The notes beneath the pieces were generated by a model. It saw only the letters and a program-made list of their open reading frames with translations, was not told where the DNA came from and searched no databases. From Tepidicaulis sp. (GTDB taxonomy: Bacteria; Pseudomonadota; Alphaproteobacteria; Parvibaculales; Parvibaculaceae): a stretch of DNA of 64,000 nt. Shown here one piece after another: positions 1-64,000 of this stretch (position 1 is the stretch's first letter; every line of letters starts with the position of its first letter). The translations under genes were made by a program, and so were the position numbers. The stretch is taken from assembly GCF_965222285.1 (NCBI RefSeq), contig NZ_OZ244942.1:761664-825663 (forward strand). Direction: 5' to 3'.

Positions 1-1479
1 GCGGATGCGGCGGTCGCCGATGTGCTGGCCATGAATACGATCCAGAGCGCGGAGACGATCCGGCAGAATTATGAAACGAAAATCGCGCCCTTGAGCGGCG
101 CCATAGACGCCTTGAAAGCGCTGACCGTTTCGGATGAGGCACAGGCGAAGGCCGACGAACTGGCGGCGCTTGTTTCTGCTTGGCGGGCCAATGTACGCAT
201 TGTGCTGGGGCTCGATCAGAGCGGACAGGTGCCGACCTCGCATCTGATCGACCGGCAGCGCGGTGAGATTCATACTGCCATTGAAGAGTTCCGCCAGTTG
301 ATTGCCGCCGACGTGACGAGCGAAATGAGTGCGGCGGAAAGCGCCTTTACCCGCTCGATTCTGATCGCATTGGGTCTTGGCGGGCTCCTTTCGCTGGGCT
401 GCGGCGTCATGGCCTGGCGCACGGCGCATAATATTTCCTCGCCCCTTATCGCGCTTGGCCGGGACGCCGACGCGCTTTCCAAGGGTGATCTTAATGTAGC
501 GGTAGGCACGCTGGAGCGTGACGACGAGATCGGGCTTCTCGACGGGGCGATGGGCCGCTTCAAGGCGGCGCTTGTCGAGCAGCGCGGAATGCGGGAGGAA
601 GCCGACCGCGAGCGCGCGCAAAAAGAAAAACGTGCCAATCAAATGGACGCGCTTATCAAGGATTTCCATGGGCAGATTGCCGATGTCCTGAAATCGCTGT
701 CCGCCGCCGTTCATGAAATGGAGGCAACGGCGCAGGACATGTCCCATTCGGTGGGCGACGCGAAAGGGCGTTCGGAAGAGGTTGTCTCTGCAGCGCGCGC
801 GGCGGGCGACAATGTGCGGGAGATTTCGAGCTCCTCGGACGAGCTGCTCGCTTCCATCACCAATATCGGCAATCTGATGCGCGGCACCAACGAGACCGTG
901 CGCAAGGCCGATGCCCGCACCCGCGAAATGGAAGAGCAGGTCGAAGAGCTGACCCGCGCCGTGGACCGGATCTCCGAGGCGATGGGGCTTATCACCGAAA
1001 TCGCCAATCAGACGAACCTTCTGGCACTCAATGCCACGATCGAGGCGGCGCGGGCGGGCGAGCTCGGCAAGGGTTTTGCCGTTGTCGCCTCCGAGGTCAA
1101 AGCGCTTTCGACGCAGACGCAGAACGCCTCCGATGAAGTGCGCTCCGTGATCGACCAATTGCAGAAGGTGCTCGGTTCTTCTGTCACCAAGATTACCGAA
1201 AGCCGCGAAGCGATGCAGGAACTTGGTAAGGTCTCGACGGAGGTCGAAGCCGCCATCGAGCAGCAATCGACTTTCACGAGCCATATCACAAGCTCGGTGC
1301 ATGATGTGGCGCGCGGCACGGAGCAGGTTGTCGGTGATCTTACCCAGGTGAATGATAGCGCTTCGAAGGCGACGGAGCTTGCCGGGCGCACCCATGAAAG
1401 CACGCGCCAGCTCATGGTTCGCTCCGAGGAGATCGACCAGTTCGTGAAAGTCTTCCTGGATGAAATCCGCGCGGCTTAA
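1..1479 (+). CDS. Methyl-accepting chemotaxis protein, 5' end probably cut by the window edge
   Basis: The frame is open from base 1. There is a TM segment ([20 protein letters not shown]) followed by a HAMP-like region. The MCP signalling hairpin motif [38 protein letters not shown] is present. Confidence 0.85.
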
Positions 1480-1482
1480 CGG

Positions 1483-2070
1483 CTAGTCGCCGCTGCCGAG
1501 ATCGAGCGGCGCACGCAGGAAGAAGAGCGACGTGTCGCCATAATCGCGCCGGTCGAGAAGCGTAAAGGCAGCGGGCGGGGTAAAATCCGCCCGCTTGGCT
1601 TCTTCCAGAACGACAAGCGCGCCGGGGGCGAGCCAGTCCCCTTCAAGGGCGCCGATAAGCGCTTTCTCGCCAAGCCCCTGACCGTAAGGCGGATCGGCGA
1701 AAACGATATGAAAGGCCGGGCCGACACTGCCGGGCCGGGGCCCGAGCTTTGTGGCATCGCGCCGGTAAATCTTCGAGCAGCCCATCAGGCCGAGCGTGTC
1801 CGCATTCTCGCGGATGAGGCCGCGCGAGGCGGGATGGTCGTCCACGAAAAGCGCAAAAGCCGCGCCGCGCGAGAGCGCCTCGAAACCGAGTGCGCCGGTG
1901 CCGGCGAAAAGATCGAGCACCCGCAATTCTTCGAAATCGGTTTCGATTGCCTCGGCATGGGCGAGGATGTTGAAAAGAGATTCGCGGGTGCGGTCCGTGG
2001 TCGGGCGGATACGCGTGTCTTTCGGCGCCGCCAGGGACCGGCCCTTAAGGGCGCCGCCGACGATGCGCAT
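1483..2070 (-). CDS. rsmD: 16S rRNA (guanine966-N2)-methyltransferase RsmD
   Basis: N-terminus [39 protein letters not shown] motif [20 protein letters not shown], and DPPY motif (FADPPYGQG). Confidence 0.85.
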
Positions 2071-3292
2071 CCGGGCGTCCTTTCTTATCGCTGCCGCCTT
2101 GCCCGGTTTTGGATCCGGCCGGGGCTCTGGCGGGGCGTTTGGCTTGCGGTTTGCCTTGAGATTTCGGGCGGGACGGGGACTTGCCGCGCGGGGTCTCTTC
2201 CAAAAGCGCGTCCATTACATGGGAGGGCTTGGAAGCGCGGCGCGGGCGTCCTTGCCCCGCCGGTTTGCCAGCCTCTTTGCCGGGGCTTTTCCCTGCAGCC
2301 GCCGGGTTCTTGCCCTTATAGCCGCTGCGGTAGGGCTTGCCTTTGGAAGGCGCGCGGGCGGGCGTGCCGGGACGGGAGGCGGCGCGCGTGGCGGCAGGCT
2401 CATCGTCCTGGATCATGGAGACATCCGCCCCTTCCGCGCCCATCTGCTCGCGCAGAACCTTGGCGGGGATTTGGCGCACTGTGCCTTCTTCCAGATCGCC
2501 GAGCTGGAAAGGCCCGTAGGAAAGGCGGATCAGCCGGTTCACGGTAAGCCCGAGGGCGCCGAGAACGTTTTTCACTTCCCGGTTCTTGCCCTCTTTCAGC
2601 TTCATGGTGATCCAGACGTTGGAACCTTTTTGCCTGTCGAGCACCGCTTCGATGGCGCCGTAGCGCACGCCTTCCACCTCGATGCCGTCTTTCAGCGCAT
2701 CGAGAGCAGCTTGATCGATCTTGCCGAAGGCGCGCACACGGTAGCGCCGTGTCCAGCCGGTCGAGGGCAGTTCCAGATGGCGGGCAAGCTCACCGTCATT
2801 CGTCAGGAGCAGAAGGCCCTCGGTGTTCACATCGAGCCGGCCGACAGAGATGACGCGCGGCAGCGTTTTGGGCAGCGCGTCGAAAACGGTGGGCCGTCCT
2901 TGCGGGTCCTTATGGGTTGTCACCAGGCCGCGGGGCTTGTGATAGCGCCAGACCTTGGTGGGCTCGGCGCCCGCAATGGGTTTGCCGTCCACCTCGATGT
3001 TATCGCGCGGGGTGACATTGATCGCGGGGCTTGTCAGCTTCTGCCCGTTCAAGGACACTCGCCCTGCCTCGATCAGCCGTTCCGCTTCCCGGCGCGAGGC
3101 AATGCCGGCGCGGGCCAGCACCTTGGCGATGCGCTCACTTTTCGGCGCGCCTTTTGCCGCGCCGGAGGCGGCGGCAGGCGCGCCTTTGGCCGAAGCCGCT
3201 TTGGGCGCGGCCTTGAACGCAGCTTTAGGCGCAGCTGGACGACTGGAGAATGTGCGGGGGCTGCCCCGGGAAAGGCGCTTCTTGTCTGTCAT
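2045..3292 (-). CDS. rluB: 23S rRNA pseudouridine synthase RluB-type (S4 domain plus RsuA/RluB catalytic core) with a long basic C-terminal tail
   Basis: S4 region [21 protein letters not shown] and catalytic motif [18 protein letters not shown] chose the internal ATG at 3292 (MTDKKRLS); the longer ORF to 3439 has a non-coding-like N-terminus. Confidence 0.8.
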
Positions 3293-3414
3293 GGGCTCTT
3301 CATAGCAGGAAGCTTGACGCCAGACGAGAGAGGACGGCAGGGTCTTTGAATGTTTCGTATCGTGAAAAAGAGGGCGGGCCAGTGAGTGTGGAAGCGAGCC
3401 CCCCCGTGAGCCCC

Positions 3415-3849
3415 ATGCAAAGGGCCCTGGAAGAGGCAAGAGCGGCGGCAGAGCGCGGTGAGGTTCCGGTCGGCGCGGTTATCCTTGGGCCGGAGGGCGA
3501 GGTTCTGGCGGCGGCAGGTAACCGCACGCTGGAAGAGAAAGACCCGACCGCTCATGCCGAAATTCTGGCCATCCGGGCGGCGGCCCGCGCGCTCGGCTCG
3601 GAGCGGCTGATCGGCTGCGATCTTTACGTGACGCTGGAGCCCTGCGCTATGTGCGCGGGCGCGATTTCCTTCGCCCGTATCCGCCGGCTCTATTACGGCG
3701 CCGAGGACCCCAAGGGCGGCGGCGTCGATCACGGGCCCCGGTTTTTCAACCAAGCGACCTGCCATCACCGCCCGGATGTTTACGGCGGGATCGGCGAGCG
3801 GGAGGCGGCGGAGCTCCTTAAGGCGTTTTTTGCGGATAAACGGGGCTGA
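3415..3849 (+). CDS. tadA: tRNA adenosine(34) deaminase TadA
   Basis: CDA zinc motifs HAEILAI and [11 protein letters not shown]. The start is ATG at 3415, with an alternative GTG at 3382. The upstream part of the 3250 ORF overlaps the rluB start region. Confidence 0.85.
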
Positions 3850-3986
3850 AATCCGCCTTTTTTGCCCTTTTCCACAAGGATTGAATCCGCCTTTTGCGTG
3901 ATTTGGCCGGGCAGAAGGAGTATGGTCGGCCATCGACATTAGCAACAGGGCGGGTAACGCCCGCCATAACCAAAAGGGGAGACGGA

Positions 3987-5219
3987 ATGGAATTCGCTTA
4001 TTCCGATAAAACCAAAGAACTTCAGGACCGGCTGAACCGGTTCATGGACCAATATGTCTATCCGAACGAGAAGACATATAACGAGCAGATGGAAGCCTTC
4101 GGCCAGGACCGCTGGCAGGTGCCGCAGATCATCGAAGATCTGAAGGTCAAGGCGAAGGAAGAGGGCCTGTGGAACCTGTTCCTGCCCGAATCCGAGCGTG
4201 GCGGCGGGCTGACGAACCTTGAATACGCGCCGCTCTGCGAAATCATGGGCCGTGTCGGCTGGGCGTCCGAAGTTTTCAACTGCGCCGCGCCTGACACCGG
4301 CAACATGGAAGTGATCGAGCGCTACGGCAACGACCGCCACAAGAAAGAATGGCTGGAGCCGCTGCTGGAAGGCAAGATCCGCTCCGCCTTCTTGATGACG
4401 GAACCGGCTGTGGCTTCTTCCGACGCCACCAACATCGAAACCCGCATCGAGCGGGACGGCGATGAATACGTCATCAACGGCCGCAAATGGTGGTCCTCGG
4501 GCGTCGGCGATCCGCGCTGCAAAATCGCCATCGTGATGGGCAAGACCGACCCGAATGCCGAAAAGCATCGCCAGCAGTCGCAGATTCTGGTGCCGCTCGA
4601 CACGCCGGGCATCAAGATCGTTCGTATGCTGCCGGTCTTCGGCTATGACGATGCCCCGCACGGCCATGCCGAAGTGATCCTGGAAAATGTCCGCGTCCCC
4701 GCCGAGAACCTGCTTTTGGGTGAAGGCCGCGGCTTCGAGATCGCGCAAGGCCGCCTTGGACCAGGCCGTATTCACCACTGCATGCGCACCATCGGCGTTG
4801 CCGAGCGCGCGCTGGAAAAAATGTGCCAGCGCCTTCTCACCCGTACCGCGTTCGGCAAGAAGATCGCCGATCACTCGGTTTGGGAGCAACGCGTTGCCGA
4901 AGCCCGCATCGACATCGAAATGGCCCGCCTTCTGACGCTGAAAGCGGCCTATATGATGGACACGGTGGGCAATAAGGTGGCCCGTGCCGAGATCGCCATG
5001 ATCAAAGTGGCCGCGCCCCGCGTGGCGCTGAAAGTCATCGACGATGCGATCCAGGCCCATGGCGGCGGCGGTGTCACTTCTGACTTCGGCCTTGCAAAAA
5101 TGTATGCGGGCATGCGCACGCTGCGTCTGGCCGACGGTCCGGATGAAGTGCACAACCGGACGATCGCACAGCTTGAATTCAAGAAATTCCGTGAGCAGCT
5201 GAAAGCCGCTGCCGAGTGA
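3987..5219 (+). CDS. Acyl-CoA dehydrogenase, FadE2 / ACAD10-11 C-terminal-domain type
   Basis: N-terminus [28 protein letters not shown], plus [36 protein letters not shown] and [15 protein letters not shown] Shine-Dalgarno (SD) sequence precedes the ATG at 3987. Confidence 0.85.
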
Positions 5220-5244
5220 GTGCGGATTGCTATTGAATGACAGG

Positions 5245-5276
5245 ACGGCCGGGCCCACATAAGCCCGGCCGTTTTG
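5245..5276 (+). terminator. Rho-independent terminator after the acyl-CoA dehydrogenase
   Basis: 10-bp stem ACGGCCGGGC / GCCCGGCCGT with an 8-nt loop, followed by TTTT. Confidence 0.6.
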
Positions 5277-5360
5277 GCGTCAGGCTGTATTCGGGGATGA
5301 TACAGCGCTCTTGCAGAACTGGCCGGCAGAAGCAGCTGCCCCGCCGTTCAGGAGGACCGG

Positions 5361-6008
5361 ATGATCCTGAAGCTTTATAACGCCCAGCTTTCTCCCTATG
5401 CCGCGCGCTGCCGCATGCAGATTTACGCGAAGAATCTCGATGTGGAATTGCTGGAAATGCCGGGCACCATCTCGCCCGAAGAATTTGCCAAGCTGACGCC
5501 GATCCACAAGGTGCCGACGCTCGATGCGGGTGGAAAGATCATCCCGGAAAGCCAGATCATATGCGAATATCTGGAAGGCAAGTTTCCCGAACCCCCGCTT
5601 ATGCCGGCCGGTCTCGACGAGCGGGTGGAAGTGAGCCTCCTCTGCCGCCTTGCCGATCTTTATGTCATGACGCCGATGGGACATCTCTTCGGTCAGATCA
5701 ACCCGCAGGCGCGTGATGAATGCGTGTGCGATCAATTTTGCGGCGATCTGGAAGCCGGCCTTAGCTGGCTGAATGCTTATCTCGACGGCAGCGCCTATGC
5801 GGTGGGCGACACGCTGACGCTTGCCGATTGTGCGCTCGTGCCTGTGCTGTTTTTCGCTGAGCGCATCAGTCCGATGTTCGGTTATGAAGATATTCTGGCG
5901 CGCGGGCCGAACATCAAAGCCTATTACCAGGCGATGCAGAAAGACCCGATTGCCGCCCGTGTCATCGATGAGCTCGACAAAGCGCTCAATCAGATGCAGG
6001 GACGCTGA
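5361..6008 (+). CDS. Glutathione S-transferase family protein
   Basis: GST N-terminal thioredoxin-like fold signature (LKLYNAQLSPYAARCR ... KVPTL ... ESQIICEYL) and a C-terminal helical domain. An AGGAGG SD sequence lies upstream. Confidence 0.8.
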   Translation: MILKLYNAQLSPYAARCRMQIYAKNLDVELLEMPGTISPEEFAKLTPIHKVPTLDAGGKIIPESQIICEYLEGKFPEPPLMPAGLDERVEVSLLCRLADLYVMTPMGHLFGQINPQARDECVCDQFCGDLEAGLSWLNAYLDGSAYAVGDTLTLADCALVPVLFFAERISPMFGYEDILARGPNIKAYYQAMQKDPIAARVIDELDKALNQMQGR

Positions 6009-7935
6009 TCCCCAACTCGTCCAGAAGATCAAGCTGACCCGTCGGTGCCAAAGGCAGGGTCACGCGCACTTTCGTGCCTTCGCCTTCCTCGCTTTCGATG
6101 GAAAGTTTCCCGCCATGCAGGTCGGTCAGCGCTTTAACGAGCGCAAGGCCGAGGCCTGAGCCTTCATGACTGATATGGGATTCAGAAGCCACTTGCTCGA
6201 AGGGGCGTGTCAGGCGCGGTAATTGTTCCTGCGGAATGCCGATACCGCTATCGGCGACTTCAATGGCGATGAACGAGCCTTCGCGCACGATCTCGACGCC
6301 GACACTCCCGCCCTCCGGCGTGAATTTCACCGCGTTGGAGAGAAGATTGAGCAGGATCTGCTTCACCGCGCGCTCATCGCAGACAAGCGGTGTTTTCTCG
6401 ACGGAAGGATGAATGGCAAGCGACACATTCTGCCGTTTTTCTTCCGCCCGCGCGCCGATGATGCGCACCGAGGCTTCGGCAAGCTCGCTGATCGAGGTGG
6501 GCTGCATGTGAAGCTGCATCTTACCCGCTTCGATTTTCGACATATCGAGAATGTCGCTGATCAGTTCCAAAAGCAGCGAGCCGCTATCGTGAATGAGATC
6601 GATATATTCGCGGTATTTCTCGTTCTCGATGGGGCCGAAAAGCTGCTGACGGATAATATCCGAAAAGCCGATAATAGCGTTGAGCGGTGTGCGCAGCTCA
6701 TGGCTCATATTGGCAAGGAACTGGGATTTGGTGCGGCTCGCCGCTTCCGCCCGCTCGCGGGCGCGCAGAAGTTCGCTTTCATAACGCTTGCGTTCGCTCA
6801 CATCGCGGGAAATGGCAAGCACTTCTTCCAGCCGCCCGCTCCGCCTGTTGCGCAAGGGCTGTAGCGTCGTTTCCAGCCAAACATAATGCCCCGCCTTATG
6901 GGGCAGGCGGAAGGTCACGGTGACGCTCTTGTCGGACTTCGTCATTTCCTCGAGCCCGGCAAAGAAAGAAGCCTGATCGTCGGGATGCACATTGGCGAGA
7001 ATGTCGTGCTGGATGGCTTCTTCCGGCGTATAGCCGAGTGTGCGCTCGACGGAGGGAGAGATGAAATTGAGCGCACCGGACGGGGCGTGCCGGGCGATCA
7101 TGTCGATGGCGTGCTGGGCGATGAGCTGATTCTGCTGTTCGTTCCGCAGCAGCGCTTCTTCCTTGCCTACCATGTCCGTGGCATCGGTGATGACGCCGGC
7201 GGCGGCTATGACCTCGCCGGAAAGGTCGCTTTCATAATAGGTATGGATGTCGAAATAGCGGTAGGTGCCGTCCGCGCAAAGCATGCGCTGGCGCACGAAC
7301 CAGGCACGCTTGGCGTCTGCTGCTTCCTGATATTGCGCGAGCGAGCTTTCCCGGTCTTCCGGATGAATGAGATGGATGTTCCAGCGCCCATCCTCGAAAT
7401 AGGGCGGCTTTTCATAACCGAACATGCGCGCCAGGGTCGGCGTCCAGAAGGGGGCGGGATTGCCTTTCTCCCAGCGCCATAGTGCGATTTGCGCTTCCGA
7501 CTCGATATGTTCGATGTGATCGCGCAGCCGCACGAGCTCGTTGATATCGCGCGAAACGATCAAAAGGCCCTCGATATTGGGCTCGTGCATCAGGTTGCGT
7601 GCGCGCCCTTCCAGCCAGTGCCACTGGCCATTGGCATGGCGCAGGCGGAACCGTTCAATGAAAGTACTGTGCGGCGTGGCGAGGCATTCTGCGATCCGGG
7701 CGCTGATCTTTTCCTTGTCGTCCTTGTGAACGATGTCGGTAACGCGCAGGCCGACCCCTGCTGTTTGCGGATAGCCCAGAATTTCCGCGATGCCGGGGCT
7801 GTGATAGCGGATGACGCCGTCCTCATCGAGAATGGTGCACACGTCCCCGCTATTCGCCACGAGTGTCTCGTGGAAACCGGTCCGCGCCCGGCGCTCCTTT
7901 CCGCCCGGCGGTATGGGAAAATTCCTCCGCGACAC
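5986..7935 (-). CDS. Cytoplasmic multi-PAS sensor histidine kinase
   Basis: Several PAS-like repeats, an H-box FLANMSHELRTPLNAIIGF, an N-box LLNLLSNAVKFT, and G-boxes DSGIGI / GSGLGLALV. No TM segment is seen. Confidence 0.85.
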   Translation of the reverse strand: MSRRNFPIPPGGKERRARTGFHETLVANSGDVCTILDEDGVIRYHSPGIAEILGYPQTAGVGLRVTDIVHKDDKEKISARIAECLATPHSTFIERFRLRHANGQWHWLEGRARNLMHEPNIEGLLIVSRDINELVRLRDHIEHIESEAQIALWRWEKGNPAPFWTPTLARMFGYEKPPYFEDGRWNIHLIHPEDRESSLAQYQEAADAKRAWFVRQRMLCADGTYRYFDIHTYYESDLSGEVIAAAGVITDATDMVGKEEALLRNEQQNQLIAQHAIDMIARHAPSGALNFISPSVERTLGYTPEEAIQHDILANVHPDDQASFFAGLEEMTKSDKSVTVTFRLPHKAGHYVWLETTLQPLRNRRSGRLEEVLAISRDVSERKRYESELLRARERAEAASRTKSQFLANMSHELRTPLNAIIGFSDIIRQQLFGPIENEKYREYIDLIHDSGSLLLELISDILDMSKIEAGKMQLHMQPTSISELAEASVRIIGARAEEKRQNVSLAIHPSVEKTPLVCDERAVKQILLNLLSNAVKFTPEGGSVGVEIVREGSFIAIEVADSGIGIPQEQLPRLTRPFEQVASESHISHEGSGLGLALVKALTDLHGGKLSIESEEGEGTKVRVTLPLAPTGQLDLLDELGISVPASD

Positions 7936-8075
7936 GCGATTGCCCCTTTCCGCGCGATGCCCGAATAATTCCGGGTCTCATAGAAGCTTACGGAAAGAGC
8001 GGTAAAGGAACCTTGAAAACTTCGTGAGCAGTCTTAACCGCTCTTTAATGCTTATCTTTTGCGCTTGCGCGCCTT

Positions 8076-9149
8076 TTAACGTTTGGCCAAATCCCAGGCC
8101 GTGCGGGCAAGATAACCGGCCACTTCGCCATATTGGGTGGCTTTGTCCGAGCTCGCATTGCCATCGAGGCCGCGCTTGTAAACCCCCTGGACGATGGAGG
8201 CGAGGCGGAAAATCGAGAAGGAAAGGTAGAAGTTCCAGTTCTCGATACCGTCCCGGCCGGTGCGCCGGCAATAATCGGCGACATAGTCTTTCTCCGCCGG
8301 AATGCCGCTTGTGGCGAAATCCACATTCATCAGCGTTCCTTGAGAGAAGGTCTCCATGTGATAGAGCATGCAATTATAGGCCAGATCCGCCAGGGGGTGG
8401 CCGATGGTTGCCAATTCCCAGTCGAGAACGGCAATCATTTTGGGCTCGCTCTTGTGGAACATGGTGTTTTCCAGCCGGTAATCGCCATGGGCGATACTGA
8501 CACTGTCATCGGCGGGAATGTTTTCGGGCAGCCACTCGATGAGATGTTCCATCTCCTCGATATTATCGGTCTGGGCGGCGCGGTACTGTTTCGTCCAGCG
8601 CCCGATCTGCCGTTCGAAATAATTGCCGGGCTTGCCGAAATCCTCAAGGCCCGCTGCCTTCAGATCGACGCTATGAAGGCGCGCCAGCACATCGTTCATC
8701 TGGTCGTAAATGGCGGCCCGTTCCGCCGGGCTCATGCCGGGCAGGGTGGGGTCGCGCAGCACGCGCCCGTCGAGATGTTCCATGATGTAGAAGTCGGTGC
8801 CGATCACCTCTGCATCCTGGCAGAGCGCATACATTTTCGGCACCGGCACATCGGTGGCGGCGAGCGCTTTCATGACTTTATATTCCCGGTCCACCTGGTG
8901 TGCGCTGGCGAGCAGCTTGCCCGGCGGTTTTTTCCGCAGCACATATTTTACGCCGCCGCCGGGGCCGGTGGTCTCCAAAAGGAAGGTCGGGTTGGATTGA
9001 CCGCCCTGGAACTGGCGCACGCTCAGCTCGCCGCCAAAACCTTCCACATTCTCCCGGCAGAAGGCTTCCAGTTTCTTCTCATCGAAGCGATGCGCCTCGC
9101 GCACTTCGACAATCTCACCGGCGGCTGCCGTCTGGCTCTGCTCCGTCAT
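8076..9149 (-). CDS. Phosphotransferase (APH-fold kinase), ACAD10/11 N-terminal-like, paralog 1
   Basis: Motifs VRQFQGGQSNPTF, YVLRKKPPGKLL, REYKVM, HGDYRLENTMF and LDWELATIGHPLADL. The start is the ATG at 9149 (MTEQSQT). Confidence 0.8.
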   Translation of the reverse strand: MTEQSQTAAAGEIVEVREAHRFDEKKLEAFCRENVEGFGGELSVRQFQGGQSNPTFLLETTGPGGGVKYVLRKKPPGKLLASAHQVDREYKVMKALAATDVPVPKMYALCQDAEVIGTDFYIMEHLDGRVLRDPTLPGMSPAERAAIYDQMNDVLARLHSVDLKAAGLEDFGKPGNYFERQIGRWTKQYRAAQTDNIEEMEHLIEWLPENIPADDSVSIAHGDYRLENTMFHKSEPKMIAVLDWELATIGHPLADLAYNCMLYHMETFSQGTLMNVDFATSGIPAEKDYVADYCRRTGRDGIENWNFYLSFSIFRLASIVQGVYKRGLDGNASSDKATQYGEVAGYLARTAWDLAKR

Positions 9150-9334
9150 ATCCCATCTCCAAGGCTGCAATATTGTTAGGGGACAATTAGCACGCGCGAA
9201 GACGGGGCGAAAGCCGTTCGCCGGAACCGGCTTTGCGCTTTTGGGAGAATCAAGGGCGCCCTTGCGGCAGAAGGAGCCGGCCCGGTGCCGGTGAAGGGCT
9301 CGACAGCGCCTTTTTCTCATGCTCGACTAGGCAC

Positions 9335-10690
9335 ATGGAGAATATCGATCAGGAAACCATAAGCGAGTTCGCCGGGACGGCGGAGACTTGGCTCGAACGT
9401 CTTCTGGTTTGGGGACGGGAGGAATTTCTCAGTCTCGATATGGCCGCCGCGCTTGGCGCCATCGCCCTGGCCGCAGCTATCTTCTGGGCGGCCCGCAAAT
9501 GGGCGCTGCCGCCGCTGGAAGCCGCCGTCGGCAAGATCAGGGCAGGGTACTGGGTGCATCTGCGTTTGCAGCGTCTGGCCGAACTTGTGCCGGCGCTTGC
9601 CGCCTTGCTGGTGCTCGGCACAGTAAATGCCGGGCTTCAGCAGACCGGTTTCTCGCCGGATATTTCCCGCATCGCGGCCAAGCTCCTGACCGCTTGGATC
9701 ATCATCAAGATCGTTGTCCTGATTCTGAAAGACTCTGCCTGGACCCCGGTGCTTGCCGGGTTCGTCTGGGGCGTGACGGCGCTTGCCATCGTCGGCTGGC
9801 TCGACCCCTTGATGGGGGTGATGGATCAGGTGGGTTTTTCCATCGGTGAATTCCGCTTGTCGCTGCTCGGCATCGTGCAGGCCGCGCTGCTCTTCGCGGT
9901 GCTGATGTGGGTGGCCGCGCTTATTGCCAGAGTATTGGAAAACCGGCTGGGGCGGCTCGCCGGTATCACGCCCTCGGCGCGCGTGCTTGTCGGCAAGATT
10001 ATTCATATTCTCTTTCTCGTCTTTGCCGGGATGGTGGCGCTGACGAGTGTCGGCATCGATTTCACAGCTATTGCCGTCTTTTCCGGGGCGGTGGGCGTTG
10101 GCATCGGCTTCGGTTTGCAAAAAGTCGTCTCCAATCTCATTAGCGGGATCATTCTTCTGCTCGACCGCTCTATCAAGCCGGGCGATGTGATCGAGATCGG
10201 TGACGCCTATGGCTGGATCGAAAAGCTGGGCGCGCGCTATGTCGCCATCATCACCCGGGACGGCAAGGAATTTCTCATTCCCAATGAAGACCTGATCACG
10301 CAGCAGGTGATCAACTGGTCTTACACGGACAAGGTGGTGCGCTTTAAAATCGGAGTGGGTATTTCCTACCGCTCCGATGTACGCAAAGCCATGGACCTGA
10401 TGCTGGAGGCGGCGAACGGGATCGACCGTATTCTGAAGGACCCGCCGCCTGCCGTGCGCCTTGTGGGGTTCGGCGACAGCTCCGTCGATCTGGAGCTGCG
10501 CATCTGGCTGAAAGACCCGGAAAGCGGCACGGTCAATGCGATGAGTGATGCGCGGCTGCGCATCTGGGATCTCTTCCACGAAAACGGGATCGAATTCCCG
10601 TTCCCGCAGCGCGATCTGCATATCGTTTCGGCAGAGGGGCTCGAAACGATCATGCAGCGCGCCAGGCAAGGCGGTGCCGAAACGCCTTAA
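9335..10690 (+). CDS. Mechanosensitive ion channel (MscS family)
   Basis: Multiple N-terminal TM helices, then the MscS core GVGIGFGLQKVVSNLISGIILLLDRSIKPGDVIEI ... YVAIITRDGKEFLIPNEDLITQQVINWS. Confidence 0.85.
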   Translation: MENIDQETISEFAGTAETWLERLLVWGREEFLSLDMAAALGAIALAAAIFWAARKWALPPLEAAVGKIRAGYWVHLRLQRLAELVPALAALLVLGTVNAGLQQTGFSPDISRIAAKLLTAWIIIKIVVLILKDSAWTPVLAGFVWGVTALAIVGWLDPLMGVMDQVGFSIGEFRLSLLGIVQAALLFAVLMWVAALIARVLENRLGRLAGITPSARVLVGKIIHILFLVFAGMVALTSVGIDFTAIAVFSGAVGVGIGFGLQKVVSNLISGIILLLDRSIKPGDVIEIGDAYGWIEKLGARYVAIITRDGKEFLIPNEDLITQQVINWSYTDKVVRFKIGVGISYRSDVRKAMDLMLEAANGIDRILKDPPPAVRLVGFGDSSVDLELRIWLKDPESGTVNAMSDARLRIWDLFHENGIEFPFPQRDLHIVSAEGLETIMQRARQGGAETP

Positions 10691-12429
10691 GTGTTGAAAT
10701 TCCAGCTCAGGCGGATATTGATCCGCCCGTCGCGCGAGCCGGTTTCGATATCGGCATCTCCCAGCGGATAGGCATATTCGATCCCAAGCCGGTAATGCTT
10801 CGTGTCGGATATATCGAAACCGATAACGGCCGATGTCAGATCGTGCTCGATCGAAATGTCGTTGAAGCGGGTATGGGCCGTATCGGCGAGCACATAAGGC
10901 TCGAACGTTTGCAGCCAGGCAATGCCGAGCGGCTGTATATAGCGCAGCTCGACATCGCCGGCATAACCGTAATCCCCTTCCGCCTGACCGTCCGGATAGG
11001 CGCGGCCGAAACGGGCGCCGCCGTAATTGCCCCGTTCCGGGCTCGGCAGCCTGTCATTCGACCAGAAGCCGGCTGCCCGCGCCGTCACGCGCCAGCGCTC
11101 GGCAATTTGCTCGGCCCAGCGGCTGTTCGCGGCAAGGCGCGTGAACTCCGTGTCCTCTGCCTGCTGGCTGGTGACGCCACCCAGGGAGACCGTGTTGCGG
11201 TTTTCGCCGAGATCGACGCCCTGGCGGATTTCCCCGCTAAGCTCCACCAGCCGCTCCCGGCTGATGAGGCGCAGCGCGCTGTTGAGTTCCGCGGCGGTAT
11301 ACCGCAACTCCTGCTGCGCGCGCACCGATGGCTGGCCGGGAAGCGAGAACGTGTAATTCGATTCTTCATCGTAATAGTCGATACCGCCCGCGACATTCCA
11401 CGTCTTTTCCCGCCGGAGGATCAGAGGATAGGCAAGGCCGATATGATATTTGTTGCGAACCTTATCTTCATTGACATTGATCGCTTGTCCCAGCACGAAG
11501 ACCTGATCGTCGTCCTCGCCTTCGAAACGGTTGGCGTTGAGCGTGATGCGCAATCCGTCCGTTCCGATCTCCTGCTGATACTCGGCGGCATAATATTCTT
11601 CATCCTCGATCGGCGCGAGCGCGGCAAGAGAGAGCTGCTCACCGAAAGGCGTGTGCCCTTGCGTGCTGACATTGGCGAGCAGCAGGAAATCGTCTTCATC
11701 CCCGCCATCGAGCGAGCCGCCGAAACCGAAGCGCTTGATCTCTTTTTCCTCCACGCGCAAGGTCGTTGCGCCATTGGCGGTGCGCGGCACCGGCGCGCGC
11801 ATGGTCAGCTTGGCGCCGGGGATACGTTCCATAAGCTGGGTATAGCGCTCGAAGGTCGCGCGGGTGAGCGGCACTTCTCCGATCAGCCGGTCCGCAAGGT
11901 CGGCAACGCGCTCCGCCACCGCTTCGTTCTCGATCTCGATTTCCGTGCGCACGATATGGCCTTCGACAATGACGATCGTGACGACACCGTCCGCAAAATT
12001 ATTTTCAGGCAGATAAGCGTAGGAAAGCGGATAGCCGGCCTCCTGATAGCGCTGCGTGATCTTGCGCGCGGCAAGGGCGAGATCTGCGAGCCGGGCTTCC
12101 TTGCCCACCAGGTGCTTGAGGTCCTGGGCAAGCAATTCGAGGTCGAACACGCTGCCACCCAGAAACTTGATATGAGAAACGGGGATCACCGTCTCCGCAT
12201 CGAGCCCTTCTTGGGCATCCGGCAGATTGACTTCGGCTCCCTCGCGGTCGAGCGGAATGTCAAGTGCATCGCGCAATTGCGGCGATGTTGTCGGCTGTTT
12301 GTCGTCGATGACGGCGGGCAGGTCGTCGGCAAGAACGGGCGTGTTCAACCCACCGAGCAGCAATCCTGCAATGACGGTGCGCGCGCTTGCATTGACTGCG
12401 CTGCGCAGTTTCATGGGCCTATTTGGCAT
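10687..12429 (-). CDS. ShlB/FhaC/HecB-type (TpsB, Omp85 superfamily) outer-membrane transporter
   Basis: Signal peptide (RTVIAGLLLGGLNTPVLADD), and a POTRA-like block ISHIKFLGGSVF...ITQRYQEAGYPLSYAYLPENNFADGVVTIVIVEG. There is an L6-like motif NYGGARFGRAY and an aromatic C-terminal beta-strand INIRLSWNFNT. The start at 12429 has a GGGAGG SD sequence about 10 nt upstream. Confidence 0.8.
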   Translation of the reverse strand: MPNRPMKLRSAVNASARTVIAGLLLGGLNTPVLADDLPAVIDDKQPTTSPQLRDALDIPLDREGAEVNLPDAQEGLDAETVIPVSHIKFLGGSVFDLELLAQDLKHLVGKEARLADLALAARKITQRYQEAGYPLSYAYLPENNFADGVVTIVIVEGHIVRTEIEIENEAVAERVADLADRLIGEVPLTRATFERYTQLMERIPGAKLTMRAPVPRTANGATTLRVEEKEIKRFGFGGSLDGGDEDDFLLLANVSTQGHTPFGEQLSLAALAPIEDEEYYAAEYQQEIGTDGLRITLNANRFEGEDDDQVFVLGQAINVNEDKVRNKYHIGLAYPLILRREKTWNVAGGIDYYDEESNYTFSLPGQPSVRAQQELRYTAAELNSALRLISRERLVELSGEIRQGVDLGENRNTVSLGGVTSQQAEDTEFTRLAANSRWAEQIAERWRVTARAAGFWSNDRLPSPERGNYGGARFGRAYPDGQAEGDYGYAGDVELRYIQPLGIAWLQTFEPYVLADTAHTRFNDISIEHDLTSAVIGFDISDTKHYRLGIEYAYPLGDADIETGSRDGRINIRLSWNFNT

Positions 12430-12514
12430 ACCGGTCCCCCCTCCCAAGGTCGCCGCGTCCAGACCATTGTGCCGGTTATGGCTGGATTTACAACAATACA
12501 GATTTTATGAAAGG

Positions 12515-12544
12515 GGCGCCGGCTCTGCATGCAAAGCCGGCGCC
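12515..12544 (-). terminator. Hairpin between lipoprotein A and the TpsB gene; probable terminator or attenuator
   Basis: Perfect 10-bp stem GGCGCCGGCT / AGCCGGCGCC with a 10-nt loop, 34 nt downstream of the lipoprotein A stop. The U-tract on the minus strand is only partial. Confidence 0.45.
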
Positions 12545-12577
12545 TTCAGGATGTGTCATGTGGAGAGCATCACGCGC

Positions 12578-12958
12578 TTAAAGCCCGCCGGTAAGACCGC
12601 CCAGCAGGCCGCCAAGCAACCCGCCAACGGCGCCGCCGTCTTCACCGTCTCCTGTGCCGGTGTCGCCGCCAAGGCCGCCATCGAGACCGCCGCCCAGCAG
12701 GCCGCCGCTCTCACCGCCGCTGCCGCCGGTCAGTGTGCCGGTGAGCCCGCCGGTAAGACCGCCAAGCAGTTGCGTGCCGCCATCAAGGCCTGTACCGCCG
12801 TCTGAATCGCCGCCGGATAGGCCACCAGTCAGGCCGCTCGTCAGATTGCCGGCCAGATCACCCGAAAGTCCATCGGAGAGCCCGCCGGAGAGTAGGCCGC
12901 CGCCGCTCTCGCCGCTGCTCAGCAAGCCGCCGGTTGCCGAGACGAGCCCGCCGCTGCT
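12578..12958 (-). repeat. Coding low-complexity repeat tract (Gly-Leu-Ser/Thr, glycine-zipper-like) at the 3' end of lipoprotein A
   Basis: The translation reads GGLLSGGLSDGLSGDLAGNLTSGLTGGLSGG...GGLTGGLTGTLTGG...VGGLLGGLLGGLTGGL. The DNA is reiterated gcc/acc/aag triplets. Confidence 0.7.
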
Positions 12959-13858
12959 TTCGAGCGTGGTCCCCAGACCTGAAAGCGCTGCATGTTGATT
13001 GCCGAGTTGGCCGCTCAATTCACCGCCAAGGGCAACCACCGCGCCGCCGCTTTTGTCGAGAAGGCCGCCAAGCGCGGGGCCGATGACCAAAGCGGCGCCG
13101 ACCGACTGCGTGGTATCTTCTGTTTTGATGACAAGCGGGCGAACGACGCCGGTCAGCTCGGTTGTCAGGCCGGTAAGCTGTGCATCTTCGGCGGTGAACT
13201 CAAGCGCGAGACCATTGCTGGTTTGCGTAATTTTCCCGCCAAGATCGCCGACCGTGCCGCCGAGTTTGGTAAGCGCGCCGGTTGTCTCATCGACCTGCAT
13301 GAAGACGGGCAGAGTGTTGAGCGCGGTAACCGTGTTGCCTGCCTCCGTGACCGCTTCACCGGTTTCAGCGGCGGTACCCGCCGCGCCGGCAAGCGTGGTG
13401 CCGAGCGCATTGTCGTTTTCGCTCAGATTTCCAAGGCCGTCATTGAGGCCCGTGCTCAGTGCATTGATGCCTTCGCCAAGCTCGATAATGATACCGCCTG
13501 TACCGCTCGTCACTGCACCGATAAGCGGCACTTCCTGCTGGCTGATGCCTTCGCCGATCACTGTGACCGTATCGCCGATGCTGCCCGTCGTGTCGCCTGC
13601 GGACTGGATAAGGTTTTCGGTGGCAAGCGTCGCCGCTTCGCCGCCGCCGGATCCGCCGCCTGAGCCGCTTCCTGGCAGCCCGCCGGACCCGCCATCGCCG
13701 GAACCATTATTATTGTTGGAGCTGCTGCTATCCGTGCCCGATCCGCCAAGGGCATGGGTCGAATCGGTGCTGCCCGCGCAGCCTGCAAGAAGAAGAGGCA
13801 GGCCGCATAAAGCGGCAAGAAAGGGGGAAGATCGGAAAACTTGCTTTCGTTCAATCAT
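12578..13858 (-). CDS. Glycine/serine/leucine-rich lipoprotein A (unknown family), paralog of 14162-15382
   Basis: Lipobox LLLAGC after a hydrophobic signal, then a G/S/N-rich linker. A central block of about 230 aa is shared with the neighbour, and the C-terminal 126 aa are GGL(T/S)GGL-type repeats. An AGGAG SD sequence lies 6 nt before the ATG at 13858. Confidence 0.7.
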   Translation of the reverse strand: MIERKQVFRSSPFLAALCGLPLLLAGCAGSTDSTHALGGSGTDSSSSNNNNGSGDGGSGGLPGSGSGGGSGGGEAATLATENLIQSAGDTTGSIGDTVTVIGEGISQQEVPLIGAVTSGTGGIIIELGEGINALSTGLNDGLGNLSENDNALGTTLAGAAGTAAETGEAVTEAGNTVTALNTLPVFMQVDETTGALTKLGGTVGDLGGKITQTSNGLALEFTAEDAQLTGLTTELTGVVRPLVIKTEDTTQSVGAALVIGPALGGLLDKSGGAVVALGGELSGQLGNQHAALSGLGTTLESSGGLVSATGGLLSSGESGGGLLSGGLSDGLSGDLAGNLTSGLTGGLSGGDSDGGTGLDGGTQLLGGLTGGLTGTLTGGSGGESGGLLGGGLDGGLGGDTGTGDGEDGGAVGGLLGGLLGGLTGGL

Positions 13859-14012
13859 GGCCGACTCCTGCATCACTAATGATCAGAACAATCAGCATCC
13901 GGAGCAGAACGCCCGCTTTCCGGTGCTGACCCCTAACCGCCTCTACAGAAGCAGCCGAACCCGGAAAAATGGTGCCGTGATAAATCGCGAAGATCAATCT
14001 CTTTAATAAATC

Positions 14013-14046
14013 ACCGGTTTCATTTTTTGCAATTGGCAAAACCGGT
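14013..14046. promoter_or_regulatory. Inverted repeat in the AT-rich spacer upstream of lipoprotein A
   Basis: ACCGGTTT ... AAACCGGT arms (8 bp) enclose TTGC-AATTG-GCAA. It lies about 155-190 bp upstream of the ATG at 13858. Confidence 0.3.
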
Positions 14047-14124
14047 ATGTTTAACGCGCGGTTTTGGAATAACGCTTTTCACTGATTTACAATCGGGCAC
14101 AACGAATAGGGGCCGGCAGGCGGT

Positions 14125-14150
14125 GCGGGCGGCGTATCGTTGCCGCCCGC
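14125..14150 (-). terminator. Hairpin just downstream of the lipoprotein B stop
   Basis: Perfect 9-bp stem GCGGGCGGC / GCCGCCCGC with an 8-nt loop, 12 nt after the stop at 14162. The U-tract is weak. Confidence 0.4.
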
Positions 14151-14161
14151 GCTATTTCTTA

Positions 14162-14476
14162 CTATTGATCGCTGCCGCTAAGGCCGCCGGTCAGCCCGCT
14201 GATGAGGCGGGTCACTGGATCGGCTTCTTCGCCGTCTTCGCTGCCGCCGCTGAGGCCGCCCGTCAGTCCGCCGACAAGGCCGGTAACGGGATCGGCGCCT
14301 TCACCGCCGACAAGGCCGGTAAGCTGATCGGTGGGAAGACCGCCTTCCGTCAAACCGCCCAAGAGATCGTCCGTCGGCAAACCGCTATCCGTGAGCTGAC
14401 CGAGCACGGCATCCGTTGGAAGGCCCGCGCCTTCCCCGCCGCTCAGCGCGGCCAGCAGCGTGTCGGTCGGCAAACC
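14162..14476 (-). repeat. Coding tandem repeats (GLPTD-x-LL units of 14-17 aa, then two DPVT...GLTGGLSG units) at the 3' end of lipoprotein B
   Basis: Read directly from the translation: GLPTDTLLAALSGGEGA / GLPTDAVLGQLTDS / GLPTDDLLGGLTEG / GLPTDQLTGLVGGEGA / DPVTGLVGGLTGGLSGG... / DPVTRLISGLTGGLSG. Confidence 0.7.
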
Positions 14477-15382
14477 GCCGCCCGCCAGGCCGCCGCCTGA
14501 CCCTTCGCCGGAGGAGATGAAGCCGCCTGTGTCACGGACCAGCGCGCCGACACCTCCGACGGACTTACCAACGCCCGCGAATGCGATGTTCTGAGCGGTG
14601 AGTTCATCGCCAGCCATGATGATGGCACCGCCGGCCTCGCCCAATGCTTCGCTTCCCATGGGGCCGATGACAAGTGCATCACCGACCTTCCTTGTGGTGC
14701 CCTCCACGTTAGCCACAACGGGCCGGATCGCTGCGGTCAGCTGAACGCCTGCGCTGCCGAGGGGGCTGTTCGGATCTTCGAACTGAAGGGCCAATCCTTC
14801 CGCTTCTTCGGAAAACGTGAGGCCAACAGCGCTCACGTTCTCGCCGATCATGGTGAGGGCGCCGGAATTTTCTTCAACTTGCATAAAGACCGGCAAGGTA
14901 TCGAGTGCACTAATCAACTCACCGGTTGCCGTAACGGCGCCTCCGGTTTCCGCAACCGCGCGGGTTCCGCGATAGGCGGTAGTCCCAACCGCGTTGTCAT
15001 TGGTGCCGAGTTCTCCAAGCCCCTGGTCAAGCGCGAAGGTAGCCTGATAAAGGCTCGTCCCGCCGGACCTCGCTACATCCAACACAGGGTCTCTCAACTC
15101 ATCTTCGATGGGCAAGTCTTCCTGGCTGACGGCGAAGCTAGCCAACAAAAGGGTCTGACCAACACCTTCAGTAACAGTAGCTGCATCTTGGAAGATATTT
15201 TCCGTCGCTTGCGTTTCGGCCGCAGGCGATGCACCGCCGCCGCCGCTACCACCGCTATCTCCGACGCTGGCGCCAGGGCCGTCGGAGCTGCTGCCGCAAG
15301 CGGCAAGCGTAAATGAAATTGCAAGGGCCAATGGCGCTGCGCGCCACAAAGAATGCCCAAAGAGGGTAAAGGTCGTGCGCAT
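14162..15382 (-). CDS. Glycine-rich lipoprotein B (unknown family), paralog of 12578-13858
   Basis: Lipobox FTLAAC and a G/S linker. The shared central block includes NDNA(L/V)GTT, LPVFMQV(D/E)E, GLAL(E/Q)F, (V/I)RP(L/V)V and GDALVIGP / GAALVIGP. The C-terminus has tandem GLPTDxLL x4 and DPVTxLxxGLTGGLSG x2. A GGAGGA SD sequence lies 7 nt before the ATG. Confidence 0.7.
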   Translation of the reverse strand: MRTTFTLFGHSLWRAAPLALAISFTLAACGSSSDGPGASVGDSGGSGGGGASPAAETQATENIFQDAATVTEGVGQTLLLASFAVSQEDLPIEDELRDPVLDVARSGGTSLYQATFALDQGLGELGTNDNAVGTTAYRGTRAVAETGGAVTATGELISALDTLPVFMQVEENSGALTMIGENVSAVGLTFSEEAEGLALQFEDPNSPLGSAGVQLTAAIRPVVANVEGTTRKVGDALVIGPMGSEALGEAGGAIIMAGDELTAQNIAFAGVGKSVGGVGALVRDTGGFISSGEGSGGGLAGGGLPTDTLLAALSGGEGAGLPTDAVLGQLTDSGLPTDDLLGGLTEGGLPTDQLTGLVGGEGADPVTGLVGGLTGGLSGGSEDGEEADPVTRLISGLTGGLSGSDQ

Positions 15383-15476
15383 GGTAATCTCCTCCGCTTC
15401 GTACCGTGAGTGTTGCCGCGCCTAATGGCACGGCGGTCCCGTACGCCTCACGTTCGGCTTCCATCTCTGGAAGCTT

Positions 15477-15516
15477 TTCCATGCCCCAGCTGCACCATGC
15501 AGCTCCCCTCATGGAA
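15477..15516. promoter_or_regulatory. Nested inverted repeats upstream of lipoprotein B
   Basis: TTCCATG-cccc-AGCTGCA-cca-TGCAGCT-cccct-CATGGAA. The inner 7-3-7 palindrome spans 15488-15504. The element lies 95-135 bp upstream of the ATG at 15382. Confidence 0.3.
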
Positions 15517-15664
15517 GATTCTTTAGCAGGAAAAATTTGTTGGCTACAAGATTGTAGGCGGCGAAAAAATTCCCTGTGCGGAAGGTCTGGAACTTTCGCG
15601 GATTTGCGGCGTTTGTTGCGTCTTGCGAATTTTCAGATCGCAAACTAAATGTCTGATTTTTATT

Positions 15665-15681
15665 ACAGATTCAGAATCTGT
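15665..15681. promoter_or_regulatory. Perfect 8-1-8 palindrome ACAGATTC-A-GAATCTGT in an AT-rich spacer
   Basis: Verified by reverse-complementing. It sits in the most AT-rich part of the 15383-15760 intergenic region. Confidence 0.35.
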
Positions 15682-15696
15682 TAATCTTTATAAAGA

Positions 15697-15740
15697 CAAA
15701 AAATTGCCCCCGAAACAGACGCTCCGGGGGCAAATTTTTT
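15697..15740. terminator. Bidirectional rho-independent terminator; ends the kinase paralog 2 transcript on the minus strand
   Basis: 9-bp stem TTGCCCCCG / CGGGGGCAA with a 12-nt loop, an A-run upstream and TTTTTT downstream. It lies 21 nt beyond the stop of the 15761-16855 gene. Confidence 0.6.
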
Positions 15741-15760
15741 GCGATCTGCGATTTTCAATT

Positions 15761-16855
15761 CTACTTTGCGCCGGCCCGCTGTGCGTAATGCCAGCCGAGT
15801 TCGGCAAGCGGGCGCACCTGCGCCGCATTCTGCGCAGCGTTTTCATTCGAGGCCGTGCCGTCGCGCACGCGCCCGACAATGCCCTGTAGGATGCCGGCAA
15901 GGCGGAAGAAGTTATACGCGAAGTAATAATCGATATTCTCGATGCTCTTACGGCCTGTGCGTTCGCAATACATCTGCGTATATTCCTCGCGCGTCGGAAT
16001 GCCGAGCGCGGGCAAGTCGGCATTGGAAAGGCTCTGTGTGCCGGGGCTATTACCGCCGCCCGGCATTACCCATTGCATCAGGTGGTAGGTGAAGTCACCC
16101 AGTGGATGGCCGAGCGTCGAAAGCTCCCAGTCCAGAACGGCGATCACTTTCGGCTCGGTCGGATGCAGGATCATGTTGTCGAGCCGGTAATCGCCATGGA
16201 CGATACTTGTCGCATCGTCATTGGGGATGTTCTCCGGCAGCCATTCCATCAGCTTGTTCATCTCCGTCACCGTTTCGGTTTCCGAGGCAACATACTGTTT
16301 GGACCAGCGGGAAATCTGCCGGGCGAAATAATTGCCGGGCTTGCCGAAATCGCCAAGGCCGATCGCTTCGTAGTCGATCATGTGCAGCTTGGCGAGTGTG
16401 TCGATCTTGGCTTCGTAAATGGCGCGGCGTTCGGCAGGCTCATAGCCCGGCAGGAGCGGTTCCCATAGGATGCGCCCTTCCACCATGTCCATAATATAGA
16501 ACATCGTGCCGATGACGCTTTCATCTTCACAAAGGCAATAGGTGCGCGCGACGGGAAAGCCTGCGCCGTAAAGCGCGCTGATAACTTTGTATTCCCGGTC
16601 CACGGCATGGGCGGAGGGGAGCAGTTTGCCCGGCGGCTTGCGGCGCAGCACATATTTCTTTTTCGGTGTGACGAGCTGATAGGTCGGGTTTGATTGCCCG
16701 CCCTTGAATTGGCGCACCTCGAGCGGTCCTTCATAGCCCTCCACATGGGCTTCCATGTAATCGGCCAGGCGCTTTTCGTCGAACTTGTGTTTATCCAGCA
16801 CTTCCTTCGTGCCGGAAAACATTTCCTGGCGGCTTGCTTCCCCTTGCTCGCTCAT
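15761..16855 (-). CDS. Phosphotransferase (APH-fold kinase), ACAD10/11 N-terminal-like, paralog 2
   Basis: Motifs VRQFKGGQSNPTYQL, YVLRRKPPGKLL, REYKVI, HGDYRLDNMIL and LDWELSTLGHPLGDF. Confidence 0.8.
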   Translation of the reverse strand: MSEQGEASRQEMFSGTKEVLDKHKFDEKRLADYMEAHVEGYEGPLEVRQFKGGQSNPTYQLVTPKKKYVLRRKPPGKLLPSAHAVDREYKVISALYGAGFPVARTYCLCEDESVIGTMFYIMDMVEGRILWEPLLPGYEPAERRAIYEAKIDTLAKLHMIDYEAIGLGDFGKPGNYFARQISRWSKQYVASETETVTEMNKLMEWLPENIPNDDATSIVHGDYRLDNMILHPTEPKVIAVLDWELSTLGHPLGDFTYHLMQWVMPGGGNSPGTQSLSNADLPALGIPTREEYTQMYCERTGRKSIENIDYYFAYNFFRLAGILQGIVGRVRDGTASNENAAQNAAQVRPLAELGWHYAQRAGAK

Positions 16856-16887
16856 GTCTCTCTCCCTGATGTAAGCGTTGCGTATTC

Positions 16888-18174
16888 TTATTTATTGGAT
16901 GCTTTTTCCCGTTCGACGGCGCGCCAGCCGATGTCGCGCCGGCAAAAACCGCCCGGCCAATCGATCTTGCGGGTGGCTTCATACGCCTTGTCCCGCGCCT
17001 GCAAGACGCTTTGCCCGCGCGCGGTGACATTAAGCACGCGCCCGCCGCTCGCCAGGATCGTTCCGTCCTTCAGCTGCGTCCCCGCATGGAAAATCTCGAC
17101 ATCGCCGTCGCTGCCCGCCTCGCTGAGCCCGCGTATTTCCGTCCCTTTGGCATAATCGCCCGGATAGCCCTTAGCCGCCATCACCACGGTTAGCGCCGCC
17201 TCATCATGCCAGTCGAGCGAAACGCCGCCGAGCGTGCCATCATGCGTGGCGATAAGTGCGGGTAGAATGTCGGATTTGAGACGCAGCATCAGCACTTGGC
17301 ATTCCGGGTCGCCGAAGCGGGTATTATATTCCACAAGCTTCGGCCCCTGATCGGTCAGCATCAGGCCGGCGAAAAGAACGCCTTTGAAGGGGGTGCCGCG
17401 CTTTGCCATCGCATCGAGGGTCGGCTGCACGATCTCGCGCATTACCCGCTCGCACATCTCAGGCGTCATGATGGCGGCAGGCGAATAAGCGCCCATGCCG
17501 CCCGTATTGGGGCCGGTGTCGCCATCGCCGACGCGCTTGTGGTCCTGAGCGGTGGCCAGCGGTAGCGCCACGGTCCCGTCCGCGAGGACAAAAAAGCTCG
17601 CCTCCTCGCCGGTCATGAATTCCTCGATCACGACCTGCGCGCCCGCGTCGCCGAACTTGCCGCCGAAAATTTCTTCCAGCGCCTGTTCCGCCTCTTCCAT
17701 GGTCTCGGGAATGATGACGCCTTTGCCCGCGGCCAGGCCGTCCGCCTTAATGACGATGGGAAGGCCTTGGTCTTTAAGATAAGCACGCGCCGGTTCCAGC
17801 GCCTCGAAGCGCGCATAGGCGGCGGTGGGAATGCCGAATTCCGCGCAAAGATCCTTCGTATAGCCTTTCGAGGCTTCAAGCTGGGCTGCCGCCTTGCTGG
17901 GGCCGAAGCTCTTGATCCCGGCCTCGTTCAGAACATCCACCAGCCCGCCGGCAAGCGGATCTTCCGGGCCCACCACCACGAAGTCGATCGCCTCTGCCCG
18001 GCAGAAATCCACGATGGCGGTAAAATCCATCGGCTTGAGGTCCACGCATTCGCCGACCCCGGCCATGCCGCCATTGCCCGGCGCGCAATAAAGTTTGGTC
18101 AGGAGGGGGCTTTTGGCAATCGCCCAGCTAAGCGCGTGCTCCCGCCCGCCGGAACCGATAACGAGGACCTTCAT
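16888..18174 (-). CDS. purD: Phosphoribosylamine--glycine ligase
   Basis: [19 protein letters not shown]..., an ATP-grasp core, and RFGDPECQ. Confidence 0.95.
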
Positions 18175-18314
18175 CTAAGGGACCTTTTCTTCTTGAAAGA
18201 AGGCGCGGAGCCTCTTCTTTTTGGCTTCTGTGGGCTTCCTTGTAACATGGGGTGCGATTCCGGCAAACAAACCTGCCTGGATCATGTAAGTATCTGACAA
18301 TATTAGGATTTTCC

Positions 18315-19775
18315 GTGTCTCAAGCCTCCGGCCCGCCGCCCGCCAGCAACCTGCTCGAATTGACGATCTCCGAGCTTTCGGCCGCCATCAAGCGGACGGT
18401 GGAGGACACGTTTGGCCATGTGCGCGTGCGCGGCGAGGTGGGCCGGGTCAGCCGGCCGGGCTCTGGTCATGTTTATCTGGACCTGAAAGACGACCGGGCG
18501 GTGCTTTCCGCCGTCATCTGGAAGGGCGTGGTGCCGGGGCTCAAGATCAAGCCGGAGCAGGGACTGGAAGTGATCGTCACAGGGCGGCTCACCACCTTCC
18601 CCGGCCAGTCGCGCTATCAGATCGTGATCGAGCAGATGGAGCCTGCCGGTGTCGGCGCGCTCATGGCGCTGCTGGAAGAGCGCAAGAAAAAGCTCGGCGC
18701 CGAAGGGCTCTTTGCGCCGGAACGTAAAAAGCCGCTGCCCTTTTTGCCGGATGTGATCGGCGTGGTGACGAGCCCGTCGGGCGCGGTGATCCGGGACATT
18801 CTCCACCGGCTGAACGACCGCTTTCCCCGCCATGTGCTGATCTGGCCGGTGCGCGTACAGGGCGAGCAATCGGCTGGCGAGGTGGCGGCGGCCATCGAAG
18901 GCTTCAACAAGTTGGAGCCGGGCGGACCTGTGCCACGGCCCGATCTTTTGATCGTGGCGCGCGGCGGCGGCTCGATCGAAGACCTTTGGTCGTTTAACGA
19001 GGAAAACGTGGTGCGCGCGGCAGCGGCGAGCCGTATCCCTCTGATTTCCGCTGTCGGCCATGAGACGGATACGACGCTGATCGATTATGCCGCCGACCGG
19101 CGCGCCCCGACCCCGACGGCGGCAGCGGAAATGGCTGTGCCGGTGCGCGCGGAGCTTCAGGCGCAGGTGATGGAACGGGCGCAGCGGCTGTTTCGCGCGC
19201 AGACGCGCATTCTCGAGCAGGGCCGGGCGCAGGTGGAAGGGCTTGCCCGCGGGCTGCCCCGCCTGCAGGACCTTTTTGCATTGCCCGAACAGCGCCTCGA
19301 TCATGCAAGCGAGCGCCTGACCCGCAGCCTGATGAATGCGGTGGCCGCAAAAGAGGCGCTGTTTCACAAGACCGAAGGACGGCTCACGGGCAAGCTCATC
19401 GAGATGCGGCTTCTGGAAGGCACGCGCCGCACGGCAGACATGAGCCAGCGGCTGCAAAATGCCGAGACGCGGCGGCTGGAAGACCTGCGCCGCAAGCTGG
19501 ATCAGACGGGGCGGCTGCTTGAGTCCTTTAGCTACAAGAATGTGCTCGGCCGCGGCTTTGCGCTGGTGCGCGACGGGGAGGGTAAGCCCGTACGCGGCTC
19601 CGCCGGATTGGCGGGCGGCGCGCCGCTCGAGCTTGAATTTGCAGGTGATGACCGTCTCGGCGTGGTCGTGGCGGGGGAGGGGGCAGCGCCGAAACCGGAA
19701 AAGGCAGCTGCCCGGAAGAAATCCCCGCCCAAAAAGCCCGATGCCAAAAAGCCGGAACAGGGCTCATTGCTTTGA
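18315..19775 (+). CDS. xseA: Exodeoxyribonuclease VII large subunit
   Basis: TISELSAAIKRTVEDTFGHVRVRGEV (OB fold), GVVTSPSGAVIRDI, and RGGGSIEDLWSFNEE. The start is uncertain: GTG at 18315 or the longer ORF from 18252. Confidence 0.88.
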   Translation: MSQASGPPPASNLLELTISELSAAIKRTVEDTFGHVRVRGEVGRVSRPGSGHVYLDLKDDRAVLSAVIWKGVVPGLKIKPEQGLEVIVTGRLTTFPGQSRYQIVIEQMEPAGVGALMALLEERKKKLGAEGLFAPERKKPLPFLPDVIGVVTSPSGAVIRDILHRLNDRFPRHVLIWPVRVQGEQSAGEVAAAIEGFNKLEPGGPVPRPDLLIVARGGGSIEDLWSFNEENVVRAAAASRIPLISAVGHETDTTLIDYAADRRAPTPTAAAEMAVPVRAELQAQVMERAQRLFRAQTRILEQGRAQVEGLARGLPRLQDLFALPEQRLDHASERLTRSLMNAVAAKEALFHKTEGRLTGKLIEMRLLEGTRRTADMSQRLQNAETRRLEDLRRKLDQTGRLLESFSYKNVLGRGFALVRDGEGKPVRGSAGLAGGAPLELEFAGDDRLGVVVAGEGAAPKPEKAAARKKSPPKKPDAKKPEQGSLL

Positions 19776-19852
19776 TGGTGCCTCTCATGGGATAGAGGTT
19801 TGAGTTACACTAAAGAGTGCGTATGACCGGCGCGCCGGACAGGAGAAAAGAC

Positions 19853-20059
19853 ATGGACACGCAAGGCGAAGCGGAACTGGTTTACGGCGACGGTGAATTC
19901 CGGATCGTGCGGCGCGGTGCATTCGTTACCTGTAAGGTGACGGGCCGGAAAATTCCCTTGGCCGAACTGAAGTACTGGAGCGTGGCGCTGCAGGAACCTT
20001 ATGCCGATGCGGAAGCCTCGCTGAAGCGGCACCTGGAAGTGGCGGGCGCTGATAAATGA
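19853..20059 (+). CDS. Small conserved protein (DUF2093-like)
   Basis: Sequence GEAELVYGDGEFRIVRRGAFVTCKVTGRKIPLAELKYWSVALQEPY. Its stop overlaps the next start (ATGA). The family assignment is from memory only. Confidence 0.55.
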   Translation: MDTQGEAELVYGDGEFRIVRRGAFVTCKVTGRKIPLAELKYWSVALQEPYADAEASLKRHLEVAGADK

Positions 20060-20895
20060 CCCGCGCCCCGCTCTTGCCCAAAGGTCTGCTTGCCGCGCTA
20101 TGCGCGCTCGCCGGCATGGGCCCGGCAGCCATGGCGGGGGAGCTGATTTTACGCGGTGAGCGGGTGCAGGGCGGGCTCATCGTCGGGGAGGCGCCGGCAG
20201 GCACCGTGCTGCGCCTCGACGGGAAAACGCTGCCGGTAACGCCGGAGGGCAAATTCGTTTTCGGTTTCGACCGGGACCGCAAAGAGCCTGCATTGCTGGA
20301 AGCCACGTTTGCCGACGGGACCGCCGCGCGCGAGGAAATTGCCGTTGCCGCGCGCGACTACGATATCCAGCATGTAAACGGCGTGGCGCGCAAATATGTG
20401 AGCCCGCCGCCTGAAACGCTCGCCCGTATCCGCGCCGATGCCGTGAAGAAGCGCAAGGCGCGGGTCGAAGACAGCCCGCTCGATTATTTTGCCGGGGATT
20501 TCATCTGGCCGGTGACCGGGCCCATTAGCGGGGTCTATGGCAGCCAGCGCTTTTATAACGGCGAGCCGCGCCGTCCCCATTACGGGCTCGACATTGCGGC
20601 GGGCGAGGGGGCGCTGGTGCGCGCGCCGCAGGCCGGTACCGTGCGCCTTGCCGAACCCGATATGTATTTTGAAGGCGGGCTCATCTTCATCGACCATGGC
20701 CATTCGCTCATCTCCGTGCTCATGCATTTAAGCAGCGTCGATGTGAAGGCGGGCATGGAAGTGAAACAGGGAGATGTCGTCGGCAAGGTCGGCGCGACGG
20801 GACGCGTGACGGGCCCGCATCTTGATTGGCGCATGTATTGGCGCGATGCCCATGTGGACCCGCAGCTGCTTTTGGGGCCGCAGCCAGAAGAATAA
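20056..20895 (+). CDS. M23 family metallopeptidase (LytM domain)
   Basis: A signal peptide, and HYGLDIAAGEGALVRAP ... IDHGHSLISVLMHLS ... GATGRVTGPHLDW. Confidence 0.85.
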   Translation: MTRAPLLPKGLLAALCALAGMGPAAMAGELILRGERVQGGLIVGEAPAGTVLRLDGKTLPVTPEGKFVFGFDRDRKEPALLEATFADGTAAREEIAVAARDYDIQHVNGVARKYVSPPPETLARIRADAVKKRKARVEDSPLDYFAGDFIWPVTGPISGVYGSQRFYNGEPRRPHYGLDIAAGEGALVRAPQAGTVRLAEPDMYFEGGLIFIDHGHSLISVLMHLSSVDVKAGMEVKQGDVVGKVGATGRVTGPHLDWRMYWRDAHVDPQLLLGPQPEE

Positions 20896-20900
20896 ACGCC

Positions 20901-21797
20901 TTAAGGTTTGGCGTGTTTCGGCCAGCGGTTGTGCAGCCAGAACCATTGCTCGGGGTGGGCGCGGATTTCCCCTTCCAGAAAATCGTTCATGGCCTGCGTG
21001 ATGCGGGCGATCTCCTCGAACGTGTCGGCATTTTCATCGGCCAGGATCGGCGGGTTGACCTTCATGGCAAAGCCCGTGCTCTCCCCCAGCCGGCGGAAAG
21101 AGATGGGATAGATCGGCACGCCGTAGCGCACGGCAAGCCCGGCCGGCGCGGCGGTGGTCATGGCCTTGTGCCCGAAAAAAGTCGTCTCCAAGCCTTCGTT
21201 CATTTTCTGATCGACGAGCATATAGAGCGATTTTTTTTCCTTCAGCACTTTCAGGATTTCCCGCGCGCCTTTCGAGCCTTTGGGAATTTGCAGCGGCGTA
21301 ACGGCGCGGGCTCTTAAACCGACCATCCATTCATCGACATAAGGGTTGTTGGCATGGCGGTAGATCTCCGCCCCTTCCAGCCCGTAAAGCCTGCCGATCA
21401 GCGGCGCGATTTCCCAATTGCCGAAATGGCCGGAAATGAAGATCGCGCCTTTATCGCGCTCTTCCATGACGGAAAGATTTTCCGTGCCCGAAAGGCCGAG
21501 CTTGTCGCGGTGGGCGGGCAGTTGAAACTCATGCAGATGCGCATATTCGCCGATCGTGCGCCCGAGATTGCGCCACATCTTTTTGATGATCGCCTCGCGT
21601 TCGGCAGGTGCAAGCTCGGGCATGGCGCGGGCCATATTGGCGCGGGCGCGGTTCGTCACGCCAAGCCTCGGGCCGAGCGTACCGGCGATGAAAGCACCGA
21701 AAGCCGAGGCGCGTTCCAGCGGCAAGGCGCCGAAAAGCCCGAGCGCTGCTTTCAGCGCCACGGCTTCGAACTTATGTCTGAGTGCCTTGCCTGCCAC
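20901..21797 (-). CDS. Lipid A biosynthesis lauroyl/late acyltransferase (HtrB/LpxL family)
   Basis: HFGNWE motif (ISGHFGNWEI), the C-terminal PEQWFWLHNRWK signature, and location next to lpxK-waaA. Confidence 0.8.
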   Translation of the reverse strand: MAGKALRHKFEAVALKAALGLFGALPLERASAFGAFIAGTLGPRLGVTNRARANMARAMPELAPAEREAIIKKMWRNLGRTIGEYAHLHEFQLPAHRDKLGLSGTENLSVMEERDKGAIFISGHFGNWEIAPLIGRLYGLEGAEIYRHANNPYVDEWMVGLRARAVTPLQIPKGSKGAREILKVLKEKKSLYMLVDQKMNEGLETTFFGHKAMTTAAPAGLAVRYGVPIYPISFRRLGESTGFAMKVNPPILADENADTFEEIARITQAMNDFLEGEIRAHPEQWFWLHNRWPKHAKP

Positions 21798-21871
21798 CCG
21801 GCTCTTGCTCCTTCTTGCGCAGTGGTTGTGAGCTTATAGCAAGTTCGAAGGGGGAAGGCGATTGCCCTGGC

Positions 21872-22918
21872 TCAGGTCGAACCCTCCGGCGCGGCGAAAG
21901 GCACGTAAGTGTGATCGGCGCGCGCGCGTCTAAGAGCTTCTTCCAGCAATGCGTCGATGCCGCCTTCACCTTCCACGTCCAACCGGACGGGCAGTGTCAC
22001 AAGGCGGGGGAGGGAAAGGCCGCGGCAGCGCATGGCATCTTTCTCCGTCGTCACCAGCACGGCCTCGCGGCGGGCCGCTTCCTTGGCAAGCCCGTCCAGG
22101 TCTTTCTGGCTGTAAGGGGCGTGATCGGGAAAACCGTGCCGGCTTTGAATGTCGGCGCCGATTTCCTCCAGGGTGCGGAAGAATTTTTCCGGCCGCCCGA
22201 TCCCGGCAAAGGCGACGGTTTTTTGGCCCCGAAGCGCGGCGGCTTCTGCCTCGCCGGGCGTGAGCCTTGCGCTGAAGACGGCGAGCCCTGTGCGCTCCGC
22301 CAGTTCGGCCGGGCCTCTGCCTGGCTCGCCCGCGCCGATGACGATGACGGCTTCGGCGCGTGACAGTGCGGCCTCATAAGTTTCGCGTAAGGGCCCAGCG
22401 GGCATCACCTTGCCATTGCCAAGGCCCGCGTCCCCATCGATGACGAGAAAGGAAAGGTCTTTCTGAAGGGAAGGGTTCTGAAAGCCGTCATCCATGATGA
22501 GGACGCTTGCGCCTTGTTCTTCGGCGGCGCGCGCGCCTTTCACCCTGTCAGCGGAGATCCAGCAGGGCGCTTCGCCTGCAAGAAGAAGCGGTTCGTCGCC
22601 CACCTCCGCCGCGCTGTGGCGGGCGGGATCGACGCGGAGTGGGCCTTCAAGCGTGCCGCCATAGCCCCGGCTGAGAAAATGCGGGTGCTCGCCCATGGCT
22701 TTCAGCCGTTCGGCGAGAAAAAGCGCGGTCGGTGTTTTTCCCGCCCCGCCCGCCGTGACATTGCCGACGCAAATAACCGGAATGCCGATCCGCTCGCCTG
22801 CACTGAAACGCTGTTTGAAAAAAGCGGCGCGTCCATAAAGCCAGCCGAGCGGGGAAAGAAGTCGGGCGGCAAGAGGTGTAGCGCCCTTCGGCGGATACCA
22901 GAAGGAGGGGCTACGCAT
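21872..22918 (-). CDS. lpxK: Tetraacyldisaccharide 4'-kinase
   Basis: P-loop VGNVTAGGAGKTP and the LSRGYGG motif. Confidence 0.9.
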   Translation of the reverse strand: MRSPSFWYPPKGATPLAARLLSPLGWLYGRAAFFKQRFSAGERIGIPVICVGNVTAGGAGKTPTALFLAERLKAMGEHPHFLSRGYGGTLEGPLRVDPARHSAAEVGDEPLLLAGEAPCWISADRVKGARAAEEQGASVLIMDDGFQNPSLQKDLSFLVIDGDAGLGNGKVMPAGPLRETYEAALSRAEAVIVIGAGEPGRGPAELAERTGLAVFSARLTPGEAEAAALRGQKTVAFAGIGRPEKFFRTLEEIGADIQSRHGFPDHAPYSQKDLDGLAKEAARREAVLVTTEKDAMRCRGLSLPRLVTLPVRLDVEGEGGIDALLEEALRRARADHTYVPFAAPEGST

Positions 22919-24212
22919 GTGGCCGCTCCCGCGCCGACCCCTCCGGCATCAGGGCAAGCAATTGGTGCGCGACCCGCATACTCGCCCCGCCCAGAAGTGA
23001 GGCGGCATTATGCGCCTGCTCGGCCCGCGCGCCGACTTCATCCGGCGCGTTCAAAAGATTTTTGAGCGTCTCTGTCAGCGCCGCGCGGTCTTTGACTTCG
23101 AGCGCGCCGCCTTGTGCCAGCAAATGCCCGGCAGGAACGGTAAAGTTGAACATATGCGGCCCGAAAAGCAGCGCCGCGCCAAGGCGCGCCGGCTCCAGCG
23201 GGTTGTGTCCACCATGGGGGATCAAAGAGCCGCCCATGAAGACGAGCGGGCAGAGCCGGTAAAACAGCCCAAGCTCGCCCATCGTATCGGCAAGATAAAT
23301 ATCCGTTTCCTCGCGCGGCAGGCGCTCAAGGCTGCGCTGGGCAACAGTGAGACCGAGCGCTTCAAGCTGAGCGCGGATCTCATGCGCGCGGGCGGGATGA
23401 CGCGGCGCGATGACGGTCAGAAGTCCCGGGAAAGCAGCTTTCAGCGCGAGATGCGTTTGTCCGGCTTGGACCTCTTCATCCTCATGGGTGCTGGAGGCGA
23501 GCCAAAGCGGACGCGCGCGGGTTGCCTCCTGCAGTTTTTCCAGCTTCTTTTCATCGAAGGGCAGGGGCTGCGCATCGAATTTCAGATTGCCGGGCTGGGT
23601 GACGTTTGCCGCGCCAAGAGCGGTGAAACGTTCTTCGCTTTTTTCGTCCTGCGCCATGATGGCGGCAAAAGCGCCAAGCAGCGTTCCGGCGCTTTGCGGC
23701 GCGCGCTGCCAACCTTCGAGCGACTTTTGCGACAGCCGCCCGTTGACGAGCGCGAGCGGAATGTCCCGCCGCGCCGCCTCACGGATGAGGTTGGGCCAGA
23801 GCTCCGATTCCACGAACGCGGCAAGATCCGGCTTCCAGTGATCCAGAAAGCGGCGCGCATAGGCCGGTGCATCGAGCGGCACGAATTGATGGATGGCGCG
23901 CTCGGACAACCGCTCGGCCAGAAGCTGCGCGGAGGTGAGCGTGCCGGAGGTCACGAGGATCGTCAGGTCCGCGCGGCTTGCCAGAAGAATGTCGATCAGC
24001 GGCAGGATGGAAAGAGATTCGCCGACGCTTGCCCCATGCAGCCAAAGCAGCGTGCCCTCGGGACGTTTTGCCGATGCGCGCCCGCGCCGCTCGCCGATGC
24101 GCGCGCTGTCTTCCTTGCCGCGTGCTGCCCGGCGGGCCAAGAGGAGCGGGGCAGCGGGACGCAGGGCGGTTGCAGCGGCGCTGTAGAGCCTGAGCGGAAA
24201 AGGTGTCGTCAT
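22911..24212 (-). CDS. waaA: 3-deoxy-D-manno-octulosonic acid (Kdo) transferase
   Basis: LWLHGASVGESLSILPLI, ESELWPNLI, and GGSLIPHGGHNPLEPA. There is an 8-bp overlap with lpxK. Confidence 0.9.
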   Translation of the reverse strand: MTTPFPLRLYSAAATALRPAAPLLLARRAARGKEDSARIGERRGRASAKRPEGTLLWLHGASVGESLSILPLIDILLASRADLTILVTSGTLTSAQLLAERLSERAIHQFVPLDAPAYARRFLDHWKPDLAAFVESELWPNLIREAARRDIPLALVNGRLSQKSLEGWQRAPQSAGTLLGAFAAIMAQDEKSEERFTALGAANVTQPGNLKFDAQPLPFDEKKLEKLQEATRARPLWLASSTHEDEEVQAGQTHLALKAAFPGLLTVIAPRHPARAHEIRAQLEALGLTVAQRSLERLPREETDIYLADTMGELGLFYRLCPLVFMGGSLIPHGGHNPLEPARLGAALLFGPHMFNFTVPAGHLLAQGGALEVKDRAALTETLKNLLNAPDEVGARAEQAHNAASLLGGASMRVAHQLLALMPEGSARERPHA

Positions 24213-24218
24213 AGGCGG

Positions 24219-24986
24219 CTATCCGGCGCTGCGCGGGGAAGAGGGGCTGCCGTGAGGCTGGTCTTCGCTCCGGCGGCCGACCAGTCTGTCCGCTTCTTCA
24301 GTGACGGCATTCAGCGCTTCTTCCACTTTCTTTCTGGCCTCTTCCAAAGCCTCGCCGCTGGCATCGCCCGGCACATAGATGGGCTCGCCCCACACAAAAG
24401 CGCCTTTGGAAAAAGGCAGGTTGATTTGATAGCGGTCCCAATTGTTGAGCACGATGCGCGCCTTGGTGGTAACGGCAATGGGCACGATGGGCCGGCCGGA
24501 AAGCCGCGCCAGCGCCACGATCCCTTCGCCGGCCCTCCGTGCAGGACCCGGTGGCAGGTCCGCCGTCATGCCGATGGAGACGTCGTTTTGCAGCGCCCGC
24601 ACCATGCCGCGCAAGGCGACCGCACCGCCTTTATTCTTATCCTTGGCTTTTTTCTTTGCGCCTTTCGGCACGCCCGCACCGCGAATGGTGGAAAGGCCGA
24701 GCCGGTGCATCAGCCGGGCGATGATCTCTCCGTCGCTTGAGCGGGAAACGAGGATCGCAAGCTCGCGCCAATTGTGCCAGAAGGGCGGGGTGAGCATGTT
24801 CTGCCCGTGCCAGGTGACGCAGATGAAGCTTTCGTTGTTTTTCCAGAAACGTTCGGGCACGTCCGGGCGGCGGATGATGAAGCGGCTCGAATAGCGCACA
24901 AGCCGGATATAAAAGGCGGCGATGAAAGCTGCCGTGCTTTGAAAGGCGCTGCTTTTTACAAGACGCTTCAAGGGAGACATGCTCAT
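24219..24986 (-). CDS. DUF374 / lysophospholipid acyltransferase-like protein
   Basis: It sits between msbA-like and waaA. Sequence includes VTWHGQN...LVSRSSDGEIIARLM...GLSTIRG. There is a 4-bp overlap with the upstream ABC transporter. Confidence 0.7.
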   Translation of the reverse strand: MSMSPLKRLVKSSAFQSTAAFIAAFYIRLVRYSSRFIIRRPDVPERFWKNNESFICVTWHGQNMLTPPFWHNWRELAILVSRSSDGEIIARLMHRLGLSTIRGAGVPKGAKKKAKDKNKGGAVALRGMVRALQNDVSIGMTADLPPGPARRAGEGIVALARLSGRPIVPIAVTTKARIVLNNWDRYQINLPFSKGAFVWGEPIYVPGDASGEALEEARKKVEEALNAVTEEADRLVGRRSEDQPHGSPSSPRSAG

Positions 24987-26962
24987 TCTCCGGCGGCAGC
25001 TTGTTCTGTGTCTTTCCGCGGCGCGTCCGCAGGCATCTCCGTCTCCCCGCCGCCATCCTGCGCGAATTGCGTCTGATAAAGCTCCGCATAAAGCCCGCCC
25101 TTGGCAAGCAGCTCGCTATGGGTGCCTTGTTCGAGCACGCGCCCGCCATCGATCACGTAAATCCGGTCTGCATGCATGATGGTGGAAAGCCGGTGCGCGA
25201 TGACGAGCGTCGTGCGCCCCTTCATCAGCGTGCTCAAGGCTTCCTGCACTTGCTGTTCGGAAGCGGTGTCGAGCGAAGAGGTCGCTTCATCGAGCAGTAG
25301 AATGGGCGCGTTTTTCAGCATCGCGCGGGCAATGGCAATGCGCTGGCGCTGGCCGCCAGAAAGTTTCAAGCCGCCTTCGCCGACCACCGTGTCATAACCG
25401 TCTTTAAGGGCCAGAATAAAGTCATGGGCGGCGGCGGCGCGGGCGGCGGCTTCGACCGCTTCTTGCGAAGTATCCGGCACGCCGTAAGCGATATTGGCGC
25501 GGATCGTATCGTCGAAAAGGAAGGGTTCCTGCGTAACGAGCGCGCTTGCTTCGCGCAGGCTTGAGAGCGTCACATCGCGCACATGCTGCCCGTCGATGAG
25601 AACGCGCCCGTGTGAGGCATCGTAAAAGCGCGGCACGAGATTGAGGATCGTGCTTTTGCCCGCGCCCGAGGGGCCGACAAGCGCGACGGTCTTGCCATGG
25701 GGCACGTCGATATCGACCGCGTGAAGCGCTTCCGTTCCGTCCCGGTAATGGAAGGAGACGTTCTCGAAGCGGATTTCACCGGAACTGACTTTCAGCGGCA
25801 CCGCACCCGGCATATCCGCAATTTCGGCTTTTTCATCGAGCACTGGGAAGATGCGCGAAGCGGCGGCCGCGCCTTCCTGCATCACCGTGCCCTGGTTCGC
25901 GACGGCCTTGAGCGGCTGATAGGCAAGCAGAAGCGCCGAGCCGAAGCCCATGAACTCGCCGGACGTCATGGCGCCCGTGCCGCCCTGATAACCGGCATAG
26001 TAAATCACGGCGGCAAAACCGAGGCCGGAAAAGGCTTCCGTCAGCGGGCTTGCGGCGGCGCGCGCGCGCACCGCTTTCATGCGGTGCTCGAGCACTTTCA
26101 GGATCGTTGCCTGCGCCCGGTCCGTCTCATGGCTTTCCTGGCCGTATGCCTTCACCACGCGGATGCCTTTCAAGGCTTCCGAGATCAGCGAGGAAAGCGT
26201 CGCCGTTTCATTGAGGTTCTTCGTCGTTGCCTTGCGCGTGCGTTTGCCGATGCGGCGCAGGAAGACGACGATGAGCGGGCCGACGCAGGTTGCCAGAATG
26301 GTGAGCAGCCAGTCGAGATAGATCATGTAGGCGAGAAGGCCGACAAGCATGATCAGGTGGCGCGTCATGTTGACGATGGTTTGCGACATGGCGGACTCAA
26401 GCCGGGTCACATCGTTCAGAAAGATCGAGATGAAACGGCCCGAATGGGTTTGCTGCACCCAGCCGAGATCGGACCAGACGAGCTTTTGAAAAAGATTGCG
26501 CTGCAGGGCGGCAATCATGTTCTGGCTCATCGTCGCCATGAAGATGTTGGAGATGTAGGTCGCAAAGGCGCGCACCACCATGATGAGGGCGGCGGCCCCT
26601 GCAATATAAGGCAGCACATCCATCGAGGAACCGAAAGTCATGTCTTCCGTCAGCCCGTCTCCTGCGAAAGGCACGTCGATTTTGAGATCGGTGGAAGGAT
26701 CGGCAACGAAAAGAAGATCGATGGTCTGCTGCAGAAGAAAAGGCAGGGCGGGGCCGACGGCGCCGACCACGATATTGGCGGCAACGGCGGTCAGAATGTG
26801 CCAGCGGTAGGGATAAAGATACTGGGCCGCGACCCGGCGGGCGGCGGCAAGAGCCGAAAGCTCCTTTGCCTCGTTCCCGCCTGTCTTCTTGCCGGCAGCC
26901 TGGCCCGCGTTCTCAACCACATTATTACCCAAGTTCGTACCTGCGTCTTTGCCCGTTTGCAT
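24983..26962 (-). CDS. ABC transporter permease/ATPase fusion, MsbA-like lipid A flippase
   Basis: A six-TM exporter domain, Walker A GPSGAGKST, signature LSGGQRQRIAIARA, and Walker B ILLLDEATS. The context is an LPS gene cluster. Confidence 0.85.
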   Translation of the reverse strand: MQTGKDAGTNLGNNVVENAGQAAGKKTGGNEAKELSALAAARRVAAQYLYPYRWHILTAVAANIVVGAVGPALPFLLQQTIDLLFVADPSTDLKIDVPFAGDGLTEDMTFGSSMDVLPYIAGAAALIMVVRAFATYISNIFMATMSQNMIAALQRNLFQKLVWSDLGWVQQTHSGRFISIFLNDVTRLESAMSQTIVNMTRHLIMLVGLLAYMIYLDWLLTILATCVGPLIVVFLRRIGKRTRKATTKNLNETATLSSLISEALKGIRVVKAYGQESHETDRAQATILKVLEHRMKAVRARAAASPLTEAFSGLGFAAVIYYAGYQGGTGAMTSGEFMGFGSALLLAYQPLKAVANQGTVMQEGAAAASRIFPVLDEKAEIADMPGAVPLKVSSGEIRFENVSFHYRDGTEALHAVDIDVPHGKTVALVGPSGAGKSTILNLVPRFYDASHGRVLIDGQHVRDVTLSSLREASALVTQEPFLFDDTIRANIAYGVPDTSQEAVEAAARAAAAHDFILALKDGYDTVVGEGGLKLSGGQRQRIAIARAMLKNAPILLLDEATSSLDTASEQQVQEALSTLMKGRTTLVIAHRLSTIMHADRIYVIDGGRVLEQGTHSELLAKGGLYAELYQTQFAQDGGGETEMPADAPRKDTEQAAAGE

Positions 26963-27101
26963 CCTCTGCCAGGGCCGAAAAAGGCCCTTTCAAGGTGCGC
27001 GCGACCATATCACGGGGCTTTGGGGCCGTCACCCGGCACGGGACTTAAGATCAGGCGCCACAATCACTTTTTGGTGCCGCCGTTTTTCGGTGACGGGCGG
27101 C

Positions 27102-27332
27102 TCAATGGTCGTTTTCCGGATCGAGCAATTTATGCAGATGCACGATGAAATAGCGGGTGCGGGCGCTATCCACGTTTTTCTGGGAAACGTCCTTCCAGGC
27201 ATTATAGGCGCTGGCATAGTCGGGATAGATGCCCACCACGTCGAGCTTGCTCACATCCTCGAACGTCACCCCTTGCAGGTCCGACAACTCGCCGCCGAAA
27301 ACGAGATGGAGAAGCTGTTTGTTGTCGCTCAT
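27102..27332 (-). CDS. Small conserved protein (DUF4170-like)
   Basis: A 76-aa ORF, LHLVFGGELSDLQGVTFEDVSKLDVVGIYPDYASAYNAWK, with coding-like GC3. The family assignment is from memory. Confidence 0.6.
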   Translation of the reverse strand: MSDNKQLLHLVFGGELSDLQGVTFEDVSKLDVVGIYPDYASAYNAWKDVSQKNVDSARTRYFIVHLHKLLDPENDH

Positions 27333-27444
27333 GAAAGAACCTCGCCGGTCATCTGAAGGAGAGCGCTGAATTTACCATGTTTGCGCGGGACTGGCATCCG
27401 GCATTCGCCTGAACTTGCGCTCTTGGAGGGATAGGCCCTTCGCC

Positions 27445-28263
27445 TTAAGGAAGCGTGATATTGTCGGTCCGTGCAATGATCGCCTGATAAAGGGCGGGGC
27501 CGGCGGCGATGAAGCTGCGGTGCTTCGTGTCTTCCCGGTTATAGATGAGCGGGGCGCCCTGATGATCGGTGATCTTGCCGCCTGCTTCATGGATCAAGAG
27601 ATCGGCGGCGGCAATGTCCCAGTCGTTCTTGCGGTTGAGCGCCATGGCCGCATCGGCCTGGCCGCAGGCGACAAGCGCGAGGCGGTAGGCAACGGAATTG
27701 CGGTCCACGATCTCCATCTCCGGCCAGGGCTCGCGCCAGGCCGGGTGCTTGAACATCGGCCCGAAGGCGGCCATGCGGCAGCCGTCTATCACGTCGCAGG
27801 CGCTCACCTGAATGGGCGCGCCGTTGAGCCGTGCGCCGCCGCCCGACACCGCCTCGAAAAACTCGTCCATGGCCGGGTTGAAGACCGCGCCGAGAATGGG
27901 CCGGCCTTCTTCCACCAGCGCGCCGCAAATCGTGAAATGCGGTTTGCCTTTGATGAAGGCGCGGGTGCCGTCGATGGGATCGATGACCCAGACCCGCGAC
28001 CGCGTCAGGCGGCGCGCATCGTCTTCGGTTTCCTCCGAAAGCCAGCCATAACCCGGCCGTGCCTCTTGCAGCCGCTCGGCAAGCAGCGCATTGACCGCCA
28101 AATCGGCCTCGCTGACGGGATCGCCCTTGCTCTTTTCCCAATGTTTGGCATCGGCCTTGTAATAGGTCAGCGCCAAGGCGCCGGCCTCGCGCACGGCTTT
28201 GCATAAAAGCGCGTGATCCTTAGCCCGATCGCTCGTTGCCGTTTGTTGATCAGTTCCCGGCAA
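27445..28263 (-). CDS. Inositol monophosphatase family / 3'(2'),5'-bisphosphate nucleotidase (CysQ-like)
   Basis: Motifs PVSEADLAV, WLSEETEDD, WVIDPIDGTRAFI and WDIAAADLLIHEAGG. Confidence 0.8.
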   Translation of the reverse strand: MPGTDQQTATSDRAKDHALLCKAVREAGALALTYYKADAKHWEKSKGDPVSEADLAVNALLAERLQEARPGYGWLSEETEDDARRLTRSRVWVIDPIDGTRAFIKGKPHFTICGALVEEGRPILGAVFNPAMDEFFEAVSGGGARLNGAPIQVSACDVIDGCRMAAFGPMFKHPAWREPWPEMEIVDRNSVAYRLALVACGQADAAMALNRKNDWDIAAADLLIHEAGGKITDHQGAPLIYNREDTKHRSFIAAGPALYQAIIARTDNITLP

Positions 28264-29587
28264 CGGTCATTCCTTCGATGCGCAGGGTCGGCGCGTTCAT
28301 GCCGTAGCGGAAGGTGAGATCGCTGGCAGGGGTCAGGTTCGCGAACATCTCTTTCAGATTGCCGGCAACGGTGATCTCGCTCACCGGATAGGCAAGCTTG
28401 CCCTTCTCGATCCAGAAGCCCGATGCGCCGCGGCTATAATCGCCGGTGACGCCATTGACGCCCATGCCGATCATCTCGGTCACATAAAGCCCGCTTTCGA
28501 TATCGCCGATAAGCTCTTCGGGCGAAAGCGTGCCTGCTTCCATATAAAGATTGGTCGGGCCGGGCGAGGGCGGCGCGCCCGTGCCGCGGCTTGCATGGCC
28601 CGTGCTTTTCAGCCCGAGCTGCTTGGCGGTGGAAATGTCGAGGAGCCAGGTTTTCAAAACCCCGTCTTCGACGATGGCCTGCCGCGTGGTTTGAACGCCT
28701 TCCCCGTCGAAAGGCTTGGAGCGCAACCCGCGTTTTTTCAAAGGATCGTCGATAATGCGCACGCCCCCCGCGAAGACGGCTTCGCCCATTTTCTTCTGCA
28801 AAAAGCTCGTGCCCCGCGCAACGCTTGCCCCGGAAATCGCCCCGGCGAAATGGCCGAGCAGGCCGTTGCTGACACGCGGATCGTAGACGATGGGCACGGC
28901 CTGGGATTTGACCTTGCGCGCGCCGAGCCGGCGCACGGCTTTTTCGCCCGCGCGCTTGCCGATTTCTTCCGCCGCTTCCAGGTCTTCCAGAAACCGGGCA
29001 GAGGAAAAATCATAATCCCGTTCCATCGCCGTGCCTTCTCCGGCAAGAACGGAAGCGGAAAGCGAATGTGTGCTGCCCGTATAAGAGCCGGTAAAGCCTG
29101 CGCTTGTGGCAAGATAGACGGAGCCGCGCCCGAAGCTTGCCCCGGCGCCGCTCGAATTCGTCACGCCTTTCACGGCAAGCGCGGCCTCTTCCGCGCGCAG
29201 CGCCGTCTCCATCAAGGTTTCGGCGGGCACATCGCTCCCGTCGTCGAGCTCAAGATCGGGGAAGCTCGTGGCCAGAAGCTCCTTGCCTGCAAGTCCGCAA
29301 TAAGGATCGGGCGGGGCGACCTTGGCCATGGCGACGGCGCGCTCGGTCAGCGCGCTCAAGGTCTCGGGCAGAAAATCGGTGGACGAGACGACCGCCTGGC
29401 GCTCGCCCACGAAAACCCGCAGGCCGAGATCGCGCCCTTCCGAGCGTTCGATGTCTTCTGCCTTGCCAAGCCGGCAAGAGGCGGAAAGGGAGGTGCTTTC
29501 GAAGAGAACGGCCTCGGCGGCATCCGCGCCGGCTGCGCGGGCGGCTTTGACCAGATGGTGAACGATGTCGAGAGGCGGTGTGGACAT
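28250..29587 (-). CDS. pmbA: TldD/PmbA family metalloprotease, PmbA-type
   Basis: PmbA_TldD fold motifs and a C-terminal GDYSRGASGFWIEKGKLAYPV. Confidence 0.85.
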   Translation of the reverse strand: MSTPPLDIVHHLVKAARAAGADAAEAVLFESTSLSASCRLGKAEDIERSEGRDLGLRVFVGERQAVVSSTDFLPETLSALTERAVAMAKVAPPDPYCGLAGKELLATSFPDLELDDGSDVPAETLMETALRAEEAALAVKGVTNSSGAGASFGRGSVYLATSAGFTGSYTGSTHSLSASVLAGEGTAMERDYDFSSARFLEDLEAAEEIGKRAGEKAVRRLGARKVKSQAVPIVYDPRVSNGLLGHFAGAISGASVARGTSFLQKKMGEAVFAGGVRIIDDPLKKRGLRSKPFDGEGVQTTRQAIVEDGVLKTWLLDISTAKQLGLKSTGHASRGTGAPPSPGPTNLYMEAGTLSPEELIGDIESGLYVTEMIGMGVNGVTGDYSRGASGFWIEKGKLAYPVSEITVAGNLKEMFANLTPASDLTFRYGMNAPTLRIEGMTVAGN

Positions 29588-29704
29588 GAAAGCTCCTGAG
29601 AAGGGGGCCGGACGAAATGGCCCCCGTCCTTATATAGGGCGGGGGCCGGGTTTCAAAATCGGGCGCTTGAAACGCCGTTCTGGCGCGCCAGATAGGGCGG
29701 GCAC

Positions 29705-30103
29705 TCAGATAAAAGCGTAGTACAGGCAGGCAAGCCCGGCGACGAGCAGCGCCACCCAGGTCAAAAGCGTGCCGACAAGGCGCGGCGGTGAGCTTTCAGA
29801 GGTGCGCGAGACGCCGATCGCATGCAGAAGGCGGCCGAGCGTCAACAACACGCCGATCCCGTGAATGACCCAGATCGAGGCGCCGAGCGAGGCGACGACG
29901 AGCAGGCCGATCAGGCCGATGGGCGTATATTCCACATTGGTGATATGGGCGCGGCTCGCATTATAAAGCGCGCTGTCTTCGCCCGTACCGGTCGCGATTT
30001 TGGACCGCACCCGGTTCGATGAAACGCGGTAGGCCAGAATGAGATTGAGAAGAATGTTGAGCCCAGCATAAAGGCCGAGCATCTGCAATGCATAAGCTGT
30101 CAT
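29705..30103 (-). CDS. MAPEG family membrane protein
   Basis: 132 aa with four predicted TM helices, and RAHITNVEYTPIGL (MAPEG-like R..H.N..E). Confidence 0.6.
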   Translation of the reverse strand: MTAYALQMLGLYAGLNILLNLILAYRVSSNRVRSKIATGTGEDSALYNASRAHITNVEYTPIGLIGLLVVASLGASIWVIHGIGVLLTLGRLLHAIGVSRTSESSPPRLVGTLLTWVALLVAGLACLYYAFI

Positions 30104-30225
30104 GATGTCCCTCCCGGAGAAATCTCCGTCCCCTTGCGCCCGGCGCTGTCACCGGGCTGATTCGTTTGTGCCACGATAAAGTTTATCATGGCGGGGCTTG
30201 GGGCGGAGGGGGCCAAGGAGGGAGT

Positions 30226-30735
30226 ATGAAACGGATCGCGGTGCATGTGGGCGATATTACCCGCCTCGACGTCACGGCCATTGCCAATGCGGCCAACCGC
30301 TCGCTTCTGGGCGGCGGCGGGGTGGATGGGGCCATTCACCGGGCCGCGGGGCCAAAGCTTCTGGAAGAATGCCGCGGCCTTGGCGGCTGTGAGACGGGCG
30401 GCTGCAAGCTGACGGCGGGCTATGGGCTGCCCGCTTCTTATATTCTTCACTGCGTTGGGCCCGTCTGGCAGGGCGGGGACGCAGGGGAAGCGGCGCTTCT
30501 TACAAGCTGTTATGAAAAGGCGCTGGCGATTGCCGATGAGCGGCGCTTCGCTTCGCTCGCCTTTCCCGCCATCTCCACGGGAGTTTACGGCTTTCCAGTG
30601 GAAAAAGCCGCGCTCATCGCCGCCCACGCCGTCGCCGGGCATTTGGAGCGGTCGGACTTTCCGGAAAAGGTGCTGCTCGTCTGTTTCGATGAGGCATCGG
30701 CCAAGGTTTACCGCGAGGCGGTGGCCGGCCTCTAA
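30226..30735 (+). CDS. Macro domain protein (O-acetyl-ADP-ribose deacetylase, YmdB-like)
   Basis: GDITRLDVTAIANAANRSLLGGGGVDGAIHRAAG and AFPAISTGVYGFP. Confidence 0.85.
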   Translation: MKRIAVHVGDITRLDVTAIANAANRSLLGGGGVDGAIHRAAGPKLLEECRGLGGCETGGCKLTAGYGLPASYILHCVGPVWQGGDAGEAALLTSCYEKALAIADERRFASLAFPAISTGVYGFPVEKAALIAAHAVAGHLERSDFPEKVLLVCFDEASAKVYREAVAGL

Positions 30736-30815
30736 GCCCCCGGAAAATCGGGAAAAATTTGCAAATCGGCGAAAAAGTTAACTCCTCGCAAACCTTGCCT
30801 GCCTAGGCTGGAGGC

Positions 30816-31421
30816 ATGAGCGATTGGTGGACGAAAAACATGACACGGGCCGGGGCCCGCCGGAATTGGCGCGATGGTGAAATCGACGCCGATCCCTACC
30901 TCATGCCCGCTTACACGGCAGGGCCCGCGCAGGATCTGCCGCGCCGCGCCGCCGGCTTCATCCGCTATGCGGCGATCTACCGGGACATGGTGACGGTGAA
31001 CGATTCATCGCCGCTTTTTGGTGTCTGGACCTGGCGGGAAAGCATCCGCGCCTATAAGGGTGTGTCGATCCGCGTGGCTTACCGGCGCGGGGACACGAAA
31101 GAGCCCGTCATCATCGTCGAGCTCATTCATCCAGATGCAGCCAAAAACGTGCTGCTTCATGTGTCTTTCGACGGGGCCGACGCTTCGGCGCGCTGGCGCT
31201 CCTGGTCGAAGGAGCTCGGTCTTCCCGCGCTCGTGGAAGACAGAAGCGGGGAAACCCGCCTTGCCGATCCCAAACTTGGCGGCGTCTTTCTCGGCGAACC
31301 GCAGCCGCATAAAGGGGCAAGCGCGCTTTCCGCCCGCCGCCCCCTTTCCTTCGGCTATACCGGCCGCGGGCGCTATTGGCCCGACCGTCTGGTGACCGGC
31401 GCCCGCCCGCACGCTTACTAA
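30816..31421 (+). CDS. Conserved hypothetical protein
   Basis: A 201-aa ORF with coding-like composition. I recognise no motif. Confidence 0.5.
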   Translation: MSDWWTKNMTRAGARRNWRDGEIDADPYLMPAYTAGPAQDLPRRAAGFIRYAAIYRDMVTVNDSSPLFGVWTWRESIRAYKGVSIRVAYRRGDTKEPVIIVELIHPDAAKNVLLHVSFDGADASARWRSWSKELGLPALVEDRSGETRLADPKLGGVFLGEPQPHKGASALSARRPLSFGYTGRGRYWPDRLVTGARPHAY

Positions 31422-31434
31422 GCCGATTTACTCC

Positions 31435-32217
31435 TTACGCGACTTTCGTGAAATCCGGCGCGCGTTTTTCGGCGAAGGCGGAGGCCGCTTCGGCGAATTC
31501 GGCCGTTTGCAGCTGCGCGCCGAAGATCTTGCTTTCCGCATCCATGCGTGTGGCGATCTCGGCAAGTTCGCCCCGGGCAAGTTTCTTCGTGGCTTTGACC
31601 GCGCCCGGCGCTTTGGCGGCAAGGGCGCTGGCGGCGGCGCGGGCGGTTTTCATCAGCTCCGCGTCCGGCACCGTGGCCGCGACGAGGCCGATGCGTTCGG
31701 CTTCTGCCGCCCCGACTTTGCGCCCGAGAAGGAACATCTCATTTGCCTTTTGCGTGCCGATGGCGCGCGGCAAGAGGAGGCTGGAGGCGGCTTCCGGCAC
31801 AAGGCCGAGATTGACGAAAGGCGTCTGGAATGTTGCGGCCTCACCTGCATAAACAAGATCGCAGTGCAAAAGCATGGTCACGCCGACACCGATGGCAAGC
31901 CCGTTCACCGCGGCGATGAGCGGTTTTTCACAATAAAGAATGGCTTTGAGATACCGCGCGACAGGCGGCTCGCCCTCGCGCGGCGCGCTGCCCGCGCCGG
32001 CAAAATCGGCAATGTCGTTGCCTGCGGTAAAAGCATCGCCCGCGCCGGTCAGCAGAATGACGCGCACATTCTTGTCGTCCTGCGCGGCGTTGATGGCATC
32101 GGCGGCTGCGCCATACATCGCCTGCGTCAGCGCGTTTTTCTTTTCCGGCCGGTTGAAGGTCAGGGTCAAAATGCCGTCGCTGAGCTCCTGGCTCAAATGC
32201 TCACAGACCTGCGTCAT
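31435..32217 (-). CDS. Enoyl-CoA hydratase/isomerase (crotonase) family protein
   Basis: LTFNRPEKKNALT, ILLTGAGDAFTAGNDI, and PLIAAVNGLAIGVGVTMLLHCDLVYA. Confidence 0.85.
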   Translation of the reverse strand: MTQVCEHLSQELSDGILTLTFNRPEKKNALTQAMYGAAADAINAAQDDKNVRVILLTGAGDAFTAGNDIADFAGAGSAPREGEPPVARYLKAILYCEKPLIAAVNGLAIGVGVTMLLHCDLVYAGEAATFQTPFVNLGLVPEAASSLLLPRAIGTQKANEMFLLGRKVGAAEAERIGLVAATVPDAELMKTARAAASALAAKAPGAVKATKKLARGELAEIATRMDAESKIFGAQLQTAEFAEAASAFAEKRAPDFTKVA

Positions 32218-32228
32218 GGGCGTACTCC

Positions 32229-32708
32229 TTAAGCTGAGGGGGAAGAAAGAGCGGCGGGCAGCGGCGCGCTTTTGCCGCCGCTCCCGCGTTCGATAATGGA
32301 AAGAAGAAAGGTTTCGATGAGCCGGGCTTCCTCATCGCTGAGCCCTGCCAGAAGCTCGGCATTGGCTTTTTGAACTTCCGGCCCGCCTTTTTTGACGAGG
32401 CGTTTGCCTTCGCCGGTGATGAAAAGCCGCGTAGCGCGCCCGTCTTCGGCATCCGCCATACGCCGCACGAGGCCTGCTTTTTCCAGCCGCTGCGCCAGCG
32501 TCGTCACCGCCGAGCGGTTCATGCGCATGGCACCCGCCAGATAACTCATCAGACAGCCGTCGTTTGCCTTGATGATGAAAAGCGCGCTCATCTGCACCGA
32601 GCTGATGCCGAGCTTTTCCATCAGCTTGCGGTCCGCTTCCTTGAAAAGCGTGTGATGCGCCAGATGCATCAGATGAAAAAGGCGGGGCGGGCTCAAGCGG
32701 CGCTCCAT
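32229..32708 (-). CDS. MarR family transcriptional regulator
   Basis: Winged HTH: ISSVQMSALFIIKANDGCLMSYLAGAMRMNRSAVTTLAQRLEKAGLVRR. Confidence 0.85.
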   Translation of the reverse strand: MERRLSPPRLFHLMHLAHHTLFKEADRKLMEKLGISSVQMSALFIIKANDGCLMSYLAGAMRMNRSAVTTLAQRLEKAGLVRRMADAEDGRATRLFITGEGKRLVKKGGPEVQKANAELLAGLSDEEARLIETFLLSIIERGSGGKSAPLPAALSSPSA

Positions 32709-32777
32709 TTAATTCACGTATGAAGTAAATGGTACATAGGTGAATTAAATGGAGGAGTCAATAGAGAGGGGAGCGCC

Positions 32778-33371
32778 TCATTTGTAAGTGCGGCCTGTCT
32801 CCGCGTTCAAATAGATGCGGTCGCGCCCGTCTCGGCAGTAGGTGAAGTAAGTCGGTGGGCTGGTTTTCTTGGTGGATTTAACCCACCCGCCCATATCCAA
32901 GAAGTCCTTTTCTGTGCAGGTGCCAGCGCTAATCAGTTTCAGAGCGGCGCCAGCGAAGATCTTTCTATGCGCTTGGAAGTCATCTGATTTGGCGACCAAT
33001 TTTTCCGCACCCGAGGCCCCGAGCCCTGGATCACTGGGGCGAGTCGACGAAAGGTGCTCTTTAGCCACCCATTCAGCCAGCTTTCCTTCTGTAATGCCGT
33101 TGTCTGGCGAACACGTGTCATTTCCCTCTTCGACGAATGAGCTGCGCCCATTGTTGCATGCGCCATCGTAGAATTTTGAAATGCGAACCCATCCATCTTT
33201 TTCTTCGTGTACTTGGACTTTTTCGCGAAAAAGAAGTTTGCCCACAATGCCGCATTCTTCAGAAGGGCAGGTTCGGCGGTTCAGTTCGTTCGCGGTCACC
33301 CAAAAATCGTCTCCAGCGAACGCTGGTTTGATAGCAGCGGCCATGAGCAAAGCTAAGATCGATATTCTCAT
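32778..33371 (-). CDS. Secreted cysteine-containing protein with an SH3b-like N-terminal region
   Basis: Signal peptide MRISILALLMAAAIKPAFAG, then LNRRTCPSEECGIVGKLLFREKVQVHEEKDGWVRI (bacterial SH3-like). It has six Cys and noticeably more A/T-rich codons than its neighbours. Confidence 0.6.
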   Translation of the reverse strand: MRISILALLMAAAIKPAFAGDDFWVTANELNRRTCPSEECGIVGKLLFREKVQVHEEKDGWVRISKFYDGACNNGRSSFVEEGNDTCSPDNGITEGKLAEWVAKEHLSSTRPSDPGLGASGAEKLVAKSDDFQAHRKIFAGAALKLISAGTCTEKDFLDMGGWVKSTKKTSPPTYFTYCRDGRDRIYLNAETGRTYK

Positions 33372-33432
33372 CCAATGAAGCCGCTTATGAGGTGTGCTAA
33401 CAGTGATTGTGGTTCAAATAGTAGACGGGTTA

Positions 33433-34536
33433 CTAATCGTCGAACAAGTGCCACCGCGCCCAGCGCCCGTGGAAATCGGCGCGGCCGATTTCGGTGTCGA
33501 TACCCTGCGGCCAGAGGCGGAGGCGAAGGGCGGCGGAGCTTGTGTCTTTCGCATCGGCTTCCATGGAAAACCAGGCAAGAGGCGCATCATTACTCGCCTG
33601 CTTCGCTACGCCTTCCATAATCTTTTCGATCTCAGCTTTCGTTTTCTGCGGCAGGTATTGCCAGACGATAGTGTGGAAGAGAAGCCGCACGCGGCCGCTC
33701 TTACCGGGCGTTGAAAAATGCTCTGCGATCCATGCCGCCGCATCCGCTCTTTCCGCCTCAAGGCCCGCTTCAGCGGTCGCTTGCAACGCGGCTTCTATCC
33801 GCGCAAGGCGTGCCGTCTGATCCGGCCAAATGTAGGAGAGCAGGCGTTCGCGCGCCTTAACATCCGAGGCGGGCAGGGGATTGAGATCGCAGCCCCGGCG
33901 CGCGCCGATTTTAAGCGGGGCGCCGAGCGGCGGCAGCGGCCCTTCCCAGCGCGAGGTGACGGTGACGGGCAAGGCGCCGTCCCGACGGCGCATGCCTTCC
34001 GGCGTTTCAAGCTCGTAAGCATAGCGGTCGAAGGAAAGATTGAGCGCCGCGCTGGCACCGATCTCGTAAATGTCGAGGGGCAGGCGGGTTTTCTCGGCGA
34101 TATGAAGCGCCCCGCCGAGCAGTGCGCTTGAGCGGGAGACTTCATTCGTCTGCGGCGCGCTTTCAAGCCAGGCCGTGAGGAAAGCGTCTTCCGCTTCTAT
34201 CGCCGCCTCAAGCGCGGACTTGAGCGCAGCATCGTCTACGCTCATTGGCGGATAGACCTTTTGCAGCACAGCGCTGCCCGCACGCAGCAAGGCATGGAAA
34301 GCCCCTGCCGTACGCAGCGCCAGGGCATCGGCGGCAGGATCGCGTCCTTCTTCCGTGCTCCAGCCCAACACCTTCGCGCCAAAGGCGCTCTTGCGGCTCA
34401 AAAGCGAAGGAAGCAGGCGGCAGACCCGCCCGGTGAAGGGCGAGCCGAGCGCCTCGCAAGCCGCAGCCTGCTTGGCGAAATGCTCCGGCACGGAAAGGTG
34501 CTCTTTGTTTTTGTTGCTATCCAAAGCCGTACTCAT
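33433..34536 (-). CDS. DUF2332-like protein
   Basis: A 367-aa ORF whose start overlaps the upstream citrate synthase-like stop by 4 bp. Its N-terminus reads FAKQAAACEALGSPFTGRVCRLL. The family assignment is from memory. Confidence 0.6.
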   Translation of the reverse strand: MSTALDSNKNKEHLSVPEHFAKQAAACEALGSPFTGRVCRLLPSLLSRKSAFGAKVLGWSTEEGRDPAADALALRTAGAFHALLRAGSAVLQKVYPPMSVDDAALKSALEAAIEAEDAFLTAWLESAPQTNEVSRSSALLGGALHIAEKTRLPLDIYEIGASAALNLSFDRYAYELETPEGMRRRDGALPVTVTSRWEGPLPPLGAPLKIGARRGCDLNPLPASDVKARERLLSYIWPDQTARLARIEAALQATAEAGLEAERADAAAWIAEHFSTPGKSGRVRLLFHTIVWQYLPQKTKAEIEKIMEGVAKQASNDAPLAWFSMEADAKDTSSAALRLRLWPQGIDTEIGRADFHGRWARWHLFDD

Positions 34537-35654
34537 GCGGCCTCCCCCGGTTCCCGGCCGATGTAAAGCGAGGCGGGGCGGATGAGACGGCCGATGCGCT
34601 GCTGTTCCAGTGCATGGGCCGTCCAGCCGACGATCCGGCCCATGGCAAAAAGAGGCGTGAAAGCGCTGCGCGGCATGGCAAGCCCGTCGAGCAGCATGGC
34701 CGTGTAGAATTCCACATTCGTTTCAAGCGGCCTGTCGGGTTTGCGCGCTTTGAGGGCGGCAAGGGCGGCTTTTTCGACGGCCCGGGCAAGCGCCAATTTC
34801 TCGCCCAAAGGCTTCAGCTTTTCGAGCGCGGCTTTGAGCACATCGGCGCGCGGGTCGCGCACTTTATAAATGCGGTGGCCGAAGCCCATCAGCCGTTCGC
34901 CTTTGCCAAGGGCATCCGCGATCCAGCTTTCCGCCCGCTTCGGCGTGCCGATCGCATCGAGCATATTGAGAACGGGTTCGGGCGCGCCGCCGTGAAGCGG
35001 CCCGGTGAGCGCGGCATAAGCGCCGAGCGCGGCCCAGTCGATGCCGGCCTGTGTGGAGGCGATGACGCGGGCAGTGAAGGTCGAGGCATTCATGCCGTGA
35101 TCCATCACCGTGACAAGATAGGTGGTGAGCGCTTCTTCTCTCGCAGGCGCGGGTGTTTCCCCTGTCAGTATGCGGAGGAAGTCGGCGACATGGCAGGCGC
35201 TTGCATCGGGCGCAAGCGGGGCTTTGCCTTCCTGCACGCGCAGAGCGGCGGCAAGAATGACGGGCACCGCGCCGGTGACGGCAAGATGCGGCGCGCTCTT
35301 GCCGCTGCCTTTCATCGCGGCAAGGCCGAGGCGCAGCGCTTCAGAGGTGCTTAAGCCTTCAAAGGCGGGAAGGAGCGGGGTCAGGCGCGCGAAAGCCTCC
35401 TCCCGCGCGTTACCCAGTGCGGCGCGGACCGCTTCGGCGCTTTCCGCCGGGCGGGCCTGAGCCTCGCCCCAGAAAGTTGCTGCCGCGCTTTCGAATGTGT
35501 GGGCGGCGGCGAAATCCTTCAGATGCGCGCCGCAGAGAATGAGCTGGCCCGCCTGGCCGTCGACTCGGCTCAGCGCCGTTTCGGCGGCGGGAATGCCTTC
35601 AAGCCCGGTAAGCGGGGAGGCGGATGAGAGGTGCGTGTTCATGAAACCCTCCAT
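34533..35654 (-). CDS. Citrate synthase family protein (paralog 1, stand-alone)
   Basis: LHGGAPE, MGFGHRIYKVRDPRA, PLETNVEFY, and GRIVGWTAHALEQ. The canonical NVDFY Asp is replaced by Glu. Confidence 0.8.
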   Translation of the reverse strand: MEGFMNTHLSSASPLTGLEGIPAAETALSRVDGQAGQLILCGAHLKDFAAAHTFESAAATFWGEAQARPAESAEAVRAALGNAREEAFARLTPLLPAFEGLSTSEALRLGLAAMKGSGKSAPHLAVTGAVPVILAAALRVQEGKAPLAPDASACHVADFLRILTGETPAPAREEALTTYLVTVMDHGMNASTFTARVIASTQAGIDWAALGAYAALTGPLHGGAPEPVLNMLDAIGTPKRAESWIADALGKGERLMGFGHRIYKVRDPRADVLKAALEKLKPLGEKLALARAVEKAALAALKARKPDRPLETNVEFYTAMLLDGLAMPRSAFTPLFAMGRIVGWTAHALEQQRIGRLIRPASLYIGREPGEAA

Positions 35655-35708
35655 GAGTGGCAGTGCGCCGGAACGACCGGCTGCTTGCCATCAAATCTGG
35701 GAGGGTTT

Positions 35709-35741
35709 ATTGATATGATCAATCTTGATTAAGCTAATCAA
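35709..35741. promoter_or_regulatory. Two adjacent perfect palindromes sharing TTGAT/ATCAA half-sites in the divergent promoter region
   Basis: ATTGAT-ATG-ATCAAT (35709-35723) and TTGATTA-AGC-TAATCAA (35725-35741), both verified by reverse-complementing. They form an AT-rich island in GC-rich DNA. Confidence 0.45.
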
Positions 35742-35757
35742 TATAAAGATTTCTACG

Positions 35758-36984
35758 ATGAGCGCTGACAGCCCGGAAGACTCGGTCCTTTATCTCTCTG
35801 CCCGCGAGGCGGCGGCGGAGCTCGGCGTCTCGCCCGCCACGCTTTATGCCTATGTCAGTCGGGGGATGATCCGCTCCGAGCCTGTGCCCGGCGCGCGGGC
35901 GAAGCGCTACCGGGCCGAGGATGTGCGCGCCCTAGCCGAGCGGCGCGCCCCGCCTGGCAAGGCGGAAAAGCGCCCGCGCCATGTCGCCCCTTTCTCCGCC
36001 GCCCAGCCCGTGCTCGCCTCCGAAATCTCGCTCATCGCCGAAGGCGGGCTTTATTACCGGGGCGTCGATGCGGGCGAGCTTGCCCGTCATGCGAGCCTTG
36101 AAAGCGCAGCGGGTCTGCTCTGGCAGACGGCCGATTACGATGCTTTCGCCAAGGACAACCTGCCGCCGGATGTGCCGGTGCTGAAGCTGCTGGCCGATGA
36201 GGCAAAAGACGCCCATCCCATCGACCGCTCGATGGCGGTGCTGGCGCTGGCGGGCGCGGCAGATGAAGGGGCCTATAACCGCACCGACCAGGGCCTTGCC
36301 CTTGCCGCCGCCCGCATCACGCGGCTTATGGCGGCGCTCGTCTCCGGCGGGCCGCTTTCATCGCGCCCCATTCACGATCAGTTCGGCGATGCCTGGGGGC
36401 TCGATGAAAAAGGCCGCGCGCTCGTGCGCATGGCGCTGGTGCTGCTCGCCGATCATGAGCTCAATGCTTCCACCTTCACGCTGCGCTGCGCGGTTTCCAC
36501 AGGCGCGAGCCTTTATGACGGCACCATTGCCGCGCTCGCCGCGCTCAAAGGCCCGCTGCATGGCGGGGCTTCGGCGCGCGCCGCGCTGCAATTGCAAAAG
36601 CTGATGAAAAGCGGCGAGGTCTTGAGCGAAATCCGCGAGCAGGCGGCGGCGGGCGAGCGCTTTGCCGGTTTCGGCCACACCATCTACCGGGGCTGGGACC
36701 CGCGCGCCAAAGTGCTGCTCGAGGCGGTAGAAGAAAAACTCGGCGAAACCTTCTTCACCCGCGAAGTGCCCGCCTATGTGCAAAAGGCCGTGGGCGTTGC
36801 GCCCAATATCGATTACGGCCTTGCCATCCTTACCCATCTTTTGAAGCTGCCCGCCCTTGCCGGCATTGGCCTTTTCGCGGTGGGCCGCTCCATCGGCTGG
36901 GCCGCCCATGCGCGCGAGCAAATGCGTGAGCGCACCCTCATCCGCCCCCGCGCCCTTTACACCGGCCCTGCGCCGAAAGGGTGA
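35758..36984 (+). CDS. HTH (MerR/excisionase-type) DNA-binding domain fused to a citrate synthase family domain (paralog 2)
   Basis: The N-terminus LSAREAAAELGVSPATLYAYVSRGMIRSE...RYRAEDV is HTH-like. It is followed by LHGGAS, FAGFGHTIYRGWDPRA, APNIDYG and GRSIGWAAHAREQ. Confidence 0.8.
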   Translation: MSADSPEDSVLYLSAREAAAELGVSPATLYAYVSRGMIRSEPVPGARAKRYRAEDVRALAERRAPPGKAEKRPRHVAPFSAAQPVLASEISLIAEGGLYYRGVDAGELARHASLESAAGLLWQTADYDAFAKDNLPPDVPVLKLLADEAKDAHPIDRSMAVLALAGAADEGAYNRTDQGLALAAARITRLMAALVSGGPLSSRPIHDQFGDAWGLDEKGRALVRMALVLLADHELNASTFTLRCAVSTGASLYDGTIAALAALKGPLHGGASARAALQLQKLMKSGEVLSEIREQAAAGERFAGFGHTIYRGWDPRAKVLLEAVEEKLGETFFTREVPAYVQKAVGVAPNIDYGLAILTHLLKLPALAGIGLFAVGRSIGWAAHAREQMRERTLIRPRALYTGPAPKG

Positions 36985-36987
36985 GAA

Positions 36988-37704
36988 TTACGAAGGGCGC
37001 GCCACGAGCTGCCAGACAGCGGTGTTTTTCACATCGAGGTCTTCTAGGCGCCGGTCGGTTTTGACTGCATAGGCGATGAGCTTGTCGATGTTTTCTTTGG
37101 GAAGGTACGTGCGGCCCGGATCACCGATCAGGACCTGCTTGCCTTCGCGCATCAGCCCGCGCAGCCAGGCCTCGATGCGGCCCGCAAGCGGCTGCTCGTA
37201 GCACATGTCGCCGACCAGCACGGTGTCCCAGTCCGCGCAAGGCGTGCCGACGAGATCTGCGCGGGTGGCGGTGAGCGTAACGCCGTTCGCTTTTGCATTG
37301 AGCCGGATCGCTTCATAGGCAAAGACGTCGATATCGGCGGCGAGCACTTCCGCCGCGCCCGCCTTCAGCGCGGCGATGGCGCACAGGCCGGAGCCCGAGC
37401 CGAAATCGAGCACGCGTTTGCCGCGCACGGTTTCCGGATGATCAAGAATATAGCGCGAGACCGCTTGCCCGCCTGCCCAGGCGAAAGCCCAGAAGGGCGG
37501 CGGCAGCCCGCGCTCGGCCAGCTCTTCTTCCGTCAACTCCCACAGCGGCAGGCAGTCGCTTGCCAGATGCAGCGTGACTTCCGGGATCAGCGGCGGGGTG
37601 AGCAGTTCCGTCTCGCGCAAAATAAAAGCGGCGGGATCGCCAATCCGTCCCGCCGCTGGTTCTGTGTCTTGTTCGGCCTCAATTGGCACTTGAAAATCCT
37701 TCAT
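36988..37704 (-). CDS. Class I SAM-dependent methyltransferase, METTL20/ETF-beta lysine methyltransferase-like
   Basis: [59 protein letters not shown]. The start at 37704 (MKDFQ) overlaps the desaturase stop. Confidence 0.7.
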
Positions 37705-38710
37705 CGAACGTGCCGGCCACCCGGCGGCGCGCATTATGCACGAGTTTGCCCGGCCCGTCTTCGTCATCGGGGCGCGAGGTCGCCATGCGCAGCACTTCGA
37801 GGTAGTTCTTCTTGCTTTCCATCTTATCGCCATAGCCATTGGCGATGAGATAGGCGCGTGTCTTGGGCAGGTTGTAGCAGGGCACCCACATCAAAAGGTG
37901 ATGCTCGACGTGGTAATTCACCCAGTAAGGCGCAATGAAGGCGCGCGCCAGGGGGCTTGCCAGCGTCGTGCGGGCCTGACGGAAAGGATCGTCATTGTCC
38001 GGCACCATGGCGTGCTCGGCAATGTTGCGCACCCGCGTGATCGCCATATGCCAGGTGAGAAGCGGCAAGACCCAGAGCGCGAAATAAAGATACCAATGCC
38101 CGCTTGCTGCCAGAATGGCAAAGAGGATGGCCTGGGCAAGCGTGGCGCGGCCGAGCTTGTTCCAGTAATGGAGAGCGCGGTCCTTTGCGCTCATGTCCAT
38201 GCCCTGTTTGCCGAGGGCGAGCGCATTCATGATCTGCGATTTGCGCTGCTGGTAGCCCGTCTGGCCCGTCAGATCACGGATCATTTTGCGCCGGAAGCTC
38301 TTCTTCGTAATGGGGAAGGGCGCGGAGAGAATGAGGTCCGGGTCGTTTTCCTGCTGCGTGTTCATATGGTGCTGCAGGTGATAGCGCCGGTAAGCCATGG
38401 TTTCCGCGCCCATGGGGTAAGCACAGAGCCATTGGCTGAGAAACATATTGAGCTTCGGGTTTTCCGTCAGGTTCCCGTGCGCCCCGTCATGCATGAGGAT
38501 GGCAAGGCCGAGCTGGCGCGCGCCGATCAGCATCACCGCAAGCAGGAAGGTGAGGGGGTTGGGCATCCAGACGAAAAGCGCCATGGAGCCGAAGATCACG
38601 CCCCAGGCATGAAGGACGAGCCAGATGCCGCGCAGGTTCGAGCGCTCGCGCACTTCGGCAAGCTGGGAGGGGCTCAAAAGCTCGCTGGTATTGATGCGTG
38701 CCGTGCTCAT
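37679..38710 (-). CDS. Membrane fatty acid desaturase family protein
   Basis: Three His boxes (HDGAHG, HLQHH, HVEHH) and TM helices. Confidence 0.85.
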
Positions 38711-39384
38711 GCTGTCACCCTTTGATCCTTGGCAAGGCCCTGGCCGGTCATCTTGCCCTGATAGCCGACCGCCTGCAGGCAGAATTGTACGATAGCGTCG
38801 ATAACGTGATCGCCGTTGCCGTCAAGCTCGTGACTTTCAGGCGCGAGCGGGCCGATCAGTGCGGAGGGTACGGCGCCGGCAATGCAGGTGGCTGCAAGGC
38901 GCGCATCCGCCACTTCGAAGCTTCCCTCTTCCAGCCCGTCCTGAATGACGCGGGTGAAAATATCGGCATGGGTGCGCCGGAAGCGCCAGCGCTCTTCGGC
39001 AATGGCATTGTCCACGGGCTCGGCGAGCAGCGCATAGGCAAGCCTGCGCCCGCGAATGGCCCGGGTGGCGAACGTGCGCACCACTTGTTCAAGGCGCGTC
39101 GGGGCCGGGGCGGTTTTGGAGGCGATGGCGTTCAAAATGCTCATCTCGCGGGCCGAAACCTCGCGGAAGACCTGCAGGCAAAGCTCGTCCTTGGCCGAGA
39201 AATAGCGGTAGAGCGTGCCCGTGGCGAGGCCCGCCCGTTCGGCGACCGGTGCCATCTGAGCGCTGGCAAAGCCGCCTTCCAGCACGAGTTCGCGGGCGGC
39301 ATTGATGATCCGCCGCCGGTTTTCCGCAAGCCGCTGAGCGACCGCCTCGGTTCTGCGATAAGCCAAGACTGAACCTCCATTCAC
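38707..39384 (-). CDS. TetR/AcrR family transcriptional regulator
   Basis: HTH INAARELVLEGGFASAQMAPVAERAGLATGTLYRYFSAKDEL. The start is either GTG at 39384 or TTG at 39366 preceded by GGAGG. There is a 4-bp overlap with the desaturase. Confidence 0.85.
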   Translation of the reverse strand: MNGGSVLAYRRTEAVAQRLAENRRRIINAARELVLEGGFASAQMAPVAERAGLATGTLYRYFSAKDELCLQVFREVSAREMSILNAIASKTAPAPTRLEQVVRTFATRAIRGRRLAYALLAEPVDNAIAEERWRFRRTHADIFTRVIQDGLEEGSFEVADARLAATCIAGAVPSALIGPLAPESHELDGNGDHVIDAIVQFCLQAVGYQGKMTGQGLAKDQRVTA

Positions 39385-39402
39385 CTAAAATCCGGTGAAT
39401 GG
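39377..39402. promoter_or_regulatory. Perfect 9-bp inverted repeat CCATTCACC-N8-GGTGAATGG at the TetR gene start; candidate operator
   Basis: Verified by reverse-complementing. It overlaps the TetR translation start region. Confidence 0.4.
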
Positions 39403-39461
39403 TAGTTCGCTTGAATAAAAATGGCAATAAATGAAACGAGGTTCACTGTTCGGGCATGGAA

Positions 39462-39489
39462 AACCCCGGCTCAGATGTGAACCGGGGTT
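39462..39489 (-). terminator. Hairpin plus short U-tract downstream of the 39538-39711 small ORF
   Basis: Minus strand AACCCCGG-N11-CCGGGGTT followed by TTCC. Confidence 0.4.
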
Positions 39490-39537
39490 CAGGATTATAT
39501 GCCCATGGGGGCGAAGGCAGCCCGGAAAGGGCGGCGA

Positions 39538-39711
39538 TCAGTCGGCGGCAAGGGCGGGGATAAACCCGGCCCCGTCTTCGCGCTGGGTCGCTTCGGTTTT
39601 GCCTTTGGGCGCGGCGTCGCGGTCTTGGGTGTCCGCGGCGGCCTGCCAATAGGGAAGGCCGGCAAAGAACCCGGCGGCGATGGCGGCGCCATGGAGCCAT
39701 TCTCTGAACAT
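39538..39711 (-). CDS. Small (57 aa) putative membrane or secreted protein
   Basis: MFREWLHGAAIAAGFFAGLPYWQAAAD... has one hydrophobic segment. An AGAGAGG SD sequence lies 6 nt upstream, GC3 is high, and a hairpin follows downstream. Confidence 0.45.
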   Translation of the reverse strand: MFREWLHGAAIAAGFFAGLPYWQAAADTQDRDAAPKGKTEATQREDGAGFIPALAAD

Positions 39712-39844
39712 GGCACACCTCTCTTTGATGATTTCTCGGAGCCGCTGGTTAGAGCGGCATGTTGCATTGCAGCATATAGGATGCACCGCAGCATTCCGCA
39801 AGGGTGGGCGCCTGCGGCATTTTCACCGGGTGGGCGTCCAGAGG

Positions 39845-40828
39845 TTAGAGAAGCGGCGGGCCGAGGCTGCCCGCGATAATGGCAATGAAGACGATGATGC
39901 CGAGATCGCGGTTGGAGCGGAAAAGCGCCAGGCAGCGCGCGCCATTGTCGATATCGAGCCGGGTGATCTGGCGGAAGAGATGCCAGATGGCAAAGCCGAT
40001 CACGAGATAAAAGCCCGCGCCGAGCCCGGCCAGAAGCCCCACCCCGATGAAGGACAGCGCGGTGATGCCGTAAAAGAGCCAGAGCCAGGGCTTGGTGCGC
40101 GCGCCGAATTTCAGGGCGGTGGATTTCAGCCCGAGCAGCGCATCGTCCTCCCGGTCCTGATGCGCATAGATCGTGTCATAGCCGATGGTCCAGGCAATGG
40201 CCCCGGCAAAGAGCACGGCCGGGGCAAGGGCGAGGGAGCCCGTCACCGCCGCCCAGCCCATCAGCGCCCCCCAGTTCATGGCAAGCCCCAGCACGATCTG
40301 CGGCCAATAGGTGATGCGCTTCATGAAGGGATAGACGGCAATGATGCCGAGCGAGGCGATGCCGAGGCCGATGGTGAAGGGATTGAACTGGATGAGCACC
40401 AGAAAGCCGGTCAGCGAGAGAAGCACCGCGAAAGTGACGGCGGCTTTCGGGCTCACCGCGCCGGACGGGATGGGCCGCGAGCGCGTGCGTGCCACCGAGC
40501 CGTCAATGTCCCGGTCGACAAAGTCGTTATAGGTACAGCCCGCCCCGCGCATGACGATGGCGCCGAGCGCAAAGAGAAAAAGAAACCAGGGATCGGGAAA
40601 GGTGCCGAGCGGGCGCCCGTCCTGCAAGGTGCCCGTCGCCTGCGTCGCCAGCGCCGCCGACCACCAGCAAGGCCACATCAAAAGCCAGGAGCCGATCGGC
40701 CGGTCCGCCCGCATCAGCCGCAAATAGGGCCGGGTAGCGCGCGGCGCCCAGCGGTCCACCCAGTTTGCGGGCATGGCATCGGCGACGGCCTGATCGGCGT
40801 TTCGGGAAGGCTCGGCATTCTGCGTCAT
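39845..40828 (-). CDS. ubiA: 4-hydroxybenzoate polyprenyltransferase
   Basis: RLMRADRPIGSWLLMWPCWW, the NDFVDRDID motif, and a polytopic membrane protein. The start is taken at MTQNAEPS. Confidence 0.85.
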   Translation of the reverse strand: MTQNAEPSRNADQAVADAMPANWVDRWAPRATRPYLRLMRADRPIGSWLLMWPCWWSAALATQATGTLQDGRPLGTFPDPWFLFLFALGAIVMRGAGCTYNDFVDRDIDGSVARTRSRPIPSGAVSPKAAVTFAVLLSLTGFLVLIQFNPFTIGLGIASLGIIAVYPFMKRITYWPQIVLGLAMNWGALMGWAAVTGSLALAPAVLFAGAIAWTIGYDTIYAHQDREDDALLGLKSTALKFGARTKPWLWLFYGITALSFIGVGLLAGLGAGFYLVIGFAIWHLFRQITRLDIDNGARCLALFRSNRDLGIIVFIAIIAGSLGPPLL

Positions 40829-40933
40829 GGCGTGGGCAGGTTCCTGTCGTTGCAATGCGCCCCGATCTATAGCATGCCAGAGAAAAGAAACGAGTGTTGC
40901 GGGCCCGCCTGGAGGTCCTTTGGGCGCGGAAGG

Positions 40934-41734
40934 ATGGTGATGGAAAAAAGCGAAGGCGTCGAGCGCGCGGCGGAGCGCTGCGCCACCGGCAAGACCCGGC
41001 TTTATGTGACGGCGGATCTGGCCGCGGGCGCGCCCGTGGAGCTCAGCCGCGATCAGGCCCATTACCTTTTAAATGTGCTGCGCCTGAAAGAAGGCGCGCC
41101 CATTCTCGCTTTTAACGGGCGGGACGGGGAGTGGCTCTGCGCGCTTTCGGACGTGCGCAAGAAGGCGGCAAACCTTTTGCCCGAGCGCATGACCCGCGCC
41201 CAGGAAAGCCTGCCCGATATCTGGCTGCTTTTCGCGCCGGTAAAAAAAGCCCGGCTCGATTACATGGTCCAAAAGGCCGCCGAAATGGGCGCCGGCGTCA
41301 TTCAGCCCGTCATGACCCGCTTCACGAATGTGGCCCGGGTGAAAGAAGAACGCATCGAGGCCAATTTGATCGAGGCGGCCGAGCAATGCGGTCTGCTTGC
41401 CGTGCCCGAATTCCGCGAGCCCCAATCGCTTGAAAAACTGCTGGACGGCTGGAGCGGGCAGGCCCCGGCGCGGCGCATTCTTTTTTGCGATGAAAGCGCG
41501 CCTCCCGGCAGCGCGCTTGCCCAGCTTGAAGGCGAGCGCGGCAAGGGGCCTTTCGCGCTTCTCATCGGCCCGGAAGGCGGTTTTGCGCCGGAAGAGCGCG
41601 AGCGGCTTCTGGGGCGGGAGGATACCTGCGCCCTCTCGCTCGGGCCGCGAATCATGCGGGCGGACACCGCCGCTGTCGCCGCTCTTGCCGCGGTGCAACT
41701 TGTCCTTGGCGACTGGCGCGGCGATGATGGCTAG
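40934..41734 (+). CDS. rsmE: 16S rRNA (uracil1498-N3)-methyltransferase
   Basis: RLYVTADL...HYLLNVLRLKEG, LIGPEGGFAPEE, and LSLGPRIMRADTA. Only the 3' part of the long 39680 ORF is real; the rest is antisense to ubiA. Confidence 0.85.
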   Translation: MVMEKSEGVERAAERCATGKTRLYVTADLAAGAPVELSRDQAHYLLNVLRLKEGAPILAFNGRDGEWLCALSDVRKKAANLLPERMTRAQESLPDIWLLFAPVKKARLDYMVQKAAEMGAGVIQPVMTRFTNVARVKEERIEANLIEAAEQCGLLAVPEFREPQSLEKLLDGWSGQAPARRILFCDESAPPGSALAQLEGERGKGPFALLIGPEGGFAPEERERLLGREDTCALSLGPRIMRADTAAVAALAAVQLVLGDWRGDDG

Positions 41735-41888
41735 GGGCCGGCAGCACGCAGCGCTCACCGCAGGGTTCACAATTCCCCGAGGCCGGGCGATTTAACCTTG
41801 TTTCGTGTAGGGGCTGGCCTTACATGAGCGCAACTGGCCGGAAGGGGCAGAAAGACCCCGCGGCGCTTCACGGTGGAAGGGCGTTCAG

Positions 41889-43259
41889 ATGAGCATTTTG
41901 GTGGCAGGGCCCGAGCCCATTACAAGCCGTGATGATTTGGTGAATTACCTCGCCTCCGGCGAGAAACCGAAAAGCGATTGGCGCATCGGCACCGAACACG
42001 AGAAATTCTCCTTCCGCCTGAAAGATCATACTGCCGTCCCTTATGGCGGCCCGGACGGCATCCGCGCCATGCTGGAAGGTCTGCAGCGTTTCGGCTGGCA
42101 GCCGGTCATGGAAGGCGAGACGCTGATCGGTCTCGTTTGCGAGGAAGGCTCGGGCGCCAATATCTCGCTCGAGCCCGGCGGCCAGTTCGAGCTTTCCGGC
42201 GCGCCGATGGAAGTGCTGCATCAGACGTGCGGCGAAGTGCACGATCATCTCGCCCAGGTGAAGGAAGTGGGCGACGAGCTCGGCATCGGCTTTCTGGGGC
42301 TCGGCTTCACGCCCGACTGGTCCCGCGCCGACATTCCCCAAATGCCCAAGGGCCGCTACGGCATCATGACGCGCTATATGCAGAAGACCGGCAAGATGGG
42401 TCTCGACATGATGTACCGCTCCTGCACGGTGCAGGTGAACCTCGATTTTTCCTCCGAAGCCGACATGGTCAAAAAGCTGCGCGTCTCGCTGGCGCTGCAG
42501 CCCATCGTCACCGCGATTTTCGCCAATTCTCCGTTCACGGAAGGAAAACCCAACGGCTTCCTTTCCATGCGCTCGGAGGTCTGGAAAGACACGGACGGCG
42601 ACCGAACCGGCATGCTGCCTTTCGTTTTCGAAGACGGGTTCGGCTATGAGCGCTATGTCGATTACGCGCTCGATGTGCCGATGTATTTCGTTTACCGGGA
42701 CGGCACCTATCACGATGTGACGGGACTTTCCTTCCGCGATTTTCTGGACGGCAAGCTGAAAGGTTTTGAAGGAGAAGTGCCGACCATCGGCGATTGGTCG
42801 AACCATCTCACGACGCTTTTCCCCGAAGCGCGGATCAAGAAGTATATGGAAATGCGCGGCGCCGATGCCGGACCCTGGAGCCGCATCTGCGCGCTGCCCG
42901 CGATCTGGGTGGGCGTGCTTTACGATGGCGGCGTGCTCGATGCCGCCTGGGATATGGTGAAGGATTGGACCGCCGAAGAACGCCAGCGCCTGCGCGATGA
43001 GGTGCCGAAACTCGGCCTCAAAACCCCGTTCCGCGGCGGCACGGTGCAGGACCTCGCCCGCCGGATGCTCGATCTGGCCCAGGAAGGCCTGAAGCGGCGC
43101 GGGGCAGGGGACGGCACCGGCGCGGATGAGCGCATCTTCCTGTCATCGATCGAAGAGATCGTCGAGAAGGGCAAGACCCCCGCCGAAGAATTGCTCGATC
43201 TTTATCACGGCCGCTGGAACGGCACCGTCGCCCCCATCTATGATGAGTTCGCATTTTAA
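41889..43259 (+). CDS. gshA: Glutamate--cysteine ligase, plant/alphaproteobacterial (GCS2) type
   Basis: [22 protein letters not shown], and [16 protein letters not shown]. Confidence 0.9.
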
Positions 43260-43288
43260 GTGGGCTCGTGAAGCTTCTTTTTCTTTTC

Positions 43289-43384
43289 GTCATACCCCGC
43301 CTTATGCAGGGCATCCACGGGTGCTTGCCACGAAGGCCACGGCTAAGTTTGCGTGGATGGCCCGGTCAAGCCGGGCCATGACGA
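43289..43384. repeat. Intergenic palindromic element: two inverted, imperfect 32-bp units, REP/RIME-like
   Basis: Unit 1 (43289-43320) is cgtcataccccgccttatgcagggcatccacg. Unit 2 (43353-43384) is its inverted counterpart, matching at 24/32 positions. Unit 2 contains a perfect 9-bp hairpin ATGGCCCGG-tcaag-CCGGGCCAT. Confidence 0.5.
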
Positions 43385-43543
43385 TATAGAGGCAAGTGGA
43401 AGACAGCTTGCCCCACCATCTTGCTGCCGACATCCATCCCGACAAGGAAGATTGGCAGCCGGGCTGGGTGCTGATTGGTGAAGAAACCATGTGCAGGGGG
43501 AAACTCTGCTGCTCCGTTGCGAGAATGTTGCCGGGTAGTGGCC

Positions 43544-44026
43544 TTAACGCCCCTGCATCTTGAGCGCTGCGACAACCATTTCATGGATCGATGGTTCGTC
43601 CGGTGACCGGTTTTCTTTCAACCTTTCCGCATTGGAAAGATCGAACCAGCCGCAAGCGTCCACCTTGCCCTCTTCGAGTTTTGGGCAGGTCAAGTCGCCT
43701 TCAACTTCGGTAATGAAAACGAGCTCGCGCACGCGGATAACGCCGCCCGGCGTTTCTTCGTCCCATTCGTGTTGATAGGCGAGCGCTCCGATACGAGTGA
43801 CATGCCAGCCCGTTTCCTCAAGGACTTCACGCCGCAGGCACTCTTCGAGTGTTTCGCCAGGCTCTACATGGCCGCCCAGAATATCCCACCGGCCCGGAAA
43901 GAGTTTGCGCGTTAGAGAGCGGCGTTGGCAGAAGATTTGTCCCTTGTCGTTGAAGACGAGTGCACCCGCGCACAGGCTCAAGCCTTCAGCTTCCGCTTCG
44001 CGTTGAAGCGCGGAGAGATCGATCAT
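43544..44026 (-). CDS. NUDIX hydrolase
   Basis: Nudix box [23 protein letters not shown]. There is a 4-bp overlap with tldD. Confidence 0.85.
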
Positions 44027-45447
44027 CCCGCCGCTGTGCCGCCGACGGTCAGGCCATTGAGGCGCAGGGTCGGCTGGCCGACGCCGACGGGCACGCCCTG
44101 ACCTGCCTTGCCGCAGGTGCCGATACCGGGATCGAGTTTCATGTCGTTGCCGATCATGGAGACTTTCGTCAGGCAGTCCGGCCCGTTGCCGATGAGCGTT
44201 GCCCCTTTTACCGGGGCGCCGATCTTGCCGTTCTCGATCATATAGGCCTCGGTGCAGGAGAAGACGAACTTGCCGCTCGTGATATCGACCTGCCCGCCAC
44301 CGAAGGAAACGGCATAAAGGCCTTTCTTCACGGAGCTGATAATTTCGCCCGGGTCTTTGTCGCCGCCCAGCATGTAAGTGTTGGTCATGCGCGGCATGGG
44401 CTGGTGAGCATAAGATTCGCGCCGTCCGTTCCCCGTCGCCGCCATGCCCATGAGGCGGGCATTCATGCGGTCCTGCATATAGCCTTTCAGGATGCCGTCT
44501 TCGATGAGCACGGTCTTGGAAGTGGGGGTGCCTTCATCGTCGATGGTAAGCGAGCCGCGCCGGTCCGAGATCGTGCCGTCATCGACGACCGTGACGCCGG
44601 GGGCGGCAACGCGCTCACCCAGCAGCCCGGCAAAGGCGGAGGTCTTTTTGCGGTTGAAATCGCCCTCAAGCCCGTGGCCGATCGCTTCATGCAGGAGAAT
44701 GCCCGGCCAGCCCGCGCCCAGCACCACGTCCATTTCACCGGCAGGGGCGGGCACGCTCTCAAGGTTGACGAGCGCCTGGCGCAGCGCTTCATCGACATTC
44801 GCCTGCCAGCTTTCGGGCGCAAGATAAGCGGCATAGCCGGTGCGTCCGCCCACGCCGTAGGAGCCTGATTCCTGGCGGTCCCCGTCACCCACGACGACGG
44901 AGACATTCATGCGCACGAGCGGGCGCACATCGCGGATCGAGGTGCCGTCGGCGCGGATGATTTCCACCACCTGCCATTCACCAGCCAGCGAGCAGGAAAC
45001 CTGGCGCACGCGTTTGTCCTTGGCGCGGGCATAGGCATCTACTTCCTGGAGGAGTTTCACTTTCTCCTCGAAGCTCTGTTCGCCGAGCGGGTTGCCGTCG
45101 CCGTAGAGTTTGACGTTGGTGGCTTTCGGTCCCTCGGCGAGCGTGCCGGCATAGCCGCGTTTCACCGCCTGCACCGCGTCGGCGGCGCGGGCGAGCGCGT
45201 CTTCGGAAAAATCGGCGGAATGGGCATAGCCCGTCGCCTCGCCTGCCACGGCGCGCAGGCCGAAGCCCTGATTGGTGTCGAAATTGGCGGTCTTGAGCCG
45301 GCCGTCATCGAAGCCCAGCGCCTCGGAGACTTTATATTCAAGGTAAAGCTCGCCGTCGTCGCTGTCCGCCAGCGCCTTGCCGACCGTGCTTTCCACTTTC
45401 GCGCGGTCGAGGCCGGTCTTCTGGAAGAAAAATTCACTGTCGGTCAT
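44023..45447 (-). CDS. tldD: Metalloprotease TldD
   Basis: [13 protein letters not shown] (HExxxH-like) and a TldD C-terminus [18 protein letters not shown]. Confidence 0.9.
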
Positions 45448-45513
45448 GGGGCGTCTCTTTACGTGTGAGGGGGCGTTGGGCCTTAAGGGCGCTTGAGCGA
45501 ATATTGGGGGATA

Positions 45514-45909
45514 TCAGGCTTTCAGCCATTCTTCCACCGGCACCAGACGGCCGGGCAGGCCCGAAAGGTCGCAGGGCACGATGAGCGGGGCGCAGCTGTA
45601 AAGCGGGTACTGCTTTACCTTGAGCGAACGCAGATCGACGAGATAGACCCCGTTGATCCGTCCGAACCAATCGTCCCATTCACCGAATCCCCAATTCTCC
45701 CAGCCGCGCGGCGGCGCATTGGTGATGTCGTCGACGGCGCCGGGATGGGCGCTGCAAAAGCCGACCACGCAGCGGCCGGGATGTTTGGGATCGAGATATG
45801 GGGCAGCTTCGCTGACCAAATCCGGCGCCGCCGCCCCTTCATGGGCAAGATGCACCCCTGCCGAGATGTGGCGGCCATAATGAAAATGAATCAGCGCTTC
45901 GTCCCGCAT
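45514..45909 (-). CDS. Hypothetical protein (131 aa)
   Basis: It has coding-like GC3 and a Trp-rich block RGWENWGFGEWDDWFGRINGVYLVDL. I recognise no family. Confidence 0.5.
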   Translation of the reverse strand: MRDEALIHFHYGRHISAGVHLAHEGAAAPDLVSEAAPYLDPKHPGRCVVGFCSAHPGAVDDITNAPPRGWENWGFGEWDDWFGRINGVYLVDLRSLKVKQYPLYSCAPLIVPCDLSGLPGRLVPVEEWLKA

Positions 45910-45967
45910 GCCTGCCGCTCCGCTTGGCTCTTATCTGTTACGGATGAGTCTAGAACGGATTGGGGAT

Positions 45968-45995
45968 AAAAAAACCCCCGTTATTTTAGGGGTTT
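45968..45995 (-). terminator. Orphan terminator-like hairpin on the minus strand
   Basis: Minus strand AAACCCC-N10-GGGGTTT followed by TTTT. No annotated minus-strand gene lies upstream of it. Confidence 0.35.
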
Positions 45996-46403
45996 AGAGG
46001 GACCGGGTGGGCGCGCAGGGTGAGCGTGCCGGTTCACGCCGGGCAGAATTGTGGCAAAAGGTCGCGGCGGGCGGTGCCCGTGTCCTCTGCCTCTTTCAGC
46101 GGACTATACTCCCCTCCGACTCAAGGGGTGCTATAAGCACGGGGGAGATGAGGCGCGCGGGCAGCCTGTCCGGGCGATATTTTCTGTCTCATGGCTTGCG
46201 GCGCGCCTCGGTTTGTGATTTTTGACGCATAAATGCGCCGTATCCGGCGGCAGGTCCCTTTGGCAATGGCCGGGCGGACCCGGCCGGGGCAAACGGCGCA
46301 CCCGCGCGGGAACCGGCGGCAGACCGGCAACCCGCGGCAGACGGGTGAGACGGGAATCGACTGTCCGCCCCCGTTCGCGGGGTGGGGCAAACAAGGAATG
46401 GGC

Positions 46404-47261
46404 ATGAGGATGCGGGTACTTACTCTTCTCGGGGCACTTGTGGCAGGCGCGCTGGCACTGGTGGATATGGGGTCCATGGCGGCATTCGCGGATCAGCCGC
46501 ATGAATGGCAGATGGGCTTTCAGCAGGCGGCAACGCCGATCATGGAGCAGCTGACCTGGTTCGATAACATGCTGCTTTATATCATCACCGCCATTTCGCT
46601 CTTCGTTCTGGCGCTCCTCCTGATCGTGATGGTGCGCTTCAACGCCAAGTCGAACCCGGAACCCTCCACGACGACGCATAACACGCTGATCGAAGTGGCC
46701 TGGACGATCATTCCGGTGCTGATCCTCGTGACGATCGCCATTCCGTCCTTCCGCCTCCTTTACAATCAGGTCGTGGTGCCGGAAGCCGATGTGACGATCA
46801 AAGCGACGGGCTATCAGTGGTACTGGGGGTACGAGTACCCGGACCATGGCGGCATGATCTATGACGCGCTGATGGTCGAAGACGGCGATCTGAAGGAAGG
46901 CCAGCCGCGCCTTCTGGAAACCGACACCGAAGTCGTCGTGCCGGTGAACAAGGTCATCCGCCTGCAGGTAACGGCAGCCGACGTGATCCATGCCTGGGCC
47001 ATTCCCGCTTTCGGCGTGAAGATCGACGCGGTGCCCGGCCGTCTTAATGAGACCTGGTTCAAGGCAACCAAGACCGGCACCTATTACGGCCAGTGCTCGG
47101 AGCTTTGCGGCATCCGCCACGCTTTCATGCCCATAAAGGTGCGTGTGGTGACGGAAGAAGAATTCGCGTCCTGGACCGAATGGGCGCAGCAGGAATATGC
47201 AGGCGTGGACACGAACGTGTCCGTGGCGTCCGCAGAACAATCGTCGGACGCGCGGCGCTAA
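46404..47261 (+). CDS. coxB: Cytochrome c oxidase subunit II
   Basis: A signal/TM region and the CuA site GQCSELCGIRHAFMP. AAGGAA lies 6 nt before the ATG at 46404; 46398 and 46410 are alternatives. Confidence 0.9.
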   Translation: MRMRVLTLLGALVAGALALVDMGSMAAFADQPHEWQMGFQQAATPIMEQLTWFDNMLLYIITAISLFVLALLLIVMVRFNAKSNPEPSTTTHNTLIEVAWTIIPVLILVTIAIPSFRLLYNQVVVPEADVTIKATGYQWYWGYEYPDHGGMIYDALMVEDGDLKEGQPRLLETDTEVVVPVNKVIRLQVTAADVIHAWAIPAFGVKIDAVPGRLNETWFKATKTGTYYGQCSELCGIRHAFMPIKVRVVTEEEFASWTEWAQQEYAGVDTNVSVASAEQSSDARR

Positions 47262-47290
47262 GCCCGGGCCCGGATAACATCAGTATTTGA

Positions 47291-48916
<1,626 letters not shown>

Positions 48917-48967
48917 CCCGCGGGGCTTGCCCCGAACCGGACAAGTATTTTCAAAGTAGCGGGATAT

Positions 48968-49921
48968 ATGTCGGATCTTACTGCCACGAATGAACGTCTT
49001 GAGGCCGAAGCCCGCCATAATGGCGGCTCGGCCCGGGACTATTTCGAGCTCCTGAAACCGCGGGTGATGTCGCTCGTGATTTTCACGGGGCTCGTCGGCA
49101 TCGTCGTGGCGCCGGGCTCGATCCATCCCGTCATCGCTTTCACCGCGCTGCTGTGCATTGCGGTGGGGGCGGGCGCTTCGGGCGCCTTGAATATGTGGTA
49201 CGACGCCGATATCGATGCGGAAATGTCCCGCACGAGCTCGCGCCCGATCCCGGAGGGACGGATCGAGCCGGGCGAGGCGCTGGGCTTCGGGGCGACGCTT
49301 TCCGTCGGCTCCGTTCTTGCCATGGGCGTCATGGTCAATTGGACCGCCGCCGCGCTTCTGGCGCTGACCATCGGCTTTTATCTGTTCGTCTATACGATGT
49401 GGCTGAAGCGCTCGACGCCACAGAACATCGTCATCGGCGGGGCCGCGGGGGCATTCCCGCCCATGATCGGCTGGGCCGCGGTGACGGGCTCCGTCTCGCT
49501 GGAATCGATCACGCTCTTCCTCATCATTTTCATGTGGACGCCGCCCCATTTCTGGGCGCTCGCGCTTTACCGGGCAGGCGACTATGAAAAAGTTTCCGTT
49601 CCCATGCTCCCGGTCGTGGCGGGCAAGCGGGAAACGCGCAAACAGATCCTGATTTATTCGGTGCTTCTGGTCGCAACAACCCTGGCGCCTGTCGCGCTCG
49701 GCTTTGCCGGGCTCGTCTATGGCGCGGTCACGCTTGCCGCCGGCATCTTCTTCCTCGTGCTTGCTGCCCGCATCTGGGTGGAAGGGGACGGGGAGAAGGC
49801 CGACGGGCGGGCCAAGGCACTGTTCGGCTTTTCCATCCTTTATCTGTTCCTGCTTTTTGCAACCTTGCTCGTGGAACATGCGGCCGGCTTGACGTTCGCC
49901 GTTCCGGGCCTGGGGGCATAA
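48968..49921 (+). CDS. ctaB: Protoheme IX farnesyltransferase (heme o synthase)
   Basis: [34 protein letters not shown], and a UbiA-fold membrane protein. Confidence 0.9.
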
Positions 49922-49931
49922 GGGGGAAGCG

Positions 49932-50132
49932 ATGGAAGGTGAAGAAAAGAAAAGCGAGGGTGAGACGAACCCGAGCGAGCGCCCGGATGCTTCCGGCTGG
50001 ACGCCGGAGCTTTATGCCCGGCGCAAGGCGCGGGCAAAGGCAATGGCCTGGGTGCTTGTGGCGATGATCGCGCTTTTCTTCCTGGTGACGGTTGTCAAAC
50101 TCGGCGGGAACATCGCCGAGCGGTCGATATGA
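49932..50132 (+). CDS. Small membrane protein within the cox cluster
   Basis: 66 aa with an acidic/basic N-terminus and one TM helix (AMAWVLVAMIALFFLVTVV). Its stop overlaps the ctaG start (ATGA). Confidence 0.5.
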   Translation: MEGEEKKSEGETNPSERPDASGWTPELYARRKARAKAMAWVLVAMIALFFLVTVVKLGGNIAERSI

Positions 50133-50704
50133 ACGGTGCGCAAGCTATGACGGCAGCGGCATATGAAAACAGAACCGGCGGCTTGAAGATCGCGCTCCTT
50201 TGCGTGGGCGTGGCGGTCGGTATGGTCGGCCTTTCTTATGCCGCCGTGCCGCTCTATCAGATCTTCTGCCAGGTGACGGGCTATGGCGGCACCACGAACC
50301 GGGCGGATGCCGCTTCTGCCTCCGTGCTCGACCGTGAGATCACGATCCGCTTCGACGGCAATACGTCGAAAGACATGCCCTGGGATTTCAAACCGGCAAG
50401 CCAGCCGGTGACGCTGAAGATCGGCGAGACGGGGCTTGCCTTTTACGAAGCGCATAACAATTCTGACAAGCCCATTGTCGGCACGGCGACCTTCAACGTG
50501 ACGCCGCAGCAGGCAGGCTACTACTTCAACAAGATCGAATGCTTCTGCTTTACCGAGCAGCGGCTGGAGCCGGGTCAGCGGGTGGATATGCCTGTGACCT
50601 TCTTCATCGATCCGGAAATCGCGGACGATCCGCAGCTCGACAGCATTAAGACAATTACGCTGTCCTATACGTTTTTTCCGAAGAAAGAGGCTTCTTCGGA
50701 GTAA
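50129..50704 (+). CDS. ctaG: Cytochrome c oxidase assembly protein CtaG/Cox11
   Basis: VPLYQIFCQVTGYGGT and KIECFCFTEQ. Confidence 0.9.
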   Translation: MNGAQAMTAAAYENRTGGLKIALLCVGVAVGMVGLSYAAVPLYQIFCQVTGYGGTTNRADAASASVLDREITIRFDGNTSKDMPWDFKPASQPVTLKIGETGLAFYEAHNNSDKPIVGTATFNVTPQQAGYYFNKIECFCFTEQRLEPGQRVDMPVTFFIDPEIADDPQLDSIKTITLSYTFFPKKEASSE

Positions 50705-50762
50705 ACTGGTTGGAACTTGAGAGAAAGAGCGGGCTAGCCCCGCGAGAACGGAGTGAGGGGAA

Positions 50763-51596
50763 ATGGCAGACGCCCACGCCAAACATCATGACTATCACTT
50801 GGTCAATCCAAGCCCGTGGCCCTTCGTGGGCTCGCTTGCCGCTTTCGTGCTCGCGATCGGCGCCATCAATTACATGCATGGCGGCGCTCCCTGGGTGATG
50901 CTTATCGGCTTTGCCGGTGTGTTCTACACCATGATCGGCTGGTGGCGCGATGTGGTGAGGGAAGCGGAAAGCGGCGATCACACCCCCGTCGTGCAGCTTC
51001 ATCACCGCTATGGCATGATCATGTTCATCGCTTCGGAAGTGATGTTCTTCGTTGCCTGGTTCTGGGCTTTCTTCGACGCCAGCCTGTTCTCCAATGAGGC
51101 CGTGCAGTTCGCGCGCGTCGAGGCAACGGGCGGGCAGTGGCCGCCGGTCGGTATCGAAACCTTCGATCCCTGGCACCTGCCGCTGATCAACACGCTGATC
51201 CTGCTGACCTCCGGCACCACCGTGACCTGGGCGCACCACGCGCTGCAGCATGGCGACCGCAAGGGCCTGAAAATGGGCCTCGTGCTGACCGTCGTGCTCG
51301 GCATGCTCTTCACTGCCCTGCAGGCATATGAATACAGCCACGCCGCTTTCGGCTTCTCCGGCTCGATCTATGGCGCCACCTTCTTCATGGCGACCGGCTT
51401 CCACGGTTTCCACGTGATCATCGGCACGATCTTCCTGGCCGTGTGCCTGGGACGCGCCGTTGCCGGCCAGTTCACGCCGCAGCAGCATTTCGGTTTCGAA
51501 GCCGCTGCATGGTACTGGCACTTCGTGGACGTTGTGTGGCTCTTCCTCTTCGCCTCCATCTATGTGTGGGCGGCAGGGACACCCGCCGCACACTAA
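50763..51596 (+). CDS. ctaE: Cytochrome c oxidase subunit III
   Basis: [27 protein letters not shown], and [14 protein letters not shown]. Confidence 0.9.
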
Positions 51597-51617
51597 GCGC
51601 CGGGGGATTTAAGATGC

Positions 51618-51654
51618 GGGGGGCGGCGCCATCTGGCAGCCGCCCTTTGCTTTT
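51618..51654 (+). terminator. Terminator-like hairpin after ctaE
   Basis: GGGCGGC-N11-GCCGCCC followed by TTTGCTTTT. Confidence 0.45.
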
Positions 51655-51707
51655 CCGGCGAGAGACCGGGGCCGGAAAAACGGAAAAGAGCTTGAAAGGA
51701 TAGACCG

Positions 51708-52082
51708 ATGGATGAGCGCTATTTTCCCCCGCAAAGCTCGCTTGGGCTGGCACTGCGGGGCAAGTGCCCGCGCTGCGGCCACGGCAAGCTCTACAAGAGC
51801 TATCTGAAGCTCGCCGATAAATGCGATTATTGCGGGCTCGATCTTGCGAAGATGGATAGCGGCGACGGCCCGGCGGTGTTCATCATCCTGATTGCCGGGT
51901 TTCTGATCGTCGGCGGGGCGCTCTTTGTCGAAGTGAGCTATCAGCCGCCTTACTGGGTGCATGGCGTGCTCTGGGGCACGCTCGGCATTCTCATTCCGCT
52001 CTTGCTGCTGCAGCCCTTCAAAACTTGGCTCATTGCCCAGCAATATAAGCACAAGGCCCAGGAAGGCCGGCTCGAGCGGTAA
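51708..52082 (+). CDS. DUF983-like zinc-ribbon membrane protein
   Basis: CPRCGHGKLYKSYLKLADKCDYCGLDL, followed by two TM helices. Confidence 0.7.
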   Translation: MDERYFPPQSSLGLALRGKCPRCGHGKLYKSYLKLADKCDYCGLDLAKMDSGDGPAVFIILIAGFLIVGGALFVEVSYQPPYWVHGVLWGTLGILIPLLLLQPFKTWLIAQQYKHKAQEGRLER

Positions 52083-52091
52083 GGGGAAGGC

Positions 52092-52823
52092 ATGTATTTC
52101 AGACCTCTTTTATGGCCGACCGTCGCTTCCCTCATCGCGCTGGGCATTCTCCTTGCGCTCGGGCAATGGCAGCTCGAGCGGCGCGACTGGAAGCTCGATC
52201 TCATTGCCCGCATGGAAGCGCGCCTTTCCGCGCCCACTATTTCCATCGGCGATATCGAGGCGGCCCGCGCGCTCGATCTGGCAGCCCATGAGTTCCGCCA
52301 TGTCGAAGTGACTGGCACGTTCCTGCATGACAAAGAGATGCACTGGTTCACGCAGGCCCCCGATATTGGCCCCGGTTATGACGTGATCACGCCGCTGCGC
52401 CTGGCCGACGGCTCTTATGTGCTGGTCGATAGAGGCTTCGTGCCCGAACGGCTGAAAGAGCAAGACGAGCGGCGCGAGGGATTGGTTGACGGCCGGGTGA
52501 CGCTTTCAGGCGTCGTGCGCGCGTCCCATCAGGCAGGCGCGCTCGATGCGGAGGATAACCCTGAAGCCAATACCTGGTTCACGCGGGATGTAGAGAAAAT
52601 GGCCGCTCATGCCGAAGTCGCGCCCGTTGCCCCCTTCCTTCTCATTCAGGACCGGGGCGAGGTGCCGGGCGGCTGGCCGCGGCCCGGGGCCTCCGTCGTG
52701 AAGCTCAAGAACGATCACCTGCAATATGCCCTGACCTGGTTCGGCCTTGCAGGCTGTCTGATTGCCGTTTACTTCGCTTATCACGTCTCGCAGGGCCGCT
52801 TAAGCTTTGGGAAACGGCGCTAA
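52092..52823 (+). CDS. SURF1 family cytochrome oxidase biogenesis protein
   Basis: N- and C-terminal TM helices, GQWQLERRDWKLDLI, NDHLQYALTWF, and cox cluster context. Confidence 0.8.
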   Translation: MYFRPLLWPTVASLIALGILLALGQWQLERRDWKLDLIARMEARLSAPTISIGDIEAARALDLAAHEFRHVEVTGTFLHDKEMHWFTQAPDIGPGYDVITPLRLADGSYVLVDRGFVPERLKEQDERREGLVDGRVTLSGVVRASHQAGALDAEDNPEANTWFTRDVEKMAAHAEVAPVAPFLLIQDRGEVPGGWPRPGASVVKLKNDHLQYALTWFGLAGCLIAVYFAYHVSQGRLSFGKRR

Positions 52824-52891
52824 GGGTGCTTTACCCCCCTTTGCCTTGGGATTAGGGTACGCCCCTTCACTTGAGCCGGGAGACAGAAGGC

Positions 52892-54295
52892 GTGAAATAC
52901 GTCAGCACACGGGGCGCGGCCCCGGAACTTGGATTTGAAGAGGCGCTTCTGACCGGGCTTGCCCGGGACGGCGGCCTTTATGTGCCGGCTGAATGGCCCG
53001 GCTTCAGCGAGGCGGAAATCCGTGCGCTTTCCGGCGCAAGCTATGAAGAAACCGCCTTTGCGGTGATGAAGCCTTTTATCGGCGATGCGGTGCCGGATGA
53101 AGATCTGAAGGGCATGATCGAGGCGGCCTATGCCAGCTTCGGCCATAAATCCGTCGCCCCGCTGTCCCAGATCGGCCCCAATGACTGGCTGATGGAGCTT
53201 TATCACGGGCCGACCCTTGCCTTTAAAGATGTGGCGATGCAGATCCTCGCCCGGCTTTTCGATTATGCGCTGGCCCGGCGCGGCGAGCGTATCACGATCG
53301 TCGGCGCAACCTCGGGGGACACGGGCTCGGCGGCGATCGAGGCCTTCAAAGGCCGGGAGACGACGGATATTTTTATCCTCCATCCCAAGGGCCGTGTTTC
53401 GGACGTGCAGCGCCGCCAGATGACGACGGTGCTCGACGCCAATGTCCATAATATTGCCATCGAAGGCAGTTTCGACGATTGCCAGGCGCTGGTAAAAGCG
53501 CTCTTCAACGATCACGGCTTCCGCGACGAGATCCGCCTTGCCGGTGTGAACTCGATCAATTGGGGCCGGGTGATGGCGCAGATCGTTTATTATTTCACCT
53601 CCGCGGTTGCGCTCGGCGCGCCTTCGCGCACTGTCTCCTTTTCCGTGCCGACGGGTAATTTCGGGGATATTTTTGCAGGCTATGTTGCCAAGCAAATGGG
53701 CCTGCCCATCGAGCAGCTCATCATCGCGACGAACCGCAACGATATTTTGAGCCGCGTGATGACGAGCGGGCGCTATGAAGTGGGCGAGGTGATGCCCACC
53801 ATGAGCCCTTCCATGGACATTCAGGTCTCGAGCAATTTCGAGCGGCTGCTTTTCGACATGTATGAGCGGGACGGGGCGAAGGTTGCCGGCCTGATGAATT
53901 CGCTTGCCCAGTCGGGCGGCTTCTCGGTCGATGAAGAACGCCTTGCCCTGACGCGCCGGCTTTTCGGCGCGGCGCGTGCAAGCGAGGAAGAGACGGCGGC
54001 GGCCATCGAGCGTATCTTTAAAGAAACGGGGCGTCTCATCGATCCGCATACCGCCGTCGGCGTGAAAGCTGCCGAAGAAAAGCGCCAGGGAAAAGACGTG
54101 CCGATGGTCACGCTCTCGACCGCGCATCCGGCGAAGTTCCCCGCGCCGGTCGAAAAAGTGACGGGTCAGCATCCCGCCTTGCCCGCGCGCATGGATGGGC
54201 TCTTCGAGCGCGAAGAGCGCTGCGCGACGCTCGCCAATGACGTAAAAGCGCTGAGCGCCTATATCCGTGAAAGGGCGCGGGTGGTTGCCGCATGA
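52892..54295 (+). CDS. thrC: Threonine synthase
   Basis: KYVSTRG, PLP lysine motif HGPTLAFKDVA, and GATSGDTGSAA. A GTG start at 52892 is preceded by AGAAGG. Confidence 0.9.
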   Translation: MKYVSTRGAAPELGFEEALLTGLARDGGLYVPAEWPGFSEAEIRALSGASYEETAFAVMKPFIGDAVPDEDLKGMIEAAYASFGHKSVAPLSQIGPNDWLMELYHGPTLAFKDVAMQILARLFDYALARRGERITIVGATSGDTGSAAIEAFKGRETTDIFILHPKGRVSDVQRRQMTTVLDANVHNIAIEGSFDDCQALVKALFNDHGFRDEIRLAGVNSINWGRVMAQIVYYFTSAVALGAPSRTVSFSVPTGNFGDIFAGYVAKQMGLPIEQLIIATNRNDILSRVMTSGRYEVGEVMPTMSPSMDIQVSSNFERLLFDMYERDGAKVAGLMNSLAQSGGFSVDEERLALTRRLFGAARASEEETAAAIERIFKETGRLIDPHTAVGVKAAEEKRQGKDVPMVTLSTAHPAKFPAPVEKVTGQHPALPARMDGLFEREERCATLANDVKALSAYIRERARVVAA

Positions 54296-55557
54296 GCATG
54301 CACCCCAAGGTTACGCGGCTGGATAGTGGGCTGACCATCCTTTCCGATGAGATGAGCCATGTGGACAGCGTCTCTGTCGGTGTTTGGGTCGATGCGGGCG
54401 CGCGCCACGAAACGCCCGCCCGGCACGGCATTTCCCATATGCTCGAGCACATGGCGTTCAAAGGCACTGCCTCGCGCTCGGCTCAGCGCATTGCCGAAGA
54501 AATCGAGAATGTGGGCGGGCATATCAATGCCGCAACTTCTCATGAAACGACCGCTTATTACGCCCGCGTCCTGAAAGAAGACACGCCTCTGGCGCTCGAC
54601 ATTCTGGCGGACATTCTCCAGCGCTCGGCCTTCGAGGGCGAAGAGCTGGAGCGCGAGCGCGGGGTTATCCTGCAGGAGATCGGGCAGGCCGCCGACACGC
54701 CGGACGATATCGTCTTCGACCATTTGATGAGCGTGTCTTATCCCGGCCAGGCGCTGGGCCGGCCCATTCTCGGCACGCCGGAAACGGTGGGCGGTTTTTC
54801 CTCCGGCGATCTGCGCGCCTACATGGCCGACCGCTATCATGCCCCCTCCATGGTCGTCGCGGCAGCAGGTGCCGTCGATCATGAGGCGCTGGTAAGCGAG
54901 GTAGCGGAGAAGTTTTCTGCGCTGCCCGCCGCGCGGCCGAACGAACATGAGCGCGCGCGTTTTGAAGGGCGTGAGCTGCGCGATGAAAAACCGCTCGAAC
55001 AGGCGCATGTGACCCTTGCCTTTGAAGGTGTGCCTTACGGGGACCCGGATTATTACACCGCGCAGGTTTTTGCGAGCGTGCTGGGCGGGGGCATGTCCTC
55101 CCGGCTTTTCCAGGAAGTGCGCGAGAAGCGCGGGCTTTGCTATTCGGTTTTTTCCTTCAACTGGTCTTTTGCCGATACCGGCCTTTTCGGCGTTTATGCG
55201 GGCACGGCGCCGGAAGATCTCGGCGAGCTGATGCCCGTCATGGCGGAAGAAATTCAGCGCCTTGGGGAAGATGCGAGCGAGGAGGAAACCGCCCGCGCCC
55301 GTGCGCAGCTCAAAGCCGGACTCCTGATGGGGCTCGAATCGTCCAGCGCCCGGGCCGAGCAAATGGCCCGCCAGATGATGGTTTTCGGCCGTTTATTGCC
55401 TACCGAACACGTGATCGGCGAAGTGGAGCGGGTGGATGCCGGGGCGCTGAAAGCCTATGCAAAACGCTTGCTTGCGGGGCCCGCGCCCGCCCTTGCCGCT
55501 GTCGGCCCCCTTGGCGGGCTTGAAAAGCAGGACCGGATCGCGGCAAGATTCGGCTAA
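54292..55557 (+). CDS. M16 family (pitrilysin-like) metallopeptidase
   Basis: Inverted zinc motif GISHMLEHMAFKGT. There is a 4-bp overlap with thrC. Confidence 0.85.
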   Translation: MSMHPKVTRLDSGLTILSDEMSHVDSVSVGVWVDAGARHETPARHGISHMLEHMAFKGTASRSAQRIAEEIENVGGHINAATSHETTAYYARVLKEDTPLALDILADILQRSAFEGEELERERGVILQEIGQAADTPDDIVFDHLMSVSYPGQALGRPILGTPETVGGFSSGDLRAYMADRYHAPSMVVAAAGAVDHEALVSEVAEKFSALPAARPNEHERARFEGRELRDEKPLEQAHVTLAFEGVPYGDPDYYTAQVFASVLGGGMSSRLFQEVREKRGLCYSVFSFNWSFADTGLFGVYAGTAPEDLGELMPVMAEEIQRLGEDASEEETARARAQLKAGLLMGLESSSARAEQMARQMMVFGRLLPTEHVIGEVERVDAGALKAYAKRLLAGPAPALAAVGPLGGLEKQDRIAARFG

Positions 55558-55602
55558 CGGCGCGCCCGGCCTTTACCGGGCCGGAACAAAAAACGGCAAG
55601 GC

Positions 55603-56187
55603 ATGGTCTTCCTGAAATCTATGACGCGCCCGGAGGTGGCGCCGCTTGTGAGGGGCAGGGGCGTTTATCTGCGCGGGCCGATGATGAGCGATTACGGCGA
55701 ATGGGCGGAGCTGCGCACCCGCTCGCGCGCCTTCCTGACGCCTTGGGAGCCGACCTGGCCGGCGGACGATCTGACCCGCGCCGCCTTCCGCCGCCGCCTG
55801 CGCCGCTATATGCGCGATGTGCGCGAGGATGCGGCCTATCCGTTTTTCATTTTCCGCGCCGAAGACGATGCGCTCGTTGGCGGCTGCACGATTTCCAATG
55901 TACAACGGGGCGTGCAGCAATCCTGCGCGCTGGGCTATTGGGCGGGCGAGCCTTATGCGGGCAATGGCTATGTCACCGCGGCGGTCAAAGCCCTGATGCC
56001 CTTCGTCTTCGACGAATTGCGCCTGCACCGGGTGCAGGCGGCCTGTCTGATCAATAATGAGCGCTCCAAGGCGGTGCTCAAAAAATGCGGCTTTAAGGAA
56101 GAGGGAATTGCGCGTGAATATCTCAAGATCAATGGCCAGTGGCATGACCATGCCGTCTTTGCGCTGTTGAGCGGCGACCCGCGCTGA
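55603..56187 (+). CDS. GNAT family N-acetyltransferase (RimJ/RimL-like)
   Basis: LGYWAGEPYAGNGYVTAAVKAL...LHRVQAACLINNERSKAVLKKCGFKEEG. Confidence 0.8.
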   Translation: MVFLKSMTRPEVAPLVRGRGVYLRGPMMSDYGEWAELRTRSRAFLTPWEPTWPADDLTRAAFRRRLRRYMRDVREDAAYPFFIFRAEDDALVGGCTISNVQRGVQQSCALGYWAGEPYAGNGYVTAAVKALMPFVFDELRLHRVQAACLINNERSKAVLKKCGFKEEGIAREYLKINGQWHDHAVFALLSGDPR

Positions 56188-59069
56188 TGGTTTTTTCCGT
56201 GTTCCGTATCCCCTCGTTTTTGATTTTCTGCTGCGCGCTTTTCGCCGGCGCCTTGCCGCTCTCCGAAGCCAAGGCGCTCGACGCCATTGCCGTTGAAGAA
56301 GGCGCAGCGGTGACAGACCTGACCGATTTTACCGAACGTTATGAAGCGGCGGGCCGGCGCCTTTCCATTGAAACGCCGGGCGGCAAACCGCTCATTCTTT
56401 CGGCGGGGGAGGAAACGGCAGGCGGCGAATGGTGGCTGCTTGCGCTGCGCAACCGCTCGGACAAGACGGTGGAACGCGTGCTCGTCAACCGGCACGGGCT
56501 GTTGGCGGGCAGCGGGCTTGTCTGGCCTTCACCGGCCGCGGGCCGTATCGACCGCACGGCCTTTGTCGGCGGCGGGCCTTTCGAGCTTGAAACGAGGCTC
56601 CATAGCCAGCGCGTTGCGCTTACCATTCCCCCGCAAACGACACTGACGCTCGCGCTTCATGCGCAAGAGGATACGCCCGCCGATCTGCAGCTCTGGCGGC
56701 CTGAGGCGCTTTTTCTATTCGATCAGCGCCTGGCATTGCTCAATGGCGTCTTTCTCGGTATCGGCGGGGTGCTCTTTGTTTATCTGGCCGCGCTTTATCT
56801 TCTCACCGGCGCGCCGCAAACGGCCCGCGCTGCAACGCTCATGGCGGCTGGCGTTTTCACGCTCGCGGTAAGCTTCGGCTATCTCGGTTCGGTGCTGGGT
56901 TTTTCCCCTGCCTTTGAAGGGCGTATCCGGTTTTTCTCGCACGGGCTTCTGCTTTTGACCGGGCTTTATTTCGGCCTCAATCAGCTCGCCCTCAAACACC
57001 ACGCCCCCCGCCTTGAAAAGGCGGTGCGCTATGGCTGCTACGGTCTTGGCGCGGCGCTTCTTCTCGCGCTCATCTGGCCGGAAGCGGGCGGCACGCTTAT
57101 CCGCCTTGGGCTTGCCATAGCGCTTCTCGGCGGCAGCCTTGCCGCCTTCCGCCTGGCCGAGCACGGCGTGCGTGCCGCCCAGCTCTGGCTGCCGGGACTT
57201 TTCTTTTTCGATCTGGCTGCGCTGCTTGCCGGGGCGGCGGCGCTGACAAGTGCTTTGAACGGGCTGATGATGGAGCCCGTCATTGCCGGGCTTTTTATCA
57301 TTGGGGCGGCGCTCACTTCCTTTGCCATCGCCTATCAGGTGCAAACCCAGCGGCGGCGCACGGACCCGGTCATTCTGCAGGCCGAGCAGCGCCATGCTTT
57401 CGCGCTTGCCGGCGCGCGCACCAGCGTTTGGGATTGGGACATTCTGGAAGACAGGCTTTATGTCTCCCCGCTTTTGGAAGCCGAGCTCGGCCTTGAAGCG
57501 GGCACGCTTTGCGGCTCCGAGCTGATCTGGCGCGAGCGCATGCATGGGGAGGATAGGGAAACCTACCGCAACATGCTCAATACCTATATTGCGCAAGGCG
57601 ATGCGTTCTTCCGCATGGAATTCCGCCTGCGCAACGAGGCGGACGATTATGGCTGGTTCGCGCTGCAGGCAACCTGCATTGCAGGGGACGAAGGCTATGC
57701 CGTGCGCTGCACCGGCACGGTGGAAGACGTCACCATTCAGCATATGAGTGAGGACCGGCTGCTTTATGATGCCGTCCATGACAATCTGACGGGCCTGCCG
57801 AACCGGGTACTCTTCCTCGACCGTCTGGCGCGCGCCGTGCGCCGTACGGATGTGCTGGACCGCCCGCGCGCCGCGCTCATCGTGATTGATCTCGACCGCT
57901 TTCGCTCTGTGAACAATGCCTTCGGCCATGGCGCGGGCGATATGATGCTCATCACGCTTGCCCGCCGTTTGGAAGCGCTGGTGGGACCGGAAGACACTGT
58001 GGCGCGCACGGAAGGCGATGAGTTTTCCATTCTCCTCGTCGGCGATACGGAGCCCGAGGACGCCTATCAGCGGGCCGAGGCCATTTTGGATGTGCTGGGC
58101 CAGCCCATCGAGATGCAGGGGCGGGAAGTCTTTCCGGCGGCGAGCGCCGGCATCGCTATTTGTGAAGACCGGCATGAGCGCCCGGAAGATGTGTTCAAGG
58201 AAGCCGAGCTCGCGCTTTTCCATGCCAAGCGTTCGGGCAAGGCAAATATCGAGCTATTCACCCCGGAGCTGCGCGAGGAGCTGCGCGACCAGGTGCCGCT
58301 CGAACATGATTTGCGCCGGGCGCTGGAGCGCAAGGAACTCGAAGCCTTCTACCAGCCTATCATGTCGCTCGCCGATGGGCGGGTGGCCGGGTTCGAGGCG
58401 CTACTCCGCTGGCATCATCCGGCCTATGGCATGCTGACGCCGGACGATTTCATTCCGCTGGCCGAGGAAACGGGCCTCATTGTCGATATCGGCCGCTTCG
58501 TGCTCGGTCAGGCGGCGCAGGATCTTGTCGGCTGGCAGAAACTCTTCCCGCTGCAGCGACCGCTTTTCGTCTCCGTCAATGTGTCGAGCCGCCAATTGCT
58601 ACGTCACGATCTCATTCAGGATCTGGAAGAATTTTTGTCCAAGACGAATATTGCGCCGGAAAGCCTGAAGCTGGAAGTGACGGAAAGTCTGGTGATGGAA
58701 AACCCGGAACTTGCCGCGCGCATGCTGCACCGGGTGAAGAAAAAAGGTGCGGGCCTTTCGCTCGACGATTTCGGCACCGGCTATTCAAGCCTCTCTTATC
58801 TGCAGCGCTTTCCCTTCGACACGCTGAAAATCGACCGCAGCTTCGTTTCGGAAAGCCTTCATAATGATGAGACCATGGTCATCGTCAAAGCCATGGTGAG
58901 CCTTGCCAAGGGCTTGGGGCTCGACGTGGTGGCCGAAGGCGTGGAGACGGACGAGCAGGCGGCCAACATGATGGCGCTGCGCTGCGACTTCGCGCAAGGT
59001 TTCCGCTATGGCAAGGCAATGACGGGGGAAGAGGCGGTGAAATTCATCGCCCATCACTGGCAGCATTAA
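56187..59069 (+). CDS. 7TMR-DISM-type membrane receptor with PAS, degenerate GGDEF (EGDEF) and EAL domains
   Basis: A signal peptide plus periplasmic domain, about 7 TM helices and a PAS region. The GGDEF-like domain reads RTEGDEFSIL. The EAL domain contains FEALLRW, DDFGTGYSSLSYL and EGVET. Confidence 0.9.
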   Translation: MVFSVFRIPSFLIFCCALFAGALPLSEAKALDAIAVEEGAAVTDLTDFTERYEAAGRRLSIETPGGKPLILSAGEETAGGEWWLLALRNRSDKTVERVLVNRHGLLAGSGLVWPSPAAGRIDRTAFVGGGPFELETRLHSQRVALTIPPQTTLTLALHAQEDTPADLQLWRPEALFLFDQRLALLNGVFLGIGGVLFVYLAALYLLTGAPQTARAATLMAAGVFTLAVSFGYLGSVLGFSPAFEGRIRFFSHGLLLLTGLYFGLNQLALKHHAPRLEKAVRYGCYGLGAALLLALIWPEAGGTLIRLGLAIALLGGSLAAFRLAEHGVRAAQLWLPGLFFFDLAALLAGAAALTSALNGLMMEPVIAGLFIIGAALTSFAIAYQVQTQRRRTDPVILQAEQRHAFALAGARTSVWDWDILEDRLYVSPLLEAELGLEAGTLCGSELIWRERMHGEDRETYRNMLNTYIAQGDAFFRMEFRLRNEADDYGWFALQATCIAGDEGYAVRCTGTVEDVTIQHMSEDRLLYDAVHDNLTGLPNRVLFLDRLARAVRRTDVLDRPRAALIVIDLDRFRSVNNAFGHGAGDMMLITLARRLEALVGPEDTVARTEGDEFSILLVGDTEPEDAYQRAEAILDVLGQPIEMQGREVFPAASAGIAICEDRHERPEDVFKEAELALFHAKRSGKANIELFTPELREELRDQVPLEHDLRRALERKELEAFYQPIMSLADGRVAGFEALLRWHHPAYGMLTPDDFIPLAEETGLIVDIGRFVLGQAAQDLVGWQKLFPLQRPLFVSVNVSSRQLLRHDLIQDLEEFLSKTNIAPESLKLEVTESLVMENPELAARMLHRVKKKGAGLSLDDFGTGYSSLSYLQRFPFDTLKIDRSFVSESLHNDETMVIVKAMVSLAKGLGLDVVAEGVETDEQAANMMALRCDFAQGFRYGKAMTGEEAVKFIAHHWQH

Positions 59070-59083
59070 GCCGGCCGCCAAAA

Positions 59084-59719
59084 TCAGGCGTGGCCGGCGT
59101 CACCGGACAGTAAGGAGAGATCGACGCCGATCGTGGCAAGCGCGCGCTCGTATTTCGTGTCGACTTCCGGTCCGTAAAGCAGCTCTTCGTTCATGTCGCA
59201 GATGAGCCAGCCGTTTTCCTGAATTTCCATTTCAAGCTGGCCTGGACCCCAGCCGGCATAGCCGAGCGCCACGATGGAACGGGAAGGGCCGGTGCCGCGC
59301 ACGATAGCGCGCAGAATATCGACCGTCGCCGTCATCGCCACTTCGGGTGAAACGGTGAGGCTGCTATCCTTGGAAAGATAGTCCTGACTATGAAGTACGA
59401 AACCGCGACCCGGCTCCACTGGGCCGCCGAAGAGAATGGGGCGTTCTTCCGCCTCCAGCATGGGCGCCATATCTCTGTTTTTGGGTGTGGCAAGGACGGG
59501 GTCGATGCCTACTTGAGCGAGCAGGCCGTTGAACGTTATGCCGGGCGCGGACTTGTTAACGATAAGCCCCATGGCACCTTCTTCGCTGTGCGAACAAATA
59601 TAGATCAGCGCGCGTTCGAAACGCGGGTCCCCCATGGTGGGCATGGCAATAAGGAACTGGCCCTGCAGATACCCTTCCACAGTCGGACCTGTCTTGCCCT
59701 TGGGAACACTCTCAACCAT
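59084..59719 (-). CDS. YqgE/AlgH family protein
   Basis: GQFLIAMPTMGDPRFERALIYICSHSEEGAMGLIVNK. The start is taken at MVESVPKG. Confidence 0.8.
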   Translation of the reverse strand: MVESVPKGKTGPTVEGYLQGQFLIAMPTMGDPRFERALIYICSHSEEGAMGLIVNKSAPGITFNGLLAQVGIDPVLATPKNRDMAPMLEAEERPILFGGPVEPGRGFVLHSQDYLSKDSSLTVSPEVAMTATVDILRAIVRGTGPSRSIVALGYAGWGPGQLEMEIQENGWLICDMNEELLYGPEVDTKYERALATIGVDLSLLSGDAGHA

Positions 59720-59825
59720 GATGAGATGGTAGCGGGTTCGGGGGCGCGGACTCAAGGAGAATGCGCTCACGTGCTTTTGTTGGAGTGTTAGTTCCACACC
59801 GGAATTTTTATGCTGTTATGGCCGT

Positions 59826-60698
59826 ATGAGTGATATTCGCAAAAATCCGTTTTTTCACCCGGTCACCGGCGGCCTGACGCTGGTAGCGGCGCTGGCCCTG
59901 CTCGGGGTGGGCGCGTTTGTGAATGCGCCTGAACCCGTCGCTGCAGCGCAGACCCCGACGCAAAGCGCGGCAAGTGATTGGGTCGATCATGATTATGCGA
60001 AAGTGAGGCTCGTCTCGGCGCAAACGGAACTTGGCGATGGCTCGCTTTTGCTGGGCGTCGAGATCGCGCTCGACAAAGGCTGGAAAACCTATTGGCGTTA
60101 TCCGGGCGATTCCGGCCTGCCGCCGCGTTTCGACTGGTCGGGCTCTGAGAACCTGAAATCCGCCGAGCCGCTTTGGCCCGCGCCGGAAAAGTTTACGCAG
60201 CCCGATACGACCTATGGCTATAAGAAACACGTCATTCTGCCCGTGCGGGTGGAAGCGGCGGAGAAGGGCGAGCCGCTGAAACTGTCGCTCGCCTTCTCTT
60301 ACGGATTTTGCGACGAGATTTGCGTGCCTGCCGATGCCGCCTTCGACATGACGTTGATGCCCGGTGAGGCAGAACGCAGCGTCGAGGCGGCGGAGATCGA
60401 AACCTTTGAGGCGCGCGTGCCCGAGGCACTTTCCGCGCGCGGCAGCCGCGCCACGGCCCGGCTTGAAAATGAAAACAAGCTGGAACTTCTTCTGGAGGGC
60501 GGTAACGGTGCACCGCCCGTGCTCATCGTCGACGGGCCGCAGGGCGTTTATTTTGCCGAAGCCGAACTTGAGCATATCGGCGAGCCTTCGCGCTATACGG
60601 TCGAGCTTGACGCGGGACGCGACATTACCGGCGAAATGCTGAACCTTACTTTCCTTGCAGGCGGCAAAGCCTGGGAAGAGCGTGTCGAGATTCGCTAA
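59826..60698 (+). CDS. DsbD N-terminal-domain-like (thiol:disulfide interchange) periplasmic protein
   Basis: A signal/TM region, KGWKTYWRYPGDSGLPPRFDW, and YGFCDEICVP. Confidence 0.65.
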   Translation: MSDIRKNPFFHPVTGGLTLVAALALLGVGAFVNAPEPVAAAQTPTQSAASDWVDHDYAKVRLVSAQTELGDGSLLLGVEIALDKGWKTYWRYPGDSGLPPRFDWSGSENLKSAEPLWPAPEKFTQPDTTYGYKKHVILPVRVEAAEKGEPLKLSLAFSYGFCDEICVPADAAFDMTLMPGEAERSVEAAEIETFEARVPEALSARGSRATARLENENKLELLLEGGNGAPPVLIVDGPQGVYFAEAELEHIGEPSRYTVELDAGRDITGEMLNLTFLAGGKAWEERVEIR

Positions 60699-60832
60699 GG
60701 GTTTCTCGCCTTTGTTTTCGGTCTTCTCCTTGGCCTAAGCGGCGATAAAGGGTTAAATGGCGCATCGGAATTTCCGGGCACCGGCCCGATAAAAGTTCAT
60801 ATGCCCGAACCTACCTGAAAGGAGGCCCCTCT

Positions 60833-61318
60833 ATGACGATCGCAGTAGGAGAGAAGCTGCCCGACGTAACGCTGATGCAGCTCACCGATAAAGGCCCTGC
60901 GCCGGTTAAAACCTCGGAGCTTTTCGGCGGCAAGAAAGTCGTCGTCTTCGCGCTTCCCGGCGCTTTCACGCCGACCTGTTCCAACCAGCACCTGCCGGGC
61001 TTCATCGAAAAAGCCGCCGATATCAAAGCGAAGGGTGTCGATACAATCGCCTGCCTTTCCGTCAATGACGCTTTCGTCATGGGTGCCTGGGGCAAGCAGC
61101 AGGGCGCGGGCGATGCGGTTTTGATGCTGGGCGACGGCAATGGCGATTTCGCCGCCAAGACCGGCCTCGATTTCGATGGCTCGGGTTTCGGTATGGGCCG
61201 ACGCTCGCAGCGCTATTCCATGATCGTGGAAGACGGTGTGGTCAAGCAGCTGAATGTGGAGCCTAATCCGGGCGAGGCGAAAGTGTCGGGCGCCGACACG
61301 ATCCTCTCTCAGCTTTAA
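60833..61318 (+). CDS. Peroxiredoxin (Prx5 subfamily)
   Basis: KVVVFALPGAFTPTCS, with the peroxidatic Cys motif PGAFTPTCS. An AAAGGAGG SD sequence lies upstream. Confidence 0.9.
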   Translation: MTIAVGEKLPDVTLMQLTDKGPAPVKTSELFGGKKVVVFALPGAFTPTCSNQHLPGFIEKAADIKAKGVDTIACLSVNDAFVMGAWGKQQGAGDAVLMLGDGNGDFAAKTGLDFDGSGFGMGRRSQRYSMIVEDGVVKQLNVEPNPGEAKVSGADTILSQL

Positions 61319-61340
61319 GATACGGCTTTCGAGAAAAGCA

Positions 61341-61372
61341 AAAGGCCGCCTTCCGGGGCGGCCTTTTTTTGT
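61341..61372. terminator. Bidirectional rho-independent terminator between the convergent prx and rnhA genes
   Basis: AGGCCGCC-ttccgg-GGCGGCCT, with an A-rich 5' flank and TTTTTTT on the 3' flank. Confidence 0.7.
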
Positions 61373-61378
61373 TTGGGA

Positions 61379-61813
61379 CTAACGATAGGCTTCGATGCCG
61401 GAGCGGGCCAGCGCATCGGCGCGCTCGTTTTCCGGATGCCCGTCATGGCCCTTCACCCAGTGCCATTCGATCTCATGTGTGGCAAGGGCCGCATCGAGCC
61501 GCTTCCACAGGTCTTCGTTTTTCACCGGCTTCTTGGCGGCGTTCTTCCAGCCATTGCGTTTCCAGTTATGAATCCATTTCGTGATGCCGTCGCGCACGTA
61601 AGTGGAATCTGTATAAAGCGCGACTTTCGAGGAACGCTTCAAGGCTTCCAGCGCGCGGATCGCGGCCATCAACTCCATGCGGTTATTCGTCGTCTCCGCC
61701 TCGCCGCCGGAGAGTTCTTTTTCCACGCCGTTATAGATCATCAGCGCGCCCCAGCCGCCGGGCCCCGGATTGCCCGAGCAGGCGCCGTCCGTATAAATCT
61801 CGACTGTACTCAT
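61379..61813 (-). CDS. rnhA: Ribonuclease HI
   Basis: [26 protein letters not shown], and [15 protein letters not shown]. Confidence 0.95.
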
Positions 61814-62775
61814 TCATCTATTCCGTAAGCGGCGGCGGATTTGACGTCCCGGTGAAAACGCAGCCGCTTCCAATAATCGCGCGGGTCCTTCGGCTTGACG
61901 AGTGCGCCGGGCGGCTGGTTCAGCCAGTCGTAAAGCCGCGTGAGAAGAAAGCGCAGCGTGCTGCCGCGGGCGAGGATCGGCAGGGCTTTGAGCTCGGCCT
62001 CCGTCAAGGGGCGCACTTGCTGATAGGCCTGAAACAATGCCCGCGCCTTTGTCGCATTGAACGCGCCGTCTTTTTCGAAGCACCAGGCATTCAGGCAGAT
62101 GGCAAGGTCATAGGCAAAAGCGTCGGTGCAGGCGAAGTAGAAATCGATAAGGCCCGACAGTTCGTCATGAATGAAGAAAACATTGTCGGGAAAAGCATCG
62201 GCATGAATGACGCCGCGCGGCAGATCCTGTGGCCAGATTTTTTCCAGCGCACCCAGCTCGGCTTCAATGTCGCGGGAAAGACCCTTTTGCACTTCGTCCG
62301 CGCGTCCCTTACAGGAAAGATAAAGCGGGCGCCACTGATCGACGCCGAGATTGTTGGCGCGGGTCAGGGGAAAGTCCTCACCTGCCAGATGAAAGCGGGC
62401 CATGGCAGCGCCAAGCTCCCGGCAATGTTTGGCCTGAGGCCGGTGGACGGACATGCCTTCGAGAAACGAAATGATAGCGGCGGGCCGCCGGGCAAGCTCG
62501 CCCAGAAATTCGCCGTCGCGGCGCTTGATCGGCACCGGGCATTTCAGTCCTTTGGCGGCCAGATGGTTCATGAGGCCGAGAAAGAAGGGCAGGTCTTCGG
62601 CATGGACGCGCTTTTCATAAAGCGTGAGGATGAAACTGCCACCATCGGTATGCAGCATGAAGTTGGAGTTCTCCACGCCCTCAGCAATACCTTTGCAGGA
62701 GAGGAGGCCGCCGATTTCATATTCCGTGAGGAACGCTTCGAGCGCTTCGTCGCTGACTTCCGTATAAACCGCCAT
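61810..62775 (-). CDS. thrB: Homoserine kinase (ThrB, APH-fold type)
   Basis: [39 protein letters not shown], and [11 protein letters not shown]. Confidence 0.88.
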
Positions 62776-62783
62776 GCCCCTGC

Positions 62784-63755
62784 CTATCCCATCAATGCGC
62801 GGGGCAGTTTAAAGCTCACATTCTCTTCCGTCACGGAGAGCGTTTCGACGGTGACGTTATAATGCGCGCGGAAAGCGTCGATCACTTCCTCAACGAGGAT
62901 TTCCGGCGCCGAGGCACCGGCCGTGATGCCGACCCGGCGCGCGCCGGCAAGGCGGGGCCAGTCGATATCGCCCGCCCGCTGTACCAGCATGGAGCGCGTG
63001 CAGCCGGCCCGTTCGGCAACTTCCACAAGGCGCATGGAGTTCGACGAATTAGGCGCGCCGATGACGAGGAGCGCATCCGCCCCGCCGCCGTCTTGTGCGG
63101 TCATGGCCTTGACCGCGGCCTGCCGGTTTGTCGTCGCATAGCAGATGTCTTCCTTATGCGGCGCGGCGATCCCTGGAAAGCGGCGCTGCAGCACGGCGAC
63201 AATGGAGGCGGTATCATCGACGGAAAGCGTCGTCTGCGTGATGAAGGCGAGCTTGTCCGGGTTCTTGGGCTCGAAAGCCTCTGCATCCGCCACCGTTTCG
63301 ATCAGCGCCACGGCGCCGTCCGGGAGCTGGCCCATCGTGCCGATCACTTCCGGATGGCCGGCATGGCCGATCAGCACGATCTCGCGCCCCGCCTCGAAAT
63401 GGCGCTCGGCTTCCACATGCACTTTGGAGACGAGCGGGCAGGTGGCATCGAGATAGAAGAGATTGCGTGCCTCAGCCGTGGCCGGCACCGATTTCGGCAC
63501 GCCGTGCGCGGAAAAGATCACGCGGGCATCGTCCGGAATTTCATCGAGCTCTTCGACGAAGATCGCGCCCTTGCGCTCCAGGTCTTCCACCACATAGCGG
63601 TTATGCACGATTTCGTGGCGCACATAGACGGGTGGTCCGTATTTCACCAGCGCCTGCTCGACGATTTGGATCGCCCGGTCGACGCCCGCGCAGAAGCCGC
63701 GCGGATTGGCGAGCAGCAGCGTGATTGGCGGGAGGTCTTTGGGGGCCTGATCCAT
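62784..63755 (-). CDS. ispH: 4-hydroxy-3-methylbut-2-enyl diphosphate reductase
   Basis: [31 protein letters not shown], and [10 protein letters not shown]. Confidence 0.95.
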
Positions 63756-64000
63756 CGTCTAAGCTCAAGGTCGCATGAAAAGGGTTTCGAGTGGCGCCAG
63801 CGTGAAAAGCTTTCCCCGCGGGGCGCCGCACCTTGTGGGGCCGCTGGCCCTTCGGTAAAGTGCACGGGCTTGGCCGCGCCGGCCGCCAACAGGCGAATCT
63901 GAGGGTAATAGAGGGCCGAGGCCTGATAAAGTCAAGGAACGAGCACGCGCCCGGCCGGGCAGGTGCCGCCAGCAAGAGAGAGCGGAAATGGGAAAGAGCG

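What the first reader, a model, noticed from the sequence alone, without database searches (positions are those of the whole stretch)
10687..15382. ShlB/FhaC-type Omp85 transporter paired with two paralogous glycine-rich lipoproteins instead of a TpsA exoprotein
Seen in the sequence:
- Three co-oriented minus-strand genes.
- The downstream one (10687-12429) has a signal peptide, a ShlB-type POTRA block, an L6-like GGARFGRAY motif and an aromatic C-terminal strand. That makes it a TpsB-class transporter.
- The two upstream genes (12578-13858 and 14162-15382) both start with clean lipoboxes (LLLAGC, FTLAAC).
- Each continues with a G/S-rich linker, then a shared central block of about 230 aa (NDNA-GTT, LPVFMQV-E, GLAL-F, RP-V, ALVIGP), then Gly-Leu-rich C-terminal repeats.
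- I see no TPS secretion-domain hallmarks (NPNL / NPNGI) and no large beta-helical exoprotein in the window.

Established knowledge: classical two-partner secretion moves a non-lipidated TpsA carrying an N-terminal TPS domain. Surface lipoprotein export in Neisseria uses a different Omp85-related protein (Slam, DUF560).

Inference: this may be a non-canonical TpsB-dependent surface-lipoprotein export or display module, with a duplicated cargo.
Basis: partly seen in the sequence, partly recalled or inferred. Interest (0 to 1): 0.75.

Follow-up and report, generated by a model that had tools for sequence, protein, structure and literature searches.

The report
TpsB transporter paired with helical lipoproteins
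A two-partner-secretion-type outer-membrane transporter in this marine alphaproteobacterium is paired with two lipid-anchored, glycine-rich helical proteins rather than the usual giant exoprotein; the pairing is conserved across three classes of Proteobacteria and probably puts an aggregation/adhesion lipoprotein on the cell surface.

Summary
Three co-oriented minus-strand genes encode a TpsB-class Omp85 transporter (10687-12429) and two paralogous lipoproteins (12578-13858, 14162-15382). The window is about 97% identical to Tepidicaulis marinus.

The lipoproteins are not orphans. Both belong to Pfam PF15984 (Collagen_mid), the family of the Burkholderia "Bcc-CLP" lipoproteins. They have no TPS domain and no true collagen repeats.

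The pairing is strongly conserved:
- 35 of 37 informative loci of this transporter clade have a Collagen_mid lipoprotein gene directly upstream.
- 42 of 46 independently found lipoprotein loci have the clade transporter directly downstream.
- Hosts span Alpha-, Beta- and Gammaproteobacteria.
- B. cenocepacia shows the same layout by annotation (bcal1524-1523-1522).

In about a third of loci the module abuts a Tad/Flp pilus operon. It does not in this window.

BCAL1524 is found in outer-membrane vesicles and promotes autoaggregation and virulence.

The best reading is TpsB-dependent surface display of a lipid-anchored adhesion protein. This is inferred; export itself is untested. One preprint noted the association in passing, and nobody has characterised it. 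I classify it as a new variant of type Vb secretion, with interest 0.6.

The parts
10687..12429 (-). TpsB-class Omp85 transporter gene (580 aa): signal peptide, conserved N-terminal DDLPxxIDxxxPT motif, two POTRA units and a beta-barrel.
   Evidence: Pfam POTRA_2 and ShlB. AF2 model pLDDT 86, pTM 0.80. Best Foldseek PDB hits are CdiB 6WIM (E 3e-24) and FhaC 4QL0/4QKY, ahead of BamA and TamA. Profile hit to CdiB.
12328..12429 (-). Transporter signal peptide (aa 1-34, ...NTPVLA|DDLP).
   Evidence: Read from the sequence. The predicted cleavage site lines up across the clade alignment.
11959..12183 (-). ShlB-type POTRA domain (aa 83-157 of the 580-aa protein).
   Evidence: PF08479, E 5.9e-19. Matches the TpsB4 POTRA structure 2MHJ and CdiB.
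10996..11022 (-). L6-loop motif GGARFGRAY (aa 470-478). The clade consensus is GGxRFGRGY.
   Evidence: G470, F474 and Y478 are invariant and R476 nearly invariant in 30 clade members. The motif aligns to GGESSVRGF of CdiB.
12578..13858 (-). lipoA: proximal Collagen_mid lipoprotein (426 aa, lipobox Cys27).
   Evidence: PF15984, E 5e-33. Lipobox LLLAGC read from the sequence. Homologues sit next to clade TpsBs.
12917..13528 (-). lipoA Collagen_mid domain (aa 111-314), predicted as a long-helix bundle with a small beta insert.
   Evidence: Pfam coordinates. AF2 helices at 73-107, 116-140, 151-181, 227-256, 261-285 and 290-314; pLDDT is about 70-87 in most of them and lower (about 43-68) over 160-260. 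Hydrophobic residues recur at 3-4-residue spacing.
12581..12916 (-). lipoA disordered Gly-Leu/Thr-rich tail, ending in the glycine-zipper-like VGGLLGGLLGGLTGGL.
   Evidence: Sequence. pLDDT below 50. The C-terminal GLLGGL motif is conserved family-wide.
14162..15382 (-). lipoB: distal paralogous Collagen_mid lipoprotein (406 aa, lipobox Cys29). The domain is at aa 100-289 (nt 14516-15085).
   Evidence: PF15984, E 2.5e-24. 39% identity to lipoA, E 2e-38. Orthologues P0008, P0010, P0014 and P0015.
12515..12544 (-). GC-rich hairpin (GGCGCCGGC...GCCGGCGCC) between lipoA and the transporter. It may be an attenuator or RNA stabiliser.
   Evidence: Read from the sequence. The T-run is weak, so the consensus terminator scan did not call it. 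The function is inferred.
14122..14153 (-). 13-bp GC-rich hairpin just after the lipoB stop codon.
   Evidence: Palindrome reported by the scan on the + strand and read on the coding strand. It has no T-run on the coding strand, so the function is inferred.
15656..15733 (-). Terminator-like hairpin ending the upstream APH gene (15704-15733), then a sigma-70-like promoter match (15656-15684) ahead of lipoB.
   Evidence: Consensus scan. These are pattern matches only and their number is not above the shuffle expectation.

Best explanation
This is a lipoprotein variant of two-partner (type Vb) secretion.

Proposed mechanism:
1. The two Collagen_mid lipoproteins are exported by Sec. They are acylated at Cys27 and Cys29.
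2. [quoted passage not shown]
3. The dedicated TpsB-class transporter then threads the still-unfolded, Cys-free polypeptide through its barrel.
4. The result is a helical-bundle domain and a Gly-Leu tail displayed on the cell surface. The N-terminal lipid and the long G/S linker keep the protein tethered.

On the surface the protein promotes cell-cell aggregation or adhesion. In many other genomes it probably does so together with Tad/Flp pili.

Shown here: gene identities, family memberships, predicted folds, conserved adjacency and composition.
Shown in the literature for a Burkholderia homologue: OMV localisation and aggregation/virulence phenotypes.
Inferred: Lol sorting, passage through the TpsB, final topology, and any role of the conserved C-terminal GLLGGL motif as a recognition signal.
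For: 1. The transporter is a bona fide TpsB-type protein.
- Pfam POTRA_2 plus ShlB.
- Confident AF2 model whose best PDB matches are CdiB and FhaC.
- L6 motif retained.

2. It belongs to a discrete subfamily. Clade members score 438-856 bits against the clade HMM; other TpsBs score 134 bits or less.

3. Adjacency is conserved in both directions.
- 33 complete plus 2 contig-truncated CLP genes lie directly upstream, on the same strand, in 37 informative clade loci.
- 42 of 46 informative CLP loci have the clade TpsB directly downstream.
- Hosts include Tepidicaulis (Alpha), Cupriavidus, Ralstonia, Imbroritus and Pseudorhodoferax (Beta), and Halomonadaceae, Guyparkeria and Methylophaga (Gamma).

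4. No TPS-domain protein is present. There is no PF05860 in the CLPs or in the ten window ORFs scanned, and no conserved third gene.

5. The CLPs look like cargo rather than a machine subunit.
- Copy number and domain number vary.
- The tails are hypervariable and low-complexity. Mean column identity is 26-33%, against 51% for the transporter.
- 107 of 116 mature proteins have no Cys other than the lipid Cys.
- Aromatic residues make up about 0.3%.
- The +2 residue is S, A or G in 118 of 119, which is an outer-membrane Lol sorting type.

6. Experimental support from a homologue.
- BCAL1524 is in OMVs. Its deletion lowers autoaggregation and Galleria virulence, and complementation restores both (PMC10303873).
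- BCAL1523 and BCAL1524 are induced together with the flp genes on contact with host membrane (PMC7970998).

7. The module is linked to Tad/Flp adhesion pilus operons in 34 of the 104 sequences searched (103 loci plus the window).
Against: - No experiment links any CLP to its TpsB.
- Presence in OMVs does not prove surface exposure.
- Every characterised TpsB substrate carries an N-terminal TPS domain, and the CLPs have none.
- An N-terminally anchored substrate would need hairpin or C-terminus-first threading, which has no precedent in type Vb.
- Some CLPs have no adjacent TpsB: 4 of 46 loci here, and 3 of 5 in B. cenocepacia by annotation (PMC10224339).
- One clade TpsB (Herbaspirillum, L022) has no CLP within 7 kb and sits beside tad genes. 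Another (L008) has a lipoprotein with no Collagen_mid hit.
- BcpO shows that a lipoprotein in a TPS locus can be a periplasmic-side accessory (PMC3415462).
- The CLP model is only moderately confident (mean pLDDT 57).
- A long H1 plug helix was not predicted in the transporter.
- I could not check the bcal1522 sequence.
Confidence: 0.55

Rival explanations
1. [quoted passage not shown] The complex would do something else, for example help assemble or stabilise Tad-pilus or other envelope components. The lipoproteins would never be surface exposed.
For: - Omp85 proteins commonly work with lipoproteins, and BcpO is a lipoprotein accessory in a TPS locus (PMC3415462).
- The module is linked to tad operons, including a CLP-less TpsB next to rcpC-rcpA-tadA in L022.
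- OMV content is compatible with a periplasm-facing position.
Against: - No other substrate gene is conserved in the module.
- Accessory subunits are usually conserved in size and number. CLPs vary from 225 to 819 mature residues, with hypervariable repeats, duplicated genes or duplicated domains.
- The autoaggregation phenotype of a BCAL1524 deletion suggests an external role.
- The module occurs without any tad genes nearby in this window and in many other loci.
Confidence: 0.2
2. The Omp85 protein acts as an insertase rather than a translocase. It would integrate the conserved C-terminal glycine-zipper segment of the CLP into the outer membrane. The CLP would then be fixed at both ends as a periplasmic or trans-membrane strut.
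For: - The extreme C-terminus is a conserved (GGLL)n / GLLGGL motif with GxxxG periodicity.
- BamA-type Omp85 proteins recognise C-terminal signals (established knowledge).
- Foldseek also matches BamA and TamA strongly.
Against: - The transporter is closest to translocases (CdiB, FhaC), with ShlB-type POTRA domains.
- No Pfam glycine-zipper family hits the tails at E<=1.
- The tail is predicted to be disordered.
- The motif lies in low-complexity sequence, so part of its apparent conservation may be compositional.
Confidence: 0.1
3. The adjacency reflects only co-regulation within adhesion islands. The transporter would secrete a canonical TpsA encoded elsewhere, and the lipoproteins would reach their destination independently through Lol alone or another route such as LptDE or T2SS.
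For: - Some CLPs lack a neighbouring TpsB (PMC10224339).
- Other surface-lipoprotein routes exist (PMC7857515).
- The rest of the T. marinus genome could not be searched for a TpsA.
Against: - Tight same-strand adjacency of 4-250 nt persists across three classes, including loci with no other adhesion genes.
- The TpsB clade is a discrete subfamily that tracks the CLPs.
- The closest relatives of both lipoA and the TpsB are in the same foreign lineages, which implies inheritance as a unit.
Confidence: 0.05

Closest known systems
Classical two-partner secretion (type Vb): FhaB/FhaC, CdiA/CdiB, ShlA/ShlB
   Same: The transporter has the TpsB architecture: signal peptide, ShlB-type POTRA domains, Omp85 barrel and an L6 R..Y motif. 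CdiB and FhaC are its best structural and sequence matches. A dedicated partner gene is adjacent in the same orientation.
   Different: The partner is a 350-840-aa lipoprotein with a predicted all-alpha domain. It has no TPS domain, no beta-helix and an N-terminal lipid anchor. The transporter forms a separate subfamily, matches only the C-terminal half of Pfam ShlB weakly, and has GRAY/GRGY in place of VRGY/F.
Burkholderia cepacia-complex collagen-like lipoproteins (Bcc-CLPs: BCAL1523, BCAL1524, BCAM0695 and others)
   Same: They share the Pfam family PF15984, the lipobox and low-complexity flanks. bcal1524 and bcal1523 are followed by an outer-membrane protein gene, bcal1522, in the same order and on the same strand (PMC10224339). 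There is OMV and autoaggregation evidence for BCAL1524 (PMC10303873).
   Different: The Burkholderia proteins carry long (GTS)n collagen-like repeats. The T. marinus proteins have no PF01391 collagen hit; they have G/S linkers and GGLx tails instead. The published work does not connect the CLPs to a TpsB. I could not verify that bcal1522 belongs to the clade.
Slam / type XI secretion of surface lipoproteins (TbpB, fHbp, NilC)
   Same: The concept is the same: a dedicated outer-membrane barrel encoded next to its lipoprotein cargo, which ends up lipid-anchored on the surface.
   Different: Slam is a DUF560 barrel with a periplasmic TPR domain, not a POTRA/ShlB Omp85 protein. Slam cargos have a C-terminal beta-barrel domain, whereas CLPs are predicted to be helical with a disordered tail.
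Lipidated classical autotransporters (type Va: NalP, SphB1)
   Same: They are type V proteins with a lipobox signal peptide. The topology of their lipid anchor is also unresolved (PMC8151025).
   Different: Passenger and barrel are one polypeptide there. Here they are separate genes and the barrel is of the Omp85/TpsB type.
BcpO in Burkholderia bcpAIOB, and the BamA-RcsF lipoprotein-in-barrel complex
   Same: A lipoprotein is genetically or physically coupled to a TpsB/Omp85 protein. RcsF shows that a lipoprotein linker can thread through a barrel lumen.
   Different: BcpO is 73-74 aa and coexists with a true TpsA, BcpA (PMC3415462). RcsF is displayed through OmpA/C/F assembled by BAM, not through a dedicated TpsB.

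Membership tests
TpsB (type Vb transporter, ShlB/FhaC/HecB family) | ShlB-type POTRA domain(s) N-terminal to the barrel | tested here: met
   PF08479, E 5.9e-19. AF2 shows two alpha/beta units at residues 81-165 and 169-231. Profile matches to the POTRA regions of CdiB and TpsB4.
TpsB (type Vb transporter, ShlB/FhaC/HecB family) | Omp85-type beta-barrel (16 strands) most similar to FhaC/CdiB | tested here: met
   AF2 pLDDT 86, pTM 0.80. Foldseek top hits are CdiB 6WIM (E 3e-24, TM 0.64-0.69), FhaC 4QL0 and CdiB 6WIL. DSSP gives about 16-18 strand segments; I did not resolve the exact strand number.
TpsB (type Vb transporter, ShlB/FhaC/HecB family) | Conserved L6 loop tip motif (V/I)RG(Y/F) | tested here: met
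   The motif is GRAY in the window and GRGY in the clade consensus. R476 is nearly invariant and Y478 invariant. It aligns to VRGF of CdiB. It is a variant of the motif with the key R and Y kept.
TpsB (type Vb transporter, ShlB/FhaC/HecB family) | N-terminal H1 plug helix plus linker | tested here: inconclusive
   A conserved DDLPxxIDERQPT motif follows the signal peptide, with pLDDT about 83 for that block, and it aligns to the N-terminal region of CdiB. AF2 predicts only a short helix at residues 50-56.
Two-partner secretion system (type Vb) as a whole | Cognate TpsA cargo with an N-terminal TPS (haemagglutination activity, PF05860) domain and a beta-helical fold | tested here: not met
   No PF05860 hit in lipoA or lipoB at E<=1, in 24 family members or in ten window ORFs including the largest. 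The CLP domain is predicted to be alpha-helical. The rest of the genome was not searchable.
Pfam PF15984 Collagen_mid / Bcc-CLP lipoproteins | Significant match to the roughly 200-aa middle-region domain | tested here: met
   lipoA 114.9 bits and lipoB 86.6 bits, against a gathering cut-off of 31.1. All 24 aligned homologues match.
Pfam PF15984 Collagen_mid / Bcc-CLP lipoproteins | Lipoprotein signal peptide | tested here: met
   Lipoboxes LAGC and LAAC in the window. 119 of 128 family ORFs have a detected lipobox; five of the other nine are cut off by contig ends and four carry LQGC, which my pattern missed.
Bacterial collagen-like proteins (Gly-X-Y triple helix, PF01391) | Collagen triple-helix repeats | tested here: not met
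   No PF01391 hit in any of 24 members at E<=0.01. The tails have period-4 GGLx repeats rather than G-X-Y repeats.
Slam / type XI secretion | DUF560 outer-membrane barrel next to the lipoprotein cargo | tested here: not met
   The transporter matches only POTRA_2 and ShlB in Pfam.
Surface-exposed lipoprotein | Acylation and exposure on intact cells | not testable with these tools
   The only evidence is indirect: a homologue in OMVs with an aggregation phenotype (PMC10303873).

The most novel reading that the evidence does not exclude
A distinct subclass of type V secretion may exist in which a TpsB-type Omp85 recognises and translocates a lipid-anchored, TPS-less, all-alpha cargo. Recognition might use the conserved C-terminal GLLGGL glycine-zipper motif (C-terminus-first or hairpin threading), with the N-terminal lipid left in the outer membrane. 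That would be a fifth route for surface lipoproteins, besides Slam, LptDE, T2SS and BAM-RcsF. In many bacteria it would be genetically wired to Tad pili as part of one aggregation apparatus.
Probability: 0.35. Interest if true: 0.8.

Novelty: new variant of a known kind. Interest (0 to 1): 0.6.

Why it matters
Type Vb secretion is defined by recognition of an N-terminal TPS domain by the TpsB POTRA domains. A widespread TpsB clade whose only conserved partner is a lipoprotein without that domain would show that TpsB transporters can use another recognition mode. It would also add a new route for placing lipoproteins on the Gram-negative surface, which is still an open question outside Neisseria and Bacteroidota.

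The family includes B. cenocepacia proteins already proposed as adhesins and vaccine antigens. Knowing their export partner, and their link to Flp/Tad pili, bears directly on that work.

The question is immediately testable, because BCAL1524 mutants and assays already exist.

Tried and rejected
- Fold identity of the Collagen_mid domain. Foldseek against the PDB gave no significant match. The best hit had E 0.18 (a de novo helical barrel), and the BAR-domain and AhlB pre-pore hits had E of about 1 or more. I therefore do not claim a ClyA-like pore-former or a BAR-like reading. A PDB sequence search also found nothing.
- NCBIfam gave no family for any of the three proteins.
- The first two lipoprotein homologue searches were swamped by low-complexity words, giving only 19 and 9 hits. 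Single-sequence phmmer against 1.8 billion representatives found only 50 clusters. That shows the reach of one sequence, not the size of PF15984.
- A conserved third gene downstream of the transporter, like bcal1520, does not exist. Only lineage-specific neighbours were found.
- Intrinsic terminators and promoters. The consensus scan found no more sites than in shuffled sequence. The hairpins after lipoA and lipoB lack T-runs, so I report them only as hairpins.
- No tRNA or Rfam elements occur in the window. Base composition gives no sign of a recently acquired island.
- My first lipobox regex was too strict and wrongly flagged the Halomonas CLPs as lacking a lipobox. Inspection by eye corrected this.
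- AF-multimer modelling of the POTRA domains with the CLP was not possible with the tools available.

Full report
**What is in the window.** Positions 10687-15382 carry three co-oriented minus-strand genes.

- The downstream gene (10687-12429) most likely starts at the ATG at 12429. That ATG is preceded by GGGAGG, and it gives the same 580-aa product as a 99%-identical database protein (P0020).
- It encodes a signal peptide (...VLA|DDLP), a ShlB-type POTRA domain (PF08479, E 5.9e-19) and a weak match to the C-terminal half of the ShlB barrel family (PF03865, E 4.5e-6).
- The two upstream genes, lipoA (12578-13858) and lipoB (14162-15382), start with lipoprotein signal peptides (LLLAGC, Cys27; FTLAAC, Cys29). 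A G/S-rich linker, a shared central block and a Gly-Leu/Thr-rich tail follow.
- The central blocks are 39% identical over 208 aa, E 2e-38.
- The window is from Tepidicaulis marinus or a very close relative (Alphaproteobacteria, Parvibaculaceae). The transporter is 97% identical to strain MA2, and the surrounding gene order (xseA, purD, APH, CLP, CLP, TpsB, mscS, APH) is the same in Tepidicaulis sp. LMO-SS28.

**The transporter is TpsB-class but forms its own subfamily.**

- An AF2 model built on 30 clade members is confident (pLDDT 86, pTM 0.80). It shows a signal peptide, a short N-terminal helix, two POTRA-like units and a large barrel.
- Its best PDB matches are the solved TpsBs: CdiB 6WIM (E 3e-24, TM 0.64-0.69), FhaC and CdiB 6WIL. 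These rank ahead of BamA and TamA.
- A clade profile hits CdiB by sequence (E 7e-16).
- The clade consensus is RFGRGY, with R476 nearly invariant and F474 and Y478 invariant.
- An HMM of the clade scores members at 438-856 bits and other TpsBs at 134 bits or less.
- Whether there is an FhaC-like H1 plug is unresolved. A conserved DDLPxxIDERQPT motif follows the signal peptide, but only a short helix is predicted.

**The lipoproteins belong to a known but poorly understood family.**

- Both match Pfam PF15984 'Bacterial collagen, middle region' (114.9 and 86.6 bits; cut-off 31.1).
- All 24 aligned homologues hit only this family. None has a TPS domain (PF05860) or collagen triple-helix repeats (PF01391). 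'Collagen-like' is therefore a misnomer for this clade.
- AF2 (24 sequences, mean pLDDT 57) predicts a bundle of six long helices over residues 73-314, with a small beta insert. pLDDT is about 70-87 in most helices and lower (about 43-68) over 160-260.
- Hydrophobic residues recur at 3-4-residue spacing. The linker (residues 28-72) and the tail (315-426) are disordered.
- No solved structure resembles the domain significantly.
- Across 116 distinct mature family members, 107 have no cysteine apart from the lipid Cys. Composition is G 25%, T 13%, aromatics about 0.3% and K+R 1.6%.
- The residue after the lipid Cys is S, A or G in 118 of 119, the type sorted to the outer membrane by Lol.
- Nearly all members end in a conserved GLLGGL(L/T)GG motif, usually followed by one to four polar or basic residues. 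This could be a recognition or membrane-interacting element. It lies in low-complexity sequence, so I treat it as a lead.

**The pairing is conserved.**

- *From the transporter side.* I examined neighbourhoods of transporter homologues (with Pfam). I also scanned one genome per GTDB species and obtained 38 loci.
  - Of 37 clade loci with upstream sequence available, 33 have a complete Collagen_mid lipoprotein gene immediately upstream on the same strand. Two more show its C-terminal end at a contig edge.
  - The exceptions are Herbaspirillum autotrophicum (L022, no CLP within 7 kb) and a Pseudorhodoferax MAG (L008, a low-complexity lipoprotein with no Collagen_mid hit).
  - Distant TpsBs (L007, L041-L046) have no CLP. 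L007 has a classical 5167-aa neighbour instead.
- *From the lipoprotein side.* I scanned metagenome contigs with a CLP motif and obtained 57 loci. Of 46 with at least 500 nt of downstream sequence, 42 have the clade transporter directly downstream.
- Hosts span Alpha-, Beta- and Gammaproteobacteria.
- lipoA and the transporter both find their nearest non-Tepidicaulis relatives in Halomonadaceae (52-56% identity). The module therefore moves as a unit.
- CLP number varies: one gene, two tandem genes (Tepidicaulis, H. salifodinae), two divergent genes (Cupriavidus, Ralstonia), or one gene with two Collagen_mid domains (H. litopenaei, P0001, P0002).
- No third gene is conserved.

**What the literature adds.**

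- In B. cenocepacia J2315, Table 1 of PMC10224339 lists four minus-strand genes in this order:
  - bcal1524 (CLP);
  - bcal1523 (CLP);
  - bcal1522 (outer membrane, 'exported heme utilization-related protein', about 561 aa);
  - bcal1520 (lipoprotein).

  The flp pilus operon lies next to them.
- That paper proposes the CLPs as adhesins but does not mention a TpsB. I could not check the bcal1522 sequence, so placing it in the clade is an inference from the annotation and from the Burkholderiaceae loci I did analyse.
- BCAL1524 is detected in outer-membrane vesicles. Its deletion reduces autoaggregation and Galleria virulence, and complementation restores both (PMC10303873).
- BCAL1523 and BCAL1524 are induced with the flp genes on contact with host-membrane vesicles (PMC7970998).
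- A 2024 preprint on rhizosphere secretion systems states in passing that a 'collagen middle domain' is prominent among genes flanking T5bSS transporters in Burkholderiaceae (10.1101/2024.05.07.592589). The association has therefore been glimpsed.
- Reviews list lipidated type V proteins only among classical autotransporters such as NalP and SphB1 (PMC8151025).
- Reviews list Slam, BAM-RcsF, NalP and T2SS as surface-lipoprotein routes, with no TpsB route (PMC7857515). My searches found no paper describing a lipoprotein cargo of a TpsB.
- BcpO is a 73-74-aa accessory lipoprotein in a TPS locus that still has a classical TpsA (PMC3415462).

**An unexpected link to Tad/Flp pili.** Tad genes lie within 7 kb of the module in 34 of the 104 sequences searched (103 loci plus the window), and in 20 of the 32 clade loci from the genome scan, L009-L040.

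- In Halomonas, Bisbaumannia and Chromohalobacter the order is CLP(s), TpsB, flp, rcpC, rcpA, tadA, tadB, all on one strand.
- In Cupriavidus, Ralstonia and many soil metagenome contigs, a second CLP copy is divergent. It is directly followed on its own strand by a Flp pilin, a TadE-like protein, RcpC and the RcpA secretin.
- The CLP-less Herbaspirillum TpsB is also followed by rcpC-rcpA-tadA.
- This window has no Tad genes in its 64 kb. The same holds within the roughly 7 kb of flank examined in the Guyparkeria, H. litopenaei and marine-metagenome loci. The module therefore also stands alone.
- Tad pili mediate tight adherence and autoaggregation, which fits the BCAL1524 phenotype.

**Interpretation.** The most economical reading is a lipoprotein variant of two-partner secretion. 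The CLPs would be acylated and taken to the outer membrane by Lol. The dedicated TpsB would then pass them, unfolded, through its barrel. They would remain tethered by their lipid and long linker, displaying a helical domain and a Gly-Leu tail that promote aggregation or adhesion.

- Arguments for cargo rather than accessory:
  - there is no other conserved substrate gene;
  - the transporter is of the translocase type;
  - CLP length, copy number and repeats are highly variable, while the transporter is much more conserved;
  - the composition is Cys-free and aromatic-poor;
  - the one studied homologue has an external phenotype.
- Arguments against:
  - there is no TPS domain;
  - the topology of an N-terminally anchored substrate is awkward;
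  - orphan CLPs exist;
  - there is a CLP-less clade member next to tad genes;
  - no experiment is direct.
- I put the export model at 0.55, a periplasm-facing accessory or complex role at 0.2, an insertase role for the C-terminal zipper at 0.1, and mere co-regulation with an unlinked TpsA at 0.05.

**Novelty and score.**

- The components are members of known families, and the association has been noted once in passing.
- The system as a unit has not been described or tested. It consists of a dedicated TpsB subfamily whose only conserved partner is a TPS-less lipoprotein, it is widespread, and it is often wired to Tad pili.
- I classify it as a new variant of a known kind, with interest 0.6.
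The lipoprotein family already exists in Pfam and has some experimental literature, and the central claim of export remains an inference.

Noticed in passing
L003, L010, L011, L013-L015, L022-L040, L074-L102 (not in the window): The CLP-TpsB module is frequently adjacent to a Tad/Flp pilus operon. It either heads the operon (Halomonadaceae) or has a second, divergent CLP copy as the first gene of the flp-tadE-rcpC-rcpA strand (Cupriavidus, Ralstonia). A CLP-less clade TpsB in Herbaspirillum is also followed by rcpC-rcpA-tadA.
   Followed up: partly
window 12581-12630 (lipoA C-terminus); C-termini of CLPs in L001-L103: Almost all family members end in a conserved GLLGGL(L/T)GG glycine-zipper-like motif with GxxxG periodicity, usually followed by one to four polar or basic residues. 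It may be an export signal or a membrane-interacting element.
   Followed up: partly
L009:5550-5710 versus window 13770-13930: In the T. marinus MA2 draft genome, the lipoA orthologue has a 1-nt deletion in a C5T3 tract inside the signal-peptide coding region. This removes the in-frame start codon. The metagenome copy L047 has C6T2 at the same place. It could be a sequencing error, a pseudogene or slippage-prone variation.
   Followed up: partly
window 8076-9320 (-), 15761-16855 (-), 9233-10690 (+): Two paralogous APH-family phosphotransferase genes flank the module. A convergent MscS-type mechanosensitive channel gene overlaps the transporter's stop codon by 4 nt. The same arrangement is present in Tepidicaulis sp. 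LMO-SS28.
   Followed up: no
window 12515-12544 and 14122-14153: GC-rich perfect hairpins follow the stop codons of both lipoprotein genes. Neither has a clear T-run. They may be attenuators or mRNA stabilisers that set the ratio of lipoprotein to transporter.
   Followed up: partly
L018, L019, L021 (Halomonas litopenaei); P0001, P0002: Some CLPs carry two tandem Collagen_mid domains in one polypeptide of about 700-840 aa, in place of two genes.
   Followed up: no
L006:4308-11231: In a gammaproteobacterial MAG the module is followed by a spore-coat-U/PapD/usher fimbrial cluster and a PGA (pgaC/pgaD) operon. This is another adhesion or biofilm neighbourhood.
   Followed up: no
window 47258-49879 (-): An 873-aa ORF has no Pfam match at E<=0.001 and is overlapped by long ORFs on the opposite strand. 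I did not resolve which strand is coding.
   Followed up: no
L051:10421-11398, L053:10357-11289: In two marine metagenome loci a further ORF just downstream of the transporter gives a weak hit to the CLP profile (20-34 bits). It may be a degenerate or very divergent third lipoprotein.
   Followed up: no
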